A stretch of DNA of 64,000 nucleotides from Vitrella brassicaformis CCMP3155 (GCA_001179505.1 CDMY01000295.1:186001-250000); one strand, 5' to 3'; counted from the first letter of the stretch, positions 1 to 64,000 are shown. Numbers and translations are program-made. Notes: generated by a model not told the origin, from the letters alone.

Positions 1-1123
1 GCAGAAGGCTCTGGCGGCCCACATGGGGACCACCCTGGAGCGCGTCAAGCAGATCGGCGAGTCCATCACCGAGGCCAACCCTATGCTCGGACACCGCGGA
101 TGCCGACTCGGCATTGCGCTCCCGTACGTCACAGAGATGCAGGTGCGAAGGCGACACAGAGAGGCCGGAAACCTTCGCAATGGGCGTTTTCGTGTGGTGT
201 GGTGTGGTGTGGTGGTGGGGGTGCTTGTCAGACGCGCGCGATCATCGAGGCGGCCGTTGAGGTGTCCAAGGAGGGGTCTGAGGTGCTGCCCGAGATCATG
301 GTGCCGTTGGTGGCGACCAAGAAGGAGCTGGAGCACCAGAAGGGCCTCATCGACAAGACCGCACAGGACGTCTTCAAGAAGATGGGCAAGGAGGTCCCCT
401 ACAAGGTCAGCCACCCACCGACACACTAAGCTTCACATCAGATGGCCATAGACAGACACATCTGTGGTGTCGGTGTGGGTGTGTGCAGGTTGGCACGATG
501 ATCGAGTTGCCGCGTGCGGCCCTGCAGGCCGGCCAGATCGCCGAGTTCGCGGACTTCTTCTCGTTCGGCACCAATGACCTCACCCAGTGCACATACGGCA
601 TTTCGCGCGACGATGCTGGTCAGTCAGTCAGTCAGTCAGCAGACGAGCTCCACTCCACACACAGCGACGGACGCACCTCATGTGTATGTCTCTGTGTGTG
701 CAGGCCAGTTCCTGCCGCTGTACGTTGAGGGCGTCTTCTTCGAGTCGACGCACAGCAACATGCAGGTCTTCGACTTTGAGCCCTTCCAAACACTCGACCA
801 GGTACACCCCTCCCTCCCTCCCTCCCTCCCTCTTTCCCTCCCCCAACAGACACAACACACACACACACACACTCCTCTCTCTCTCTCTGTCTGCAATGCC
901 GCAGGACGGTGTGGGTGAGCTGATGAAGATCGCCCGGGAGCGCGGCCGCCGCACCAACCCCCACCTGCACCTCGGCATCTGTGGCGAGCACGGCGGCGAG
1001 GGCCGATCCGTCAAGTTCTGCCACGAAATCGGGCTCGACTACTGCAGCTGCTCGCCCTTCAGAGTCCCCGTGGCGCGACTCGCTGCTGCACAGGCTGCCG
1101 TCGAGGGGCAGAGCAAGAAGTAG
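1..1123 (+). CDS. PPDK: Pyruvate phosphate dikinase, C-terminal exons (5' part outside window)
   Basis: Spliced translation gives [43 protein letters not shown] and [24 protein letters not shown] introns join the pieces; TAG at 1121-1123. Confidence 0.95.
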
Positions 1124-1199
1124 ACAGACAAGTAGACAAGTAGACTGGCAGAGAGACGAGTAGACAGGCAGAGAAGTGAGGGAGGGGACATAGTAGAGT

Positions 1200-3150
1200 T
1201 TTGAGAGGGAGGGAGGGATGCCTGACATGTGCGTGCGTGTGCGTGTGTGTGCGTGCGTACTGATGAGGTAGTTGCGTGGGGGTCCGGGGCGTGTCTACTG
1301 ACTCCCGGACGAACAGACAGGAACTATCTCTGAGGGGGCGGGAGAGAGAGGGGAGGGACCATCGTCCATCGGTTGACAAAGAGATCGATGGCGCATGGGG
1401 GAAGGTGGGGAGGGGAGGGGGCATGTAGGCCAATTCGCTGCATGGACAGACAGACAGAGAGACAGAGACACCACCACCGCCAGCAGCAGCAGCAGTAGTA
1501 GCCGCCCACTCGCTCGAGATTGATCGGTACGGTAGATGCGTGTTGTCACCCACCCATACGGTAGCTGGCTTTCTCCGCCCTTGCGTTGATGCTGCCTCGA
1601 TGCGGTGCCCTTGAGTGGCCTTTTTCTGTTGATACCGTCTGCTTGTTGCTGCAATTCTCTGCGTGTGGTTGCTGGCTTCAGAGGGTCTGCTCGGGCCCCC
1701 TGACGCCTTCACGTCGATATGCGACCCATATCGATGTGGTGACGTCGGGGGCGCCTGGCTCGGAGAACCTCTGGAACGCACCAAACCCACGCGGCGAGAG
1801 ATGACACGACCTACACGAGCCGCTCATCATTTTTCCTGCCTAGTACTTATCTTCCTGACTTAATGATTTGCCTTCATTCATTCTCCGCCTTTGACAGACA
1901 CTGACACACAAACAAACGTTTGTTGCGTTGTGATTTTTCCACCCCCATATGTATGTGTGTTTGTGAACGAATCGCCAAGAGGGGGCACTTTTTCTTGGAT
2001 GGACGGATGGATGCACTCTCTGTCTGGAGGGAAGCGCGGATTCACTTGCGTCATTTATACTTGCAACACACCCACACCCTTCCACTCACTGTTCTCGCAA
2101 CCAACCACACGTGTGGATGGTTCTCTTTTTCGGCTGGGTGGCGTGGGACGGCGTCGCGGCTTGCCAGACAGACATGCGCGGCTCGCCCGCCCCTCCGCCC
2201 CGATCACACAAGCGACGGACGGACGATGAGCGGCGATCGAACAAACGATACCGTTTTCTTCTTTTTCCTCCATGAATGTGCTCGTGCGTGTGTTGTGTTT
2301 TGTGCTGTGAGGGTGGTAAGACAGACAAGGCGGCGGTAGGTCTTTCGTCTTTGCAGTGATGGATAGATTGATCGATGCGGTGGGGGGGTGGGTGGCTTAG
2401 CGAAGTTGCTGACGGGGGAAGAGAGTTTATGAGTTGGTCGGGTGCATGTGTGCTCACCTGTGTGTGTCTCTCCCCGGCTATGTTGATGCGCCGGTGATGA
2501 TGTGTGAGCACCTGGCAGAAGAGCCCTCGCCCTCTTTCCGAGGTGTATAGTCTCGGTTGTTTCTACGTCCATGGCTGTCGACTCAACACTCGCACATCCC
2601 ACACGATGCTGCGAGCGTTTCGTCACCAGCCTGCGGCAGAGAAACAGCCGAGACGTCCAACCAAAGGCAGGGAAGAGAGTGAGATGGCCCCGACAGCGCA
2701 GTGCGGAACATTCAGCTAGCTCGTCGCGGCTCAGTTGGTGTAGGTACGTTGCTCTTGGCACGTTTTTCCGCGAGAGCCGAAAATTTAAGAGGGGAGAGCC
2801 GGTGGACGACGGAGGCACACTTGTAGACAAACGCGGTGGCACGAAATGGACCGAGTGAAGTGACGTGATGTGTGACATGTTCGCGTGTGGAAGCTGGCTT
2901 GAACCACCATCGCGATCAACAACACATTGATGAACGGAGCACATTTCAGATAAAGCAACACGAATGGTTGCATTCGGTCCTGCAACACACGTGTGAGCTC
3001 TGTTCGATCGGTCGGGCACAGGCGAGATAGTTCTCATTCCGCGTCTGCCTGGTACGCCGAGAGGCCACTCTGTCACGATGGTCTCCCAGAAAACCGAACC
3101 GCCACGCAACGGGAACCACCCCAGTCGGCCACCGCTGCTACAGACCCAAG
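1200..3150 (-). CDS. Possible multi-exon hypothetical gene
   Basis: Several exon-like open stretches (e.g. RATYLHQLSRDELAEC...DVETTETIHLGKRARALLPG) separated by microsatellite intron-like tracts. No recognisable domain; boundaries are a guess. Confidence 0.25.
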
Positions 3151-3271
3151 CCGCACCAAACACGGGTCGGTTGGCACCTCCTCTCCCCACCATGCATGAT
3201 AGAATGACTGAAAAACCTCATCTAGGTCTACACACCACTAACTGCACCCCTCCCCCATCTCTCTGTGTCTA

Positions 3272-4034
3272 TCACCGCCCTACGGCCGCCCCCCTCCCCC
3301 CACCAGCACCACTGCCGGCAGATGACGGCCTGGATGGCGGCAGCATGAAGAAGAAGGCCACCAAAGCCCCAATCAGGCCCTTCAGCTGGAACAGCATCAC
3401 TGCAATCGCCACCAGAATCAGAAACACCCACGGCACCAACACGGAAGGGAAGCCCGCGAAAGCTGGCGTCACCAGGCCGCCCTGTCATCGAATCAATCGC
3501 AACACACAGCCGAGAGTGGAGTGGCTGGTATGGCCATGCATGCCGCAACATGCATATTGCGTCGTGTCTGATGGCTGACCTGCAGTTGGGTGAGTCCGGT
3601 GTTTTCTCGTATCCAGTCTTGGAGCTTGACGAGCGGCCCGGTCTCGCCGCCAAGGACGGGCGCGCTCATCGATGATGGCCTCGATGAGGCGTTTCGCGCT
3701 GCCGAGGGCTGTGAGGATGATGCCGCCCTTGACGAGCCGAACAAGCCGCCGCCCTGCTCAGCACCGCTGCCTGCGCCACGCAAACGGCAGTTTGTGCTGG
3801 GCATATCATGTGGTCTGACAGACCGACTGACCTGTGTGGAAGTCGCTTGACGAGCGGAACTGCCCCGGGCCGCTCGACGAGCCCCTCTCGCCACCTGCAG
3901 CAACAATAAAGCACCAAACACATGACCGATGGACGCAAACCAGGCGTGTCCTCCTGTGGCCGACCTCTGGCTTTCGCCTTCTTCGCCCGCGGGTCGTTGT
4001 CAGGCACTATCTCGCCATCGATAATGACCACCAT
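3272..4034 (-). CDS. FAM241: FAM241/DUF4605-like small membrane protein (about 4 exons)
   Basis: N-terminus MVVIIDGEIVPDNDPR resembles the FAM241 start (MVRILANGEIVQDDDPR, recalled). Then a Gly/Ser-rich linker and a C-terminal hydrophobic hairpin VLVPWVFLILVAIAVMLFQLKGLIGALVAFFFM. Confidence 0.65.
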
Positions 4035-4216
4035 CGAACACAGCGCCCGCTTGCAGCGAAAGTCTGAGTGCTTTCCGACAATGTGGGAGGATGCAGACTT
4101 CAGCGGGCCACAACGGTCTGTCTACTTCTTCCGGGGAGATCTGTGGCTTTGAGCGCGCGAAACTTGGCGATCGCTGGCGAAGCGAGGAACTGAGCTGTTC
4201 ACGCAAAACTTGGTCA

Positions 4217-7200
4217 ATGACGTCATCCGCTGAGGTTGTCTGTGCTGCAATATGTATGCTGCTGCTGCCGCTGTGCTCGCCCGCCACAACCATCCCCTCC
4301 TTCCTGACTCAGCATACTCATCCCTACCGCAGGCGGCCGCAGCGGCTCCGATCTTCCTCTCTGCACATGAAGTATGGCGAGCCGTGGCAATGGAGCTCGC
4401 CAACGCCGACCGCAGCATCAGCAGGTGTCGTGGCTCAGCTCAAGACCGCCTTGGAGTCGTCAGTGGACAGTGCGCGGGGTGCCCTTTCCTCTCTCGGTGA
4501 CAGCTGGAACGCTCTGGTGTCGTCAGCAGTACCCAAGATGACAGGTGCGTCGGGCGGTGGAGCGGTCGACCTTATCAAAGCGGAGGAGGCTCTGAAGCAG
4601 AAGATAGCCGCTTCGATGGATCTTGACCCCTCCACCGTCCAGATCGACCCCTCGTCGCCGTTCATCACTGTGCGAGAGCAGCTGGTGGACCTTCTATCCA
4701 ACATCCCGCCCGAGCTCAACATCGACACGAGCGGCTTTCGGGAGACGACGCTGGCAACGCTGGACTTCTACAACTGGCTGTGGTCGGTCTACCCCATCCC
4801 CAACAAGGCCGAGATCAAGAACGCCCTCGTCTTCCTCGCGCAAGCCGACGCGGCAGCCGTGGCGCTCGATCTCGTCTTGGGCGGCATCTTTGTCTACAGC
4901 CTGACCAAGGGCTTCGGCAAAGGCAAGTTGTCGGCCGACGACGGCCCGCCGCCCAGATACAACATAACCGACTACGAGCGCTTCTTTGCGCAGAGGCGCG
5001 ATGTGGTGACCGACAGAGTGACGGAACTTCTGTGGCGGGGTGGTGGCTTGGCTTGGAAGATCTGGCGGGACACCAAGGGCAGGGACTACGAGACGAACGA
5101 GCCCAAGCGGGCGCAGGAGCTCCGTGAGCTCATCACCGACCTCGGCCCTGCCTTCATCAAGATCGGGCAGGGTGTGTCGGTCAGGCCCGACCTACTGTCC
5201 GAGACCTATCTAAGAGAGCTGCAGAAGCTACAAGACCGCGTGCCTCCATTTGGTGCCGATGAGGCCAAGCAGGTCCTCTTGAAGGAGCTGCAGGCAGCCG
5301 GCGGCAGCCCTGATCAGACACTGGAGGACTACTTCGAGGACGTTTCGGTGTTCGATGAGCCGGTTGCGGCGGCGTCGCTCGGTCAGGTGTACAAGGCCAA
5401 GTGGAAGCGGACGGGCAAGACCGTGGCTGTCAAGATCCAGCGGCCTGACCTGCTGGCCAAGTGCTCACTCGACTTGTTCGTTATACGGAAGGCACTGAGT
5501 CTTGGGGCGGCGGCGAGCTTCCTGCCCAAGCGGACACGCGACAGCTGCCGATCCTTTGGAAAGGTCATCGACAACGCTGGCGCGAGATTCATCGGTAGGT
5601 ACTCCACACAGACGGTCACACACACACAGACGGGTTGCAGGGCGATGATGACATGGCCTCTGTCTCTCTGTCTGTGGTTGGTTCATTCATTCAGAGGAGC
5701 TGGATTACATGAAGGAGGCGGCGAACCAGCGTCGTTTCAAGGAGGAGGTGGAGGCCAACGCCCTGCTGGACGGGTCCATCGTGGTGCCGGGTGTGGTCAA
5801 GGCCTCCCAGTTCGTGCTGGTGACCGAGTGGATCGACGGCCAGAAGCTGACGGACCTCTCCATCAAGGAAGACGACACACCGGCCACCAAGGCTGACAAG
5901 GAGGTGGTGCTCGAGAAGGTTGTCAAGAGCCTGCTCAACTGCTACTTGGTCCAGCTGCTAGAGACGGGATGGCTTCACGCTGACCCGGTGAGCGCAGGGA
6001 GTGGAGGGGAAGAGAGGGAGGGGGAGGGAGAGACGGAAATATGGATGGATGGATGGATGGTGCTTCCCCTGTGTCGTTGTCAGCATCCGGGGAATTTTCT
6101 AAGAACTGCGGATGGTCGATTGTGCGTTCTGGACTTCGGCCTCATGACGGAGATAAAGCCTGACCAAAGGGTAATGACCCACCGACACACTCAGACATAT
6201 CCCGGCATTTGTGTCGACAGCATCTCACAGAGCATACCATGCATCCTCGGCTATCTCTCGTCATGTCTGTCCTGACAGGTGGCTTTGGTCGAGTACGTGG
6301 CGCATCTGTCCGCCAGGGACTACGACAAGGCGCTGAACGACCTGATCACTCTGGGCTTCATCCCGCCAGAGATCGGCGCCGACCCCGAGAAGCGCGCCAT
6401 CGTCGTGCCCCTCCTGTGAGTAACCAGCACACAGGCCACACAACCGGACACATGTTCTGTCTTGATCATGTGGCGTGCCTGCTGTCAGGTCGAATGTGCT
6501 TGGCCAGCTGGCCAATGGCGGTGGCGCTTCGGGCATCAATGTGGAGTCTGTGGGGCGAGACGTGGAGGAGCTGTCCAAGCAATACCCCATCTCCATCCCT
6601 TCCTACTTCGGCCTGATTGTCCGTGCATTCGGCACACTCGAGGGGCTCGGGCTGGGCCTCGACAAGCAGTTCTCCATCCTTTCGGTAAGTCGGTCTGTGG
6701 GTGGTCGGAGGGCCTGAGCGTGATTATGTGACCTGTGTGTGTGTGTGTGTGTGAATCCACCACAGGAGTGTCTGCCATATTTGGCCAAGCGCTTGCTCAC
6801 CGACGACTCGCCACGAGTACGGGAGGCTCTCAGGTCCTTCCTATACGGCAAACAGAACTACCTCGACCCGGAGCGCGTCAACCAAATCCTCCAGGTACAC
6901 ACACACACACACACACGCACACACGCACACACACACACACACGCACACACACCGACCCCCCCACCCTCAAAACCCAATGCTTGTGTCCGTCCATCGATCC
7001 ATCAGGGGTACACGTCATTCACGCTCGACGTCACCGATCCGTCGACCTTCCTGGGTGCGGGTCTGAGCGAGGAGCAGCAGGAGCAGGTCCTCACCGCCAC
7101 CGGACAGCGCGCCAGGCCTCCCCCAGGCAGCCCGCAAGCACGGGCATCCGAGACACTCGCCAACAGACTCGCCGCATTCCAGGTCAGTGAGTGAATGGCT

Positions 7201-8013
7201 GGGCCTGTGAGTGATGAGGGAGGCACATTCATGTCACTGTCTCGTGGCTCAGGTCGATGAGACGACGAAGGAGCTTTTGGAGATCCTTCTGGCGCCCGAG
7301 GGGAACTTTGTGCAGGATTTGGTGCTCGACGAGGCCGTGAGGCTGACAGACGCCGTCACACGGACCACCGCTGGCGGGGCGGCCAGGGCTGTCCGGTCGG
7401 CCACTGACTCCATCCAGCAGCAGTTCACAAGTGAGTGAACGAGACAGGGGTCGCCTCAGTCAATACGCAAGCAACACTCATGCTGTGCCTTGCTTGTGTG
7501 TTGATGCGTTCGTTCATTGCATCAGACCTGAGCCCCGCAGCGCTCTTCCTGCTGCCCATCCTGCCGCAGGCCACCGTGGCCAACGCCATCTCACGCTCTG
7601 TGGAGGAGCTCAACCAGCCCACAGAAGAAGACGCCAAAACCATCCAAACCGCACAGCAAGTCCTGCGGGCCATCGCACCCAACGCCCTCACCACCTCCCT
7701 GAGACGGCAGCTGGCGCCAACGGCACTGAGGAACTTCCAGCCAGCAGAAGACGACGACCGACGGCGGGCAGACGGCAGGAATCGGCGGCCGACGTTCGTG
7801 CAGACGCTCGAGAGGGCGCGCGAGAGAAGGAGGGAGAGGCGGCGGTTGGCTTTGGCGCAGCTGAATGCGCTGCAGGAGGTGTCGAGGGTGCTGAATGACC
7901 TCTCGCCGGGCATCACGACCGTTGTTGACAAGTTTGCGCGGAAGCTGACACGGAGGGTGCTGCAGCGGCTCGCCAACGATCTGCTGGCGGGGAAGGAGGA
8001 GGGCAAGAGGTGA
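4217..8013 (+). CDS. ABC1/UbiB atypical protein kinase, probably plastid-targeted (about 9 exons)
   Basis: LGPAFIKIGQ..SVRPDLL, PVAAASLGQVYKA, VAVKIQRP, spliced HADP|HPGN, VLDFGLM. N-terminal hydrophobic stretch followed by a Ser/Arg-rich segment looks like a bipartite leader. Confidence 0.92.
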
Positions 8014-8770
8014 CGATGGATGGATGTAGAGTGGATCCGCGTGGTTGCGTCGATGACTTTGTCGGTGTGTATAGAACAGAGACAGCGGGATCCACCCCGC
8101 TGATGGATGGATGGAGCGGCCTCATTGAGTTTCTGTCAGTCAATGTAGCGCTAACCCCCCTCGCCCCCCTCGCCAGTGTACAGCCCCCTGATGCATGGCA
8201 TCCAGTTTTGACGGATCTTTCTCTCTGTGCATGTGTATGTGTGTGTGTGTTGTGTCTGCCACCCGACGTTTTGTCTTTTTTGTCCCGTCGTCCATGTGGA
8301 CGGATGGCTGCCTCAGTGCCCGTCCGTGTGTGCATACGATGCGACTTTCGACGACCGATTTTTCCTTCATATGTGTGCGGCGTGCGTGATGTGTGCGTTC
8401 TGCAAAGCAGTGTTGTGTGTGTGTTGTGTGCGTTGTGTATGTGTGTCTGACTCGCTCGTCTTTGAATGCAGCGAGCGGACCAAGTCAGTCAGTGTCTGCG
8501 TGCGTTGACACGTACGTCAATGTGTGTGTGTCTACCAACCAACCGCTCATACGCAGCCAAGCGTGAAAAACTCAGCCCGTCCTCAGACACACACAGACAC
8601 AGACTCCTACACTCCTACTCATCCCTCTTGTTCGATAAAGCCCCTTATATCACTCACACACACGCATCCAGGTGTCCTGATTGATGACCTATCCATCCGT
8701 CCATCCGTCCACCCGTCCGTGCCCTTTCGCCCCTTTCACACACGATCACTACGATCAATCTCTAACTTCA

Positions 8771-9142
8771 CTACTTCATAGTGGGCAGGTAGGAGGCCAC
8801 GCCCTCGCTCGTCGGCTTCATGCCCTTGGCGCCCTTGGTCCAGTTGGCGGGACACACCTCGCCCACACTCTCGTGGTGCTGCAATGCATCCACCATGCGC
8901 AACGCCTCGTCCACCTGCACACACACATACGGAGGCAGGAAGTGTGTCTGTCTTTGTTGCTTGAGCCGGCCCTCCCTCACCGATCTGCCCAGTGGGAGGT
9001 CGTTGATGACTGCGTGTCGGACGACGCCCTGCTTGTCGATGAGGAAGAGGCCACGCAGTGCCACGCCCTCAGACGGCAGCAGCACCTGGTACTTGTCGGC
9101 GAGCTCCTTCTTGACGTCGGCCAGCAGCGTGTACTTGATGGG

Positions 9143-9178
<36 letters not shown>

Positions 9179-9637
9179 GACACACAGACACATGTGGCAG
9201 CATCAGATCTGGTGCTTCGCCGTGGTCGCCGTGGCCGCCTCCCTCCCTCCCTCACCCGATGCCTCCCTTGTTGAGTGGCGTGTCCCGCCATGCGTGGTGG
9301 ACGAACTTGCTGTCGATGCTGCACCCTATCACCTCAACATTGCGGCTCTGCACAGTGACAACAGCCAGACAGCCAGACACACAGACAGACAGTCGCATGT
9401 GGTGACTGACAGATCCATCGCATCGATGCGCACCGCACCCACCTGAAATTCGGCTATCTTTTGGTCAAAGGCGACGATCTCAGACGGGCAGACGAAAGTG
9501 AAATCCAGAGGGTAGAAGAATAGCACCACGTATTTCTTGCCCTTGAACGAGGACAAAGACACTTGGTCGAAGGAGCCGTCGGGCAGGACGGCATCCGCGA
9601 CGAAGTCCGGAGCTGCACGGGAGACCAATGACGCCAT
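8771..9637 (-). CDS. Typical 2-Cys peroxiredoxin (thioredoxin peroxidase), 4 exons
   Basis: [15 protein letters not shown] (peroxidatic Cys), [40 protein letters not shown] (resolving Cys). Confidence 0.97.
9148..9190. repeat. Representative intronic (CA)n microsatellite; dozens of (CA/GT)n, (GACA)n, (GGAT)n and (GGGA)n tracts occur across the window
   Basis: Direct reading, e.g. also 850-870, 6895-6950, 41458-41474, 42775-42822. Confidence 0.95.
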
Positions 9638-10170
9638 AGAGAATGGAATCTGATTCGACTTTGTGGACAGGCGAGCCGAGGGTATGAAACCCTGCACACC
9701 GAACCCTGGCATGGGGGCGTCTCGGGGTTGCGGATGTTGTAGCGCGGTCCACGTTTGACGATGTTTTCGTGGACAGACGCATGGAAGGCGACTCTGGAGG
9801 AGGTGACTTGGGCCAGGACAAGAAGCAAGAGAACCGTCGAATCGGCGTCGATGCGTTCTGTGAACTGTGTTTGTTTTCGAAATCGGCCTGCAGCTGGAGA
9901 AAGAATCGGAGAACAGGAAGGCGGACAAAGGAGAGTCGAGGGCCCTCCCCAAAGATCTCACCAAATGGATCAAGGTACTGTATAAGGCAGCATTTCTTGC
10001 CTCCGCGCTTCCAAGGGCGCTTCATTCGTCGCCGCGTGTCGCGACATTCAATTTGCCACGTGAATGCTGCAGGCTCGTGTGGATGCCCCAGCGGAGCACC
10101 TTTCGACGAAGCCAACCATGGCAGGGCCCGCACACGGCGCAGAGCAGGTACCTACGTACCATGCGCGTTC

Positions 10171-12581
10171 ATGATGAGAATCTGGGTCGAGGTCCGGCGG
10201 CAGGTGTTCCGTCCTCCCTCTCTGTCTATTGCGCAGATCCCTGGCGCTCTACGTGCTGAATGCAAACTCCCGACCATCGAAAAACTCCCAGTAAGCGAAT
10301 TCCAAGTCTTGCAAGTAACACTCTATCTCCATCCCTGCTGCAGGCCTCGCTCCGTTTGTCCCGCGAGTTGTTGGCGCGCATCTTTGGCTTCCAGCCGATC
10401 GAAGAGCTCGCTCGGCTGCGGCAAGGGCTTGGAGTGCGTCTGTACGTCCAGGCGACAGCTGGATACACCCACCTGACGATCACCGCCGACCGATGGGCAG
10501 CTTCCTGCACATTCCTGGGGAAGGGGGCGACTGTGTGGGAGAAGATGTCGGTGGCCGCGGCCTTTGCCCTCGGGCAGCGTGCGACTCGTCTGAAGGAGCT
10601 GACAGTGCTGTATCCTGCTTTCAAGTACCGGTATTGGTGTTGTGGCGTCAAGGACGAGGACCTCACGTGGTGCATGGACAAGTGGGTCTCGATCGTGGAG
10701 GGCAACGCAACGCCTCGGAAGCCAGGGAAGGCCCCGGGCCAGAAGGGGACCGTCTCGTCGGCGGCCAGTCTGGAGGTGCTCCGCTTTCAAGAGCGGAAAA
10801 GTGTTGTGAGGCGTCGAAGCGAGGCGGAGTCCCTTCCCCCCCTTCGGTCGTCTCCCCTCCACCTCCCCGCCCTCAAGAGCATCGTCGGCATACACGCCTG
10901 CGTCGCGAGGACTCTTGCAGATCGCCGATGGCTGGCCCCTGCCCTGTCCACACTCACCTTTCAGGGTAGCAACCTGGTCTATGAGCGCAGTGGGGTGGAG
11001 TACTTCATCTCCAAGAGCGATGGCAGCCTGGCGGTGCTCGATTATAACGATTACGACGATAGATGGACGGAGGCGAAGCAGAGCATCTCCGACATGCTCC
11101 GGGCTGTCCACAGGTCGGTCCACGGCAGTTTCTCGCTTGCGCAGACCGCCAGCCTTCTTAGTGTCCTGCCGAAGGGCCGCGTGCTGGCGCAACTCCGGCG
11201 CCTGTGGCCGATCGACGTGCACCGTGTTCACGATGCTGCGGACGCATGGGAGCTTAGGAAGGTGCTCTATGAGCGAGGGTGCCGCAAGGCGCTTGCTGGG
11301 CTCGAGCTGAGGTTTCAAGTGAAACAGCTGAGCAAGAGCGATATCCCCCTTGTCGAGTCGATCGCAGCCCTCGTGTAAGGGCACAAAGACAGCGACGCAT
11401 TGCCATGCGTGATACATGGATGATTGGCTGGCTGCATTGAGTCGTGTCTGGTTGCCGATGAGTTGTCGAAGCCGCAACTGAAGGGCATTTGCGTCCTGAA
11501 TTACCACGATATCTACTGGAATCATCTGCAGGTGATTCAACTACACCTTTCGGTGGGCTCGTCTACTATGCATTGCCTGTGCAGATGGATGCCGAGCTGG
11601 CCTTGTGGGGCCTCACCCAACCACCGATCGTCAAACAAGTCGTCAACAGTATGCGAAAATCAACAGAGACACAGAGCGCTGCACGACAAAGACACAGACA
11701 TCTGAATGTGTGCGTGTGCAGCGTTTGCGAGCATCGCCAAGCGCGTCGTGTACGTCCAGTCACCGGCTGCTGTCCCCTCCTCCCATACTCCAGCCGATAT
11801 TGCCGCTCTCAATTTCAAGGAGGGGCTGAGCTTCCACCTGGACAGCGATGGAGACATGCCCAAAGATGAGATTACCGTGGCGACTGGCATCGCATGCAGA
11901 CTCTCAAAGTAAGGGCGAGGAGACACAAGATGGCTAGCACCCCTTGCTGAGATGCCTGTGTGTCTTGTCTCGTGTGCTGTCATTCACACAGGCTGCACAT
12001 GGTCGTTTTCCGTGGCGCTGATGGGAGTTCAGGCGCCTCTCCGATCGTGGCGAGACGATTTCTGTCTGCGCTCGAGTTGGCTTCTCCCCCTGGCAGCGCG
12101 CCATCCTCATCGAGAGACTCCTCCCCCAACCGAGTGGTGGGGACGGTGGATATCAAGGCGGCGGCATCCTCCCTCGGCGAGCTCAACTGGGGAGAGCATG
12201 ACAAGCGCGACGAAGGCCTACCCACCATCAAAAGGATCAACATCGAGGTTGTAGGTACGGCCAAGTCAGGGAATCCTCCAATCATATAGGTGACGTCGCA
12301 TGTCTCTTTCAGGCGACCTGCCGGAGGGGATGTCTGTCGAGGCCTTCGAATGTGCGCTGGTTGAGACGATGCTGTCTCTCAAGTCGCTCAACGGCTGCAA
12401 GACCGTGGAGGCCAACGTGAAAGACCAAACTGCTGCATTCTACGAGGATCTCAAGGCGCAGTGCGATGACGAACAATCGTGCCTCTCGCGGGCCGACCTG
12501 CCGTCGAGTGTAAAGGCGATATACCTCCCGCAGTCTTGGAGGAACTATTTCACACTGAGAGGTACGCGCGGAAGGGAATGA
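10171..12581 (+). CDS. Unnamed lineage-expanded family, paralog 1 (F-box-like N-terminus plus LRR-like blocks); appears intact
   Basis: Long open exon (ORF 10260-11378). Shares ordered motifs with loci 30669-33773 and 38129-40257: LSRELLARIFGF, WEKM..A.ALGQR..RLKEL.V.YP, WC...WVSIVEG, LEVLRF, LPAL, W..PAL, LPTIKRI. Start codon inferred from in-frame splicing. Confidence 0.7.
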
Positions 12582-13084
12582 ACGTGGGAATGAGTGGCGG
12601 CCATAATGTCATTCGTTTTCCTACGTTTCCAGTTGGAGAAAGCTATTACTTTGAGTCCGACTGGCGGTGACACGATGCTGGTGAATGGATACGGCAGACA
12701 GATGACATGGTCTTGACTAAGCGTGACGCAGACGAGAAAGGACGAAGAAAGCGAATTCCAATCTAAAATTGATAAGCCTGACTGTTTCGTATTTGACCGC
12801 GAATGTGGATGTGTGTTGAGCATGGTGCACGCGTCGATGGTGAGGTGAACATAGCACGTCAGCACACGGCATTCAGCATCGATTGAAGGCCACACGAAAC
12901 AAATACAGGTCAACTCACATCCACAACGAAAAACAGTAGTCCAGTCCTCTCCTCTGTCACAACATCCGACCATCCGCACACTCCTCTCCCCCCCTGCCCC
13001 CTCCGTCCCTCATACAATCCCCAGTGGGACGAACAGCCCCGTCCTCGACAGGCGCCCGAGCTGCGGCCACGCAAACTGGCAATC

Positions 13085-14871
13085 CTAGTCGCCGAGGTGC
13101 TCGTTGAAACCCTTCATGACGCCCGTCAGCTGATACTTGGCCACCTCGTCGAGCCGGGCCCTGTGCACTACTTCACGCACACCCGTAATGCCTACCACGT
13201 GCCCCCCACTGCCACGGAGGGCGAAGCACTGCAACGGCGGCACAGACACCTTGACGCGCTTGCTGCCCTGCTGCTCGTATCTCGTTCCCCCCACCACCTC
13301 CCTGTTGCTGATCGCCTCTGTGGCCGCCGACTTGACGAAGTGGCCGACGGCCGCCTTGACGCGACGTCTGAGCTGCGAGTCGCCGATGAGGTACTGGTCG
13401 ATGGCCGCTCCAGCAGCCGATGGCTCGTGCAGAAAGGCCCCGATCTTCCAAGCGATGGCCTCGGCCTCGTTCTCGCCGAATGACATGTTGGATGGGGAGG
13501 GGTGGGGGTGGCCGCCGTCATGGTGGGGTGCGAGGGGCAGCAGACGGGCGAGAAGCATCGAGTGGTCGCGCTGGGGGGCGAGGGCGGCGTTGATGGCCGA
13601 CATGGTCACATCGGGCAGCTCATTCAGCACCGTGGTGTACTCCGTCAGCACACACTGGCGTCTCCCGCCGTCCTCGTCGGGGGCTGTGGGCATGCGGGCG
13701 ATTGAGGGGGCGGCCCCAGCTCTCAGCAGCACGCGGACGGTGAGCTGTCTGCCGGGGATGACTCTGTCCTGTGGCTCTGGCGGTTCCTCCAACACGTCGA
13801 GGCCGTCCATCTCTTCATACACGTGAATGTCGGCAGCGTCGCTGAGGATGGTGCACTCGTGGTGGCCTGTGTTGTCTCTGCTGATCTCGTTAACTGCGAG
13901 GGGCTGGCGGCAGAGGTAGTGCGCCACACAGGAAGAGGCCCATATCGCCGCTTCGCGCAGTGGCGTCCCGCTATTCTCCTCCTCTGCGATGATGTCCACA
14001 CCGTTGGCCACCAAGAGGTTCATGTAGTCGTCGATGAAGGCCTGAGAGTAGCACCCTCCCTCGCAATACGCTGCTCGATGCGCCATGTTCGCACCATCCA
14101 GTTGTTCGGTCGCGAGAGTGCTGTCGAGTCGGATAAGTCTCCGGTAGATTGACATGAGGGACGTCTCGACGTCGGCTGAAACGGGACTGCCATAGTCGTC
14201 TGTGAAGGGCAGCTCCATCACCATCATGCCCCGTAGGCTGACATTGTGCTGGATCAGGATGTCGACAGCTGCCTCGTTGGCTCCTGAGATGGCCGCACAG
14301 ATGGGCTGCCTCCCGCCGGCCATACCGTCTTCCCCGTTGATGTCCGCCCCCCCTTGGATCAGTGCATTGATAATGCCGCGCTCCAGGTCGCGAGACGACC
14401 ACCTCGGGAGGACAACGGGGATGTTCTCCTCTCCTTCGTCACCGGCTGCCCAGATGGAAGGAATGGCGTTGCCCGTGAAGTTGTCGATGGCGAGGGTGAC
14501 GAGAGGGTACGGCAGGCCGAAGATACACCACTCACCACATTCATTCATAAACCACTCACCACCCCCCTCGAGCTCCCCTCGACGCAGTCGCGGCCTGACT
14601 CGAGCGTCTGCCGCTTGCCGCTGGATCAGATCCGCCACTTGGTCTGGGCTGTTGAACGTCCGGCGGATGATGCCATGGGCGAGTTGTTTCGTGGCATCAC
14701 TGGTGGCATCGTCCTCGAAGACGATGCCCGTGTCGGAGAGCCGCAGCCATCCGCACGGGAACGTCGTCAGTTCTTCGTGTGATTGCCTGGATCAACCACA
14801 CAAGCCAGACCAGATGTTGTCTCGTGCGTATCTTTCGTCCCTTCGCCTGCGTACCTGCCGGACGAGGTCAT
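13085..14871 (-). CDS. Ankyrin-repeat protein with a conserved-looking C-terminal domain; possibly truncated by a premature TAG
   Basis: Exon 1 is 14871-14855 (ATGACCTCGTCCGGCAG), followed by a 68-nt GT-AG intron and one 1.7-kb exon. ANK-like motifs LIQGGADIN, LLVANGVDI, GTPLREAA, VRVLLRAGA. Confidence 0.8.
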
Positions 14872-15230
14872 CACTTGGAAACTCAGAACTCGCTCAACGA
14901 TGAATCAAAAAGAGGCCGACGCTTGAGCCCAATGTTTGCGAGACACACACGGGAGGGGCTTTGTTGCGAATTCACCACCTCTTCACCGCGAAGCTAAGCT
15001 CGCAGCCCTGATCGGCGATTCTCTGTTTTAAGCCCGTGTTAGCCATTTTTCTGGCGGATCCAGCTGTGTCTGAGCCCGCCGTTCACGTGGTTGATCCGGC
15101 GCCCCAGCGGATCTCTCTTCCCGGCGCCGTTAGCTTCTGACTCGGATCTCTCCCTGAGTTGAGAGGGTGGCTGTAGCCGCATCTTCCATACGTGCAGCGG
15201 TGGAGCTGACAGGGCGCAACAGCCGCCAGG

Positions 15231-18200
15231 ATGGGCAATGAGTTGTCGGCCGAAGCTGAGGCGCAGAGAGGTGAGTGAGTGGCGCATTCATTTCAGCCGG
15301 CACGACCAAAGATGGTATGCGGATGCACTCGTGTGTTGCCGTCTGTGGGTGGGTGTCAGGCATCGTGCGCCTTCAGCGGAACGGCTATGCATCTGGCGAG
15401 TGGCAGCATCTGTTCAGGTAGGTTGGGCAGAACATGTCTGTATGTGTGGTCCAGGGGCTCATGAGGTGTGCTGTGTCCTTTGTCCGGGTGTGCAGGAAGT
15501 TCATCGAGATCTTCCCACCCGATCGGCCATGCACATGGTGAGTGACCGCTACTCGACAAAACACCGCAATGCTGCCTCTCTCACACACACACATCCATGA
15601 TGTCTGTCTGTCTGTCTGTCTGCTGCAGGCGCAGCAAGAAGGTGGTGGAGGTGTTCTTCCACCTCTTTGCAGAGACTATCCAGCACGCAGAAAGGGACAA
15701 CCACCGGAGGCACTCGTCTTCCTCCCCAGACGACTCCCCCCACACCCACACCCACGGCACCCACTCTGACGAGGGCAGCCCCTCACCGGACCACCACCAC
15801 CACAACCATCGGTATCCCCCCAGTGCCGACAGGAGTCCTCACGCCCACGCCACGAGCAGCGAGGAGGACACACACGGGGAGGAGAGCGGCGAGGAGCATG
15901 AGGGCGATGAGCATGAAGGTGATGATGAGGAAAGCGATGAGGACCACATGTTGAGCGACTGGCGGGAGGATCTCCGGCTGCTGCTGGAGTCGGCGGCGAG
16001 ACTCTTCACATCGGAGCCACTGTATAGGGTAGGCGGAGGAAGGGGAATGACGGCTGGGTGGTGTGTGTGTGTGTGAGAGAGTGGTTGTGCGTTTGTGTGA
16101 TTGTGTGTGGCTGATGCAGTTGTTGACGAATGTGAAGGTGGACGTGACTTTGTTTGTGAGTGTGCTGGCCCTCGACGCGCCCCCCGACATCATCCTCAGG
16201 GCCGTCCGACTCATCACACAGCTCAACAGAAACATGTGAGTATGAGACCGACCATACTCACACCAGACCACACATACCCACACAACTCCTTCCTTTCTGC
16301 CCTTCCTTCATGTCATGCAGCTGGCAGGACCCCGCCATGGACCGCCCAGTGACCCTCCTCAAGAAGCGGCTCCTGACCGAGGCCACCCTGCCCACACATC
16401 TGGCCTGCCTCAAGCGATGGACCGGCCCCCCACCGGCACTCTCCATCTCCTTCTTGGAGCCAGACCACAACGGCTCGCCACTTGAGGCGGGCGTCGAAGC
16501 GTGGCCGGCCGTGCTGTCGCCCCCGAGGCTGCAGACGCCCCCCCGGCGAGGGAGGGGTGTGTCGGCTGATGAAGACGGCGATCTGGATCAGATCTACGGG
16601 ATAACGAGCGAGCTGCTGAGCTACTTTGTGGATGCGGTTCACCGGCACCGTGCGACGACGCCGCTGTCGAGTGTGATGGAGTGTGTCAAGGTGTGGACGG
16701 CCGACTGCCGGTTTCTGCTCGACCTGGCCACGCAGCACCCGCAGCTGCTCACACGCGCACAGGTGGGGGAGGGGGGCACCAAGACAGACAGACAAACAGG
16801 GGTGGGGGATGCACAGGAAATCGGCAGGTTCTGCGTGTGTGTGTGTGTGTGTTTGTGTGGGTGGTGGGTGGTTCAGGCGTGTCTGTTGCTGCGGTCGGTG
16901 GTGCTGGACAGCTTCGAGGGGCCGTGTGTCTACACACAGGTAGGGTAGGGCAGGGTAGGTGTGTAAGAAGTAGACGCAGACAACCACATAGATGGACCCT
17001 CCCTGTCCAGGAAGCAGCCAGGACATCAGGAGCGCTCCTCTACTTCATCGGAGACACTCTCCAACCGACCGTAGACACACACGCGTGCACGCCAACACAC
17101 GATAGACACACACACTTTTCCCTGGCCGCATCCATTCAGTCTGGCGATGGCCCGACCCACTTCGGTTTGACGAGTCTGGACGGCTTTGCCGCCCCCCATC
17201 CCATCACCGACACCATCAAGCGCCAGGACAGCAGCAAGGCGCGCAAGGGCAAGGCCGCAGCCGCCAGTCGGCTCGCCCCACCGCCACCCCCACTGAGGCT
17301 GCAGCAGCAGCTACCTACCACGACTGCTGACGGAGCCACAAGTGAGGCTTGGATGGGTGTGTGCAGGGGTGAAGGACATTATGTCTGTGTGGTTCTTTCA
17401 TTCAGAGGGCCGTTCGTCTTATCTGGTTCGCGCAATGGTACCCCCGCCGGGCCCCGCTGACGTGCAACTCCTCAGCTCACACCTCGTGAGGGTGGTGGAA
17501 CACACACAGACAGACACAGAGGACCGTGCAAGTCTGTGTGTCTTCATGTGTGTGTGTGTGTAGGTGGCGGTGTTGTGTGAGAACAACCGTGAGTCGATGG
17601 CGCTGCTGTCGAAGCTCTTCCCGCCGTACTTCTTGAAGCTGCTGCAGGCCTCTAGTGTGGCCTTCTCGTGGTTTCCCTCCACCAGCGACTACCCCGCCTC
17701 AAGCACAGGGGCCGCCAGACTGTCACGGTATGATCGCATGATTGCTGCACGGCGTGATATGGGATCTTCACGTGAATGTGTGTGTCTGTGTGTGTGTGTG
17801 TGCGTAGGGCTGAGCTGCAGTGCATAGCGTCGACGATGCGGACGCTCAGCCCCCCGAGGCTGGCCTGGAAACTGGTAAGGGGAACCCGTAAGTCAGCTGA
17901 CTTACCAAGTGGTGCAAGTGGTGTTTGGTGTGCGTGTGTGTGTCCGTGTCAGTTCTTCGAGTCGCTTCGCTCCACGATGGAGGAGGTGGACCTCATCTGG
18001 AATGAAGCCGTCAGAACCGGTACTTAAGGGACAAACAAAACCGAAACCACCACATAAGATGCCATGCGTGTGTGTATGTGTATGTTTGTTGTCTCGTCGG
18101 TGCAGAGCTGCGCGAGCTGCTCGTCACAGAGACCAAAGCAATTGTAGGCTCACAGACACTCCACAGGGAGCAAAGACAGCGTTTCCCACGTTGCCTACGT

Positions 18201-21200
18201 TGCCTTGTCACAGGCGTTTGAGCGTGCCCTGAGGGGCGGCCAGCAAGTGGAGTGGGACGTCGCAGGTACCCCCTACACACAACACACAGACGGGGAACTG
18301 CCCCTGCCTACGGTGTCCGTGTGTCTGTGTCTGTTCTGTGTGTGTGTGTCAGCGTGTGACATCAAGATTCCCTCACTGCACAGCGAGGGGCGCGTCAACG
18401 GCTACTTTGTCCGACTCCTCACACCAGCACTCAGACACCTGGCCACCAAACAAGTACCACCAATGCAATGCACCCATCTCCTCTGCACACAAATCGACCA
18501 GTCGATTTGTGTGTGTATCGGCAGGGTCTGCTGACGTGCGGCGATGGCGGTGTGGGTGTGGGTGTGGGTGGTGCTGACAGCACCAGTGCCAGCGACACCG
18601 TCAGTCGGCAGAGCTCATCATCCCACCTCGACAGCTGGACACTCGTCGACCTACTCCCAGAGGTGCGCCCCTCCCCCGCCACGTTCGTCGACCTGGGTGT
18701 CACTACCGGCCTCCCAGAGGAGTCCCCTACACGCCAGCCACAGACCACAACGCCGTGGAAGCCCCTCACGGCGGCTTTGCAGGCCATGGTGGCCGATGAA
18801 ATGACCGCTGGGGCGGGTGTGGGTGATGCCGAGAGGAAGGCGATGCGGTTCATTTCTGCGAGTGTGTCGCCGACGGAGAACCCACAGGCGTTGAATTGGG
18901 CGTTTCTTGAGGCGGTGGCCGTGGAGGACAATGTCAGCAGGAAGGCACAGGTGAGGATTGGGGGAGCGAGTGATGGGCAGAGGGGGCTAACTAGATGGTG
19001 TGTATGTCGTGTGTGTGTCATGTGCATCAGATGCTCTATGCGTGGAGTCTTCTTTACGCGGCCTTCTTCGGTAAGTCAGTCACAGGACAGACAGACTGTC
19101 CAGCCAGCCAGACAGACAGACAGACAGACAAGGACCGATGTCTCTCTATTTGTGCACTCACTGGTGGTCTAGGTGAGTTGCAGGACAAGCTGTCGGTGCA
19201 CCACATTCTGTGGTACGGCAGCCCCGACCACGTCCACCCGCAGTACCGACGAGTCGTCTTCTACTTCCTACTGCTCGCCACGCAGTACACGCCAAACATC
19301 GACCAACTCATCGATGCCAACGGTGAGCTCAGGCGCCTCCTGTATCTGGCCGCACATGTCTGTGTGTGGGATGGATGGTAGGTGTGAGCCTGCTGCTCCA
19401 TTACTTCTGCGACTACCACCTGTCCATCAACCACCACCAGCTGCTGCAGGTGTCACAGCCAGAGAAGCCCTCCGCCCCGCCGTCGCCCCCTCGCAAGACC
19501 CGCCCCTCCGCCTCACCTGACGCTCTCGGCCGCCCCATCCCCTTCATGATGGACGAGTCCTCCCCCCCTCTACCCATCTCACTCTCCATCGGGGGGCGCA
19601 GCATCTCGGCGCCACCCAAGGCCCTCCCCCCTCCACACACACCGCTGCCACCTGCTGCTGCTGCGGCGGCGGCGGCTGCTGCTGGTATGGGCAGCATCGA
19701 CGCGCTGCATATGCATGCCGACATCGGGCCGAGAGAGTACGAGTACATCAACTTCTTCGCGATCCATTCACTTGTCGTGTGTGTGGAGGGAGAGGGGGTC
19801 AATGGCACTGGTGGCGGTGGTGGCCGGCCGTCGCTGCCTGCTTTTGACTCGCCGGACCTGAAGGCGCTGCTGCACTCGATTGAGACGGACGGGCTGTCTG
19901 AGGGGGTGTGTGGTGGTGGGGGTGCTGGTGGGGGGAGGGGGAAGCCGCCCTTCCCCTTCTTCAGCCACCACACGACCGCGACACACAGGGGCGCAACCGC
20001 AGCGAGCGACGCGGCATCGTCTCCTGAGGACAATCTGACAACATTGGCGTCCATCACCCCCCCTCCACATCCCTTCTACACAGCCGCCGTCGAGACCACC
20101 GACACACAGCCACCACCAGCAGCAGCAGCACCACCGCCAGCGGAGGAGCCTCAGGTGTATGTGTCGAGTCTGTTTGCGAGAGGTGGTGGCGAGAAGGGGG
20201 CCATCCGGGAGTGCGACATTGACGACTTCGAGTACCAGGTCGACGGGGCGGCCGCACTCAGCCACCTCACTGTGCGGGTGAGTGGATCGGCCGATGGATG
20301 GATGGGCCCCAAGAGTGTCTTATGCTGTGTGTGTGTGTGTGTGCAGTCCCACTGTGGCGTGGCTCTCCAATCGTCCCACAACCCCCTCCAGGCCGCCAGC
20401 CCCCGCGTCGAGTCCAGCCAGTACTTCTCCCGCCCCCTCAGCACAGTGCCCCCCTGCTCGGCCTCATACCGACACATCCGGCAGCAGCGCCAGGCCGCCA
20501 GGAAGCTCGCCGCCGAGTGGGCCTCCTCATCGTCACGGCTCCGATCGGGCTCTCGCGAGCAGCTGGAGCCCCCCTCTCCCGACCACGCCCCAGAGCACGT
20601 TGTGGCGAGCATCCAGGCCTGCAGGAGGTATCCCGGTGGGGAGGGGGACGACGTCATCAGCAGGGAGGAGATGGTGATCCTGCTGCATCTCGCGCTCAGC
20701 TGCGCGAGGCGCAGCGCCCACTTCACGCGGCTGCTGTCGTTGCGCAAGTCGCTCGAGCAGCTGACCAAGCTCCTGCTCACGCACGACGACACCATCCTCG
20801 AGGGCAGTGCGCAGCTGCTGCTGCTCATCCTGACGGCCCGGCCCATCGCCGCGCTGCATCTAGTGGAGGTTGGCCTGGTGCCATTGCTGCTGTTTGCCAT
20901 CTTCAAGGACCGCAGGGCCACCGGGCCGGGAGCCAAGACCACCCATGCCCGGAGGGGCAGCGCCACATCATCCCCGCCGCGCCCGCTGGCGCCGTCGAGC
21001 ACGACGCACACCGAGTCGGGGGTGTCACAGCAGCAGTCGCGGACGAGCTCGGTGCAAATGGGGTCTTCTTTTCGGCAGGACAAGTCGGCGATGCCGCCCA
21101 TCTCTGTGATTGAGGTGCTCGCCAAGCTGCAGAAGACACGTACGTCGCGTAACACACTTGAGCAGACAGACTCACACGCCTTCCCTCCATCCATCTCGTG

Positions 21201-24200
21201 TTTTGCTTCATGTGTGTCAGTGGCGGATCTCTCCCGCACCGCGAGCCGGAGAGGTGGCCACCACACGCCGGACTTCCCCCACCACAAGGCGCACGACACC
21301 AGCGAGCTGCAGGGGGTGCGCAACGCCATCGCTTTATGCGACGCCATCGACACGCTCCTGCCCCTGCCCATGGGCAAGCTCCTCATGATGCCCGACGGGC
21401 CGGCGCGGTTCCAGCATGTCGTTGGGGGCGAGGTGTGCACCCCTACGCTCGTGTGGAACAAGACTCTGCGGCACCAGCTCATGGCCGTCATTGTCAAGAC
21501 ACTCAGGCCGTTGTGTGAGAGTCTGGACAACGACCACTGCCGCACAATCTACAGCGGGCCACCAGCTTTCGACATCCGCTACCCCCTGGTGGACGAGCTC
21601 TTCGTCGAGGGCTTCTACGTGCGCATCGTCGCCAGGAGAGCGCTCCGCCTGTGGCTCACACAGATCTACCCCACACTCGTGTGCGAGCTGGCCGCAAACA
21701 CGCCGTCCACACACATGCTCCAGCAGCACCAGCAGCAGCAGCAGACGGCCTCCTCAGCGACGCCATCGTTTGTGGCGGGGTCTGAGAGTGGTGGTGTGGG
21801 TGGAGTGATGCGTCGGCTGGTGGAGCCGTTGGAGCGGCTGGCGACGGGGGTGAGCCTGGACCGTGCGGGGGCGGTCATGGAGCAGTGGATGGACACCTGC
21901 CACAATGTCGGCCTGGGCACCGTCGGTAAGACAATAAGGAAGGGAGAGAGCACACACACACCCACACACACACAGAGAGAGAGAGAGAGGGAGAAATGAG
22001 AGAGACATCCTACACACACTGGGTGTGCGGTGTGTGCAGAGTATCTGCAGCTAAGTCCGTCCACTGACGGCAGCGGTGCCGGAGAGCCGCTTGTCATCGC
22101 ATCTGGCCTGCTAAGGCGCCTTTCCAGTCTGCTGAGGGACCGCCTCGCCATCGACTCCCACGCACACACGCATCCACTCAACGACATGCACATGATCGAC
22201 GTGCTCAAAGCCATGGNNNNNNNNNNNNNNNNNNNNNNNNNNNNNNNNNNNNNNNNNNNNNNNNNNNNNNNNNNNNNNNNNNNNNNNNNNNNNNNNNNNN
22301 NNNNNNNNNNNNNNNNNNNNNNNNNNNNNNNNNNNNNNNNNNNNNNNNNNNNNNNNNNNNNNNNNNNNNNNNNNNNNNNNNNNNNNNNNNNNNNNNNNNN
22401 NNNNNNNNNNNNNNNNNNNNNNNNNNNNNNNNNNNNNNNNNNNNNNNNNNNNNNNNNNNNNNNNNNNNNNNNNNNNNNNNNNNNNNNNNNNNNNNNNNNN
22501 NNNNNNNNNNNNNNNNGGAGGGCATGAGTGTGTCGTCGCATTGGCGATTGCGTGCACCGTGTGTGTGTTTGGTTGGCTGGCTGTTTGCAGCGAGGCCTGG
22601 TGTGCACACTGGCCCCCTATGCGGCATATTGGAGCGTGCTGTCGCCATTCGCTGCACTGGGGAGCCTCCTCAGTCTCATCAAGGTACACACACACATAGA
22701 CACGTACCTGTGACCATCCCTTCATTGTCACCGTTGTCATGTGTGTCTCAGCCGGGATCGCCGACCTTCTTCAACGTCGACGTGACCCTGGAAGCGCTCA
22801 AGCTCACCGAGGCCATCCTCCTGCTGCCCTGCCCGTCCCCACGCTCCCACTCCCACTCCCACAGCCACACCACGCTCGAGAGCCTGTTCTACCAGGGCGG
22901 CTTCAAGATGCTCGCCACACTGGTGCGGTTCACCATGATGACCACCTACACCACCATGGCTATGGCGAAGTTGCCACCTGCCGTCATGAAGACGCCCGAG
23001 AGAGGAGGAGGTGATGCGGGCATCCAGATGACGGTGCAGGGGCTGGAGGGAGAGGGAGAGGGTGTGCACGAGGACTTTGGTGGTGGCGAGGGCGAACCTG
23101 GCGGCCGGCAGGTGTCGTCGGGCAATGGTGGTAGCGGTAATGGCGGTGGCGGCGGTGGGATGGTGTTCGGTGCGAGCCGGCCGATAGTGCGGACCGACGA
23201 GGTCTTCGCCGCCGTGGCCATGTCGCACCACCACATGACCTCTGGTAAGTCAAGTCCCGCCTCGTCTACACACACACATCCTCTCTGTCTGCTCTGCACG
23301 TGTGTGTGCAATGCAATGCAGGTTGCGCATCGTCTCTGGACCGCAGCATGTCCCCCACGAGTATGTCAGTCGACAGGAGCAAGACCACTCTCGGCCCGTT
23401 CCCCACCGACATGACGCCGGGGCAGGAGGACGAGCTGCCCACATTCCCTCTCGTGCCCGGCACAGTCAGGGCGCACACCGACGACATCGACAATGGTGGT
23501 GGAGATGACGACGATGGCCACCATGACACGGAGCACCTCGACCGAGACAGGTACGTCTCTCTGCACTGAAGGCTTGGATGGATGGATGGATGGATCCATG
23601 TGTGGCCGGCCACCTGTGGTTGGTTGTCATCCATCCATCGTAGGTTTGACCCCTTCGAGCTGCACCACATCGACCCCCCACTCGGCTTCTCGCCCTCCAT
23701 CCTCCCCCCCTCAGCCCCCCCACCCCTCATCACCCTAGCAGACGCATGCGGCCCAGACCCCCCTCTCTACCTCCTTCGAGGCTTCTCCTTCGTCAGCCCC
23801 CGGTCATGGTTCATCACCGAGGTCACACGGCGCGACCCCGTGCCGACCTACTCGCGCCATGGTGGCGGGGGCGGGAGCGACTCGCGGTGGACGGTGCTGC
23901 ACAAGGAGACGCTGGCTTTCGCGAGGCGGCATCGGCACACGCCGTTTCCGTTCCCGTCGCAGCAGCTGCTGGTGGGGCAGAATGTGAGGAGGGGGGACCC
24001 TGATGCCATCCAATACGCGTCACTCTGCTCATGTAAGGCACCCAGCCATCAAAAGAATGAATGCATCGACAGACCTTCCATCCTTGCTGTGTGTGTGCAG
24101 TGTTTGCGGCCATCGCGCGTGTGGTGGCGCCGCTGAAGCCCATGTGCCCTCCGCCATCCCTCCCCTCGCCCCCGCCCCTCACAGCAGCAGCAGCAGCCGA

Positions 24201-27200
24201 TCAACAAGCACTGTCGGACCCACAAAACGCCAGTGCCGTCCCCAAACCAGCAGCAGCAGCAGCAGCAGCGACACAGGGCGCTGCCACTGCCCCCCGCACA
24301 TCGTACTCCACGACACTGGCTCAGTGGCTGGGCTGGACGGACAAGGGAGCCGACGAGAGAGAGGGGACAGGGGGGGAAGGAGAGGACGACGGCAAGGGTG
24401 GCAGCCGCAGGGGGACTGGAGGGTCGCCGGCGATGCCCGCGGCACTGCAGGACGTCCTGTCTACCGAGCTTGACGGATTTGCCTCTCTCCTCGGTGAGCG
24501 AGCCACGCACTGCAACAGCAACACACCATCCAGTGTTCTCAACAACGTGTCTCTTGTCCTCTTCGTCGCAGGAATTATCATGTTCGACAAGTGGCAGTCG
24601 TGGATGGGCCTCGTCGTCGCCCTCCGCAGCCTGCAGGTCCTGCTCGGACGCGCCGAGGAGCGCCGCGCCGCATTCGCCGTCGGCCTGCCCCTGAAGCTTC
24701 TCACCTGGCTACTGGCAGCCCTCCCCGAGCAGAAGGACACCCACCACACCGCAGCCATGACGATGACCAACGGTGGTGACGCCGACACAGAGACCAATCC
24801 CCTCGACCAACCGCGTAAGAAGGCCCAGCCACTGGCCGGCCGCCTGCGGAGCGAGATGAAGAGCACCTGGGGGTGGTTCGGGGACTTTCCCGTGTCGGCG
24901 GTGCCGGAGAGCTGCGTCTTCCTGTACCTGCAAGTGATCGTGGCGGAGACCCTGGCGGCTCTGGCGGGCATCCCGCCGTCGTGCTGGGCGATGGGGAGGG
25001 AGGGGGTGCGGTGGGACCCGCCTGTGCGTGACGTGCACCTGCTGCTGACGCAGCTCCTCACGCCCGCACTGATGAGTCTTCTGTGCTCGGAGCACCATTC
25101 GCTGTTCTTCTCCTCGCGGCACTTCCCCCAGGCCGACCCCTTTATCTGGCCCACACCCCTGCCCAACTCCAATCTCGGCTCCATCCGGTCATTCCTGATC
25201 GCCCTCAACTCTGAGACGGCTGATGCGTGTCTGCTGTGGACGCCCTCGATGCACAAGGCCCTTGAGCAGACGGTGGCGGGCCATCTCGCCCCCCTACTGG
25301 AGTCGCCAGATGCGGACGTCGGTGACGGCGGTGGGCGGAGAGGAGAGGGAGGGGGAGAGGAGAGTGACGGAGCGAGGTTGTCTTTTGTGGCGTGGGACTA
25401 CGAGAAGCTCGTGACCTTCGACAACTGCCACCACCAGTATGCCCAGTTCGATCTCGACGCCGAGTACTACGTGCATGGCGTGTATATCTCACGGTGAGTG
25501 AGTCATCTTCGGTAGGTATCGATGCAGCCATGCATCCACTCTGAATGCGTGTGCGTGTGTGTGTGTGTGTGTGTAGGTTCAACGGGATTCCGTCGGCCAA
25601 GCTGCCGCCCCACGTGCAGGCGGCCCCGCTGCTCAAGTCCATCCTAGACTCGCTGGAGCTGCACATCAAGACCTCCTCACACGCCTACCACCCACCACAC
25701 GCACTGCACCCACCATCTACATCTTTCCTGGAAATGGTCCGCCCCTTCACACAACACACCTGCACTCTCTCACTCTCACTCTCTCTGTGTGTGCGTGTGT
25801 GTGTGTGTGCGTGTAGGGCGGAATTCACATCAACCATCGGTCGCATCATCCCGGCGGCGGTCGGAAGGAGGTGGGTGGCGACGTCGAGGACGAGACGGAG
25901 GGCGAGCTCTCCCCCAGACACAACGATGCCCGGACGCAGCTGCACCTCACTGCTGTCTTCAAACTCCTCAAGGGCGACTTCCAGGTGAGTGAGGAGGCAC
26001 CAACGAACGAACAAGCTCTGAGAGCAACGGTGTGTTTGTTTGGCTCTGTCTGTCCGTCATGACAATGATTGATGCAGGGTGACTTAGACCCTGGCGATGT
26101 CGACCCGACGTGGTTTGAGGTGCTCCTCAGGCTACTGCCGCCCCTCGATGGACCGCTGCCCAAATGGCTGCCGGTAAGAGACGAAAGATGACACCGACCG
26201 CACAAACGACACTTTTTCCCTCTCTCATCATCCTGCCTGCAGACGCTGTTGGACATCTTCCGGTGTCTGTCGTCGGCCTCTTCGGTGTGGTCCCGCCCCC
26301 GCGCCATCGCCGACTGGCTGGCCACCCGGCTGGTCCTCGTGCTCTGCTGGTGGCTGCGCACCGCTCCCCAGCCCTTCTCTCACGCCATCCCACGGCCGGA
26401 CATCCCTCTCCCCCTGCCGCACCCGCTGCACCCATTCCCAGCCGTCAGCACCGCGCCACGCCCCGCAGCTTCCACACTCACACAGAAGGGACAACAGCAG
26501 CGCAAGAGTGAGCCCCCTCCTGGCGCTGCTGTTGGGGCGCACAATGCCCTGGTGGCCGAGCCGCTGGCCCTGATCACGAGCATTCTGCACCAGCGGCGTC
26601 GGTCGCTGAGGACGGCGATGGACGCGGGGTGCCCTCTGATCACCCTGCTGATCATCCTGTCCCACAGCGGGCTACCCACTACTACCACCGCAGGCGCGCA
26701 GACGGCTGGGGGCGGCGGACAAGAGAGGGAGGGGAGAGAGGAGGGAGAGGGAGAGGCGGCGCGTCAGGGGGGGAGTCAGGGGCAGGGGCAGGGTCAGGGT
26801 CCGGCTTTGCTGCCGCTGCAGGCCGTCAGGCTGCTCGGGTGCTTTGTGAGCGCACAGGGTGCAGACGATGACGTGCACGGCTGCCTGTGTACCCTCTTGA
26901 CGCCACTTCGCGGGTCGGCCTTCTTCCCAAGACTGCAGTGCGCATATGAGGTGAGTGAAGTGGGTGAAGTGGGTCGAACGGGTCAATCAAATCAGAGGGA
27001 GGCGATACACATCCATTCCATGGGTCAACATTGGTGTGTGGCGGGACACCACATCTGATCAGGATCCCGCGCCTTTCTACGAGTGGTTTTGCGGTCGGTT
27101 CCGCACCTCCGACATGATATGGGACGACAACACGAGGGCTGACCTACTCAAATTCGTCCTGGCAGAACTCACCAACTTCGAGTGCGTGGGCGCCTCAAAC

Positions 27201-29821
27201 AAACAAACAAACGACGATGTGTTCCCTACTTCTCTCTCCTCCCTCTGTATGCTGCTCATATATTGCCTGTGTGTGTGTGTGTGTGTGTGTGTCCGTGTGT
27301 GTGTAGGTGTCCCGCCGACGTGCGGCTGGGCGACATGGCACGCAGCCCCGTCCATGGTACGCGCAGCGCACATGATGAGTGTCCAGATGTCATGGCGTCA
27401 TGTCACTCACTGCTGTGTGTGTGTGTGTGTGTGTGTATGTCAGGTGAGGGATCGCTGCGTCACCAGCGTTGGGAGTGGATGACGGCCCACCAGCGGATAG
27501 GGCCATACCAGCGAACACTCAACAGCCACCTGCGCATCGGGGGCGTCTTCCTGGACATCTACATAGAAGGACCTGGTGACACACACACACACACACACAC
27601 TCTCACGGACGGGACGCACCAACACCCGACCTGTCCATGTGTGTTGTGTTTGTGTTGCTGGCTGGCCATCCCCTCATCTCTCAGAGCGCACCGACGAGAC
27701 GGACCTCAGTCTGCTCTGCGACCTCATCCGGCGGTCCAACGCCGTCGCCGCCCACTGCTCCAAAGCCGCCTCAGGCGCGCGCATCAAGTGGCGCAACCTC
27801 AACGCACCCTCCTTCATCCACGAATCGCCCCCACCCACGGCGGCCCTCTTCGTGACGGGAGCAGAGAGCCACCCAGGCAGCACCACCACCACCAGCACGA
27901 GCAGCAGATACGTGGAGGTCGACTCCCCCCTGCCGTCGAGCACCGAGGAGGAGGTCCGCCTGCACCTGCAGGCCTTCAGGCTGCTGCTGACATCCATCCC
28001 GCACAACGAGTTCTGGCGGCGCGTGTTTGAGGTGCCCAGCTTCCCCACGCCATCCTCCCTGCCGTCGCCCGCATCAGAGATGGCGGCGCACGAGCACCAT
28101 CAGCCACCTGCAGATGGGCGAGGGGGCGATGGAGAGGGAGAGGGGCATGAAGGCGACGTGGTCGACGTGGGTGCCGTCCCCCCGATGCCGGCCGGCCAGC
28201 TGTGGGGCATCCTGCTGCACGTCATGGGCCACAGCGGGGTCTACCGGCACGCTTCTACCTTCCACGCCATCGTCAGCCTACTCGAGACGGCCATCGGTGG
28301 CGAGGCGCCAGCAACCGGTGTGTCGCCCTCCCTAGTGCCGCTGGTGCTGCCCGCGCCGAGGTCGCCGGAGATGTTGGGTGGCAAGAGTGAGAGCGACGTT
28401 GACGGCGGGGCGGTCGAGAGTTCATCTGAGGGCGGTGCCACGGCGGATGGCGCAGCAATGGCCACTGGTGGGGGTGTCCGGTTGCTGTCTCCTTCCTTCA
28501 GGAATGCCATCATGATGGACGGGCAGAAGAAGGTGGAGGCCATGAAGGCCTTCTTCGAGCTCATCCGCGCCGCCCCATCGTCCCCCCTCGTCGAGCGGTC
28601 CTTGAAGGTCCTGTCGGCCCTGCTCGACACGCAGCCACGGAGCAGCGCTACGCAGCAGCTGGGGGCGGCATACCTCGGCCGTGGCGGGCTCCTTCCGCTG
28701 CTCGCTGTGCTGCTGCCCTGCCCCAATTTGCGAGACGTCAAGGATGCGATAGCGGCCGACCAGGGGATGAAAGGCGAGCAGCAAGAGGGAGGGGGAGAGA
28801 CGACCACGGAGCAGCAGCTGATCGGCCTGCCCATGATATGCTGGTCCTTCCAGCCAGCAGCACGGTGGATCGCCGCTCGCGTGCTCATCCAGCTGGCTCG
28901 ATCCACCACGAGCCTGCCGAAGGATCTCGTCGACGTCTTCTTCGGCCCGGCGAGCAAGAGGGACGCGCGGCGAGGCGGCCGGCCACCACCACACCCCGAG
29001 CCACGCCCGGCGGCGTCAAGGTGGCTGCTGGAGATCACGACAATTGCTGACGGCAAGGGGAGCGGTGCTGGGGCCGAAGACAGAGAGGATGGCGGTCGAG
29101 TGGTAGATGAGCGGACACGACAGCTGGTGGAGTTCTTCACCTCGCCCGGCACCGACAATGCCGGTGAGTGTCCGAAGGAGACGACGAGATCGATTCATGT
29201 CGTAGGTCTGTGTGCAGATTGGGGCTGGAGCTGGGAGATGCGGCAGATATGGGCTGTATACGTTCAGGTCGACACACCTACAGCACTTCGCATGTCGGTC
29301 GGTGCACATCTTGGTTGTCTGTCTGTCTGCAGGTGGAGCTAGCGTCCATCAGCCCCAGCAAGGCCCCCCCGTCATCCTCCGAGGCGGCAGCCCCGCCGCC
29401 CGACGCCACCCTCCCGCTCCCATGGTCGACCGACAAGCTCAAGAAATACAGACCAATGGTGGAGAAGCGGCTCGAGGAAGAGATGGAGAGGCAGCAGCAC
29501 CAGCCGGCCTTCGACCGCCAGACGCCCCCACAGCTGTCGCCCTCACGCAAGCCCCCGTCCACCCCCTCCTCACCCCACCAGTGGCAGCGGGGACCGGCCA
29601 GACAGCAGGCCCCGAACGCGCCTCTGTGGTCACCAAGCCTGTCGCCGTCCGATGTGCGCCGGAGGGGTGGCGAGGCGCCAGCCCCGCCGATTGCCAGCAT
29701 GTCTTACAGCAGCAGCAGTGAGGGTGTGACGGGGAGGGATGGCGCGGCGAGTGAGGCGGCCATCAGTGTCATCACGCCCTTTTCGCCGCAGAGCGGGTCA
29801 GACAAGGACAAGGGCGAGTAA
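15231..29821 (+). CDS. Giant RME-8/DNAJC13-like protein with four IWN repeats (many exons, spans an N gap)
   Basis: Repeats LIWNEAVRTELRELL..RVNGYFVRLL; GPARFQHVVGGEVCTPTLVWNKTLRHQL..RYPLVDELFVEGFYVR; LLWTPSMHKAL..EYYVHGVYISRF; DMIWDDNTRADLL..LRIGGVFLDIYI. The first four exons splice in frame from ATG 15231. Confidence 0.75.
22217..22516. other. Assembly gap (300 N) inside the RME-8-like gene
   Basis: Run of N. Confidence 1.
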
Positions 29822-30668
29822 GACCAATGACCGCTTTGTGTGTGAATATAACTCAATCAGCTAGTCCATCAGACAGTCTCATGGTCTCATCAGTGGGCAA
29901 ATATGCACTCTCGACCCAAGCAGTGCGCGTGCATTCATTCGATCACGGACACGTACAGCTGTGTGTCTGCCGGACCGACGCGGCAGACACACAACTGTAC
30001 GTGTGAATGAATGAATGAATGAATGCCGGACTGACGTAGTATTCCAAATAGACTGACCGTAGCTAGTAGTTCTTGCTAGTGCCACGTGGGGATCAATGGA
30101 CGTGACGTTGAGACGGACGTAGCTTAGAGGTGATGGATGCGACGGTGTCTGTCTGTGTGTCTGTGCTGTGTGCATGGCTGGCTGGCTGGCTGAATGGGAG
30201 GGAGAAAGGGTGTATAACAGCGAATGAATGTACTGTGGTGTGTATTCTGAGAGGTGTGCGTATTTGTGTGTAGAGTACGCAGGACAGTGAGTTAAGTCGT
30301 GGCTGCTGGTGGACCGACCGACGGACCGATCGCATGGGTGGGTGCGTATTGCGTACGGCCGGCGTATACATAGTGTTCTTTATCAAATCAAAGGGAATAA
30401 ATGAATGGCCCCCGTGTGTTGTGTGCACCTGACGACACTAAGTCAACGACTCCGGGTGGGCGAGGCGAGGTGAATTACTGACTTCTCCATGGCATGGACA
30501 CCTTCATTCACCCGTATATATATACATCAGCAGCAGCATACAGTGCGTCAAGCTGCCCATTCACATGCACGCCGCCCGCCACTAGGCTCTCACCAGCAGC
30601 AGCAAGGCATGCACACACACACAGATCCTATGCATCGTCAGTCACGGCAAAGCAAACCCATGAGTCGT

Positions 30669-33600
30669 TCATTGCAGCCGCCTGAGCTCGAGTTGCAGGC
30701 TGGTGTTGCAGGGCCGTTTGCCCACCTCGACCCACTCCAGCCGATACTCGGTGCTGGAGAGGCCGGACAGGATGTGCTGGGAGGCGAACCTGTGCTTGAA
30801 CTTGTACACAGCACGGGCGATCTGAAGGCGAGGCGGCTCCGCTTGACCCCCTGCATGAGCAACAGACACAGCCAAACAGGCAATGGGCCGCAGGCAACGG
30901 CTTCTTGACTCTCGCTTCGTACCTTGAGCTTGCTGAAAGCAAGCAGCAGGGTCAGCACTTTGCCATGGAGCTCGTCCAGCTGAGAATCGCCAACCAACTC
31001 ACCTGCACAACCCAGAAGCAGGCACACTAAGGAGCTAGTCCTTGACGTTTCGTCTCCTCACCCACCGACCCACCTACCTTCCAAACCGAGCTCCATCAGC
31101 TCGATCTCTGGCAGAGAAGTCCTCGTCTCGGCCTCATCCCACTCTCTGTCCCAGTTGCTAATGACGAGTCTCTCAGCCGTCAAGTTGAGCGCCACGCTGC
31201 GGAGCTTCTTCTCCGGTGCGGCAGCGTGCAAAGCCTTCAAAAAGGCCGAGCAAGAGCCGCCACACTCGACACGCTCCAGTCTGGGCATGTTGACGGCCAC
31301 CTCCACAGCCCTGTCGACCTGCTTGTGTCGGGGGAAGCGTATGGGCAGAATGAGGGTGGTGGCATGGGGGAATGTCGCGGGGGTCACGGGATTGGCATGG
31401 GAGGGGCGGGGCCGCTCATTGAACACCACATTGCGCACCCCTTTGGCGAAGTCGTTCACGAGCTTCTGGACCATCGGGGAGCGGTGCCGGTGGCTCCATG
31501 CGAGCAGCTGAAGGTCGATCTGGCCGTCCTCGCGATTGCCAGATCGAATGCACGGCATGATCGGCTGACTGCGGGCATCAGGATGCATCGCGGCGTCACT
31601 GAAAGAGAGCGGGCAGGAAAGGGCAAAACCGAGAGAGGCCACGTGTCTGTATTGTTGGCCCGGTTCGTCTCTTCTTGTATGTTATCCCTACATGAGCTTT
31701 ACTGCGTTTTCGATCAGCTGCCGCATCTCGGCGGTGTCCTCCAAATACTCCCCTACGTCAAGCGTCATCTCCCGAAGGCTCCTCACACACCCCCGCCGCA
31801 CCAACAGCTGGCGAAACTCGTCCACTCCTGCCGCATCCCACCTCGCGTCAATACCTATGTTATCCTCTATTCTCACACGGCCGACGGACCGCAGGCCCGC
31901 CAGGCCCTGCCCCTCCGGGATCGCTGTCAGCAGCCGCTCGTTGTCTTCGGCGTGGCCGAACGTGTCATACTCGAGCGTCTCCAGCCGACGGCAGTCGCCG
32001 ATCCGCTCCCGAGCCCCATCATACTCATTCTCTTGGGCCCCAAGCCAGCCCTCGAATGTGAGTGTGGTGACATTGGGCGTCACCCACAACCGACCGGCCC
32101 TCCCCCACGCGTGTTGGGCCGGGATGCGGGTGACGGTGGTGAGTGCCGGCAGGTGGACGGGGGCGGAGGGGGGAGGGAGCTGACGCTCGTCATAGTCCAC
32201 GTGCGAGTGTCCTGACATGCCATACTGGACCTCCTCGAATCGGATCTTTTCCAGGGTGGCGTGTGAAGGGGGGCCGGGAGAGGGGCGGGGTAGCGAGTGG
32301 CGATGACGACGCACTGCTGGCCTGTTGCTGCTGGCCGCTCGGATGCCCGTGTGCATGGCCTTCGACTAAAGACACCCATGTCGATACACACCACTGTTCC
32401 TGGGTGGACCGATATGGGTGACGGACCGTCAGCTGCCTGATGTTGCGGGCCCTCTGGCCCCACCGATAGGCCACGTCGCACGGCAGGTTCTCCCACATGC
32501 GCTGGGTCTTCTCGTCGGAGCAGTCGACGGTCAGCTGAGTGTACTGATTGGCAGCATCGATCTCAAAGGTGGAGCCGATGGCCGGCCGCATGCGCGAGAA
32601 CTCCCAGGGGTGGAAGTAGCTCAAGATGCACACGTGGTTGTCGCGCGACAGACGGTGCACAGCCTAAATGAGCAAAAAAGACACACAGAGGGACAGAGCT
32701 TGGCAACCTTCCCATCCCGCTCTGCGTTGTGCATGGATCGCGTACCGGTCCATCGTTTGGCTCGGGGTTGCCGCTTCTGTATATGATGCGATATGGCCGA
32801 ACACAAGACGTCGGCTGCCCATCCTGAAACACCGACATACAACAGAGAGGCCTTTGTATTGGGTCGCCTTGCCTATCTCCACGTGTGCCATCCCACCGAC
32901 CCACCTCTGTGTATGCTGGGGCGGGAAACACGCCGCTGCCGTGCTGATGCTGGTGGTAGTGGCATGTGCCATATGCTCCTGATGGCGCGCTGGTGGCGAG
33001 AGCTGCCGCCGCGGCGCGGTCGAGCGGGATCTTCAGCAGCGAGAGCTGTGTGGTCATGGCCGCGACGTGTGAGGCCATCAAAGTCATCTGCTCACCCACA
33101 TCGCGCGCCGCACGCAATGACGCCTGCACACACACCACACACAAGGCACACGGACGTACCGACGCGTTACTCAAGCGCGCATCTGCTGCTGTGGGGTTCA
33201 CGTCCGATGTGATGTGCGATGACTCCAGCTGCTGGAAGCACGACGGCGCGCTGCCAATCTGAAAACACCCATTGGCAGCATGGCCGGGGAAGAATCATTT
33301 CTCCGTTGGTCAGGCGGTAGATCACCTCTGCTAATATGCCGTTCAGCTGACTAATGCTGCTGTCCAGTGAACGGGCATCGTCCCTCAGCTGAACGACACA
33401 CACACAGACAGACAGGACACAACAAATAAGTGCGGCCGTGTCATGAGAGCCCACCTGTGTTATGACAGTCGCGGCGTCATCGAGGCGGCCAGACTGAAAG
33501 AGGCCCGAGCCCACCTGCAGACAACCAAACCATCCACATGGAATGAGTACTAGGTCATCATTCCTTTCTGTGTGTCCGGCCTACATTGCCCCGAAGCTGC

Positions 33601-33773
33601 TCGAGGGCTCTCCGCACCTGCAGCATGCAGCGCACCAGAGCAAGACCATGAAAGCAGGAGAGCACCCCTTCAAATTTGGTGATGCAGGCCGGCTGTCGGG
33701 TGAAAGCTTCTCGCTTGTGTGTGGGGTCTCTCTGCTGGATGGCATGCATGTCATCCGTGGTGCATCTGCTCAT
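30669..33773 (-). pseudogene. Unnamed family paralog 2 with a +1 frameshift (pseudogene or sequence error)
   Basis: Motifs LSRDNHVCILSYF, MWENLPCDVAYRWGQR, WCVSTWVSLVEGH lie in ORF 32190-32660. TLEKIRF, LPALTT, WVTPNV lie in another frame (ORF 31688-32356). The frames meet around a 6-base homopolymer at 32268-32273. 5' end uncertain. Confidence 0.6.
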
Positions 33774-33946
33774 GAGCGGCCCATCGCCTCACCTGTTCAA
33801 GATCCATTCTGCTGTGGTCCAGAAAGGCCAATGGGAGGGAGGATGCCACGCCGCTCATAAACTAACAACCAGCCGCTCTCGCGCCGGTGAGTGCAGGGTT
33901 TGGTTTACAGGGTTCGATACGTCAAAATTCTCCGGAGAAGCGAAGC

Positions 33947-35404
33947 ATGAAGGTGGAATTGGTGTGCGACCGGCACTATCTGACGACGGCGGACAACAAG
34001 CCGATATGCGAGGTGAAAAGATCTGCATCAATGGATGAACAGAAAGGTCAGATCTGCTTGTTGATGCTGTCGTGTGAACTCACAGGACCGTGCGAGTGTG
34101 TCTGTGTGGGTGTCGAGAGGGGAGAAGGGCGAGAGGACCTGTCTGCACACAATGACCTTTGATCTGTTGATGGTCAGTCGGCCAGGCATTGAACGTCATG
34201 GATTCTCTTCATTGATTCTCTTTTTTTTGTCTGATTCTCCTTCAGGAGCCTGACGACTTGGCGCCTCTGTTCAGCGGCTCCAACTGGTTGTCCACCGTCT
34301 GTTTCATGAACCTGCTGTACTCACACAAACACAGCGATAGAGTCCTCACCCGCAGCTGACGCTCACCCCTCTGTGTACGTGTCGGCGCAGGGCTGGCACA
34401 CGGATATGGCGGTCATCGCTTGTCCTCGCCGAGCACTTGATGCGGAGTGTCCTCCAGCAGGACGTCAGGGGCAGGCGAGTCATCGAACTGGGATGCGGCC
34501 CGTAAGCCGATCGACCATAGAACAGACAGACAGACAGACGGCCATTGCATTGCTGTGCTGGATGTTTGGTTCGTTCAGTGGTGTGCCGGGCATGTTGCTG
34601 GCGCGTTGTGGGGCTGATGTGGTGCTGAGCGATACGGAAGACCTCCAGAGGCTCATCGAACGAAACGCAAGGAGAAACATGACCGGTCGGTCCGTCGGTG
34701 AGCACAACCACTCTGTGTCTGTGAAGCCGACAATCTATCCAATCCTCTTGTGTGTCTGTGTGGTCAGGTGAAGACGCATTGTCGATTGACGGAGAAGACG
34801 ACGGGCGAGGCTCCGTGTGTGTGCATCCCCTGCGCTGGTGAGATGGTCTGTTTGCATGGTTACGTGAATGTGTACGCTCTCACGGACCATCAGCAGGTCC
34901 CGGCAAGCGGCGAAGGAGCTCAAAGACAAAATGGCCAATGACCAGCTCGAATGGATTCCCAGACAGCCAGCAGCTGATGCTGGTGGTGGCTTCGACATGA
35001 TATTGTCTTGTGACTGTGTTTACGAGCCGCTTTATGGCGATAGCTGGCGGGATTTGTCTGAGGCCATTGACGAGCTGGCTGGGCCGCTGACAGAGGTGTG
35101 GATCGCTGTCGAGAGGCGAAACAACGATGGTGAGCAAAGCAAAGGCAAACAGACAGGCAGACAGGCAAACAGACAGACGTGTGTGTTGTGTTGTGTTATG
35201 TCAGGCGTTGATAACTTCATTGCTCGGCTCGAGGAGGGATTCGCTGTGGACCGTGTGTGTGTGGAGGCGGCTGAAGGGCATGCCAGTGGTGATACTGCTG
35301 TCGCTGCTGGTGCTGATGAGTGTACCTTATCATCGTGCGGGGAGAGTGACAGTGCAGTGGTGCTGCTGAAGGCGAAGAAGAGAGAGGCAGGGAGAAGAGG
35401 ATGA
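33947..35404 (+). CDS. Methyltransf_16 / METTL21-like protein methyltransferase
   Basis: Spliced DDLAPLFSGSNW|AGTRIWRSSLVLAEHL, GRRVIELGCGP|GVPGM (SAM motif I), VVLSD, FDMILSCDCVYEP, WIAVERR. Start codon uncertain. Confidence 0.88.
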
Positions 35405-35988
35405 AGGCCAGCCAGTGTGGATATGACGAGATGAACAGACGGACGATGGCCATATCTTATGTGCATATCGACGATCGAATAAGTGCAGCTGCCTGGCCTG
35501 GCTCGATGTGTTTGGCTCTCTCTCTGCGTCCGTTCACGTGTGGTCGGTCGATTGACTCACTCGGTGCCATCCACTGTGGATGCAGTGTGCTTGAGGCATC
35601 ACAGGAGTAGCTGTACACATGCACCCACATGAAGCAAGTCCATGCAGCCGAGCATTGGATGCACCACACACCACACACAGAGAGAGGGAGGTGCATAAAG
35701 AGCACACACACGTATACACAAAGAGGGACAGAGACAGATGCGGCTACTCAGGTGCCTGAGGGGATGAATATCATTGAGTCATCCACGTCGGCCGGCCGGC
35801 CAGCTAGACGCAACGGACGCATCGCATTGGCCACTCTCACGATGGCACTCATCGCGAGCTACACACAGTGTGGACTATATCGACACATAAGTGAGTGGGT
35901 GGGTCGATATCTACCCCCTCAAACATGCTTGAGGCACTGGGCTCTCTCCCTGGCCCCTGGCTCTCATCTACAGTGCGGTCATGGCCCC

Positions 35989-37864
35989 CTATCTGCCCTC
36001 CATCAGCGACGCCGCCGCGCTCAGCCACAGCCAACTGTACGGCACCTGCAACCATACACACGCACACAGAGACACACACATAGACACAGACATACACACA
36101 ACAGGAGGGAAGGGGTGAACATCACAATTCACCGCTTGTTCTAATTTGTAGACCTCCAAATCCGCACACGTGAACCATGGACTGGCCGCCAATGTGACGT
36201 CCCGCCAATGTGGCCCGTCGAAGCTACCCACATACGTCTTGTCGGCCGGCAGGTCACCCCTCGTCAGCCACTGGCAGCAGCGGCGAAGATCGCCAGCTGT
36301 CCCACGCCTCTCGACCCCCACCCACAGCCGACCGCCACCGATGGACACCTTGCCTAAGCGCCTGTCGCCAACAGCCCTCACCGCCTCCTGAGCGCCGGCG
36401 ACCACCACACGCTGGTTGTGGTGGGGCACGGTGATCTTGGTGATGCCCTCCTCCTTGAACGCACCGCTGATGGAGTAGAAGGCCACGGGGCAGCCGGTGG
36501 TCAGCACTGATGTGGGGTCAGTGGGTGGGATGAGGGGCCCCTCCAAGTGGCATGCGAAGCGGTTGTGGTGTTTGTCGTCCTCGATGACGAACAGCAGGCC
36601 GCCCTGCGCACCCGCCACACCATCCATCATCGCCTCAAACTCATCGCCGTCGTGTGAAGCCCTGACGGACAAGAGAAACACACACAAAAGAGACCATCAC
36701 CTTCCCGCCGCCCATCCGCTGTGCGTGGTCTTCCCGACTCACTTGAAGAGGCATTTGATGTGGCTGTGGGGTTTGCCGATCATCGAGAGGTACACCCGCT
36801 CCATGAGGCCGTACATCTCACACGCATACAGCAGCTCGCCAGGCGATGTGCTCATCGGCAACGGCGGCACAAATCCAAGGTGAACAAGTCTGTGTGTCCG
36901 TGATACTCATACAAATACAGTCCCATCAGCACGCAGAGTCAAACAGGCTCAAGGGGAGGAGGGATCAATCCCCGCCCATCGGCAACGGCGTGACGGCACC
37001 GGGGGCCAACCGAATGCGGCGAAGGTAATCCACCACCCTGCAGACCACAGCACCACACATAAGTGCCAGGCTGCCATCTGGCTGTGGTCGTGTTACTTGT
37101 GGAAGTCGGCTGCAGACACATCGACGACAGGCCCTCTGTACCTGCACACGGACAAAATGGGTCCGAGGTGAGGTGCATCGACCATGTGACTTCTGCTTTG
37201 CTTGCGTCCCTTCCCACTTGGTGAATCGGTCGTAGAGTATGTTGTAGTCGGCCAGCGTGGCGTCGGTGGTAGCCACCACACTGCCATCATCCACAGTCAC
37301 GCTGAGGACCTCCCTGCCGCCCGTGCCGCCCGCCGATGTGTCGATGAAGGGGCCCATGACGGCCATGAAGCCGCGGAAGGCCTCACTGTTCTCATCGCCG
37401 GGCTGGGCGTCGATGCTCAGGTCGGTGTGGGCCATGAAGCGGTCGTGGTAGAAGGCCAACGAGGGGCAGCCGTCAGTGATCTCCGTCACGGCGATGCGGA
37501 CGTCTTGGAGGTAACGCAGCTTCACAGCCAACCTGACACCGCAGACACACACAGAGATGGGAGAACCAACCGTGAGCAGCGGTGCTTGCTTCCCTCCCCT
37601 CCCCTCTCACCAGGTGAAGGAGAATGGGTCTGCGTCGATGAAGTGAATGCCGTCGGCATCTCTAATCATCCAGCTATCGAAACGGTTCAGCAGCACCGCC
37701 AGGCAGGTGTCCTCGAGGCCATCCCGACGCAGCACATCACGCGGGAACGCCATGAGTGTGCCGCCCACGTTGAGCAGCAGCGGCCGGCTGCTAATCTTGT
37801 CTGCAGCTGCTGGCTTGCTGCTGGCGTCTGCCGTGTCCTTGCTGATGGACGACGAGGTCTTCAT
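35989..37864 (-). CDS. BTB/POZ (KCTD-type) plus TLDc-like domain protein; interrupted by a 124-nt direct-repeat-flanked insert
   Basis: LLLNVGG..MAFPRDVL..TCLAVLL..FIDADPFSF (BTB). Second BTB-like block VVATTDATL..VVDYLRR..ACEMYGL. LFK|ASHDG..F...EVYKL (TLDc-like). Confidence 0.72.
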
Positions 37865-38128
37865 GGCTGATGCGGCGCTGACGTGGCGAGAGAGAGGCTG
37901 CGGCCAGAGATGGAATGAGTGCTGATGGTTGCAATCGACAGCTACAGGTCCAGGCACCTCTCTCGCAGCCAGATCAGCCGTCGACACGCTACACAAAACC
38001 ACTGAGCAGACGCGAAGCTCCAATGCGAGCTTGAAGGCAACCTTTGAAAAAAAAAGCGTCCATCTGTCCCTGGCTGCCTCGCTGCGTTGCTGTGTGATCC
38101 CCACTCGAGTCAGATCCACCGTCGCATC

Positions 38129-40257
38129 ATGGCAGAAGTGAGCCAAACAGGAAGCACTTAAGGTAATTGCCTCGCATTCATGTGCTTTGTGTGTCAGGAC
38201 GGCGCCACGTTCCGCCTGGTGTACGTCAGCGGCAAGCAGCCCACCAACCAGGGCCCCGCCGCCCTGCGCATGTCACGAGAGGAGCTGTCGCATCTCTTCG
38301 GCCACATGCAGCTGTGGGACCTCAGCTGCTTCCGAACAGGCATCGACAACAAGGTCTTCCTGCAGGCGCCAAGCAGTACACGGACATCGTCATCGACAGC
38401 TCAAAGCCGTCGATCCGCCACATGTGGGAGCGGATGCCGCTGGCCGTGGCCTTCGAGTGGGGCACGCGCATGCCACATCTCAAGACAATGGTCATCCTCC
38501 ATCCGCCATTCCACGACGGCTGGTGTTGCGACGTGATGGTCACGATGGTCGACGGCCACGCCAAGAGCCGCAGCGAGCTGCACGAGGCGAAGCGGCGGGA
38601 GGCGGAAAGAGGAGGCAGACAGCCACCCAAAGAGGAGGGGACGCTGGAGTCCATCAGCTTCACCCCGTCGAAGAGCTTTCGTGGTGGGCGCTCGGCAAAC
38701 CGACTGCCCTCTCGTGCTGCAGCCAACACTTCAGTCCCCTCCTCGCCACCTCCCCTACTTCATTCGCTGACGACTCTGAGCGGCCTTCGCCCTCACGTCT
38801 GCGACTTGATCGACAACCACAAGTGGCAGATGCCATCGCTGCGGCACGTACGAGGCCACCCGATTGGGCGCGTGTTCCCATGCGGCTTCATCAAGACATC
38901 GCACTGTCTGGAGAGCCTGGATCTCGGCATATTCGGACCGCGAGACTGGCTGGCGCTGCTGAAGGGAGGGCGGCTGGCGCACTTGAAGCACATCGGCACT
39001 GTGCTAGTCGGGGGGCACTACTGCCGAGAGAGACAACCTGCTTCACCTGCAGGTAGATGCGAAAGAAAGCAGTATCCCAATAAGCGGATGGGGCGGTGAA
39101 TTGCGTCCCTTCAGGCTACCCTCGCCTCTGGTGGCTGCAAGTCGCTCGAGTCGGTCAGCTTCATCGTCAAAAGTTCTGTCATTGTCAGCCCAGAAATGGT
39201 CGGTGTTCTAACCGCTATTGACGGGCTCAGGACCTCGGGTGCGGCATCACCCACAGCGAGCTTCACCGTGGCCGCCATACACCAAAGAGTGTCTGGATTT
39301 AGCTTGTCGCTTCTCCACGAGTGCCCTGCCCCCTCCCTCTCATCGCCCTTCGTCCGAGAGACACTGTGCTACCTCGCCACGACCGCCGGGTCGATCACGT
39401 GGCACTCTTCTGAGGCCTACTTCACCGCTCCGGTGGAAATCAGCGACGACGCCAAGGAACTCGCCGCCAAACTGCGGTTCCCTCAAGCCAGCTCCATCAG
39501 CGTAGCCACGCCAACGACGACTTTAGACACGTATTTCACACTGCCCGCTGCTTCCTCGCCTGTGTGGTCGCCCATCACCCACCTGTCGGCTGAGGCGTTC
39601 CCCGACACGCTGACCGATCTGAATCCCACAGGACCATTTGGCCATGCGGCCGCGCGGCAACTGGTGGCGACGGGCAATATTAAGAACGTGCGGACACTCT
39701 ATTCTGAGCGAGTGGTGCCTGCCAGTGACGTGCTGGGGCTTCTGAGAGCGATGGGCGGGGCTTCTGAGAGCGATGGGCGGAGAGGGGACGATCGAGAGGG
39801 CGGCCGTGAATGTCAGGGGCAAGGGAGAGGGGCTGTTGTGGGGCGATAGCGCTGAGGCCATGCCAACCATCAGAGACATGACAGTCCGCCTGAGCGGTGG
39901 GGAGTGAGCACACAGTATGGTGTCCACTCTGACGGATGTATTCTCTCCCTCACGTTTCCTTGTGTGTGTCAAGTGCCGTATTGTCAAGTGCCGTATTATC
40001 AAGTCAATGCCGCTTCGTTTGTCCACCGGAGCCTTGCATCGTGCCTCAACCTTCGCGGCCTACACGAGCTGACGATTCAGATTTTCGGCAATGAAGAGCA
40101 CTTCGCAGAGCAGATGGAGGCGCTCTGTCCCAGCGGCACCGTCTCCGGCTTCCGCATCTCGGTGAACCGGCTTTCCCCCCATCATGTTTTTTTGACGGGT
40201 CACCGCAAGCCGATGAGCTACAGCAGAGGCGACTGGGTGAGTAAGGAGGCTGCATGA
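38129..40257 (+). pseudogene. Unnamed family paralog 3 with two frameshifting lesions
   Basis: ATGGCAGAA|intron|GACGGC start. MSREELSHLFGHM, MWERMPLAVAFEWGTR, WCCDVMVTMVDGH, TLESISF, WQMPSL. Frame break at ~38366-38370 and a perfect 22-nt tandem duplication at 39735-39778. Confidence 0.7.
39735..39778 (+). repeat. Perfect 22-nt tandem duplication GGGGCTTCTGAGAGCGATGGGC x2
   Basis: Read directly from the sequence. Confidence 0.97.
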
Positions 40258-41486
40258 GTTGCATGAGTTGCATGTTTCGCGAGAGAGCTTTGATTGCCTT
40301 GTGTGCAGTGCAAGAGACATCCAGGGGACCAGTCCATGCAGTTAGTGTGCGAGCAGTTACGTGCAGCGGCTGTTGAAGCCGTGTGGTGAACAAATCTGGC
40401 CTACGTGTTGCGCAGACTGATACTTACACATCTAATTTCTCTTTATTCCCATCAGCCTTTTTGTCTAGATGTCTGAATGTCACGCCCGTCGTCTGTCTGT
40501 CTGTCTCTGGGCCACCCAACCGCCACACCAGACCAGACTATACGACGGCCATACACATGGATGGGATGGGATGGGATGGATGCAGACAAACCGCCCACCA
40601 CCATACACACAGGAAGGAGTTACTCATCCATCCATCCATCCATCCAATGGCACTCCAATCTCGCACATGGCGCATCGACTCGACAGACAACATGTCACGT
40701 CACTTCTCATCCATCTCCTCTGTCTACATACATACCTACATAGACACACGACATATCTATCTACACGACAGACATCACATCTCTCTCATCACATGAATGA
40801 TCACATGTATATATCTTACCGTACGTAGCACACTCACACTCATGCCTACCGACATCACACTCATACCTACCGACATGACAGACAGACATGCGTGGCATTG
40901 ATTGCATTGATGTCTCTCTCTCCGCCCTCTCCCCCTGCGCTTGTCTCCCTCTCCCATGCAGGCAGGCAGTCGAAATGCACTCTGCGCCCATCCATCCATC
41001 CATTCAGTGGCTGGCGCACTCACGTATGCGGTCACTCACGGCACAGCGATCGGCATGTGCAGATAGCGATATACCAATGAGTGGAAGTAAAGAAAATTGG
41101 CGTCTTTCGGCCCGCTAGGAAAATCATGCCAACATAGGTAGGTACGATAGATACGAACATACGACAGACAGATGTGAAACCATACAAATCGGCCCTACCA
41201 ATGTCTGCCTGCCTGCCTGATGCATGCCATGGCACACACACATGCACACACGACACCACATCACATGACGGAATCAGAAAAGAAATTCCCATAAAGGGTC
41301 GAGTCACGTGACTGTGGATGTGTCGACGAGTCCCCGCTCTCACCCCCAGCGAACCTGCTAATGCTGCTGGCATGAAACAGCCTCATTCATTGTCATCCCT
41401 ACTGTTGGTCTGTCTGTCGCTCCCCTCTGCTGCCACATCCCTTCTCCTCGGCCAGCTGTGTGTGTGTGTGTGTGGCATGCGTTTGC

Positions 41487-44240
<2,754 letters not shown>

Positions 44241-44503
44241 CTTGGCTCGAGGCTGCGGCAAAACACGGGGAGGTCCTCAGCAGACGGCGAACACGTGCGG
44301 GACAGCCCGAAAAGCGAGGCGCTTTTATTTGTGGCTGTCGGCACAGTAACGGCCGAAGGCGTTTTTGTCGTCGACGGCTGCAAACACGCCAGGCAGCAAA
44401 GGGAGGCGAAGCAGGCGCTCTCACGACCTTGGCGGCGTGTTCAGAGGAAAGCAAAGCGCTGCTGGAAGCGAGTGGCCGTAAAACGGGGCGCCCTACACAC
44501 AAG

Positions 44504-44613
44504 TGACGTGGAAGGAGGGAGAGGCAAAACGCGCCGAGAGAGAAGGTGAGAGAAGCTGGTTGTCATGTACACCCAGCGCTCTGAGTAGTAGTTTTCGCGG
44601 CTTTGGCCACGTC
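44504..44613 (+). promoter_or_regulatory. Two UPRE/ACGT-type bZIP sites (TGACGTGG 44504-44511; GCCACGTC 44606-44613) upstream of the bZIP gene
   Basis: Motifs read directly. TGACGTGG is the known ATF6/XBP1 UPRE consensus. Function here is inferred. Confidence 0.35.
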
Positions 44614-44656
44614 TGGCTGAGGTGATTTTCTTTCGTCCACGCTCGAGAGGCTCAGC

Positions 44657-47045
44657 ATGGAAGAGGAGGATAGCTACGACACGTTCGACCCCATCGGCCC
44701 GCTGAGGGACCACCACCCACCCCCCTTATACACCCCTCCCACCCTCGAACCGCCCCTCTTCCCTCCCACTGATGCGTTCGGTCAGGTTCCCGCACCGGCG
44801 GCCTTCATCCCAGCTCCCTATGCGGCCTACGCGGCTCCACAGTCACCCCTGCCGAAGTCGACTGCATCCACAACCGACGGGTCGTCACCCACACAGTCTT
44901 ACTGCTCGGCGCCGTTCCCTCCCATCCCTGAGCAGTCTGCTCATGTGATGGGGTACCCGGTTGGCGGTGCTGGCGGTGGTGGCGCTGTGTCGGCGTCGGC
45001 GCCCGTGTCTGCGTCGTGTGCGTCTGGAGCGAGGAAGGGAGGAGGAGGCTGTGGTGGTGGTGGTGGGGGACAGAAGCGCAAGGCTGATGGTCCGGTGGAC
45101 TGTTCGCATCTGGACAAGAAGGAACAGCAGCGGCTTAGGAACAGGATATCTGCGCAGCAGAGCCGGGACCGCAAGAAGAAGGAGTTTGAGGGGCTCAGCC
45201 TACAGGTGGATACGCTCACAACCGAGAACGCCGACCTTAGGAGGTGGGCGACCGACCACACACGACGCCATGCCACCCTCCCACGCTGTCTGTGTCGGCA
45301 CTCCGTCTCTCTCTCTGTTTCCCCCATTGCAACACACAGAGAGAACGTGGCCCTCCGTGCCGAGAACACCGCCATCGCCGCGCATCGCGACCAGCTGGTC
45401 AGCGAGAACAACACCTTGCGCTCGCGGCTTAGCCATTGGGAGGCGCAGTACACCGACCTCCCCCCGCCCCCGTCCCTACCCCCACTCACCCCACAAGGCA
45501 TCGACGAGGACATGCCGGTGTGTGGCGGGCCGCCGAGCCTCGACAGCCCATCGGACGGGCCGTCGGACAGCGCGTCACTGTGGGACGGGTGGTGGGGCAG
45601 CACCAGTACTGGTGGGTCGCCGTCGAGCGACCGGTCGTCGGCGAGTGGTGCGCGGTTCTATGGGTGGATTGGGGTGCTGGGAGTGCTCATTTTTGGGATC
45701 TGCTTGGTGTCGCTCACTGGAGTGCTCACGGTACGGTGAGGCCACAGCACAGAGGGGAGGGAGGGAGGGATGGCCGAGGGGAGAGAGGGTCTCTCTCTGA
45801 GACTTAACTGTGTGTGGACTGGGCGTTTGTGTGCGCAGCCTATGGGCCCTTCGTATTCGTTCACGAGTGCGCCGATGACGCGCTACACGCCGGGCAGGCT
45901 GCCGTGGTCCAACAACGGCCGCGTGCTCATGTCCCTGCCTGAGCCACCGAACCAGAAGGAACTCATCGTATACGTAAGCTGACTGACCAATCACACCCAC
46001 ACACGTCCCTTTCATCTATCTCATTGTTGGTGTTGCGTTGCAGAACCCGGATGGCCACGCCGTCCAGCTGTGGCAGCAGACAGGTGCGGCAAAGGGCGAC
46101 CCAGCCGTCAATGTCATCGGTGGGGCCTCGGGTGGTGGTGGTCCGGTCCACGACACACGCGAGGAGGCCGAGGAGCTGGTGCGACGGCTGATGCTTGAGT
46201 CGCAGGCGGGGGAGGGCGCCGGGGAGCAGGAACAAGGGGACGGCCACGACGAACCCAGCCACATGCCATACAGGTCAGGCAGGCGGACAGAGAGACAGGG
46301 AGGCAGGCAGGCAGGCAGGCAGGACAGATCCACGGACTCGCGGGAATGCCATTGGCAAAATGGTGCTTGTGTTGTGTTGTGTTTCACCGGGTGCAGGCTT
46401 GTGTGCGTCAACCCGCACTTCGTCATCGGCGACCACAACCTGCACGCCCTCCTCACCGACGGCGGCAAGCCAGCCGCCCCGCCCGCACTCCCCACACCCG
46501 CAGCCCCCTCACCACCCACACACACATCCACATCCACACAGCAAGAGCCAACAGTCGAGGACACCGAAACCACCGAGACCACCACACACACAGCCGCCAA
46601 CACCACCCACCCCCTCCGTCTCCGGGGCACCAACGCCACCAGAGATCATGAGACCATGCTCGACATGCTGGCGCAAAACTCCGTTCTCAAGCACCTCGTC
46701 CCCAACAGCAGCAACATCAAGAACAAGGAGGGGGCTTCGCTGACGAGCAGCAAGCAGTGCGGTCCGCAGCCGCGCGAGAGGGGCAACGACACGAGGGGGC
46801 GCGATAGGGTGGTCGTGGTGGCCAATGGGGACGGGTCGGATCCTTCCAACACGGTGCAGGTCTACGGGGCGCCCAGGAAGCGGACGCACAGCGGTCCCGT
46901 CAACTTCATCGTCACGTTCCCTGGTGACGTGCTGACGTCGGCGGGGCTGCGTCACGTGGACGAGCGGGGCAACGTGGCCATGCTAGCGCCGATGGAGCCC
47001 ATGCATCTGGCGTGCAGCTACCTGGTCAAGCAGAATGGCGACTGA
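44657..47045 (+). CDS. Membrane-tethered bZIP transcription factor (ATF6/CREB3/bZIP28-like architecture), 5 exons
   Basis: Basic region RLRNRISAQQSRDRKK (N-x7-R) and a heptad zipper. Hydrophobic segment FYGWIGVLGVLIFGICLVSLTGVLT (45656-45730). Long C-terminal domain with RVLM and NxS/T sequons. Confidence 0.85.
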
Positions 47046-47931
47046 GGGAGGGAGAAAGGGAGGGAGGGTGGCAAGTCTGCATGTGGGCTGGATTGGATGT
47101 TTGCTGAATGTTTTAACTGTGCGGCCGGGCCGGGCTGTGTTGGTTTCGGTTTTGGCGGGATGGGGGGAGGGATGGGTGCGAGTGGCTGGATGCGATGCCG
47201 TGTATTGTAATTACTTTTTCCGTCCATTGCATTGCCCGAGTGTCCGTGTCGTGTGCGTAAATGCACATCTCACACATGGAGAGGGTCCCTTCCGCGCCCT
47301 CCATGGCGGGCGAACCACACCTCCCTCCCTCCCTGCCTGCCGGTCAGTCAGTCGGTCGATGAGATGCCCACGCCGATTTTTGAGTGCCCACCCGCCTGGC
47401 TCCCTGTCTGCCTGTGGAATGCCTGATGGATGGATGGATTGCCGCACATACGAAGGTATAGTGTGGCGAGAAAGACACACACGTAGACGACACTGCCTCA
47501 GGGAGAGGCGTAGCTGTCTGTAGGTTAGGATGAGATGCAGGCCAGGTGTTTTCATTCATGTGTGGAGACTGTCGCGCGGTGGGTGGGTGGCGCGGTGGCG
47601 TGCTGTTGGTGTGCATGCCTTTGCGTGGTTGTGATTGGAATGGATGGACGGATGGACGATGGACGGATTGGCATCACTCTCTATGTGTCTGTGTGTTGGA
47701 GGGTGTTTTCGTCAAGTGTAATTCATCGTTCAGTCCAGTCTCACACTGGCTGATGGACATATGTATGTGGGATGGAACGATGGATGGATGGATGGATGGG
47801 GTATAGTCGCATTCTCACTCCCCCCATAAGCAAGCAAGCTAGAATGCACACACGAGTACTCACTGTGCAGACCTAAGAGAGAGAGAGGAGGGAGAAAGAG
47901 CGACCGATCTATCCATCGCCCGCTCGCTCCC

Positions 47932-48829
47932 TCATGAGAAAAGAACAGCAAACTCCTGCAGGCAGGCACCAGCAGCACAACACAGCAGAGCAGAGCATAG
48001 AGACGACACGGTGTGCGTGTCGTGGCGGTAGGAGGATGGATGGTGTGTGCGAACAAGATGTGATGTGTGTGCGTACGCTGTAGTCGACTTTCCCGTCCTG
48101 GTTTGTGTCAAGCTCTTTGACCAGCTTGGCGATGTCTATCGTCATGGCGAAGTCGTCCTTCACTATCTTGATCAACTTGTCTGCACAACACGCACGAGAT
48201 ATATACACACACACACACACACGGGAAGTTGACAAACAAAGCGTGATCTGTCTGTCTGCCCTCGGCTCACCGACATCGAGGAGGCCCGACTTGTCGGCCT
48301 CGCCGCCCAACGCTACCCACGCATCCACTGACACACACGCGTACACACACACACACACACAGCCACGACTTAAAGCACAAGCGTCTCACACCGGCCTCCT
48401 CCGTGTCCTTCTTGTTGCGTGCGCACAGCACCAGTGTCCTGTTCGTCCTCGACGTTGCTGGTGGTGGAGCGTTGCTTCTCAAAGGCCTTGAGAAACTCCT
48501 CAAACTCTGCAGATAGGCACACAGATCTCCCCTCCCTCCCCACCCCACACGCACCCACCTATGTACCTATTTGCCCCGTGCCGTCTTCATCGATGTCGTT
48601 CATGAACCGAAACAGCTCCTCCTCGGTCGGGTTCTCGCCTATCGCTGCAGTGCACACACAACACATCCCCCATCCAGTCCATCCTTTGCCCCTCCGGGCC
48701 CCACTCCCAGTCCGACTGACCTTCGAGCAGGAGCTTCATCTCGTCCCTGTCGATGGTGCCCGACCCGTCCGCATCGAACGTCGCAAACGCCTGACGACAC
48801 TTCTCGATGAACACCTCGTCGAGCACCAT
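47932..48829 (-). CDS. LC4: EF-hand protein, outer-arm dynein light chain LC4-like (6 exons)
   Basis: FDADGSGTIDRDEM, ENPTEEELFRFMNDIDEDGTGQI-EFEEF, DTLDAWVALGG..DKSG, DTNQDGKVDYSEF. The DTLDA.VALGG linker is recalled as typical of LC4. Confidence 0.8.
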
Positions 48830-49045
48830 TGCTGTTCCGAGCGTCGAGTTGCGGTGGGCGCGGTGTGTTCGCGGTGAGGGGCGGCTAGAGAGGCTAGGGA
48901 AAGGGCACTGACTGATGTCCTTGGTTTGATTGCAGTCACTCGAAGCGGAAAGGCACAATAGCACGGGACCCGTCCAATCGGATCCTTCAAGGTTCAAGCT
49001 CGCACGGAGGAGAAACAAAGATCTGGCAACAGGAACTGCCGCTCC

Positions 49046-51781
49046 ATGGCCCAGTCGCTGTTCTTCTGCAACAGTCCAACGAATGTCGACGCAGGAGAGG
49101 TTAAGCTTCCCTCCCACCTGCCGTCGACTGCCGGCCTCCCACCGCCACCACAGTCGCCTGACGAGCATGGCTTCGGACGAGAACTCGACTCATGGTACAC
49201 ACTCTTACTCACGCACGCACACACGTACACAAACAGATCAGGTGCAGAATGTCTGTCTGTCTGTGCGCATGTGTGTGTGTCTGTGTCTGTGCAGGGAGAC
49301 CAACTGGGACGTGCTTCATGCCGCTGGAGCAAAGATCGGGAGGCCGCTCTTCATCGAGAATGCCGTGAGCGTCATCACGACTGAGCCCTTTCACATCGAT
49401 GATCTGCGTGAGGCCGGGCGGCAGCTCATGGAGCATCACGCCGCCCTGAGGGCGAGAATACATCTGGACGCGAGCAGCGGGCGCATCGCGCCCATATGGG
49501 CGGAGACCATTGAGGCACCTGGTACAATCCACACGCACCGGCAGACCAGACCTGCGTGTCGTTGATTCTCTCTCTGTCTGTGTGATGCTGGCTGCAGACA
49601 TTGAGATGTCACCGTGCCGTGACTGGGAAGAAGCGCTTCGCTACGAGCAGCTGTTCGCCCTGCCCACCACCACAGGGCCCCTCTGGCGGATGAGAGTGCT
49701 CACTGCCACACCCACCACGCACAAGATGAGACGGGTACGCGAAGCGCACATTCACGTAGAGCCAACCTCCCACCCACCCCGTGTTACTTCTGTGTGTGTC
49801 AGGGCTCGGTTCTCCTGCCGTCGTGTCGCACGTGGCTGCTGGGCGTCTTCCACCACGCTATCATGGACGGCATGGCTCGACAGCAATTCTGGAAAGACTT
49901 CCTCAACGCCGCATACAAGCTGGCGCGCAAGCGGACGATGGCGCGTCGAGGCAGCCGGGTGTTCCACTCGAGCAGCACCCTCGACTCCCTCCTCGGGGCC
50001 GAGACAACGCTCCAAACGGACGAGCCCCTCCCGGCCCCCGTGTCGTCTGTGATGCCGAGCACCTTTGTCGGCTCCCTGACGGTGCCCATATATCGGATGG
50101 GCGACAGATTCGCCTTCTACGTCGGGAAGGGTCTGACCATGTTCTTTCGCAAGATTGCGGTTCACAAGAAGAACCCCTTCTCTGCCGTTTTTCCCGCGCA
50201 CAAATACGGCGACGCGCGCGAGGTTCGCAACGCTATGCAGCGAGTGAAGGAAAGGCTCATGAGCTTATCTGCGGACAGATCTCACTGACTGGGCTGTATG
50301 GTGTGTGTGGTGATGGTCAGGTTGCGCACACGTCGGTGGTGCCGCTCATGTTTGATGCGTCCACGACCAAGAAGCTCATCCAGACATGCAAGCAGCGCAA
50401 GGTGCCCCTCAACTCCGTCCTGACGGCCGTGGCGGCCGCGGCCATCGCCCAGATGATCAACAGGGAGGATCGGCCCACATCCTTGTACACCACACAAGCC
50501 ATCAGCACGAGACGCTGGATGCACAAGAAGGGAGACGAGAAAGCAGCAGGAGCCGGCACGCCCCCCATCACCCCCACATCATCGAATGCCGACGGCCATC
50601 AGCACCAGCATCAGCATCAGCCCGACCTCGTCATGAGCATGCCCAGCCCGGTGCTGCTCACCCCGAGCTGCGACACGTGCCGGCGAGAGGGCATCGCTGC
50701 CGCCCCTTCACCCGCCGCGCCCCAACGTGCCGCATCCTCTCTCGAGAAGCATGCACATGCAGCCCCCGCCACATCCGGTGCCTCATCCCTTCCGCGACTG
50801 GGGTGCTTCACGTGTCTGATGGGCCTGGGTCTGGAGGTGCCAGCACATGCACTTTCGCAGCCCGATCGGTTCTGGGAGTTTGCGAGCATGGACAACAGGC
50901 GCATCCACAGCAGGATCGACCGCCCTGACCCGACGGATGCATGCGGTGACTGGCACGTCGTCACAAATTTCCTCAAGACGTCTGCGGTCAGCGGTCGGCT
51001 GGACAACATGGTCGACCTAGTGGGACCCGAGCAGCGGCCGTCAGTCTTTCTCATCTCGGTAAGCACGCGGACAGGGGGACAGGAAAGCCACCACCGTGGC
51101 TCACTGGGACACGTCTGATCAGAACACGGGCATGTGTCTGTCAGAACACGGGCAACTGGGACACGACCGACCTGCGCAAAGGCAAAGGAGCTGCCGCCCG
51201 TGGCCCTCGGCAGCCCACCATGCTCGCAGGCCTCTCCCGCTACCCTTGCACGCCCACATGCACCAACACACCCCTTGAGATCATCCCTGAGCACGACCAC
51301 GACCTGGACAACGGGCAAGGGCATGAGGAGGAAAAGGCGAGCGCCGCGGCGACCGAGGAGGCGGCAATGGGTCGGTGGAGGGGTGATTTTGAGATGGAGA
51401 TCGAGAGCAGCTGGTCGTGTGTGAGCCAGCACGGTGTCGGCAACAGTCTTTTCTCCCACAACCTGGTCACCATCTCGGGCAGACTCAACTGGTCCCTGCA
51501 GGTCAGCAGACAGCCAGAAACACACACACACACACACACACCCCCTCACTGCATCCGGATGTGTGGGGTGTGTGGTATCTATTGTCCATCAGTATGAGTC
51601 CAACCTAGTCAACCGCTGCCTTGCGGAGAAGTACGCCAAGACGATACACGACAACGTCATGAAGTTGTTGGACCTCCAGCCAGATGCCGAGCAGGGCTTC
51701 CCCGCGTTTCTCATGCCGCACGGCAGCAAGGCCGCGGCGAGCGAGGCGCACACCGAGGAGTCGACGGAAGCGCTTCAGTAG
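49046..51781 (+). CDS. Stand-alone condensation / alcohol acetyltransferase-fold acyltransferase
   Basis: Catalytic FHHAIMDG (HHxxxDG, 49851-49871), H.ALRARI, GPLWRMRVL, TTKKLIQTCKQRKV.LNSVLTA. Confidence 0.82.
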
Positions 51782-52245
51782 TAGATTTGGTGAACAGGGA
51801 GGAGGAGTGCAGGTGTTGTAATGTCATTTTCGTGCTTTTGTGATGGGTGATAGCTAAAGGGGAGCCGTATCTGACGCGTGATGGGATACATGAGTGCGCT
51901 TGTTTTACATGCTGCTTTATTGCGGCCTGGGTGCCCTGCCTTGCCTGGTCAGGCAGTCGTCTGTGTGTCCTTCTGATGCACGTACACGTGGATTCATGCG
52001 GGTCTATCTCTCTTCCTGTTGTACTGAGCACTCTGCTGCTGAAGATGATGACACACTCGCCGTCAAAGAAGGTTCTCAACAAATCTCAACGGCAAGTAAC
52101 GTTTTCTCGACGATCTCTCTGCTCCAAACCTCACGCGGTCCGGCAACTCAAAAATGGCATCGAAGAGTCCTCCGAACGTCGGAAACGGTTGTGGGAAGCC
52201 CGTCCGGCGGGTGTCTTTCCGGCCCTTCTCATGGAGCCGGGACAT

Positions 52246-55200
52246 GATGCTGTTTGTTCGGCAGCACATGCATTCACACGAACAACCAAGTGAGATGGAT
52301 GACGAACGACGAAGAGGCAGACAGCGAGAGGTCTTCTCTCTCAAACTGATATGCATGTGTGTCCTCTCGTGCAATATTGGCATGATGTGCGCAGCATGTC
52401 CAGAGGAGTTGAGTTCACTTCACGTGGGGCCCGCCCCGCCACCCCCATCCGCCGCCACGATGCCCCACCCACGCACCACGAGGCCTCTGCCAGATTCCCA
52501 CAGCATGCTCAGCAAGACAGGGCCCGTCCTCAGCCCCGCAACACCAGGCAAGACCGTCTCCATCACCGTGTCAGGCCCGCAGGCCTTTGAGCGGGAGGCA
52601 GAGTCCGACGACGAGCACGCCAAGATGCCCCAGCAGAGCCGGCTTCGAGCGGGCGGGGCGGTGAGCGACCCGTTGACAACACGGCCCACTCTGTACCTCA
52701 CAGCGCCGGCAGCCGTGGGCCGGTCCCGAGACAGGAAATCGGCGGGCGGCGGTGTGGCAAGGGCGGTGACAGAGGGGGATGGCCTGCTGCCGCTCCCCAC
52801 AGACACAGGGGTGCCCAAATTCTCTTCGCAGCTGCGGCACCCCTTCCCCTACCGGGTTTCTATTCATTTCGGGACGTCTGCAGGTCAGCATGCCGTGAAC
52901 CCGCCCCCTGACTCGCTCAAGGTGCACTTCCCGATCACTCCCAAGGAGTGGATGGAGACGGGAGACGGGCTGCTGGCCACGCCCCACGAGAAGAAGAAGA
53001 AGATCCCCAAGACGAAGAAGTCGACTGACGGCTTGTAAGTGAGAACATGCAGAGAGACTCTGCGACACAGTTCTCATGTCTCTTCGCTGCGATTTTCCTG
53101 CAGGTTGCCGACGCCACAATCCCCTCCTGCCAGCTCTCTGAGCAAGTCTGTCCCTCCGCCATTGCTCGACAGGCCACCCATGTCGCCAATGAATCTCGCA
53201 GCATCCATGGGCGCATCGCCCCCGTACCGCAGCAACATCGATCCGTTCTTGTCCTTTGACACGGGGCATGTGGTCGATCGGGAGGAGGGGGCGGCCTTCT
53301 ACTGTGCGAGGACCAAGACAGCCCCACAAGAGTCGGCTCCCTTCGAGCATCCACTGCCTTACTCGTCATTGCCCGCGACGCCCTCGCCTCTGTTGCCGCA
53401 CACGCAGCTGAACCCTCTTGCTGAGCCGTTCTTCCCTCCATCCTTCATGCAGAGCGGTCCTGCGAGTCCGATGCCCCAACAGCATCATTTCCACAGCTTC
53501 CCCAAGACTGCATTCCAACCATCGCCGCCATTGATCCCCCCACCTCCCCCCTTGCCATCCTCGCCACCTCATTATTCGTCGTCAGCGCCCCCCGGAAGCT
53601 TGCGATTTCAGCCGCCGCCCCCGCCATTGCCTTATCAGCCGCCCCCACCTCCTCCGCCCACACGCCAGATGTCCCGACAGGCATATAACAGTCCGCCAGC
53701 AAGGGCGCCGCACGGCCAACCGCCTCCACCGCCCCAGCCCCCACCGCCACCCCCTCCGGCAGCACTGAGCAGCCCCGTCACCAGCCCACAAGCGTCGGAG
53801 GGTTTCTCTCCGGCTGTTGTGGCCATGTTGGCGAGGCACTTGGAAGCACGGCCTGGCCGCCCTGAAAGGCCTGAGAGGTCCGAGAGACACGGCGGCAGAC
53901 CGACGGCGGTGCAGTCAGATCCGGCGATCGCCTTGGTCATACAGCAGGAGAGGATATCCTTGACGCCCAACGAGGGCGGTGGGGGCAGCAGTGCGGTGGG
54001 CCTGCCGCAGGTGCAGAGGGCGATGGCGTCTCTACCAGCAGCAGCACCAGCAGCAGCAACAGTCAGCGCAGACCGACCAAGAAGGGGGAGTTCACCGACG
54101 AGAAGAGACTCTGATGCACTGGGGTGGGCTGAGGACGAAGATCGGTGAAAAGTGCCCTTGACATGTCTCTGCCTCTCTGTGTGTCGGTGTGCACCAGTCT
54201 GCGTGAGCTGCAGTGGCGTGTGCTGGAGATCGTGCACTCGTCTGTCGATGGCGAGAGAGGGCAGGAGGGGAGGGCTGGCTCGATCTCCCTGGCGGATCTC
54301 GACGAGTACTACTTCGAACGATACTCATCCGGGCTTGATGGCGCTGTCGAAAGGTCATACAAACAGACAGCGGATGTGTGTGAATGCATTTGTCGTTACA
54401 TTCCAATGCGACGGTGTGTCACGCAGGCTCGGGTTTGCGAGTGTGTCAGCCTTCCTCCAAACAATGTACCCCATTCTGTCTTTGGCACCTGACGGCTGCA
54501 GCGTACGCTACGGCGCCCAGCCACCACAGTCGATGCCGTCGGCTCCTCTGGCCACCCTGCTGCCAGCGGCGAGCTCCCCAGCACCTCCGGCACCTCCACA
54601 AACCGCGCAGATCCACACCATCCGCCCAGAAAACATCGAGAAGTGAGCCTTGATGGGCTGATCGATCACACGACCGTCTGCAAACCTCGTTTCTCTGTCT
54701 GATGGCGTTTCCCGTTAGGTCGACTTTCTTGGGTCTCCTTGCCCAGCTGATTGAGGACGGCTGCGCGCTGCAGGCGGCCGAATGGGCCAAAGACTGTGAC
54801 CTCCTCGACCTGGAGGACGAGCTTGCTGCCGCTGAGACGGGTGGTGTTCATGAGGGATATGGCGGCCTGTATGGCGAGGCGCATGACGACAGCCCCAGGG
54901 CTGAAGAGGAGAGGCGCCTGCGGGCCAAGGAGAAGAAACAGGAGAAGCACCCCAGACGACTGCGCAAAGACAAGTTCCTCAAGTAACGAAATGGTTTCAT
55001 CCTCAAGTAAATGGTAGTTCACTATGCATGCATACGATTGCGCCTCAGGGATCGGGAAGAGCAGCAACAGCAGCAACAGCGAGAACAGGAAAACCAGCAG
55101 CAGGCTCTCCTGCCGTCTCTCTTCAGAGACCACCAACCCCGCAGCCGCACCCTCCAGGCCCCAGCGGTCCTGCCGACACATACTCCCGCCTCATCGAGCG

Positions 55201-55765
55201 CTTCCTCACAGCCGCACAGCGACTCAGAACGAAGCAGCAGATCGGCGAGCAGGAAAATCAGGAACCAGCCTGCTGGATTGTCATCATCACGGAGCCTGAG
55301 CCACGACAAGCCTCTGTTTCTTGGGAAGGAGGCTGCGGCTGCGGGTGGGAATGGGTTTGCGCTGCCCCACGTCGCGGCACTGAGTGCCGAGGAGCTATCG
55401 AGGCGGAGAAAGGAGCTGAGACAAAGGACGGTCGGGGTGTTTGTGGCGGCCCTGAAGGCCATGTGGAAGGAAAAGTGAGTGATTGCACTAACCATCAGAA
55501 GAGAGGCGGGCCACAAAGAATGGGGTGTCTGTCTGCATGTGTGTGCAGGTACGTCAATAGGGAGGTGTCGATCAGTGAGCATGGTGTCTCTGCGTCGGTC
55601 CACCTGCTGCCGCTGGACCACTACATCTACCAGTTCGGCTATGCCAAGCTGCTCATCGGTCTAAGGGAGCTTGCGCATGTGGAGGTGTTGGGCAAGGAGG
55701 GCGACATGCGCGTGGCGACGAAGGAGCACATGGAGAGGTGCAGTGCGGTCCAAGGCAGCAGATAG
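52246..55765 (+). CDS. Pro/Ser-rich protein with putative LOTUS (OST-HTH) domains
   Basis: ISLADLDEYYFERYSSGLD..R|LGFASVSAFLQTMYPIL and LPLDHYIYQFGYAKLLIGLRELAHVEV fit the LOTUS pattern. Start uncertain. Confidence 0.5.
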
Positions 55766-55899
55766 TGACCACCGAAGGAGTGAATGAGGAAGATTGATTT
55801 CTGTACTAGGTAGGTGGGGAGATAGGGCGTGGGTGTGTGTCTTAAGGCGTGCGGTCGTTCTGCATGGTCGGACTTGCTAACTTACCATCCATCCATTGA

Positions 55900-57871
55900 G
55901 TGACTCATCCATCAATCAAGGAGGCATCTTCTGTCTCTTGCCGCGCTTGGAGCGTCTTCTCTGCCTCTCTCCCACATCACCTCCCTCCACACACACGTGC
56001 ACATTCATACCAGTGTGGCTCTCTGACAGTGTCGTGCTTCGTGACGACGCCCCAAAGCTGCTCGCAAGGCTCTTGGCCCTCACAATTGCCGCCCCGCCGT
56101 CGTCATCGTATCTCGGGGACATTTCTTCAGACGGCTGCCAGTTGCTCCTGAAGGTCTTCTTCCTCTCTGTCGAGCTCGACCCAGTGTCTGTGTCCGGCCT
56201 CTTTGGCTTCACCCAAATGCGCACAGGCGTTGCTGATGGCACGGGAGGAGCTTGGCCATACACCACTCGCGCCAACGGAGGGCTGGCAGCTGCCGCTTGT
56301 AGCAGAGCCGCCTCTCTTTCCTGTTTGCCATTTCTGGCGTCTTCTGCAGGGGCACTCTTGGGTCTGCCAGCGCCGCTTGGCGGCTCAATGGGCCGGTCGA
56401 CAGTTGGATGGCCGGACGAAGGCCGCGTGGTTATCGAAGAGGCGGGGGTGTGCAAAGCTGCCGGCAGGATGGAGGGGAGGTGGGCCTTCAATGAGTGGTC
56501 CGACAACGTGTGAGAGAGAGGCAGCGATGAAGAGTTACGGAAACATGGACGCCGTTTCCTCGGCTGCACATTCTCCTGGATGCCTGTGGCCACACAAACC
56601 ACACTACATGAGACGGGCAAGTGACCAGAGGGAGGCTGACCTCTGAGCAGGGAGAAGTGAAACGTCAAGAAGAATGAGACATCCTCCCTGGGATCGCCGT
56701 ATGAAGAGAAGCCCAGCCTCCGGTTGTGCCAGAACGGCACTGGCTGTCCTCCGTGATGGACGAAGAAGGGTCCGCTCCACCCGTGCAATACTTGGATGGC
56801 CGTCTGGTGAGCGCGCCACAGTGTCTCACCAAGGCACGCCATTCGGCCACTGAACACGGGACAGAGGAGGCAGCCATGTCATTGAGTCAATTCGTCTGCT
56901 TCTCCGTGTCTGTCAGGCAGTTACCTCCTTCTCTGTCTTGCGATATCCAGAAGGCCCCTGAGCATCAGCTCGGAAGGGTGACGAAACGTCGAGATCTCGG
57001 CCTGTACAATTATATGGGTGAATAAAGCAATTCTCTGGGTATCCTCTTCTGCTGCCTCCCTGACCTCTGCGAAGAAATAGAAGATCCGGCCCTGCTTGTC
57101 GGCATGGCAAGTCCACCGGGCTGCAAAGAGATGCGGAGCATGTCATCAAAGGACCGTACGTCTCAGACTCATGCTCAGCGTACGCGGAAGCGGCCATCGG
57201 AGAGTGGTTTCGATCAGCCACAGTAGATCCATCTCAGAAGACACATCCACGCCAAGTGAGCGGGCGAAGGCAGCCACCTCATCATGATACACATGCTGCG
57301 ATAAGACATGTCCGGAGGGGTTCGTCGAGTACGGAAACGCGCTGTTCTCGTCGACAGTGTCATCGTCAAAAGCCAGCGACAGGCTTGCGCGCGCGTCACG
57401 GTCCTGTACAGAGGTCTGTGGCGACCCGGCAATCGTCGCCCTCCTTCTCTTGCGCCACGCCCGCCATGCCATTTTGCCTCTCCTTTCATTGCCCCACTCG
57501 TCATCGTCAGTCGGGGTGAAGGCCTCCACTCTGTTGTGAGATCGATAAGCGAAGGAAAGCCCCGTTCCATTGGCATCAGTGCTCCTCCTCGACTCTCTGC
57601 TACTCGGTGAGGATGTCGTCCATGTTGAGCGTGAACGCCTGAGGTCTTCTGCAGTGTGGTCTGAGGAGTCCACGTCTTCCACAGTGATCTGGGGCTCGGG
57701 TTGGTCAGAGTCGATTCCTTGCTCGGGGTCATTCGGCCAGCTGGCGACAGAAGCTGTGGATTGTCGCCGAAAGACGGAGCGCAGGCTGAGGCGGCTCCCG
57801 CGCCTGATGCTGCGTTTTTCCGGCACCTTGTACGCCAGCCCCACCCGAGGGATAGAAGACGTCGTTCCCAT
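55900..57871 (-). CDS. CEP164-type WW-domain protein with a low-complexity C-terminus
   Basis: EVAAFARSLGVDVSSEMDLLWL....RWPLP|.RWTCHADKQGRIFYFF..|.EISTFRHP matches the recalled CEP164 pre-WW plus WW pattern. 3' end uncertain. Confidence 0.65.
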
Positions 57872-57979
57872 TGAGCAACTGTTGTTGCAATGGTTGGTGC
57901 AGAATAGTGCAGAAATGAAATGCAGCTCAGCTGGCAAGGGGGGGGAGGGAAGGGACACGACACGTCGAGCTCGCAACAG

Positions 57980-58321
57980 CCCCCCCCCCCCCCCCCCCNN
58001 NNNNNNNNNNNNNNNNNNNNNNNNNNNNNNNNNNNNNNNNNNNNNNNNNNNNNNNNNNNNNNNNNNNNNNNNNNNNNNNNNNNNNNNNNNNNNNNNNNNN
58101 NNNNNNNNNNNNNNNNNNNNNNNNNNNNNNNNNNNNNNNNNNNNNNNNNNNNNNNNNNNNNNNNNNNNNNNNNNNNNNNNNNNNNNNNNNNNNNNNNNNN
58201 NNNNNNNNNNNNNNNNNNNNNNNNNNNNNNNNNNNNNNNNNNNNNNNNNNNNNNNNNNNNNNNNNNNNNNNNNNNNNNNNNNNNNNNNNNNNNNNNNNAA
58301 ACCCCCCCCCCCCCCCCCCCC
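57980..58321. other. Assembly gap (57999-58298) flanked by C19 and C20 homopolymers
   Basis: Read directly. Confidence 1.
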
Positions 58322-58387
58322 TTCCGTTGCTCCAATTGTCCGTGTCCCCCCGCAACGCTTCCCCACCACAACTGCATGGTGCAGCAA

Positions 58388-61300
58388 TGTGGAAGACCTT
58401 CCGTGACCGAGCCCGAGAGGCAGAGAGAACCTCACGAGAAGTGGCAGCGACGCAGCAGCAACAGGCTCTTAAGATCACCCTCGATGAGATAAACCGGTTT
58501 GAGAAGACCCATCATCTCTCCCTCCGCCGCCCCCGTCCACTCAGCCCCGCCCAAGACCAGGGCGAAGGCGACAAGAGAGAGGCGGACTTGGGGGAGCCAA
58601 CCGAGCCCAAAAGACGGGCCTCGCCTCTGGATTTCTACGATTATGCCTCTCCGTCGATGCGAGCCGAGGGGCGGGTGACGAAGATGAACCCCACCCCTGG
58701 CACACCGGAGAGAAGAAAGGACTTCGGCAAAGGGACGAAAGAGCTCGTCGATGGCTTCGGGAGGACGGTCATCGAGCCGATATTCATGCAGCCCGTAAGT
58801 ACCAAGTCCACGTGGCTGCATGCCATTCAGCTGATAACAGTTGTGTGTGTCATGTGTTTGTCTGTCGTAGGAGAAAGAATGGTCTCTGAAAATGAAGACC
58901 ATGACCACCAGCGACAAGCCCACGAAGGTCAGTCATACAATCACTGCTTCCGTTCCATCCTCCCTTGACCTCCTGTTGGTCATGCAGAGATCTGTCTACT
59001 CCCGCACGGCCACCTTCGATGACACACTAGGCACGACGGGAGACATGCTTCAACGGTTCCTCAAGACGTCACGCTCCCGCACCAGGCTGGGCGAGAGCGA
59101 CGAGGGGCTCGGCGCACACGCGTTGCCACCCCGGATGTTCCATCTGTCAATGAAGATGAAGGGAGAGAAGGTGGACTGCTCTATACCGATGACGCGATCA
59201 CACCAGCTGGGGACACTCGCCCGGGCCGCCAAAGTAGGCGAACCAACAAACACGGAAGGAGTGAATATATATGGTTTGAACTTATATGTGTCCTGCCCTC
59301 TTGCATGTCTCATGCAGCCATGGATCGAGAACAACCTTGTGGTGCAAGAGCGGGCGCGGCAGGAGATGAAGGCAATGGTCAGTGGGCACACATTGACACC
59401 AGTGAAAGGCCGGGTATCTGGTGTATGCGCGGTGCGCAAAATATCTGCCTGTCTGTCTGTCTCTCAGGGGGAGGAGCGTCGCGATTGGGAGACACGATTG
59501 GTACTCAACGCATCGGCAGGCCTCTCTCAATATCACCCTCTACGTGTGTGTGTCTTACTTCGCAGAGAAACGACCTTCTCGTCGCGATGGCCAGTAAGAT
59601 ACGATACAGCTCCCACATGTCTCTGTGTGACCTCCTCTCTTGTTTCCTGCGCAGAGCGCCGTGCCAGGGCGGAGGAGGCGGCTGTCGGCAGAAAAGAGCC
59701 TTTCGCACTGCGCAATGTACAGCCACTTTGACATCTTTGTCAATCTGTTTCCCTGCTCATACTTCTTTGCATTCTTTCTCTCTCGCCCTGCCAGCGTGCC
59801 CGGGCCATCAGGCGCGAGCGGAATGCCAAGCACCAGGCGTCCCAGCAGCAGGAGAAACATCAGAACGTCATCGACACCTACGGCGAGCGGCCTCTCTTCC
59901 TCCTGGACCCTACTCACATCAGCCAAATGCCACAGGCCCAGCAGGACGTCATCAAGGCCGTGCAGAACCTTCAGGAGACCACCATGCTGCAGCAGGGGTA
60001 CGAGTCGGCCACGAGTGCCATCACGTCTGCCAGAGGGGGAGCGAAGGAAGAGTTCTTCGGGCCGGGTGACGGGGGCCGTCACGGTGTGCCGACGGCCATG
60101 GATGTGACGACGAGGGTGGCGAGAACGAGGGATGGCTGGCGAACTGGACTCATGAGGACGGGGGAATTCGACACGGGGCGGGCGTACTATCCCAGCTCCG
60201 AGAGACGAACAGCCGCCGCGTTTGGCGAAGCGTGCAAGTATGCAAGAGGAGGCACATGATTTCTGGGATGCCCCGTCGCGTTTTTGCACCTGTGTTGGTG
60301 CAGGGCTCGGAAGGATCATGCTGCTCTAATTCGCCATCAGAGAGACATTGAAATGTTCAGCGACATTGCCATGGCGAAGACAGAGAGGGAAGAGGTAGAC
60401 ACACAGAAATGAGTGGACCTACAGGTCGGTAGCGTCTCTGTGCGTTGTTCAGGCGTTGGCCAGCATGACCGATTTCGAAGACACGCTGCAACACATTAAG
60501 CGAATGAAGGTGAGACACCATGTGCGAAGAAGGAACACCGCCTTCACAAGGATTTCCTCCATTCAATTTTCGCCAGGGTCGGCTGCGGGCACAGGCGACC
60601 AAGACGCAGATCAGAATAGATGGGAGATGAGATGGAGTAGTGCATGTCATTGAGGGGTTTCACGTCTGCCGCTGGACTTGTTGGCGGTGGTGGTGGGGCT
60701 GGATTGTTCTTCGCCCGTCACTGCTGAGAAAGGAGAGCAAAAAGCTATCAATGACTTTCTCAGACAGCTGTTTTGGCAGCCTGTCATGAAGCTATGAACA
60801 TGAACTGGAAGGTTGCATGCGCGGGGGCCCACCTGTGGGCGGGATTCGCCGTCTCGGCCGTCTCAGACTTCTCCATTGTTCCGAATCCCGACGAATCCCA
60901 TTCCAAGATGCCGCGCTGTCGCTCTTCATCACGTTCCTCGGTACGCTACGGAACGCCGAAACTCCATGATCACGCCATCGACAAATCTGGCCTGCTCACC
61001 TGCCGTGAACTGCGCAGGCCTGTCCGCCGCGGAGAGGTTCCGGGCCCCTCTCATCATCGATGCCGCCCACGAAGGCGCCAGTCAGACAGACAGACAGACA
61101 GACCGACGCGTCTTCTGATGGCGACTGCGGGCTCATTTCTGTGGTTGTCTCAGAGAGCCTGATGCAGCAGAACCTGACCATGACCATGGTGGCGTTGTCT
61201 GCAGCGATGATGCCACACGTACATGAGCCCCGCTTCCACACTCCTGGATGATCCTCCTCTTGTGTTTGTGCAGCCTGCAGCTACTCGGAGACAGGAGGAG

Positions 61301-61566
61301 ACGTCTGCCGCATTCGGGGCACCCAGGACATCTGCGTGACTGCAGCCGCAGTTATCGGAAATGTGTGGCCCAAGGACGTCAGAGAAGGCCTAACAGAGAT
61401 TGGCAAGAGGTTCAACATCGACCTTTCGAACTCGCCGTTTTCCCCTGAGCCCCGATTCACGTGCAACTCCATGGGCGTTGCCCAAGCCGGAGACCTCATC
61501 ACCAAGCCCGCCTTGCTGGGCCTGGAGAGGCAGCGGAAGCTTCGCCTGCAGTACCCCCAGCTGTAA
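58388..61566 (+). CDS. Multi-exon hypothetical protein (coiled-coil-like segments; no domain recognised)
   Basis: Series of GC3-rich open exons bounded by GT/AG, ending RKLRLQYPQL*. Could be two genes. Confidence 0.5.
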
Positions 61567-62202
61567 GAGCATAGATGATCTCACCTTGCCTCCTTACCTG
61601 CAGCGGCGCTGTATGCAGGCTCGGCGCTGAGGAGGTGAACCCGGTCCGGGCAATCGAGGTGAGGCTGTAACGCGGGCAGAGGCAGACAGACATGCAGCCG
61701 TCGCTGCCGTGTGTACACATGTAGGAGCTGCCCGGTGAGGTGGAGACACTTTTGAAGCAGTCCTCGATGTTCAAGCACTGCAGCTGCTGCGAACCCATCG
61801 CCTGAACCGGGCCAAACAGCTGAACGCGCGGCTTGAGAGAGACCGACAGTCAGAGAGAGAGAGAGAGAGACATTCGTGCATGAAAGCGGGGGACAAGGGA
61901 TGTCCCACAGCACCGGAGTGCGTGGCAGCCATGTTCGTTCCGGCCGGACTCATGTGTCTGTCTGAGCACCTGAAGCAGTGACGGGCAAACGTCCGCTTAC
62001 CACCACCAACCAGCTGCAATGTCCTGCCCACCCATGACTGCCCCACACCACTTAGGGGAGCAATCGGTGGTTTGCAATGCAATGCAATCGGTGGTTTCCT
62101 TGAGTAACCCAGCTGGCTTCGCGCATGTACCCGGGCGGCCTCAGATCGAGCGAACGAACAACTCGAACGATCTACGCAGAGCTCGCATCTGAGAATTCAT
62201 CG

Positions 62203-64000
62203 ATGGTGCGAAATCGATGGGTTATCTTCATCGTGTGCTTGTTGCATCATGTCCACAGAGGCCTGCAGAGAGGCCTGCAGCAGGATGGAAGCCGGCTGAC
62301 AGCATTCGACACCCAGGAGAAGGCACTGCAGCACCTCAAGGGCACCACAGAACAGGGGCGACTGACGCAAGATCTGCTGGAAAGGTGAGGCTCACGCACA
62401 GCAAGGGAATGGATGGCATTCATCGCATCACTCGGCATCCCTTCCTTTGGTGGTTCGGTCCAGAGATCTTCGTTTCTGCGTGCGCAACTGCTGGTGGGAC
62501 GTATGCCGCTATCTCATTTCGTTGAGCCATTCGTCGTCTGTCGAGGATGGCAACACGAGTAGGCTCACACGGAAGGAACAGACACGAACACATACGAACA
62601 CATGCAGACCACACCCTCTCTCTGTCTTGTCTGTGCGTTCGTTGTGATGCAGGGTTGGATGCGGCAGGTGTGGTGCGTCAGGAGGTGGGCCGCGTACGCC
62701 AAGCTGCTGACAGCCTCATACGGATACTCGACAGGCAACACGCTGACATTCAAAGGTCGGGTGCCACGATGTACCTACCTACCGTACCTGTCGATGAATG
62801 AACCGACTGTCGATGCGTGTCGGTGGCTGTGTGTGTGCAGGATATCCTGTGCCTTTCAGTGGGCTCAGTCGCCCTCACAGGTCTTCCTGAGCATCAAATA
62901 CTCATACAAATGGAACAGCCCAGGTCGGAAGACCCATACAAATAGAACCCACAGATCTGTGAGTGACCTCCTGTACTGACTGTCTGTGTGCAGGTGCATT
63001 ATCGCTTGAGAGTGAGGAGGTGTCCATCAGCCCCCGGCACTTCCACTTCTCGGGCGAGGGCCAGCAGAGCCACAGCCACAAAAGGTACTTCCTTGACCTG
63101 GACCTATACGACACTGTCAGCCAACAGGTCCGCCAAAGACACCAACCATGACAGGCAACCAATCAGCAGCCGTCACCCATCCCATCCGATGTGATGTGTG
63201 TGCAGAATTCGTCCTGGTCTTTCGGCAGCGTCGGCCGACTGATGTAGGCAGCAAGAGAGATATGCACGGACAGAGGGAGGAGCCGAATGCTATGCCTTTG
63301 TCTTCCAGGGTGACATTGACAAAGGAGAAGGACGCCATCTGGCCCAGGCTGACGCAGTCGACCGTAGGCGCGCACACAGAAAAAACAAGCGCAGAGAATG
63401 GAGCAGAATGCAAGGCGGTCCTGCGCCTGTCCGTCAGGACAAAATTGCCAACATGCACGTGTGGTGGGAAATGAAAGAGCGGTGAGCACGCGCACACACC
63501 TACGCTCACAGTCCACCCACACACAGACGGCATCTCCATCCCACCCTCTGTGCAGCTATGAGTCGGAGGTGGCCGAGTATGAGAAGAAGCATGGCGTATT
63601 GGATGACCAGCAGGAGGAGGCAGCCAACCGCCGGCCGACGAAGGGCAAGAGGCGGCAGCCCAAGCACATGGCCGAGGTCGACTGGCTGGTCAGATGGGGC
63701 GTGTGGCTGCAACGAGTCGACAACGCGACAAGGGCTTTCATGGCTGGCAAGGTAAAATGGGGTGCATTGCTCTGCAATGAGGATCGAGATGAGAAATCTG
63801 TATCTATCTGCTCGCGTCACGTTCGTGTGTTTAGAGGGGCGAAGCTTTATCGTATTTGCGAGGGGACCACGACGACCCGAAAGGCATCATCCGGCGGTAT
63901 CTGCCTACACCGACTGACGTGTTCTTCTGGGCCAACCTCGCTTACTTCCTGCTGGCCTTTGTCACGCTGGCTGCCGTGCTGGTGCCTGTGGTGTGCTACT
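62203..64000 (+). CDS. CS (p23/HSP20-like) domain protein with a predicted signal peptide; 3' incomplete
   Basis: AFQWAQSPSQVFLSIKY, RYFLDLDLYDTV, VTLTKEKDAIWPRL, KLPNMHVWWEM. Hydrophobic N-terminus and a hydrophobic stretch at the window end. Confidence 0.75.

What the first reader, a model, noticed from the sequence alone, without database searches (positions are those of the whole stretch)
44657..47045. ATF6/bZIP28-like membrane-anchored bZIP: a candidate proteolysis-activated ER-stress sensor in an alveolate-like genome
Seen: cytosolic bZIP, then a single Gly-rich TM, then a long C-terminal domain with several NxS/T sequons (NAT, NSS, NDT). An RVL(M) motif lies just after the TM (45920-45931). 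Known: ATF6, CREB3 and plant bZIP17/28 have this type-II layout and are released by S1P (RxxL/RxL site) and S2P; apicomplexans are generally described as lacking ATF6. Inference: this is a RIP-activated UPR factor. The tail VNFIVTFPGDVL...MHLAC loosely echoes the ATF6 luminal tail (FYVVSFRRDHL...MMQIDC, recalled).
Basis: partly seen in the sequence, partly recalled or inferred. Interest (0 to 1): 0.8.

Follow-up and report, generated by a model that had tools for sequence, protein, structure and literature searches.

The report
Membrane-anchored bZIP factor in Vitrella
This is a real, expressed gene of the alga Vitrella brassicaformis for a DNA-binding bZIP protein held in a membrane by one helix; it is built like the ER-stress sensors ATF6 and bZIP28 and carries a conserved protease-type motif, but its tail is not detectably related to theirs.

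Summary
A five-exon gene (44657-47045, +) encodes a 663-aa protein. It is identical to the database entry CEM00542.1, "BZIP domain-containing protein", Vitrella brassicaformis. All four introns and the membrane helix are present in spliced transcript contigs.

The layout is a Pro/Gly-rich N-terminus, a canonical bZIP (NRISAQQSR), a 70-aa linker, one strong Gly-rich helix, and a 337-aa tail.

The claimed homology to ATF6 fails. The tail has no Pfam, PDB or Atlas match and no relative among 1.84 billion representative proteins. The "ATF6 echo" is reached by 10-22% of shuffles.

One thing is new. The basic region RNRISAQQSRDRKK marks a family of protist proteins recovered from metagenomes and one transcriptome. 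Every complete member has a helix 51-145 residues after the basic region. Ten of 13 carry R-x-L 8-30 residues beyond the helix. The closest member shares GRVLxSLP..LIV with Vitrella.

Best reading: a membrane-tethered bZIP released by regulated proteolysis, an analogue of ATF6/bZIP28 and not a member. Cleavage, the protease and the stress signal are all inferred.

The scan also noted a different membrane bZIP elsewhere in this genome (s1-227096). I did not test it.

The parts
44657..45243 (+). Exon 1. Encodes the Pro/Gly/Ala-rich N-terminus (aa 1-144), the basic region and the first zipper heptads.
   Evidence: ORF and splice reading; spliced contigs; identical to P0002.
45104..45181 (+). bZIP basic region (aa 150-175) with the DNA-contact signature N-R-I-S-A-Q-Q-S-R.
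   Evidence: Pfam bZIP_1 and bZIP_2. Residues 161-172 and K174 are invariant in alignment A1.
45182..45448 (+). Leucine zipper of seven heptads (aa 176-232), interrupted by intron 1.
   Evidence: Heptads read from the spliced translation; joint 45243/45340 in X1 and X2.
45244..45339 (+). Intron 1. 96 nt, GT..AG, in frame and free of stops.
   Evidence: Skipped in RNA-like contigs and kept in DNA contigs.
45340..45730 (+). Exon 2. Encodes the rest of the zipper, the Ser/Pro-rich linker and the transmembrane helix.
45659..45730 (+). Single transmembrane helix, aa 303-326. It is Gly-rich, and Pro327 follows directly.
   Evidence: Hydropathy 2.5 over 19 aa; retained in spliced contig X2 record 9.
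45731..45838 (+). Intron 2, 108 nt.
   Evidence: Joint in X1 and X2.
45839..45973 (+). Exon 3. Encodes the juxtamembrane part of the C-terminal (inferred luminal) domain.
45920..45931 (+). R-V-L-M (aa 354-357). A candidate site-1-type cleavage motif, inside the block GRVLMSLPEPPNQKELIV that is shared with P0007.
45974..46043 (+). Intron 3, 70 nt.
   Evidence: Joint in X1 and X2.
46044..46273 (+). Exon 4. Encodes Gly-rich and acidic low-complexity tail segments.
46274..46396 (+). Intron 4. 123 nt, in frame, with a CAGG-type repeat.
   Evidence: X1 record 5 and X2 record 9 run from 46270 straight on to 46394 (table 8). P0001 and P0002 lack it.
46397..47045 (+). Exon 5. Encodes the Thr/Pro-rich stretch, four sequons, the C-terminal beta-like segments and the stop codon.

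Best explanation
The gene encodes a type-II membrane-tethered bZIP transcription factor. The N-terminal 300 residues (activation-type low-complexity region, basic region, long zipper) face the cytosol. One Gly-rich helix anchors the protein, most likely in the ER. The 337-residue, largely low-complexity tail lies in the lumen. I infer that the factor is dormant while anchored. I infer that it is released by a luminal cut at or near the conserved R-V-L motif, made by a site-1-type protease, followed by an intramembrane cut of the helix-destabilised anchor by S2P or another protease that takes type-II substrates. The bZIP half would then enter the nucleus and bind ACGT-core sites. The layout, its expression, the DNA-binding signature and the family-wide conservation of the helix and of R-x-L are shown here. 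Topology, cleavage, the proteases and the trigger (ER stress or another signal) are inferred. My odds: membrane-tethered bZIP 0.9; activated by proteolytic release 0.6; S1P plus S2P specifically 0.35; ER-stress sensor 0.25-0.3. It works like ATF6/bZIP28 but is not a demonstrable member of either family.
For: The spliced model is confirmed and the helix is kept in cDNA-like contigs. It is identical to P0002. Pfam bZIP is found. The hydropathy peak is strong. There is no N-terminal signal sequence, and a basic residue lies just before the helix in nearly all family members. Relatives P0003-P0008 and L006-L012 share RNRISAQQSRDRKK, and all complete ones have a helix 51-145 residues after the basic region. 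R-x-L lies 8-30 residues after the helix in 10 of 13 proteins, about 8 of 10 lineages. A 30-residue window holds R-x-[LIV] by chance about 0.375 of the time. The block GRVLxSLP..LIV is shared with P0007 (pairwise E 0.01). Helix-breaking or small residues are frequent in the anchors. In bZIP28 a helix-breaking Gly in the anchor is needed for S2P cleavage, RRIL is the S1P site, and BiP binds disordered tail regions (PMC3935173). The NxxSAxxSR signature is that of the ancient ATF6-OASIS/HAC1/plant proto-B cluster (PMC4736632).
Against: No cleavage data exist. S1P and S2P were not located in this genome. R-x-L is a short motif, and in MAFFT alignment A3 the Vitrella/P0007 copy does not fall in the same column as that of the other members. 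The tail has no detectable homologue and mostly low-complexity composition. AlphaFold gave no confident fold, so a sensing domain is not evident. The charge bias around the helix is weak. The linker between zipper and helix is much longer than in the relatives.
Confidence: 0.55

Rival explanations
1. It is a membrane-tethered bZIP released by another route. The luminal R-x-L could be cut by an alveolate aspartyl protease of the plasmepsin V/ASP5 type, with the anchor cut by signal-peptide peptidase or a rhomboid. Alternatively the cytosolic part could be freed by ubiquitin/proteasome-dependent processing. The trigger could be something other than ER stress, such as lipid, salt or light.
For: Four relatives read R-x-L-x-E (RLLSE, RVLSE, RILSE, RQLIE), which is also the PEXEL/TEXEL form; that motif and its proteases are my own knowledge, not tested here. 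At least one relative seems to be a ciliate, so the family may be alveolate. Truncated bZIP28 lacking the S1P site is still processed by S2P (PMC3935173).
Against: Vitrella and P0007 have Ser, not Glu/Gln/Asp, at the fifth position (RVLMS, RVLHS). No protease was examined here.
Confidence: 0.2
2. It is a permanently anchored factor. It acts at the inner nuclear membrane, or it sequesters soluble bZIP partners, and it is never cleaved.
For: The zipper is long (seven heptads) and the linker is 70 residues, which would allow DNA or partner contact while anchored. No sensing fold is recognisable in the tail.
Against: Conservation of R-x-L just beyond the helix and of helix-destabilising residues across distant relatives is hard to explain without processing.
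Confidence: 0.12
3. It is a true but very diverged orthologue of ATF6/OASIS or of plant bZIP17/28, with a tail homologous beyond the reach of sequence methods.
For: It has the same layout and the NxxSAxxSR signature of the ancient ATF6-OASIS/proto-B cluster (PMC4736632). From my memory of the ATF6 C-terminus, not verified, the tails of relatives P0003-P0006 look more ATF6-like than the Vitrella tail does.
Against: A full HMMER scan found no relative of the tail. The echo is reached by 10% (16-mer) and 22% (11-mer) of shuffles. hhalign of the relatives' tail profile against the Vitrella tail gives probability 0.1 and E about 0.5. bZIP trees lack resolving power (PMC4736632).
Confidence: 0.08
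4. It is a bZIP60/XBP1-type factor whose anchor is removed at the mRNA level by IRE1-type unconventional splicing.
For: bZIP60 is also an anchored bZIP with a helix some tens of residues after the zipper (my own knowledge of the family).
Against: No pair of C-N-G-N-N-G-N loops on stems lies near the helix-coding region; there are only two isolated candidates in the whole CDS. There is no Rfam match. Contigs show only the four GT..AG introns. The tail is long, unlike bZIP60.
Confidence: 0.03

Closest known systems
Plant group-B membrane bZIPs (Arabidopsis bZIP28, bZIP17)
   Same: Both have an N-terminal cytosolic bZIP with NxxSAxxSR, a linker of tens of residues, one anchor helix with helix-breaking Gly, and an R-x-(I/L)-type motif in the luminal juxtamembrane region (RRIL in bZIP28). 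Both have a long tail with disordered regions (PMC3935173).
   Different: No sequence similarity of the tail was detected. No paired Lys lies before the helix. It comes from a different eukaryotic supergroup. Processing is untested.
Metazoan ATF6 and the OASIS/CREB3 family
   Same: Both are type-II anchored bZIPs released by S1P then S2P, with a luminal R-x-x-L/R-x-L site about 20 residues beyond the helix and the NxxSAxxSR signature (PMC4736632, PMC5249076).
   Different: The tail is not homologous. Vitrella has Glu, not the family Tyr, at position 27 of the bZIP numbering of PMC4736632. The zipper-to-helix spacing is about 70 residues, much more than I recall for ATF6. The ATF6-specific N-terminal domain was not tested.
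Unnamed protist family with the basic region RNRISAQQSRDRKK
   Same: The basic region is identical over 13 of 14 residues. A zipper, a helix 51-145 residues after the basic region and R-x-L beyond the helix are shared. P0007 also shares GRVLxSLP..LIV and a QKRKAD motif before the bZIP.
   Different: Most members are 280-450 aa and intron-poor. Most have a CxxC...CxxC N-terminal motif and a three-Cys tail domain that Vitrella lacks (hhalign E about 0.5). Vitrella has two extra heptads, a longer linker and a much longer low-complexity tail.
bZIP60 / XBP1 / HAC1 (IRE1-spliced bZIPs)
   Same: All are bZIPs linked to the ER, and bZIP60 has an anchor helix.
   Different: No twin-hairpin splice signal was found. 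The luminal tail here is long.

Membership tests
ATF6 / OASIS-CREB3 (metazoan anchored bZIPs) | bZIP domain with the DNA-contact signature NxxSAxxSR | tested here: met
   The signature reads NRISAQQSR at aa 162-170. Pfam bZIP_1 matches at E 1.1e-11. The signature is described in PMC4736632. It is not specific to this family.
ATF6 / OASIS-CREB3 (metazoan anchored bZIPs) | Tyr at bZIP position 27 (the OASIS/ATF6-type ...RKKxY) | tested here: not met
   Vitrella reads RKKKEF, with Glu at position 27. The relatives P0003-P0008 do have RKK(A/V)Y.
ATF6 / OASIS-CREB3 (metazoan anchored bZIPs) | Single anchor helix C-terminal to the bZIP, with the N-terminus in the cytosol | tested here: inconclusive
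   The helix is clear and is kept in the transcript. Orientation is inferred from the lack of a signal peptide and a weak positive-inside bias. No experiment was done.
ATF6 / OASIS-CREB3 (metazoan anchored bZIPs) | Luminal domain homologous to that of ATF6 | tested here: not met
   phmmer of aa 357-663 against 1.84e9 representatives finds only itself. There is no PDB match. The ATF6 560-575 peptide scores at chance. A profile-profile test against real ATF6 alignments could not be run.
ATF6 / OASIS-CREB3 (metazoan anchored bZIPs) | S1P site (R-x-x-L / R-x-hydrophobic-x) in the luminal juxtamembrane region | tested here: met
   RVLM lies 28 residues after the helix. R-x-L lies 8-30 residues after the helix in 10 of 13 family proteins. 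Only the motif was tested; cleavage was not.
ATF6 / OASIS-CREB3 (metazoan anchored bZIPs) | S2P determinants: helix-destabilising residues in the anchor | tested here: inconclusive
   There are five Gly in the helix, Pro327 directly after it, and Ser/Thr residues. No Asn-Pro pair is present. Composition alone is not proof.
ATF6 / OASIS-CREB3 (metazoan anchored bZIPs) | ER-stress-induced transport to the Golgi and cleavage by S1P and S2P | not testable with these tools
   This needs tagged protein and stress treatment. The genome could not be scanned for S1P or S2P.
Plant group-B bZIPs (bZIP17/28/49) | Tail homologous to the bZIP28 luminal domain | tested here: not met
   No hit of any kind appeared.
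Plant group-B bZIPs (bZIP17/28/49) | Paired Lys on the cytosolic side of the helix (Sar1 binding, Golgi transport) | tested here: not met
   The 15 residues before the helix read SSDRSSASGARFYGW, with no dibasic pair. The feature is described in PMC3935173.
RNRISAQQSR-type anchored bZIPs of protists (defined here) | Invariant basic region R-N-R-I-S-A-Q-Q-S-R-D-R-x-K | tested here: met
   These are invariant columns in A1 and A3.
RNRISAQQSR-type anchored bZIPs of protists (defined here) | Hydrophobic helix downstream of the zipper, followed by R-x-L | tested here: met
RNRISAQQSR-type anchored bZIPs of protists (defined here) | Three-Cys tail domain and N-terminal CxxC...CxxC motif of the main subgroup | tested here: not met
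   hhalign of A2 and A4 against the Vitrella tail gives probability 0.1. The N-terminus lacks the Cys pairs.
bZIP60 / XBP1 / HAC1 | Twin stem-loops with C-N-G-N-N-G-N loops flanking a short unconventional intron | tested here: not met
   script scan of the CDS; Rfam; only GT..AG joints.

The most novel reading that the evidence does not exclude
The RNRISAQQSR proteins are an old family of proteolysis-activated, membrane-anchored bZIP sensors. The family is at least alveolate-wide: a chromerid, a ciliate-like organism and other protists. On this reading Vitrella keeps a copy, and the parasitic apicomplexans, which still have S2P but no bZIPs, lost their copies. The conserved R-x-L (R-x-L-x-E in several members) would be the ancestral kind of substrate for the R-x-L-cutting secretory-pathway proteases that apicomplexans later used for effector export.
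Probability: 0.12. Interest if true: 0.8.

Novelty: new variant of a known kind. Interest (0 to 1): 0.5.

Why it matters
The transcriptional arms of the unfolded-protein response are described as missing in apicomplexan parasites. Plasmodium keeps an S2P protease whose substrates are unknown, and it has no bZIP factors (PMC3084755, PMC5249076). A free-living photosynthetic relative that expresses an anchored bZIP with the hallmarks of a site-1/site-2 substrate gives a concrete candidate for what that machinery acted on before parasitism. The small protist family found here shows the layout is not a one-off. It also illustrates that ATF6-like sensors can share the cytosolic and membrane parts while the luminal part is replaced. 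That bears on whether such tails sense stress through a fold or through chaperone binding to disordered sequence. All functional points still need experiments.

Tried and rejected
- **Tail searches, all blank.** Pfam on every exon piece and on the full protein found only bZIP. The word search with the tail found only the same gene. The full HMMER scan found only itself. The Atlas feature search on the tail and on its last 83 residues gave no usable hit. PDB by sequence for the bZIP part gave Jun-type bZIPs as the best bZIP matches, and for the tail gave nothing.
- **Structure prediction.** AlphaFold on the tail without an alignment gave pLDDT 36. On the relatives' tail with 8 sequences it gave pLDDT 47. 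Neither model is usable, so no fold search was run.
- **First bZIP search.** The word search with the unspliced 360-aa ORF found nothing. It worked only with the full spliced protein.
- **Tail homology within the family.** hhalign of the relatives' tail profiles against the Vitrella tail was at chance. The PDB profile search and Atlas search of the relatives' tail gave nothing.
- **The IRE1-splicing idea was rejected**.
- **Taxon of the relatives.** There are no tRNAs on their contigs. The TSA prefix GILK01 is in no paper. The motif RNRISAQQSR is in no paper.
- **Scan notes.** None mention S2P, M50 or an intramembrane S2P-type protease in this genome.
- **Not possible here.** I could not obtain real ATF6 or bZIP28 sequences through the tools, so no profile-profile test against them was run.

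Full report
**Observation**

The region holds a five-exon gene on the + strand: 44657-45243, 45340-45730, 45839-45973, 46044-46273 and 46397-47045.
- Two introns (96 and 123 nt) are in frame and free of stops, which is why the raw ORFs look continuous.
- Contigs of two RNA-like runs (X1, X2) skip exactly these four GT..AG introns. Contigs of DNA runs (X3, probably the source assembly, and X5) keep them.
- X2 record 9 runs from 45594 through the helix-coding segment into exon 3.
- The 663-aa translation is identical to P0002 = CEM00542.1 / UniRef100_A0A0G4ERN8, "BZIP domain-containing protein", Vitrella brassicaformis CCMP3155.
- The organism is therefore a free-living chromerid alga, a sister of the apicomplexans and not one of them. 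Two earlier notes of this scan name the same species.

**Anatomy**

| Residues | Feature | Basis |
|---|---|---|
| 1-144 | Pro/Gly/Ala-rich low complexity | |
| 150-175 | Canonical basic region; N-R-I-S-A-Q-Q-S-R fits NxxSAxxSR | |
| 176-232 | Seven heptads (L, L, L, L, I, L, L) spanning intron 1 | |
| 233-302 | Ser/Pro-rich linker | |
| 303-326 | The only strongly hydrophobic stretch (19-aa hydropathy 2.5), five Gly; Pro327 follows directly | |
| 327-663 | Tail: short hydrophobic stretches between Gly-rich, acidic and Thr/Pro-rich runs; three Cys; four sequons | |

Pfam bZIP_1 matches at E 1.1e-11.

**The tail is not ATF6-like by any test I could run**
- There is no Pfam family, no PDB sequence match and no usable Atlas hit.
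- The word search returned only the same gene, as a transcript-derived fragment P0001.
- A full HMMER pass over 1.84 billion representatives returned only P0001.
- AlphaFold without an alignment gave pLDDT 36.
- Its best ungapped window in the tail is indeed aa 611-626. However, that score is reached by 506 of 5000 shuffles for the 16-mer, and by 1104 of 5000 for the 11-mer. That is chance level.
- I could not obtain full ATF6 or bZIP28 sequences through the tools, so a profile-profile test remains to be done.

**A family of relatives turned up**
- Searching with the spliced full-length protein over aa 140-375 gave six weak hits, P0003-P0008, of 408-450 aa.
- All six share the basic region RNRISAQQSRDRKK, and all have a strong hydrophobic helix after the zipper.
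- A scan of JGI metagenome contigs for RNRISAQQ gave eight confirmed loci. All seven complete ORFs again show bZIP followed by a helix 51-72 residues after the basic region.
- R-x-L lies 8-30 residues beyond the helix in 10 of 13 proteins: RVLM, RVLH, RQLI, RRLL, RVLS, RILS, RQLT, RQLS, RSLT, RVLS. That is about 8 of 10 lineages.
- A 30-residue window holds R-x-[LIV] by chance about 0.375 of the time.
- The nearest relative is P0007, from a EukProt transcriptome of unknown taxon. It shares GRVLxSLP..K.LIV.N with Vitrella at the same place (pairwise E 0.01 for the tails alone). Its bZIP matches at E 7e-10.
- Caveats apply. The sequences are related, so the counts are not independent. MAFFT does not place all the motifs in one column.
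- Outside the bZIP, the helix and this motif, Vitrella differs from the rest. It lacks their N-terminal CxxC...CxxC and their three-Cys tail domain.
- hhalign of that tail profile against the Vitrella tail is at chance.

**Who the relatives are**
- Their contigs are gene-dense eukaryotic DNA carrying genes for a ubiquitin E1, calpain, a dynein heavy chain and importin-alpha.
- On L004, two in-frame TAGs in importin-alpha lie inside 15-nt GTATTA...TAG elements.
- From my own knowledge, that is the tiny-intron style of heterotrich ciliates such as Stentor, so at least that lineage is probably an alveolate. This is inference.
- Four different family members come from one lake sample at similar G+C, perhaps as paralogues of one organism.

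**Mechanism**
- Shown: an expressed gene, a DNA-binding-competent bZIP signature, one anchor helix, and a conserved R-x-L beyond it.
- Inferred: N-terminus in the cytosol. There is no signal peptide, about 300 residues precede the helix, and a basic residue lies just before the helix in nearly all members.
- Inferred: residence in the ER.
- Inferred: a luminal cut at R-V-L-M by a site-1-type enzyme, whose textbook preference is Arg at P4 and a hydrophobic residue at P2.
- Inferred: an intramembrane cut helped by the Gly-rich helix, as shown for Gly329 of bZIP28 (PMC3935173), followed by nuclear entry.
- The largely disordered tail could hold the protein in the ER through chaperone binding, as proposed for bZIP28 (PMC3935173), but nothing here tests that.
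- An IRE1-type splicing route is disfavoured.
- Other proteases, or no cleavage at all, remain possible.

**Comparison and novelty**
- By layout it works like ATF6/OASIS and plant bZIP17/28.
- By membership it fails the luminal-homology test for both. It also lacks Tyr27 and the paired Lys of bZIP28.
- It does carry the NxxSAxxSR signature that Jindrich and Degnan assign to an ancient ATF6-OASIS/HAC1/proto-B/heterokont cluster (PMC4736632).
- Plant bZIP28 is itself called a functional homologue of ATF6 (PMC3935401). The same wording fits here as a hypothesis.
- I found no paper describing such a protein in alveolates.
- Apicomplexans are reported to lack ATF6, SREBP and bZIPs while keeping S2P (PMC3084755, PMC5249076).
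- The protein itself is already in public databases as an uncharacterised bZIP protein.
- I rate it a new variant of a known kind, of moderate interest.

Noticed in passing
window 43288-44261 (-): An ATP sulfurylase gene (PUA_2 at E 2e-26, ATP-sulfurylase at E 1e-16) is transcribed divergently from the bZIP gene. Only about 400 bp separate the two starts, so they may share a bidirectional promoter.
   Followed up: partly
window 47900-48981 (-); L001:2527-3227: An EF-hand protein gene converges on the bZIP gene. The JGI transcript scaffold L001 joins the two convergent transcripts. It also carries a 10-N scaffold gap plus 3 extra bases at L001:416-428, which made the gene caller split the bZIP protein (hence the 307-aa fragment P0001).
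   Followed up: partly
window 45244-45339 and 46274-46396: Introns 1 and 4 are multiples of three and free of stops. Intron retention would therefore give in-frame insertions of 32 aa (inside the zipper) and 41 aa (in the tail). Intron 4 holds a CAGG-type short repeat that the read tool skipped as repetitive.
   Followed up: partly
L004:8810-8826 and 9716-9732: Two 15-nt GTATTA...TAG elements interrupt an importin-alpha gene on a metagenome contig that carries a family member (P0009/P0003). This looks like the tiny introns of heterotrich ciliates with the standard code.
   Followed up: partly
P0003-P0006 and P0008, N-terminal 60-130 aa: The main subgroup of the family has a conserved CxxC...CxxC pair before the bZIP (possibly zinc binding) and a tail with three invariant Cys. 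Both are absent from the Vitrella protein.
   Followed up: no
L006, L009, L010, L012 (all from sample Ga0247837): Four different family members come from one sample at similar G+C (0.51-0.54). Two have tails of only 41-43 residues that end shortly after an EYRE motif which follows R-x-L. They may be paralogues with long and short luminal tails in one organism.
   Followed up: no
same genome, other windows (notes s1-227096, s1-080125): Other scan notes report a second membrane bZIP with a hairpin (SREBP-like) topology, and GAF-bZIP fusions, in this genome. Vitrella may have several unusual bZIP architectures.
   Followed up: no
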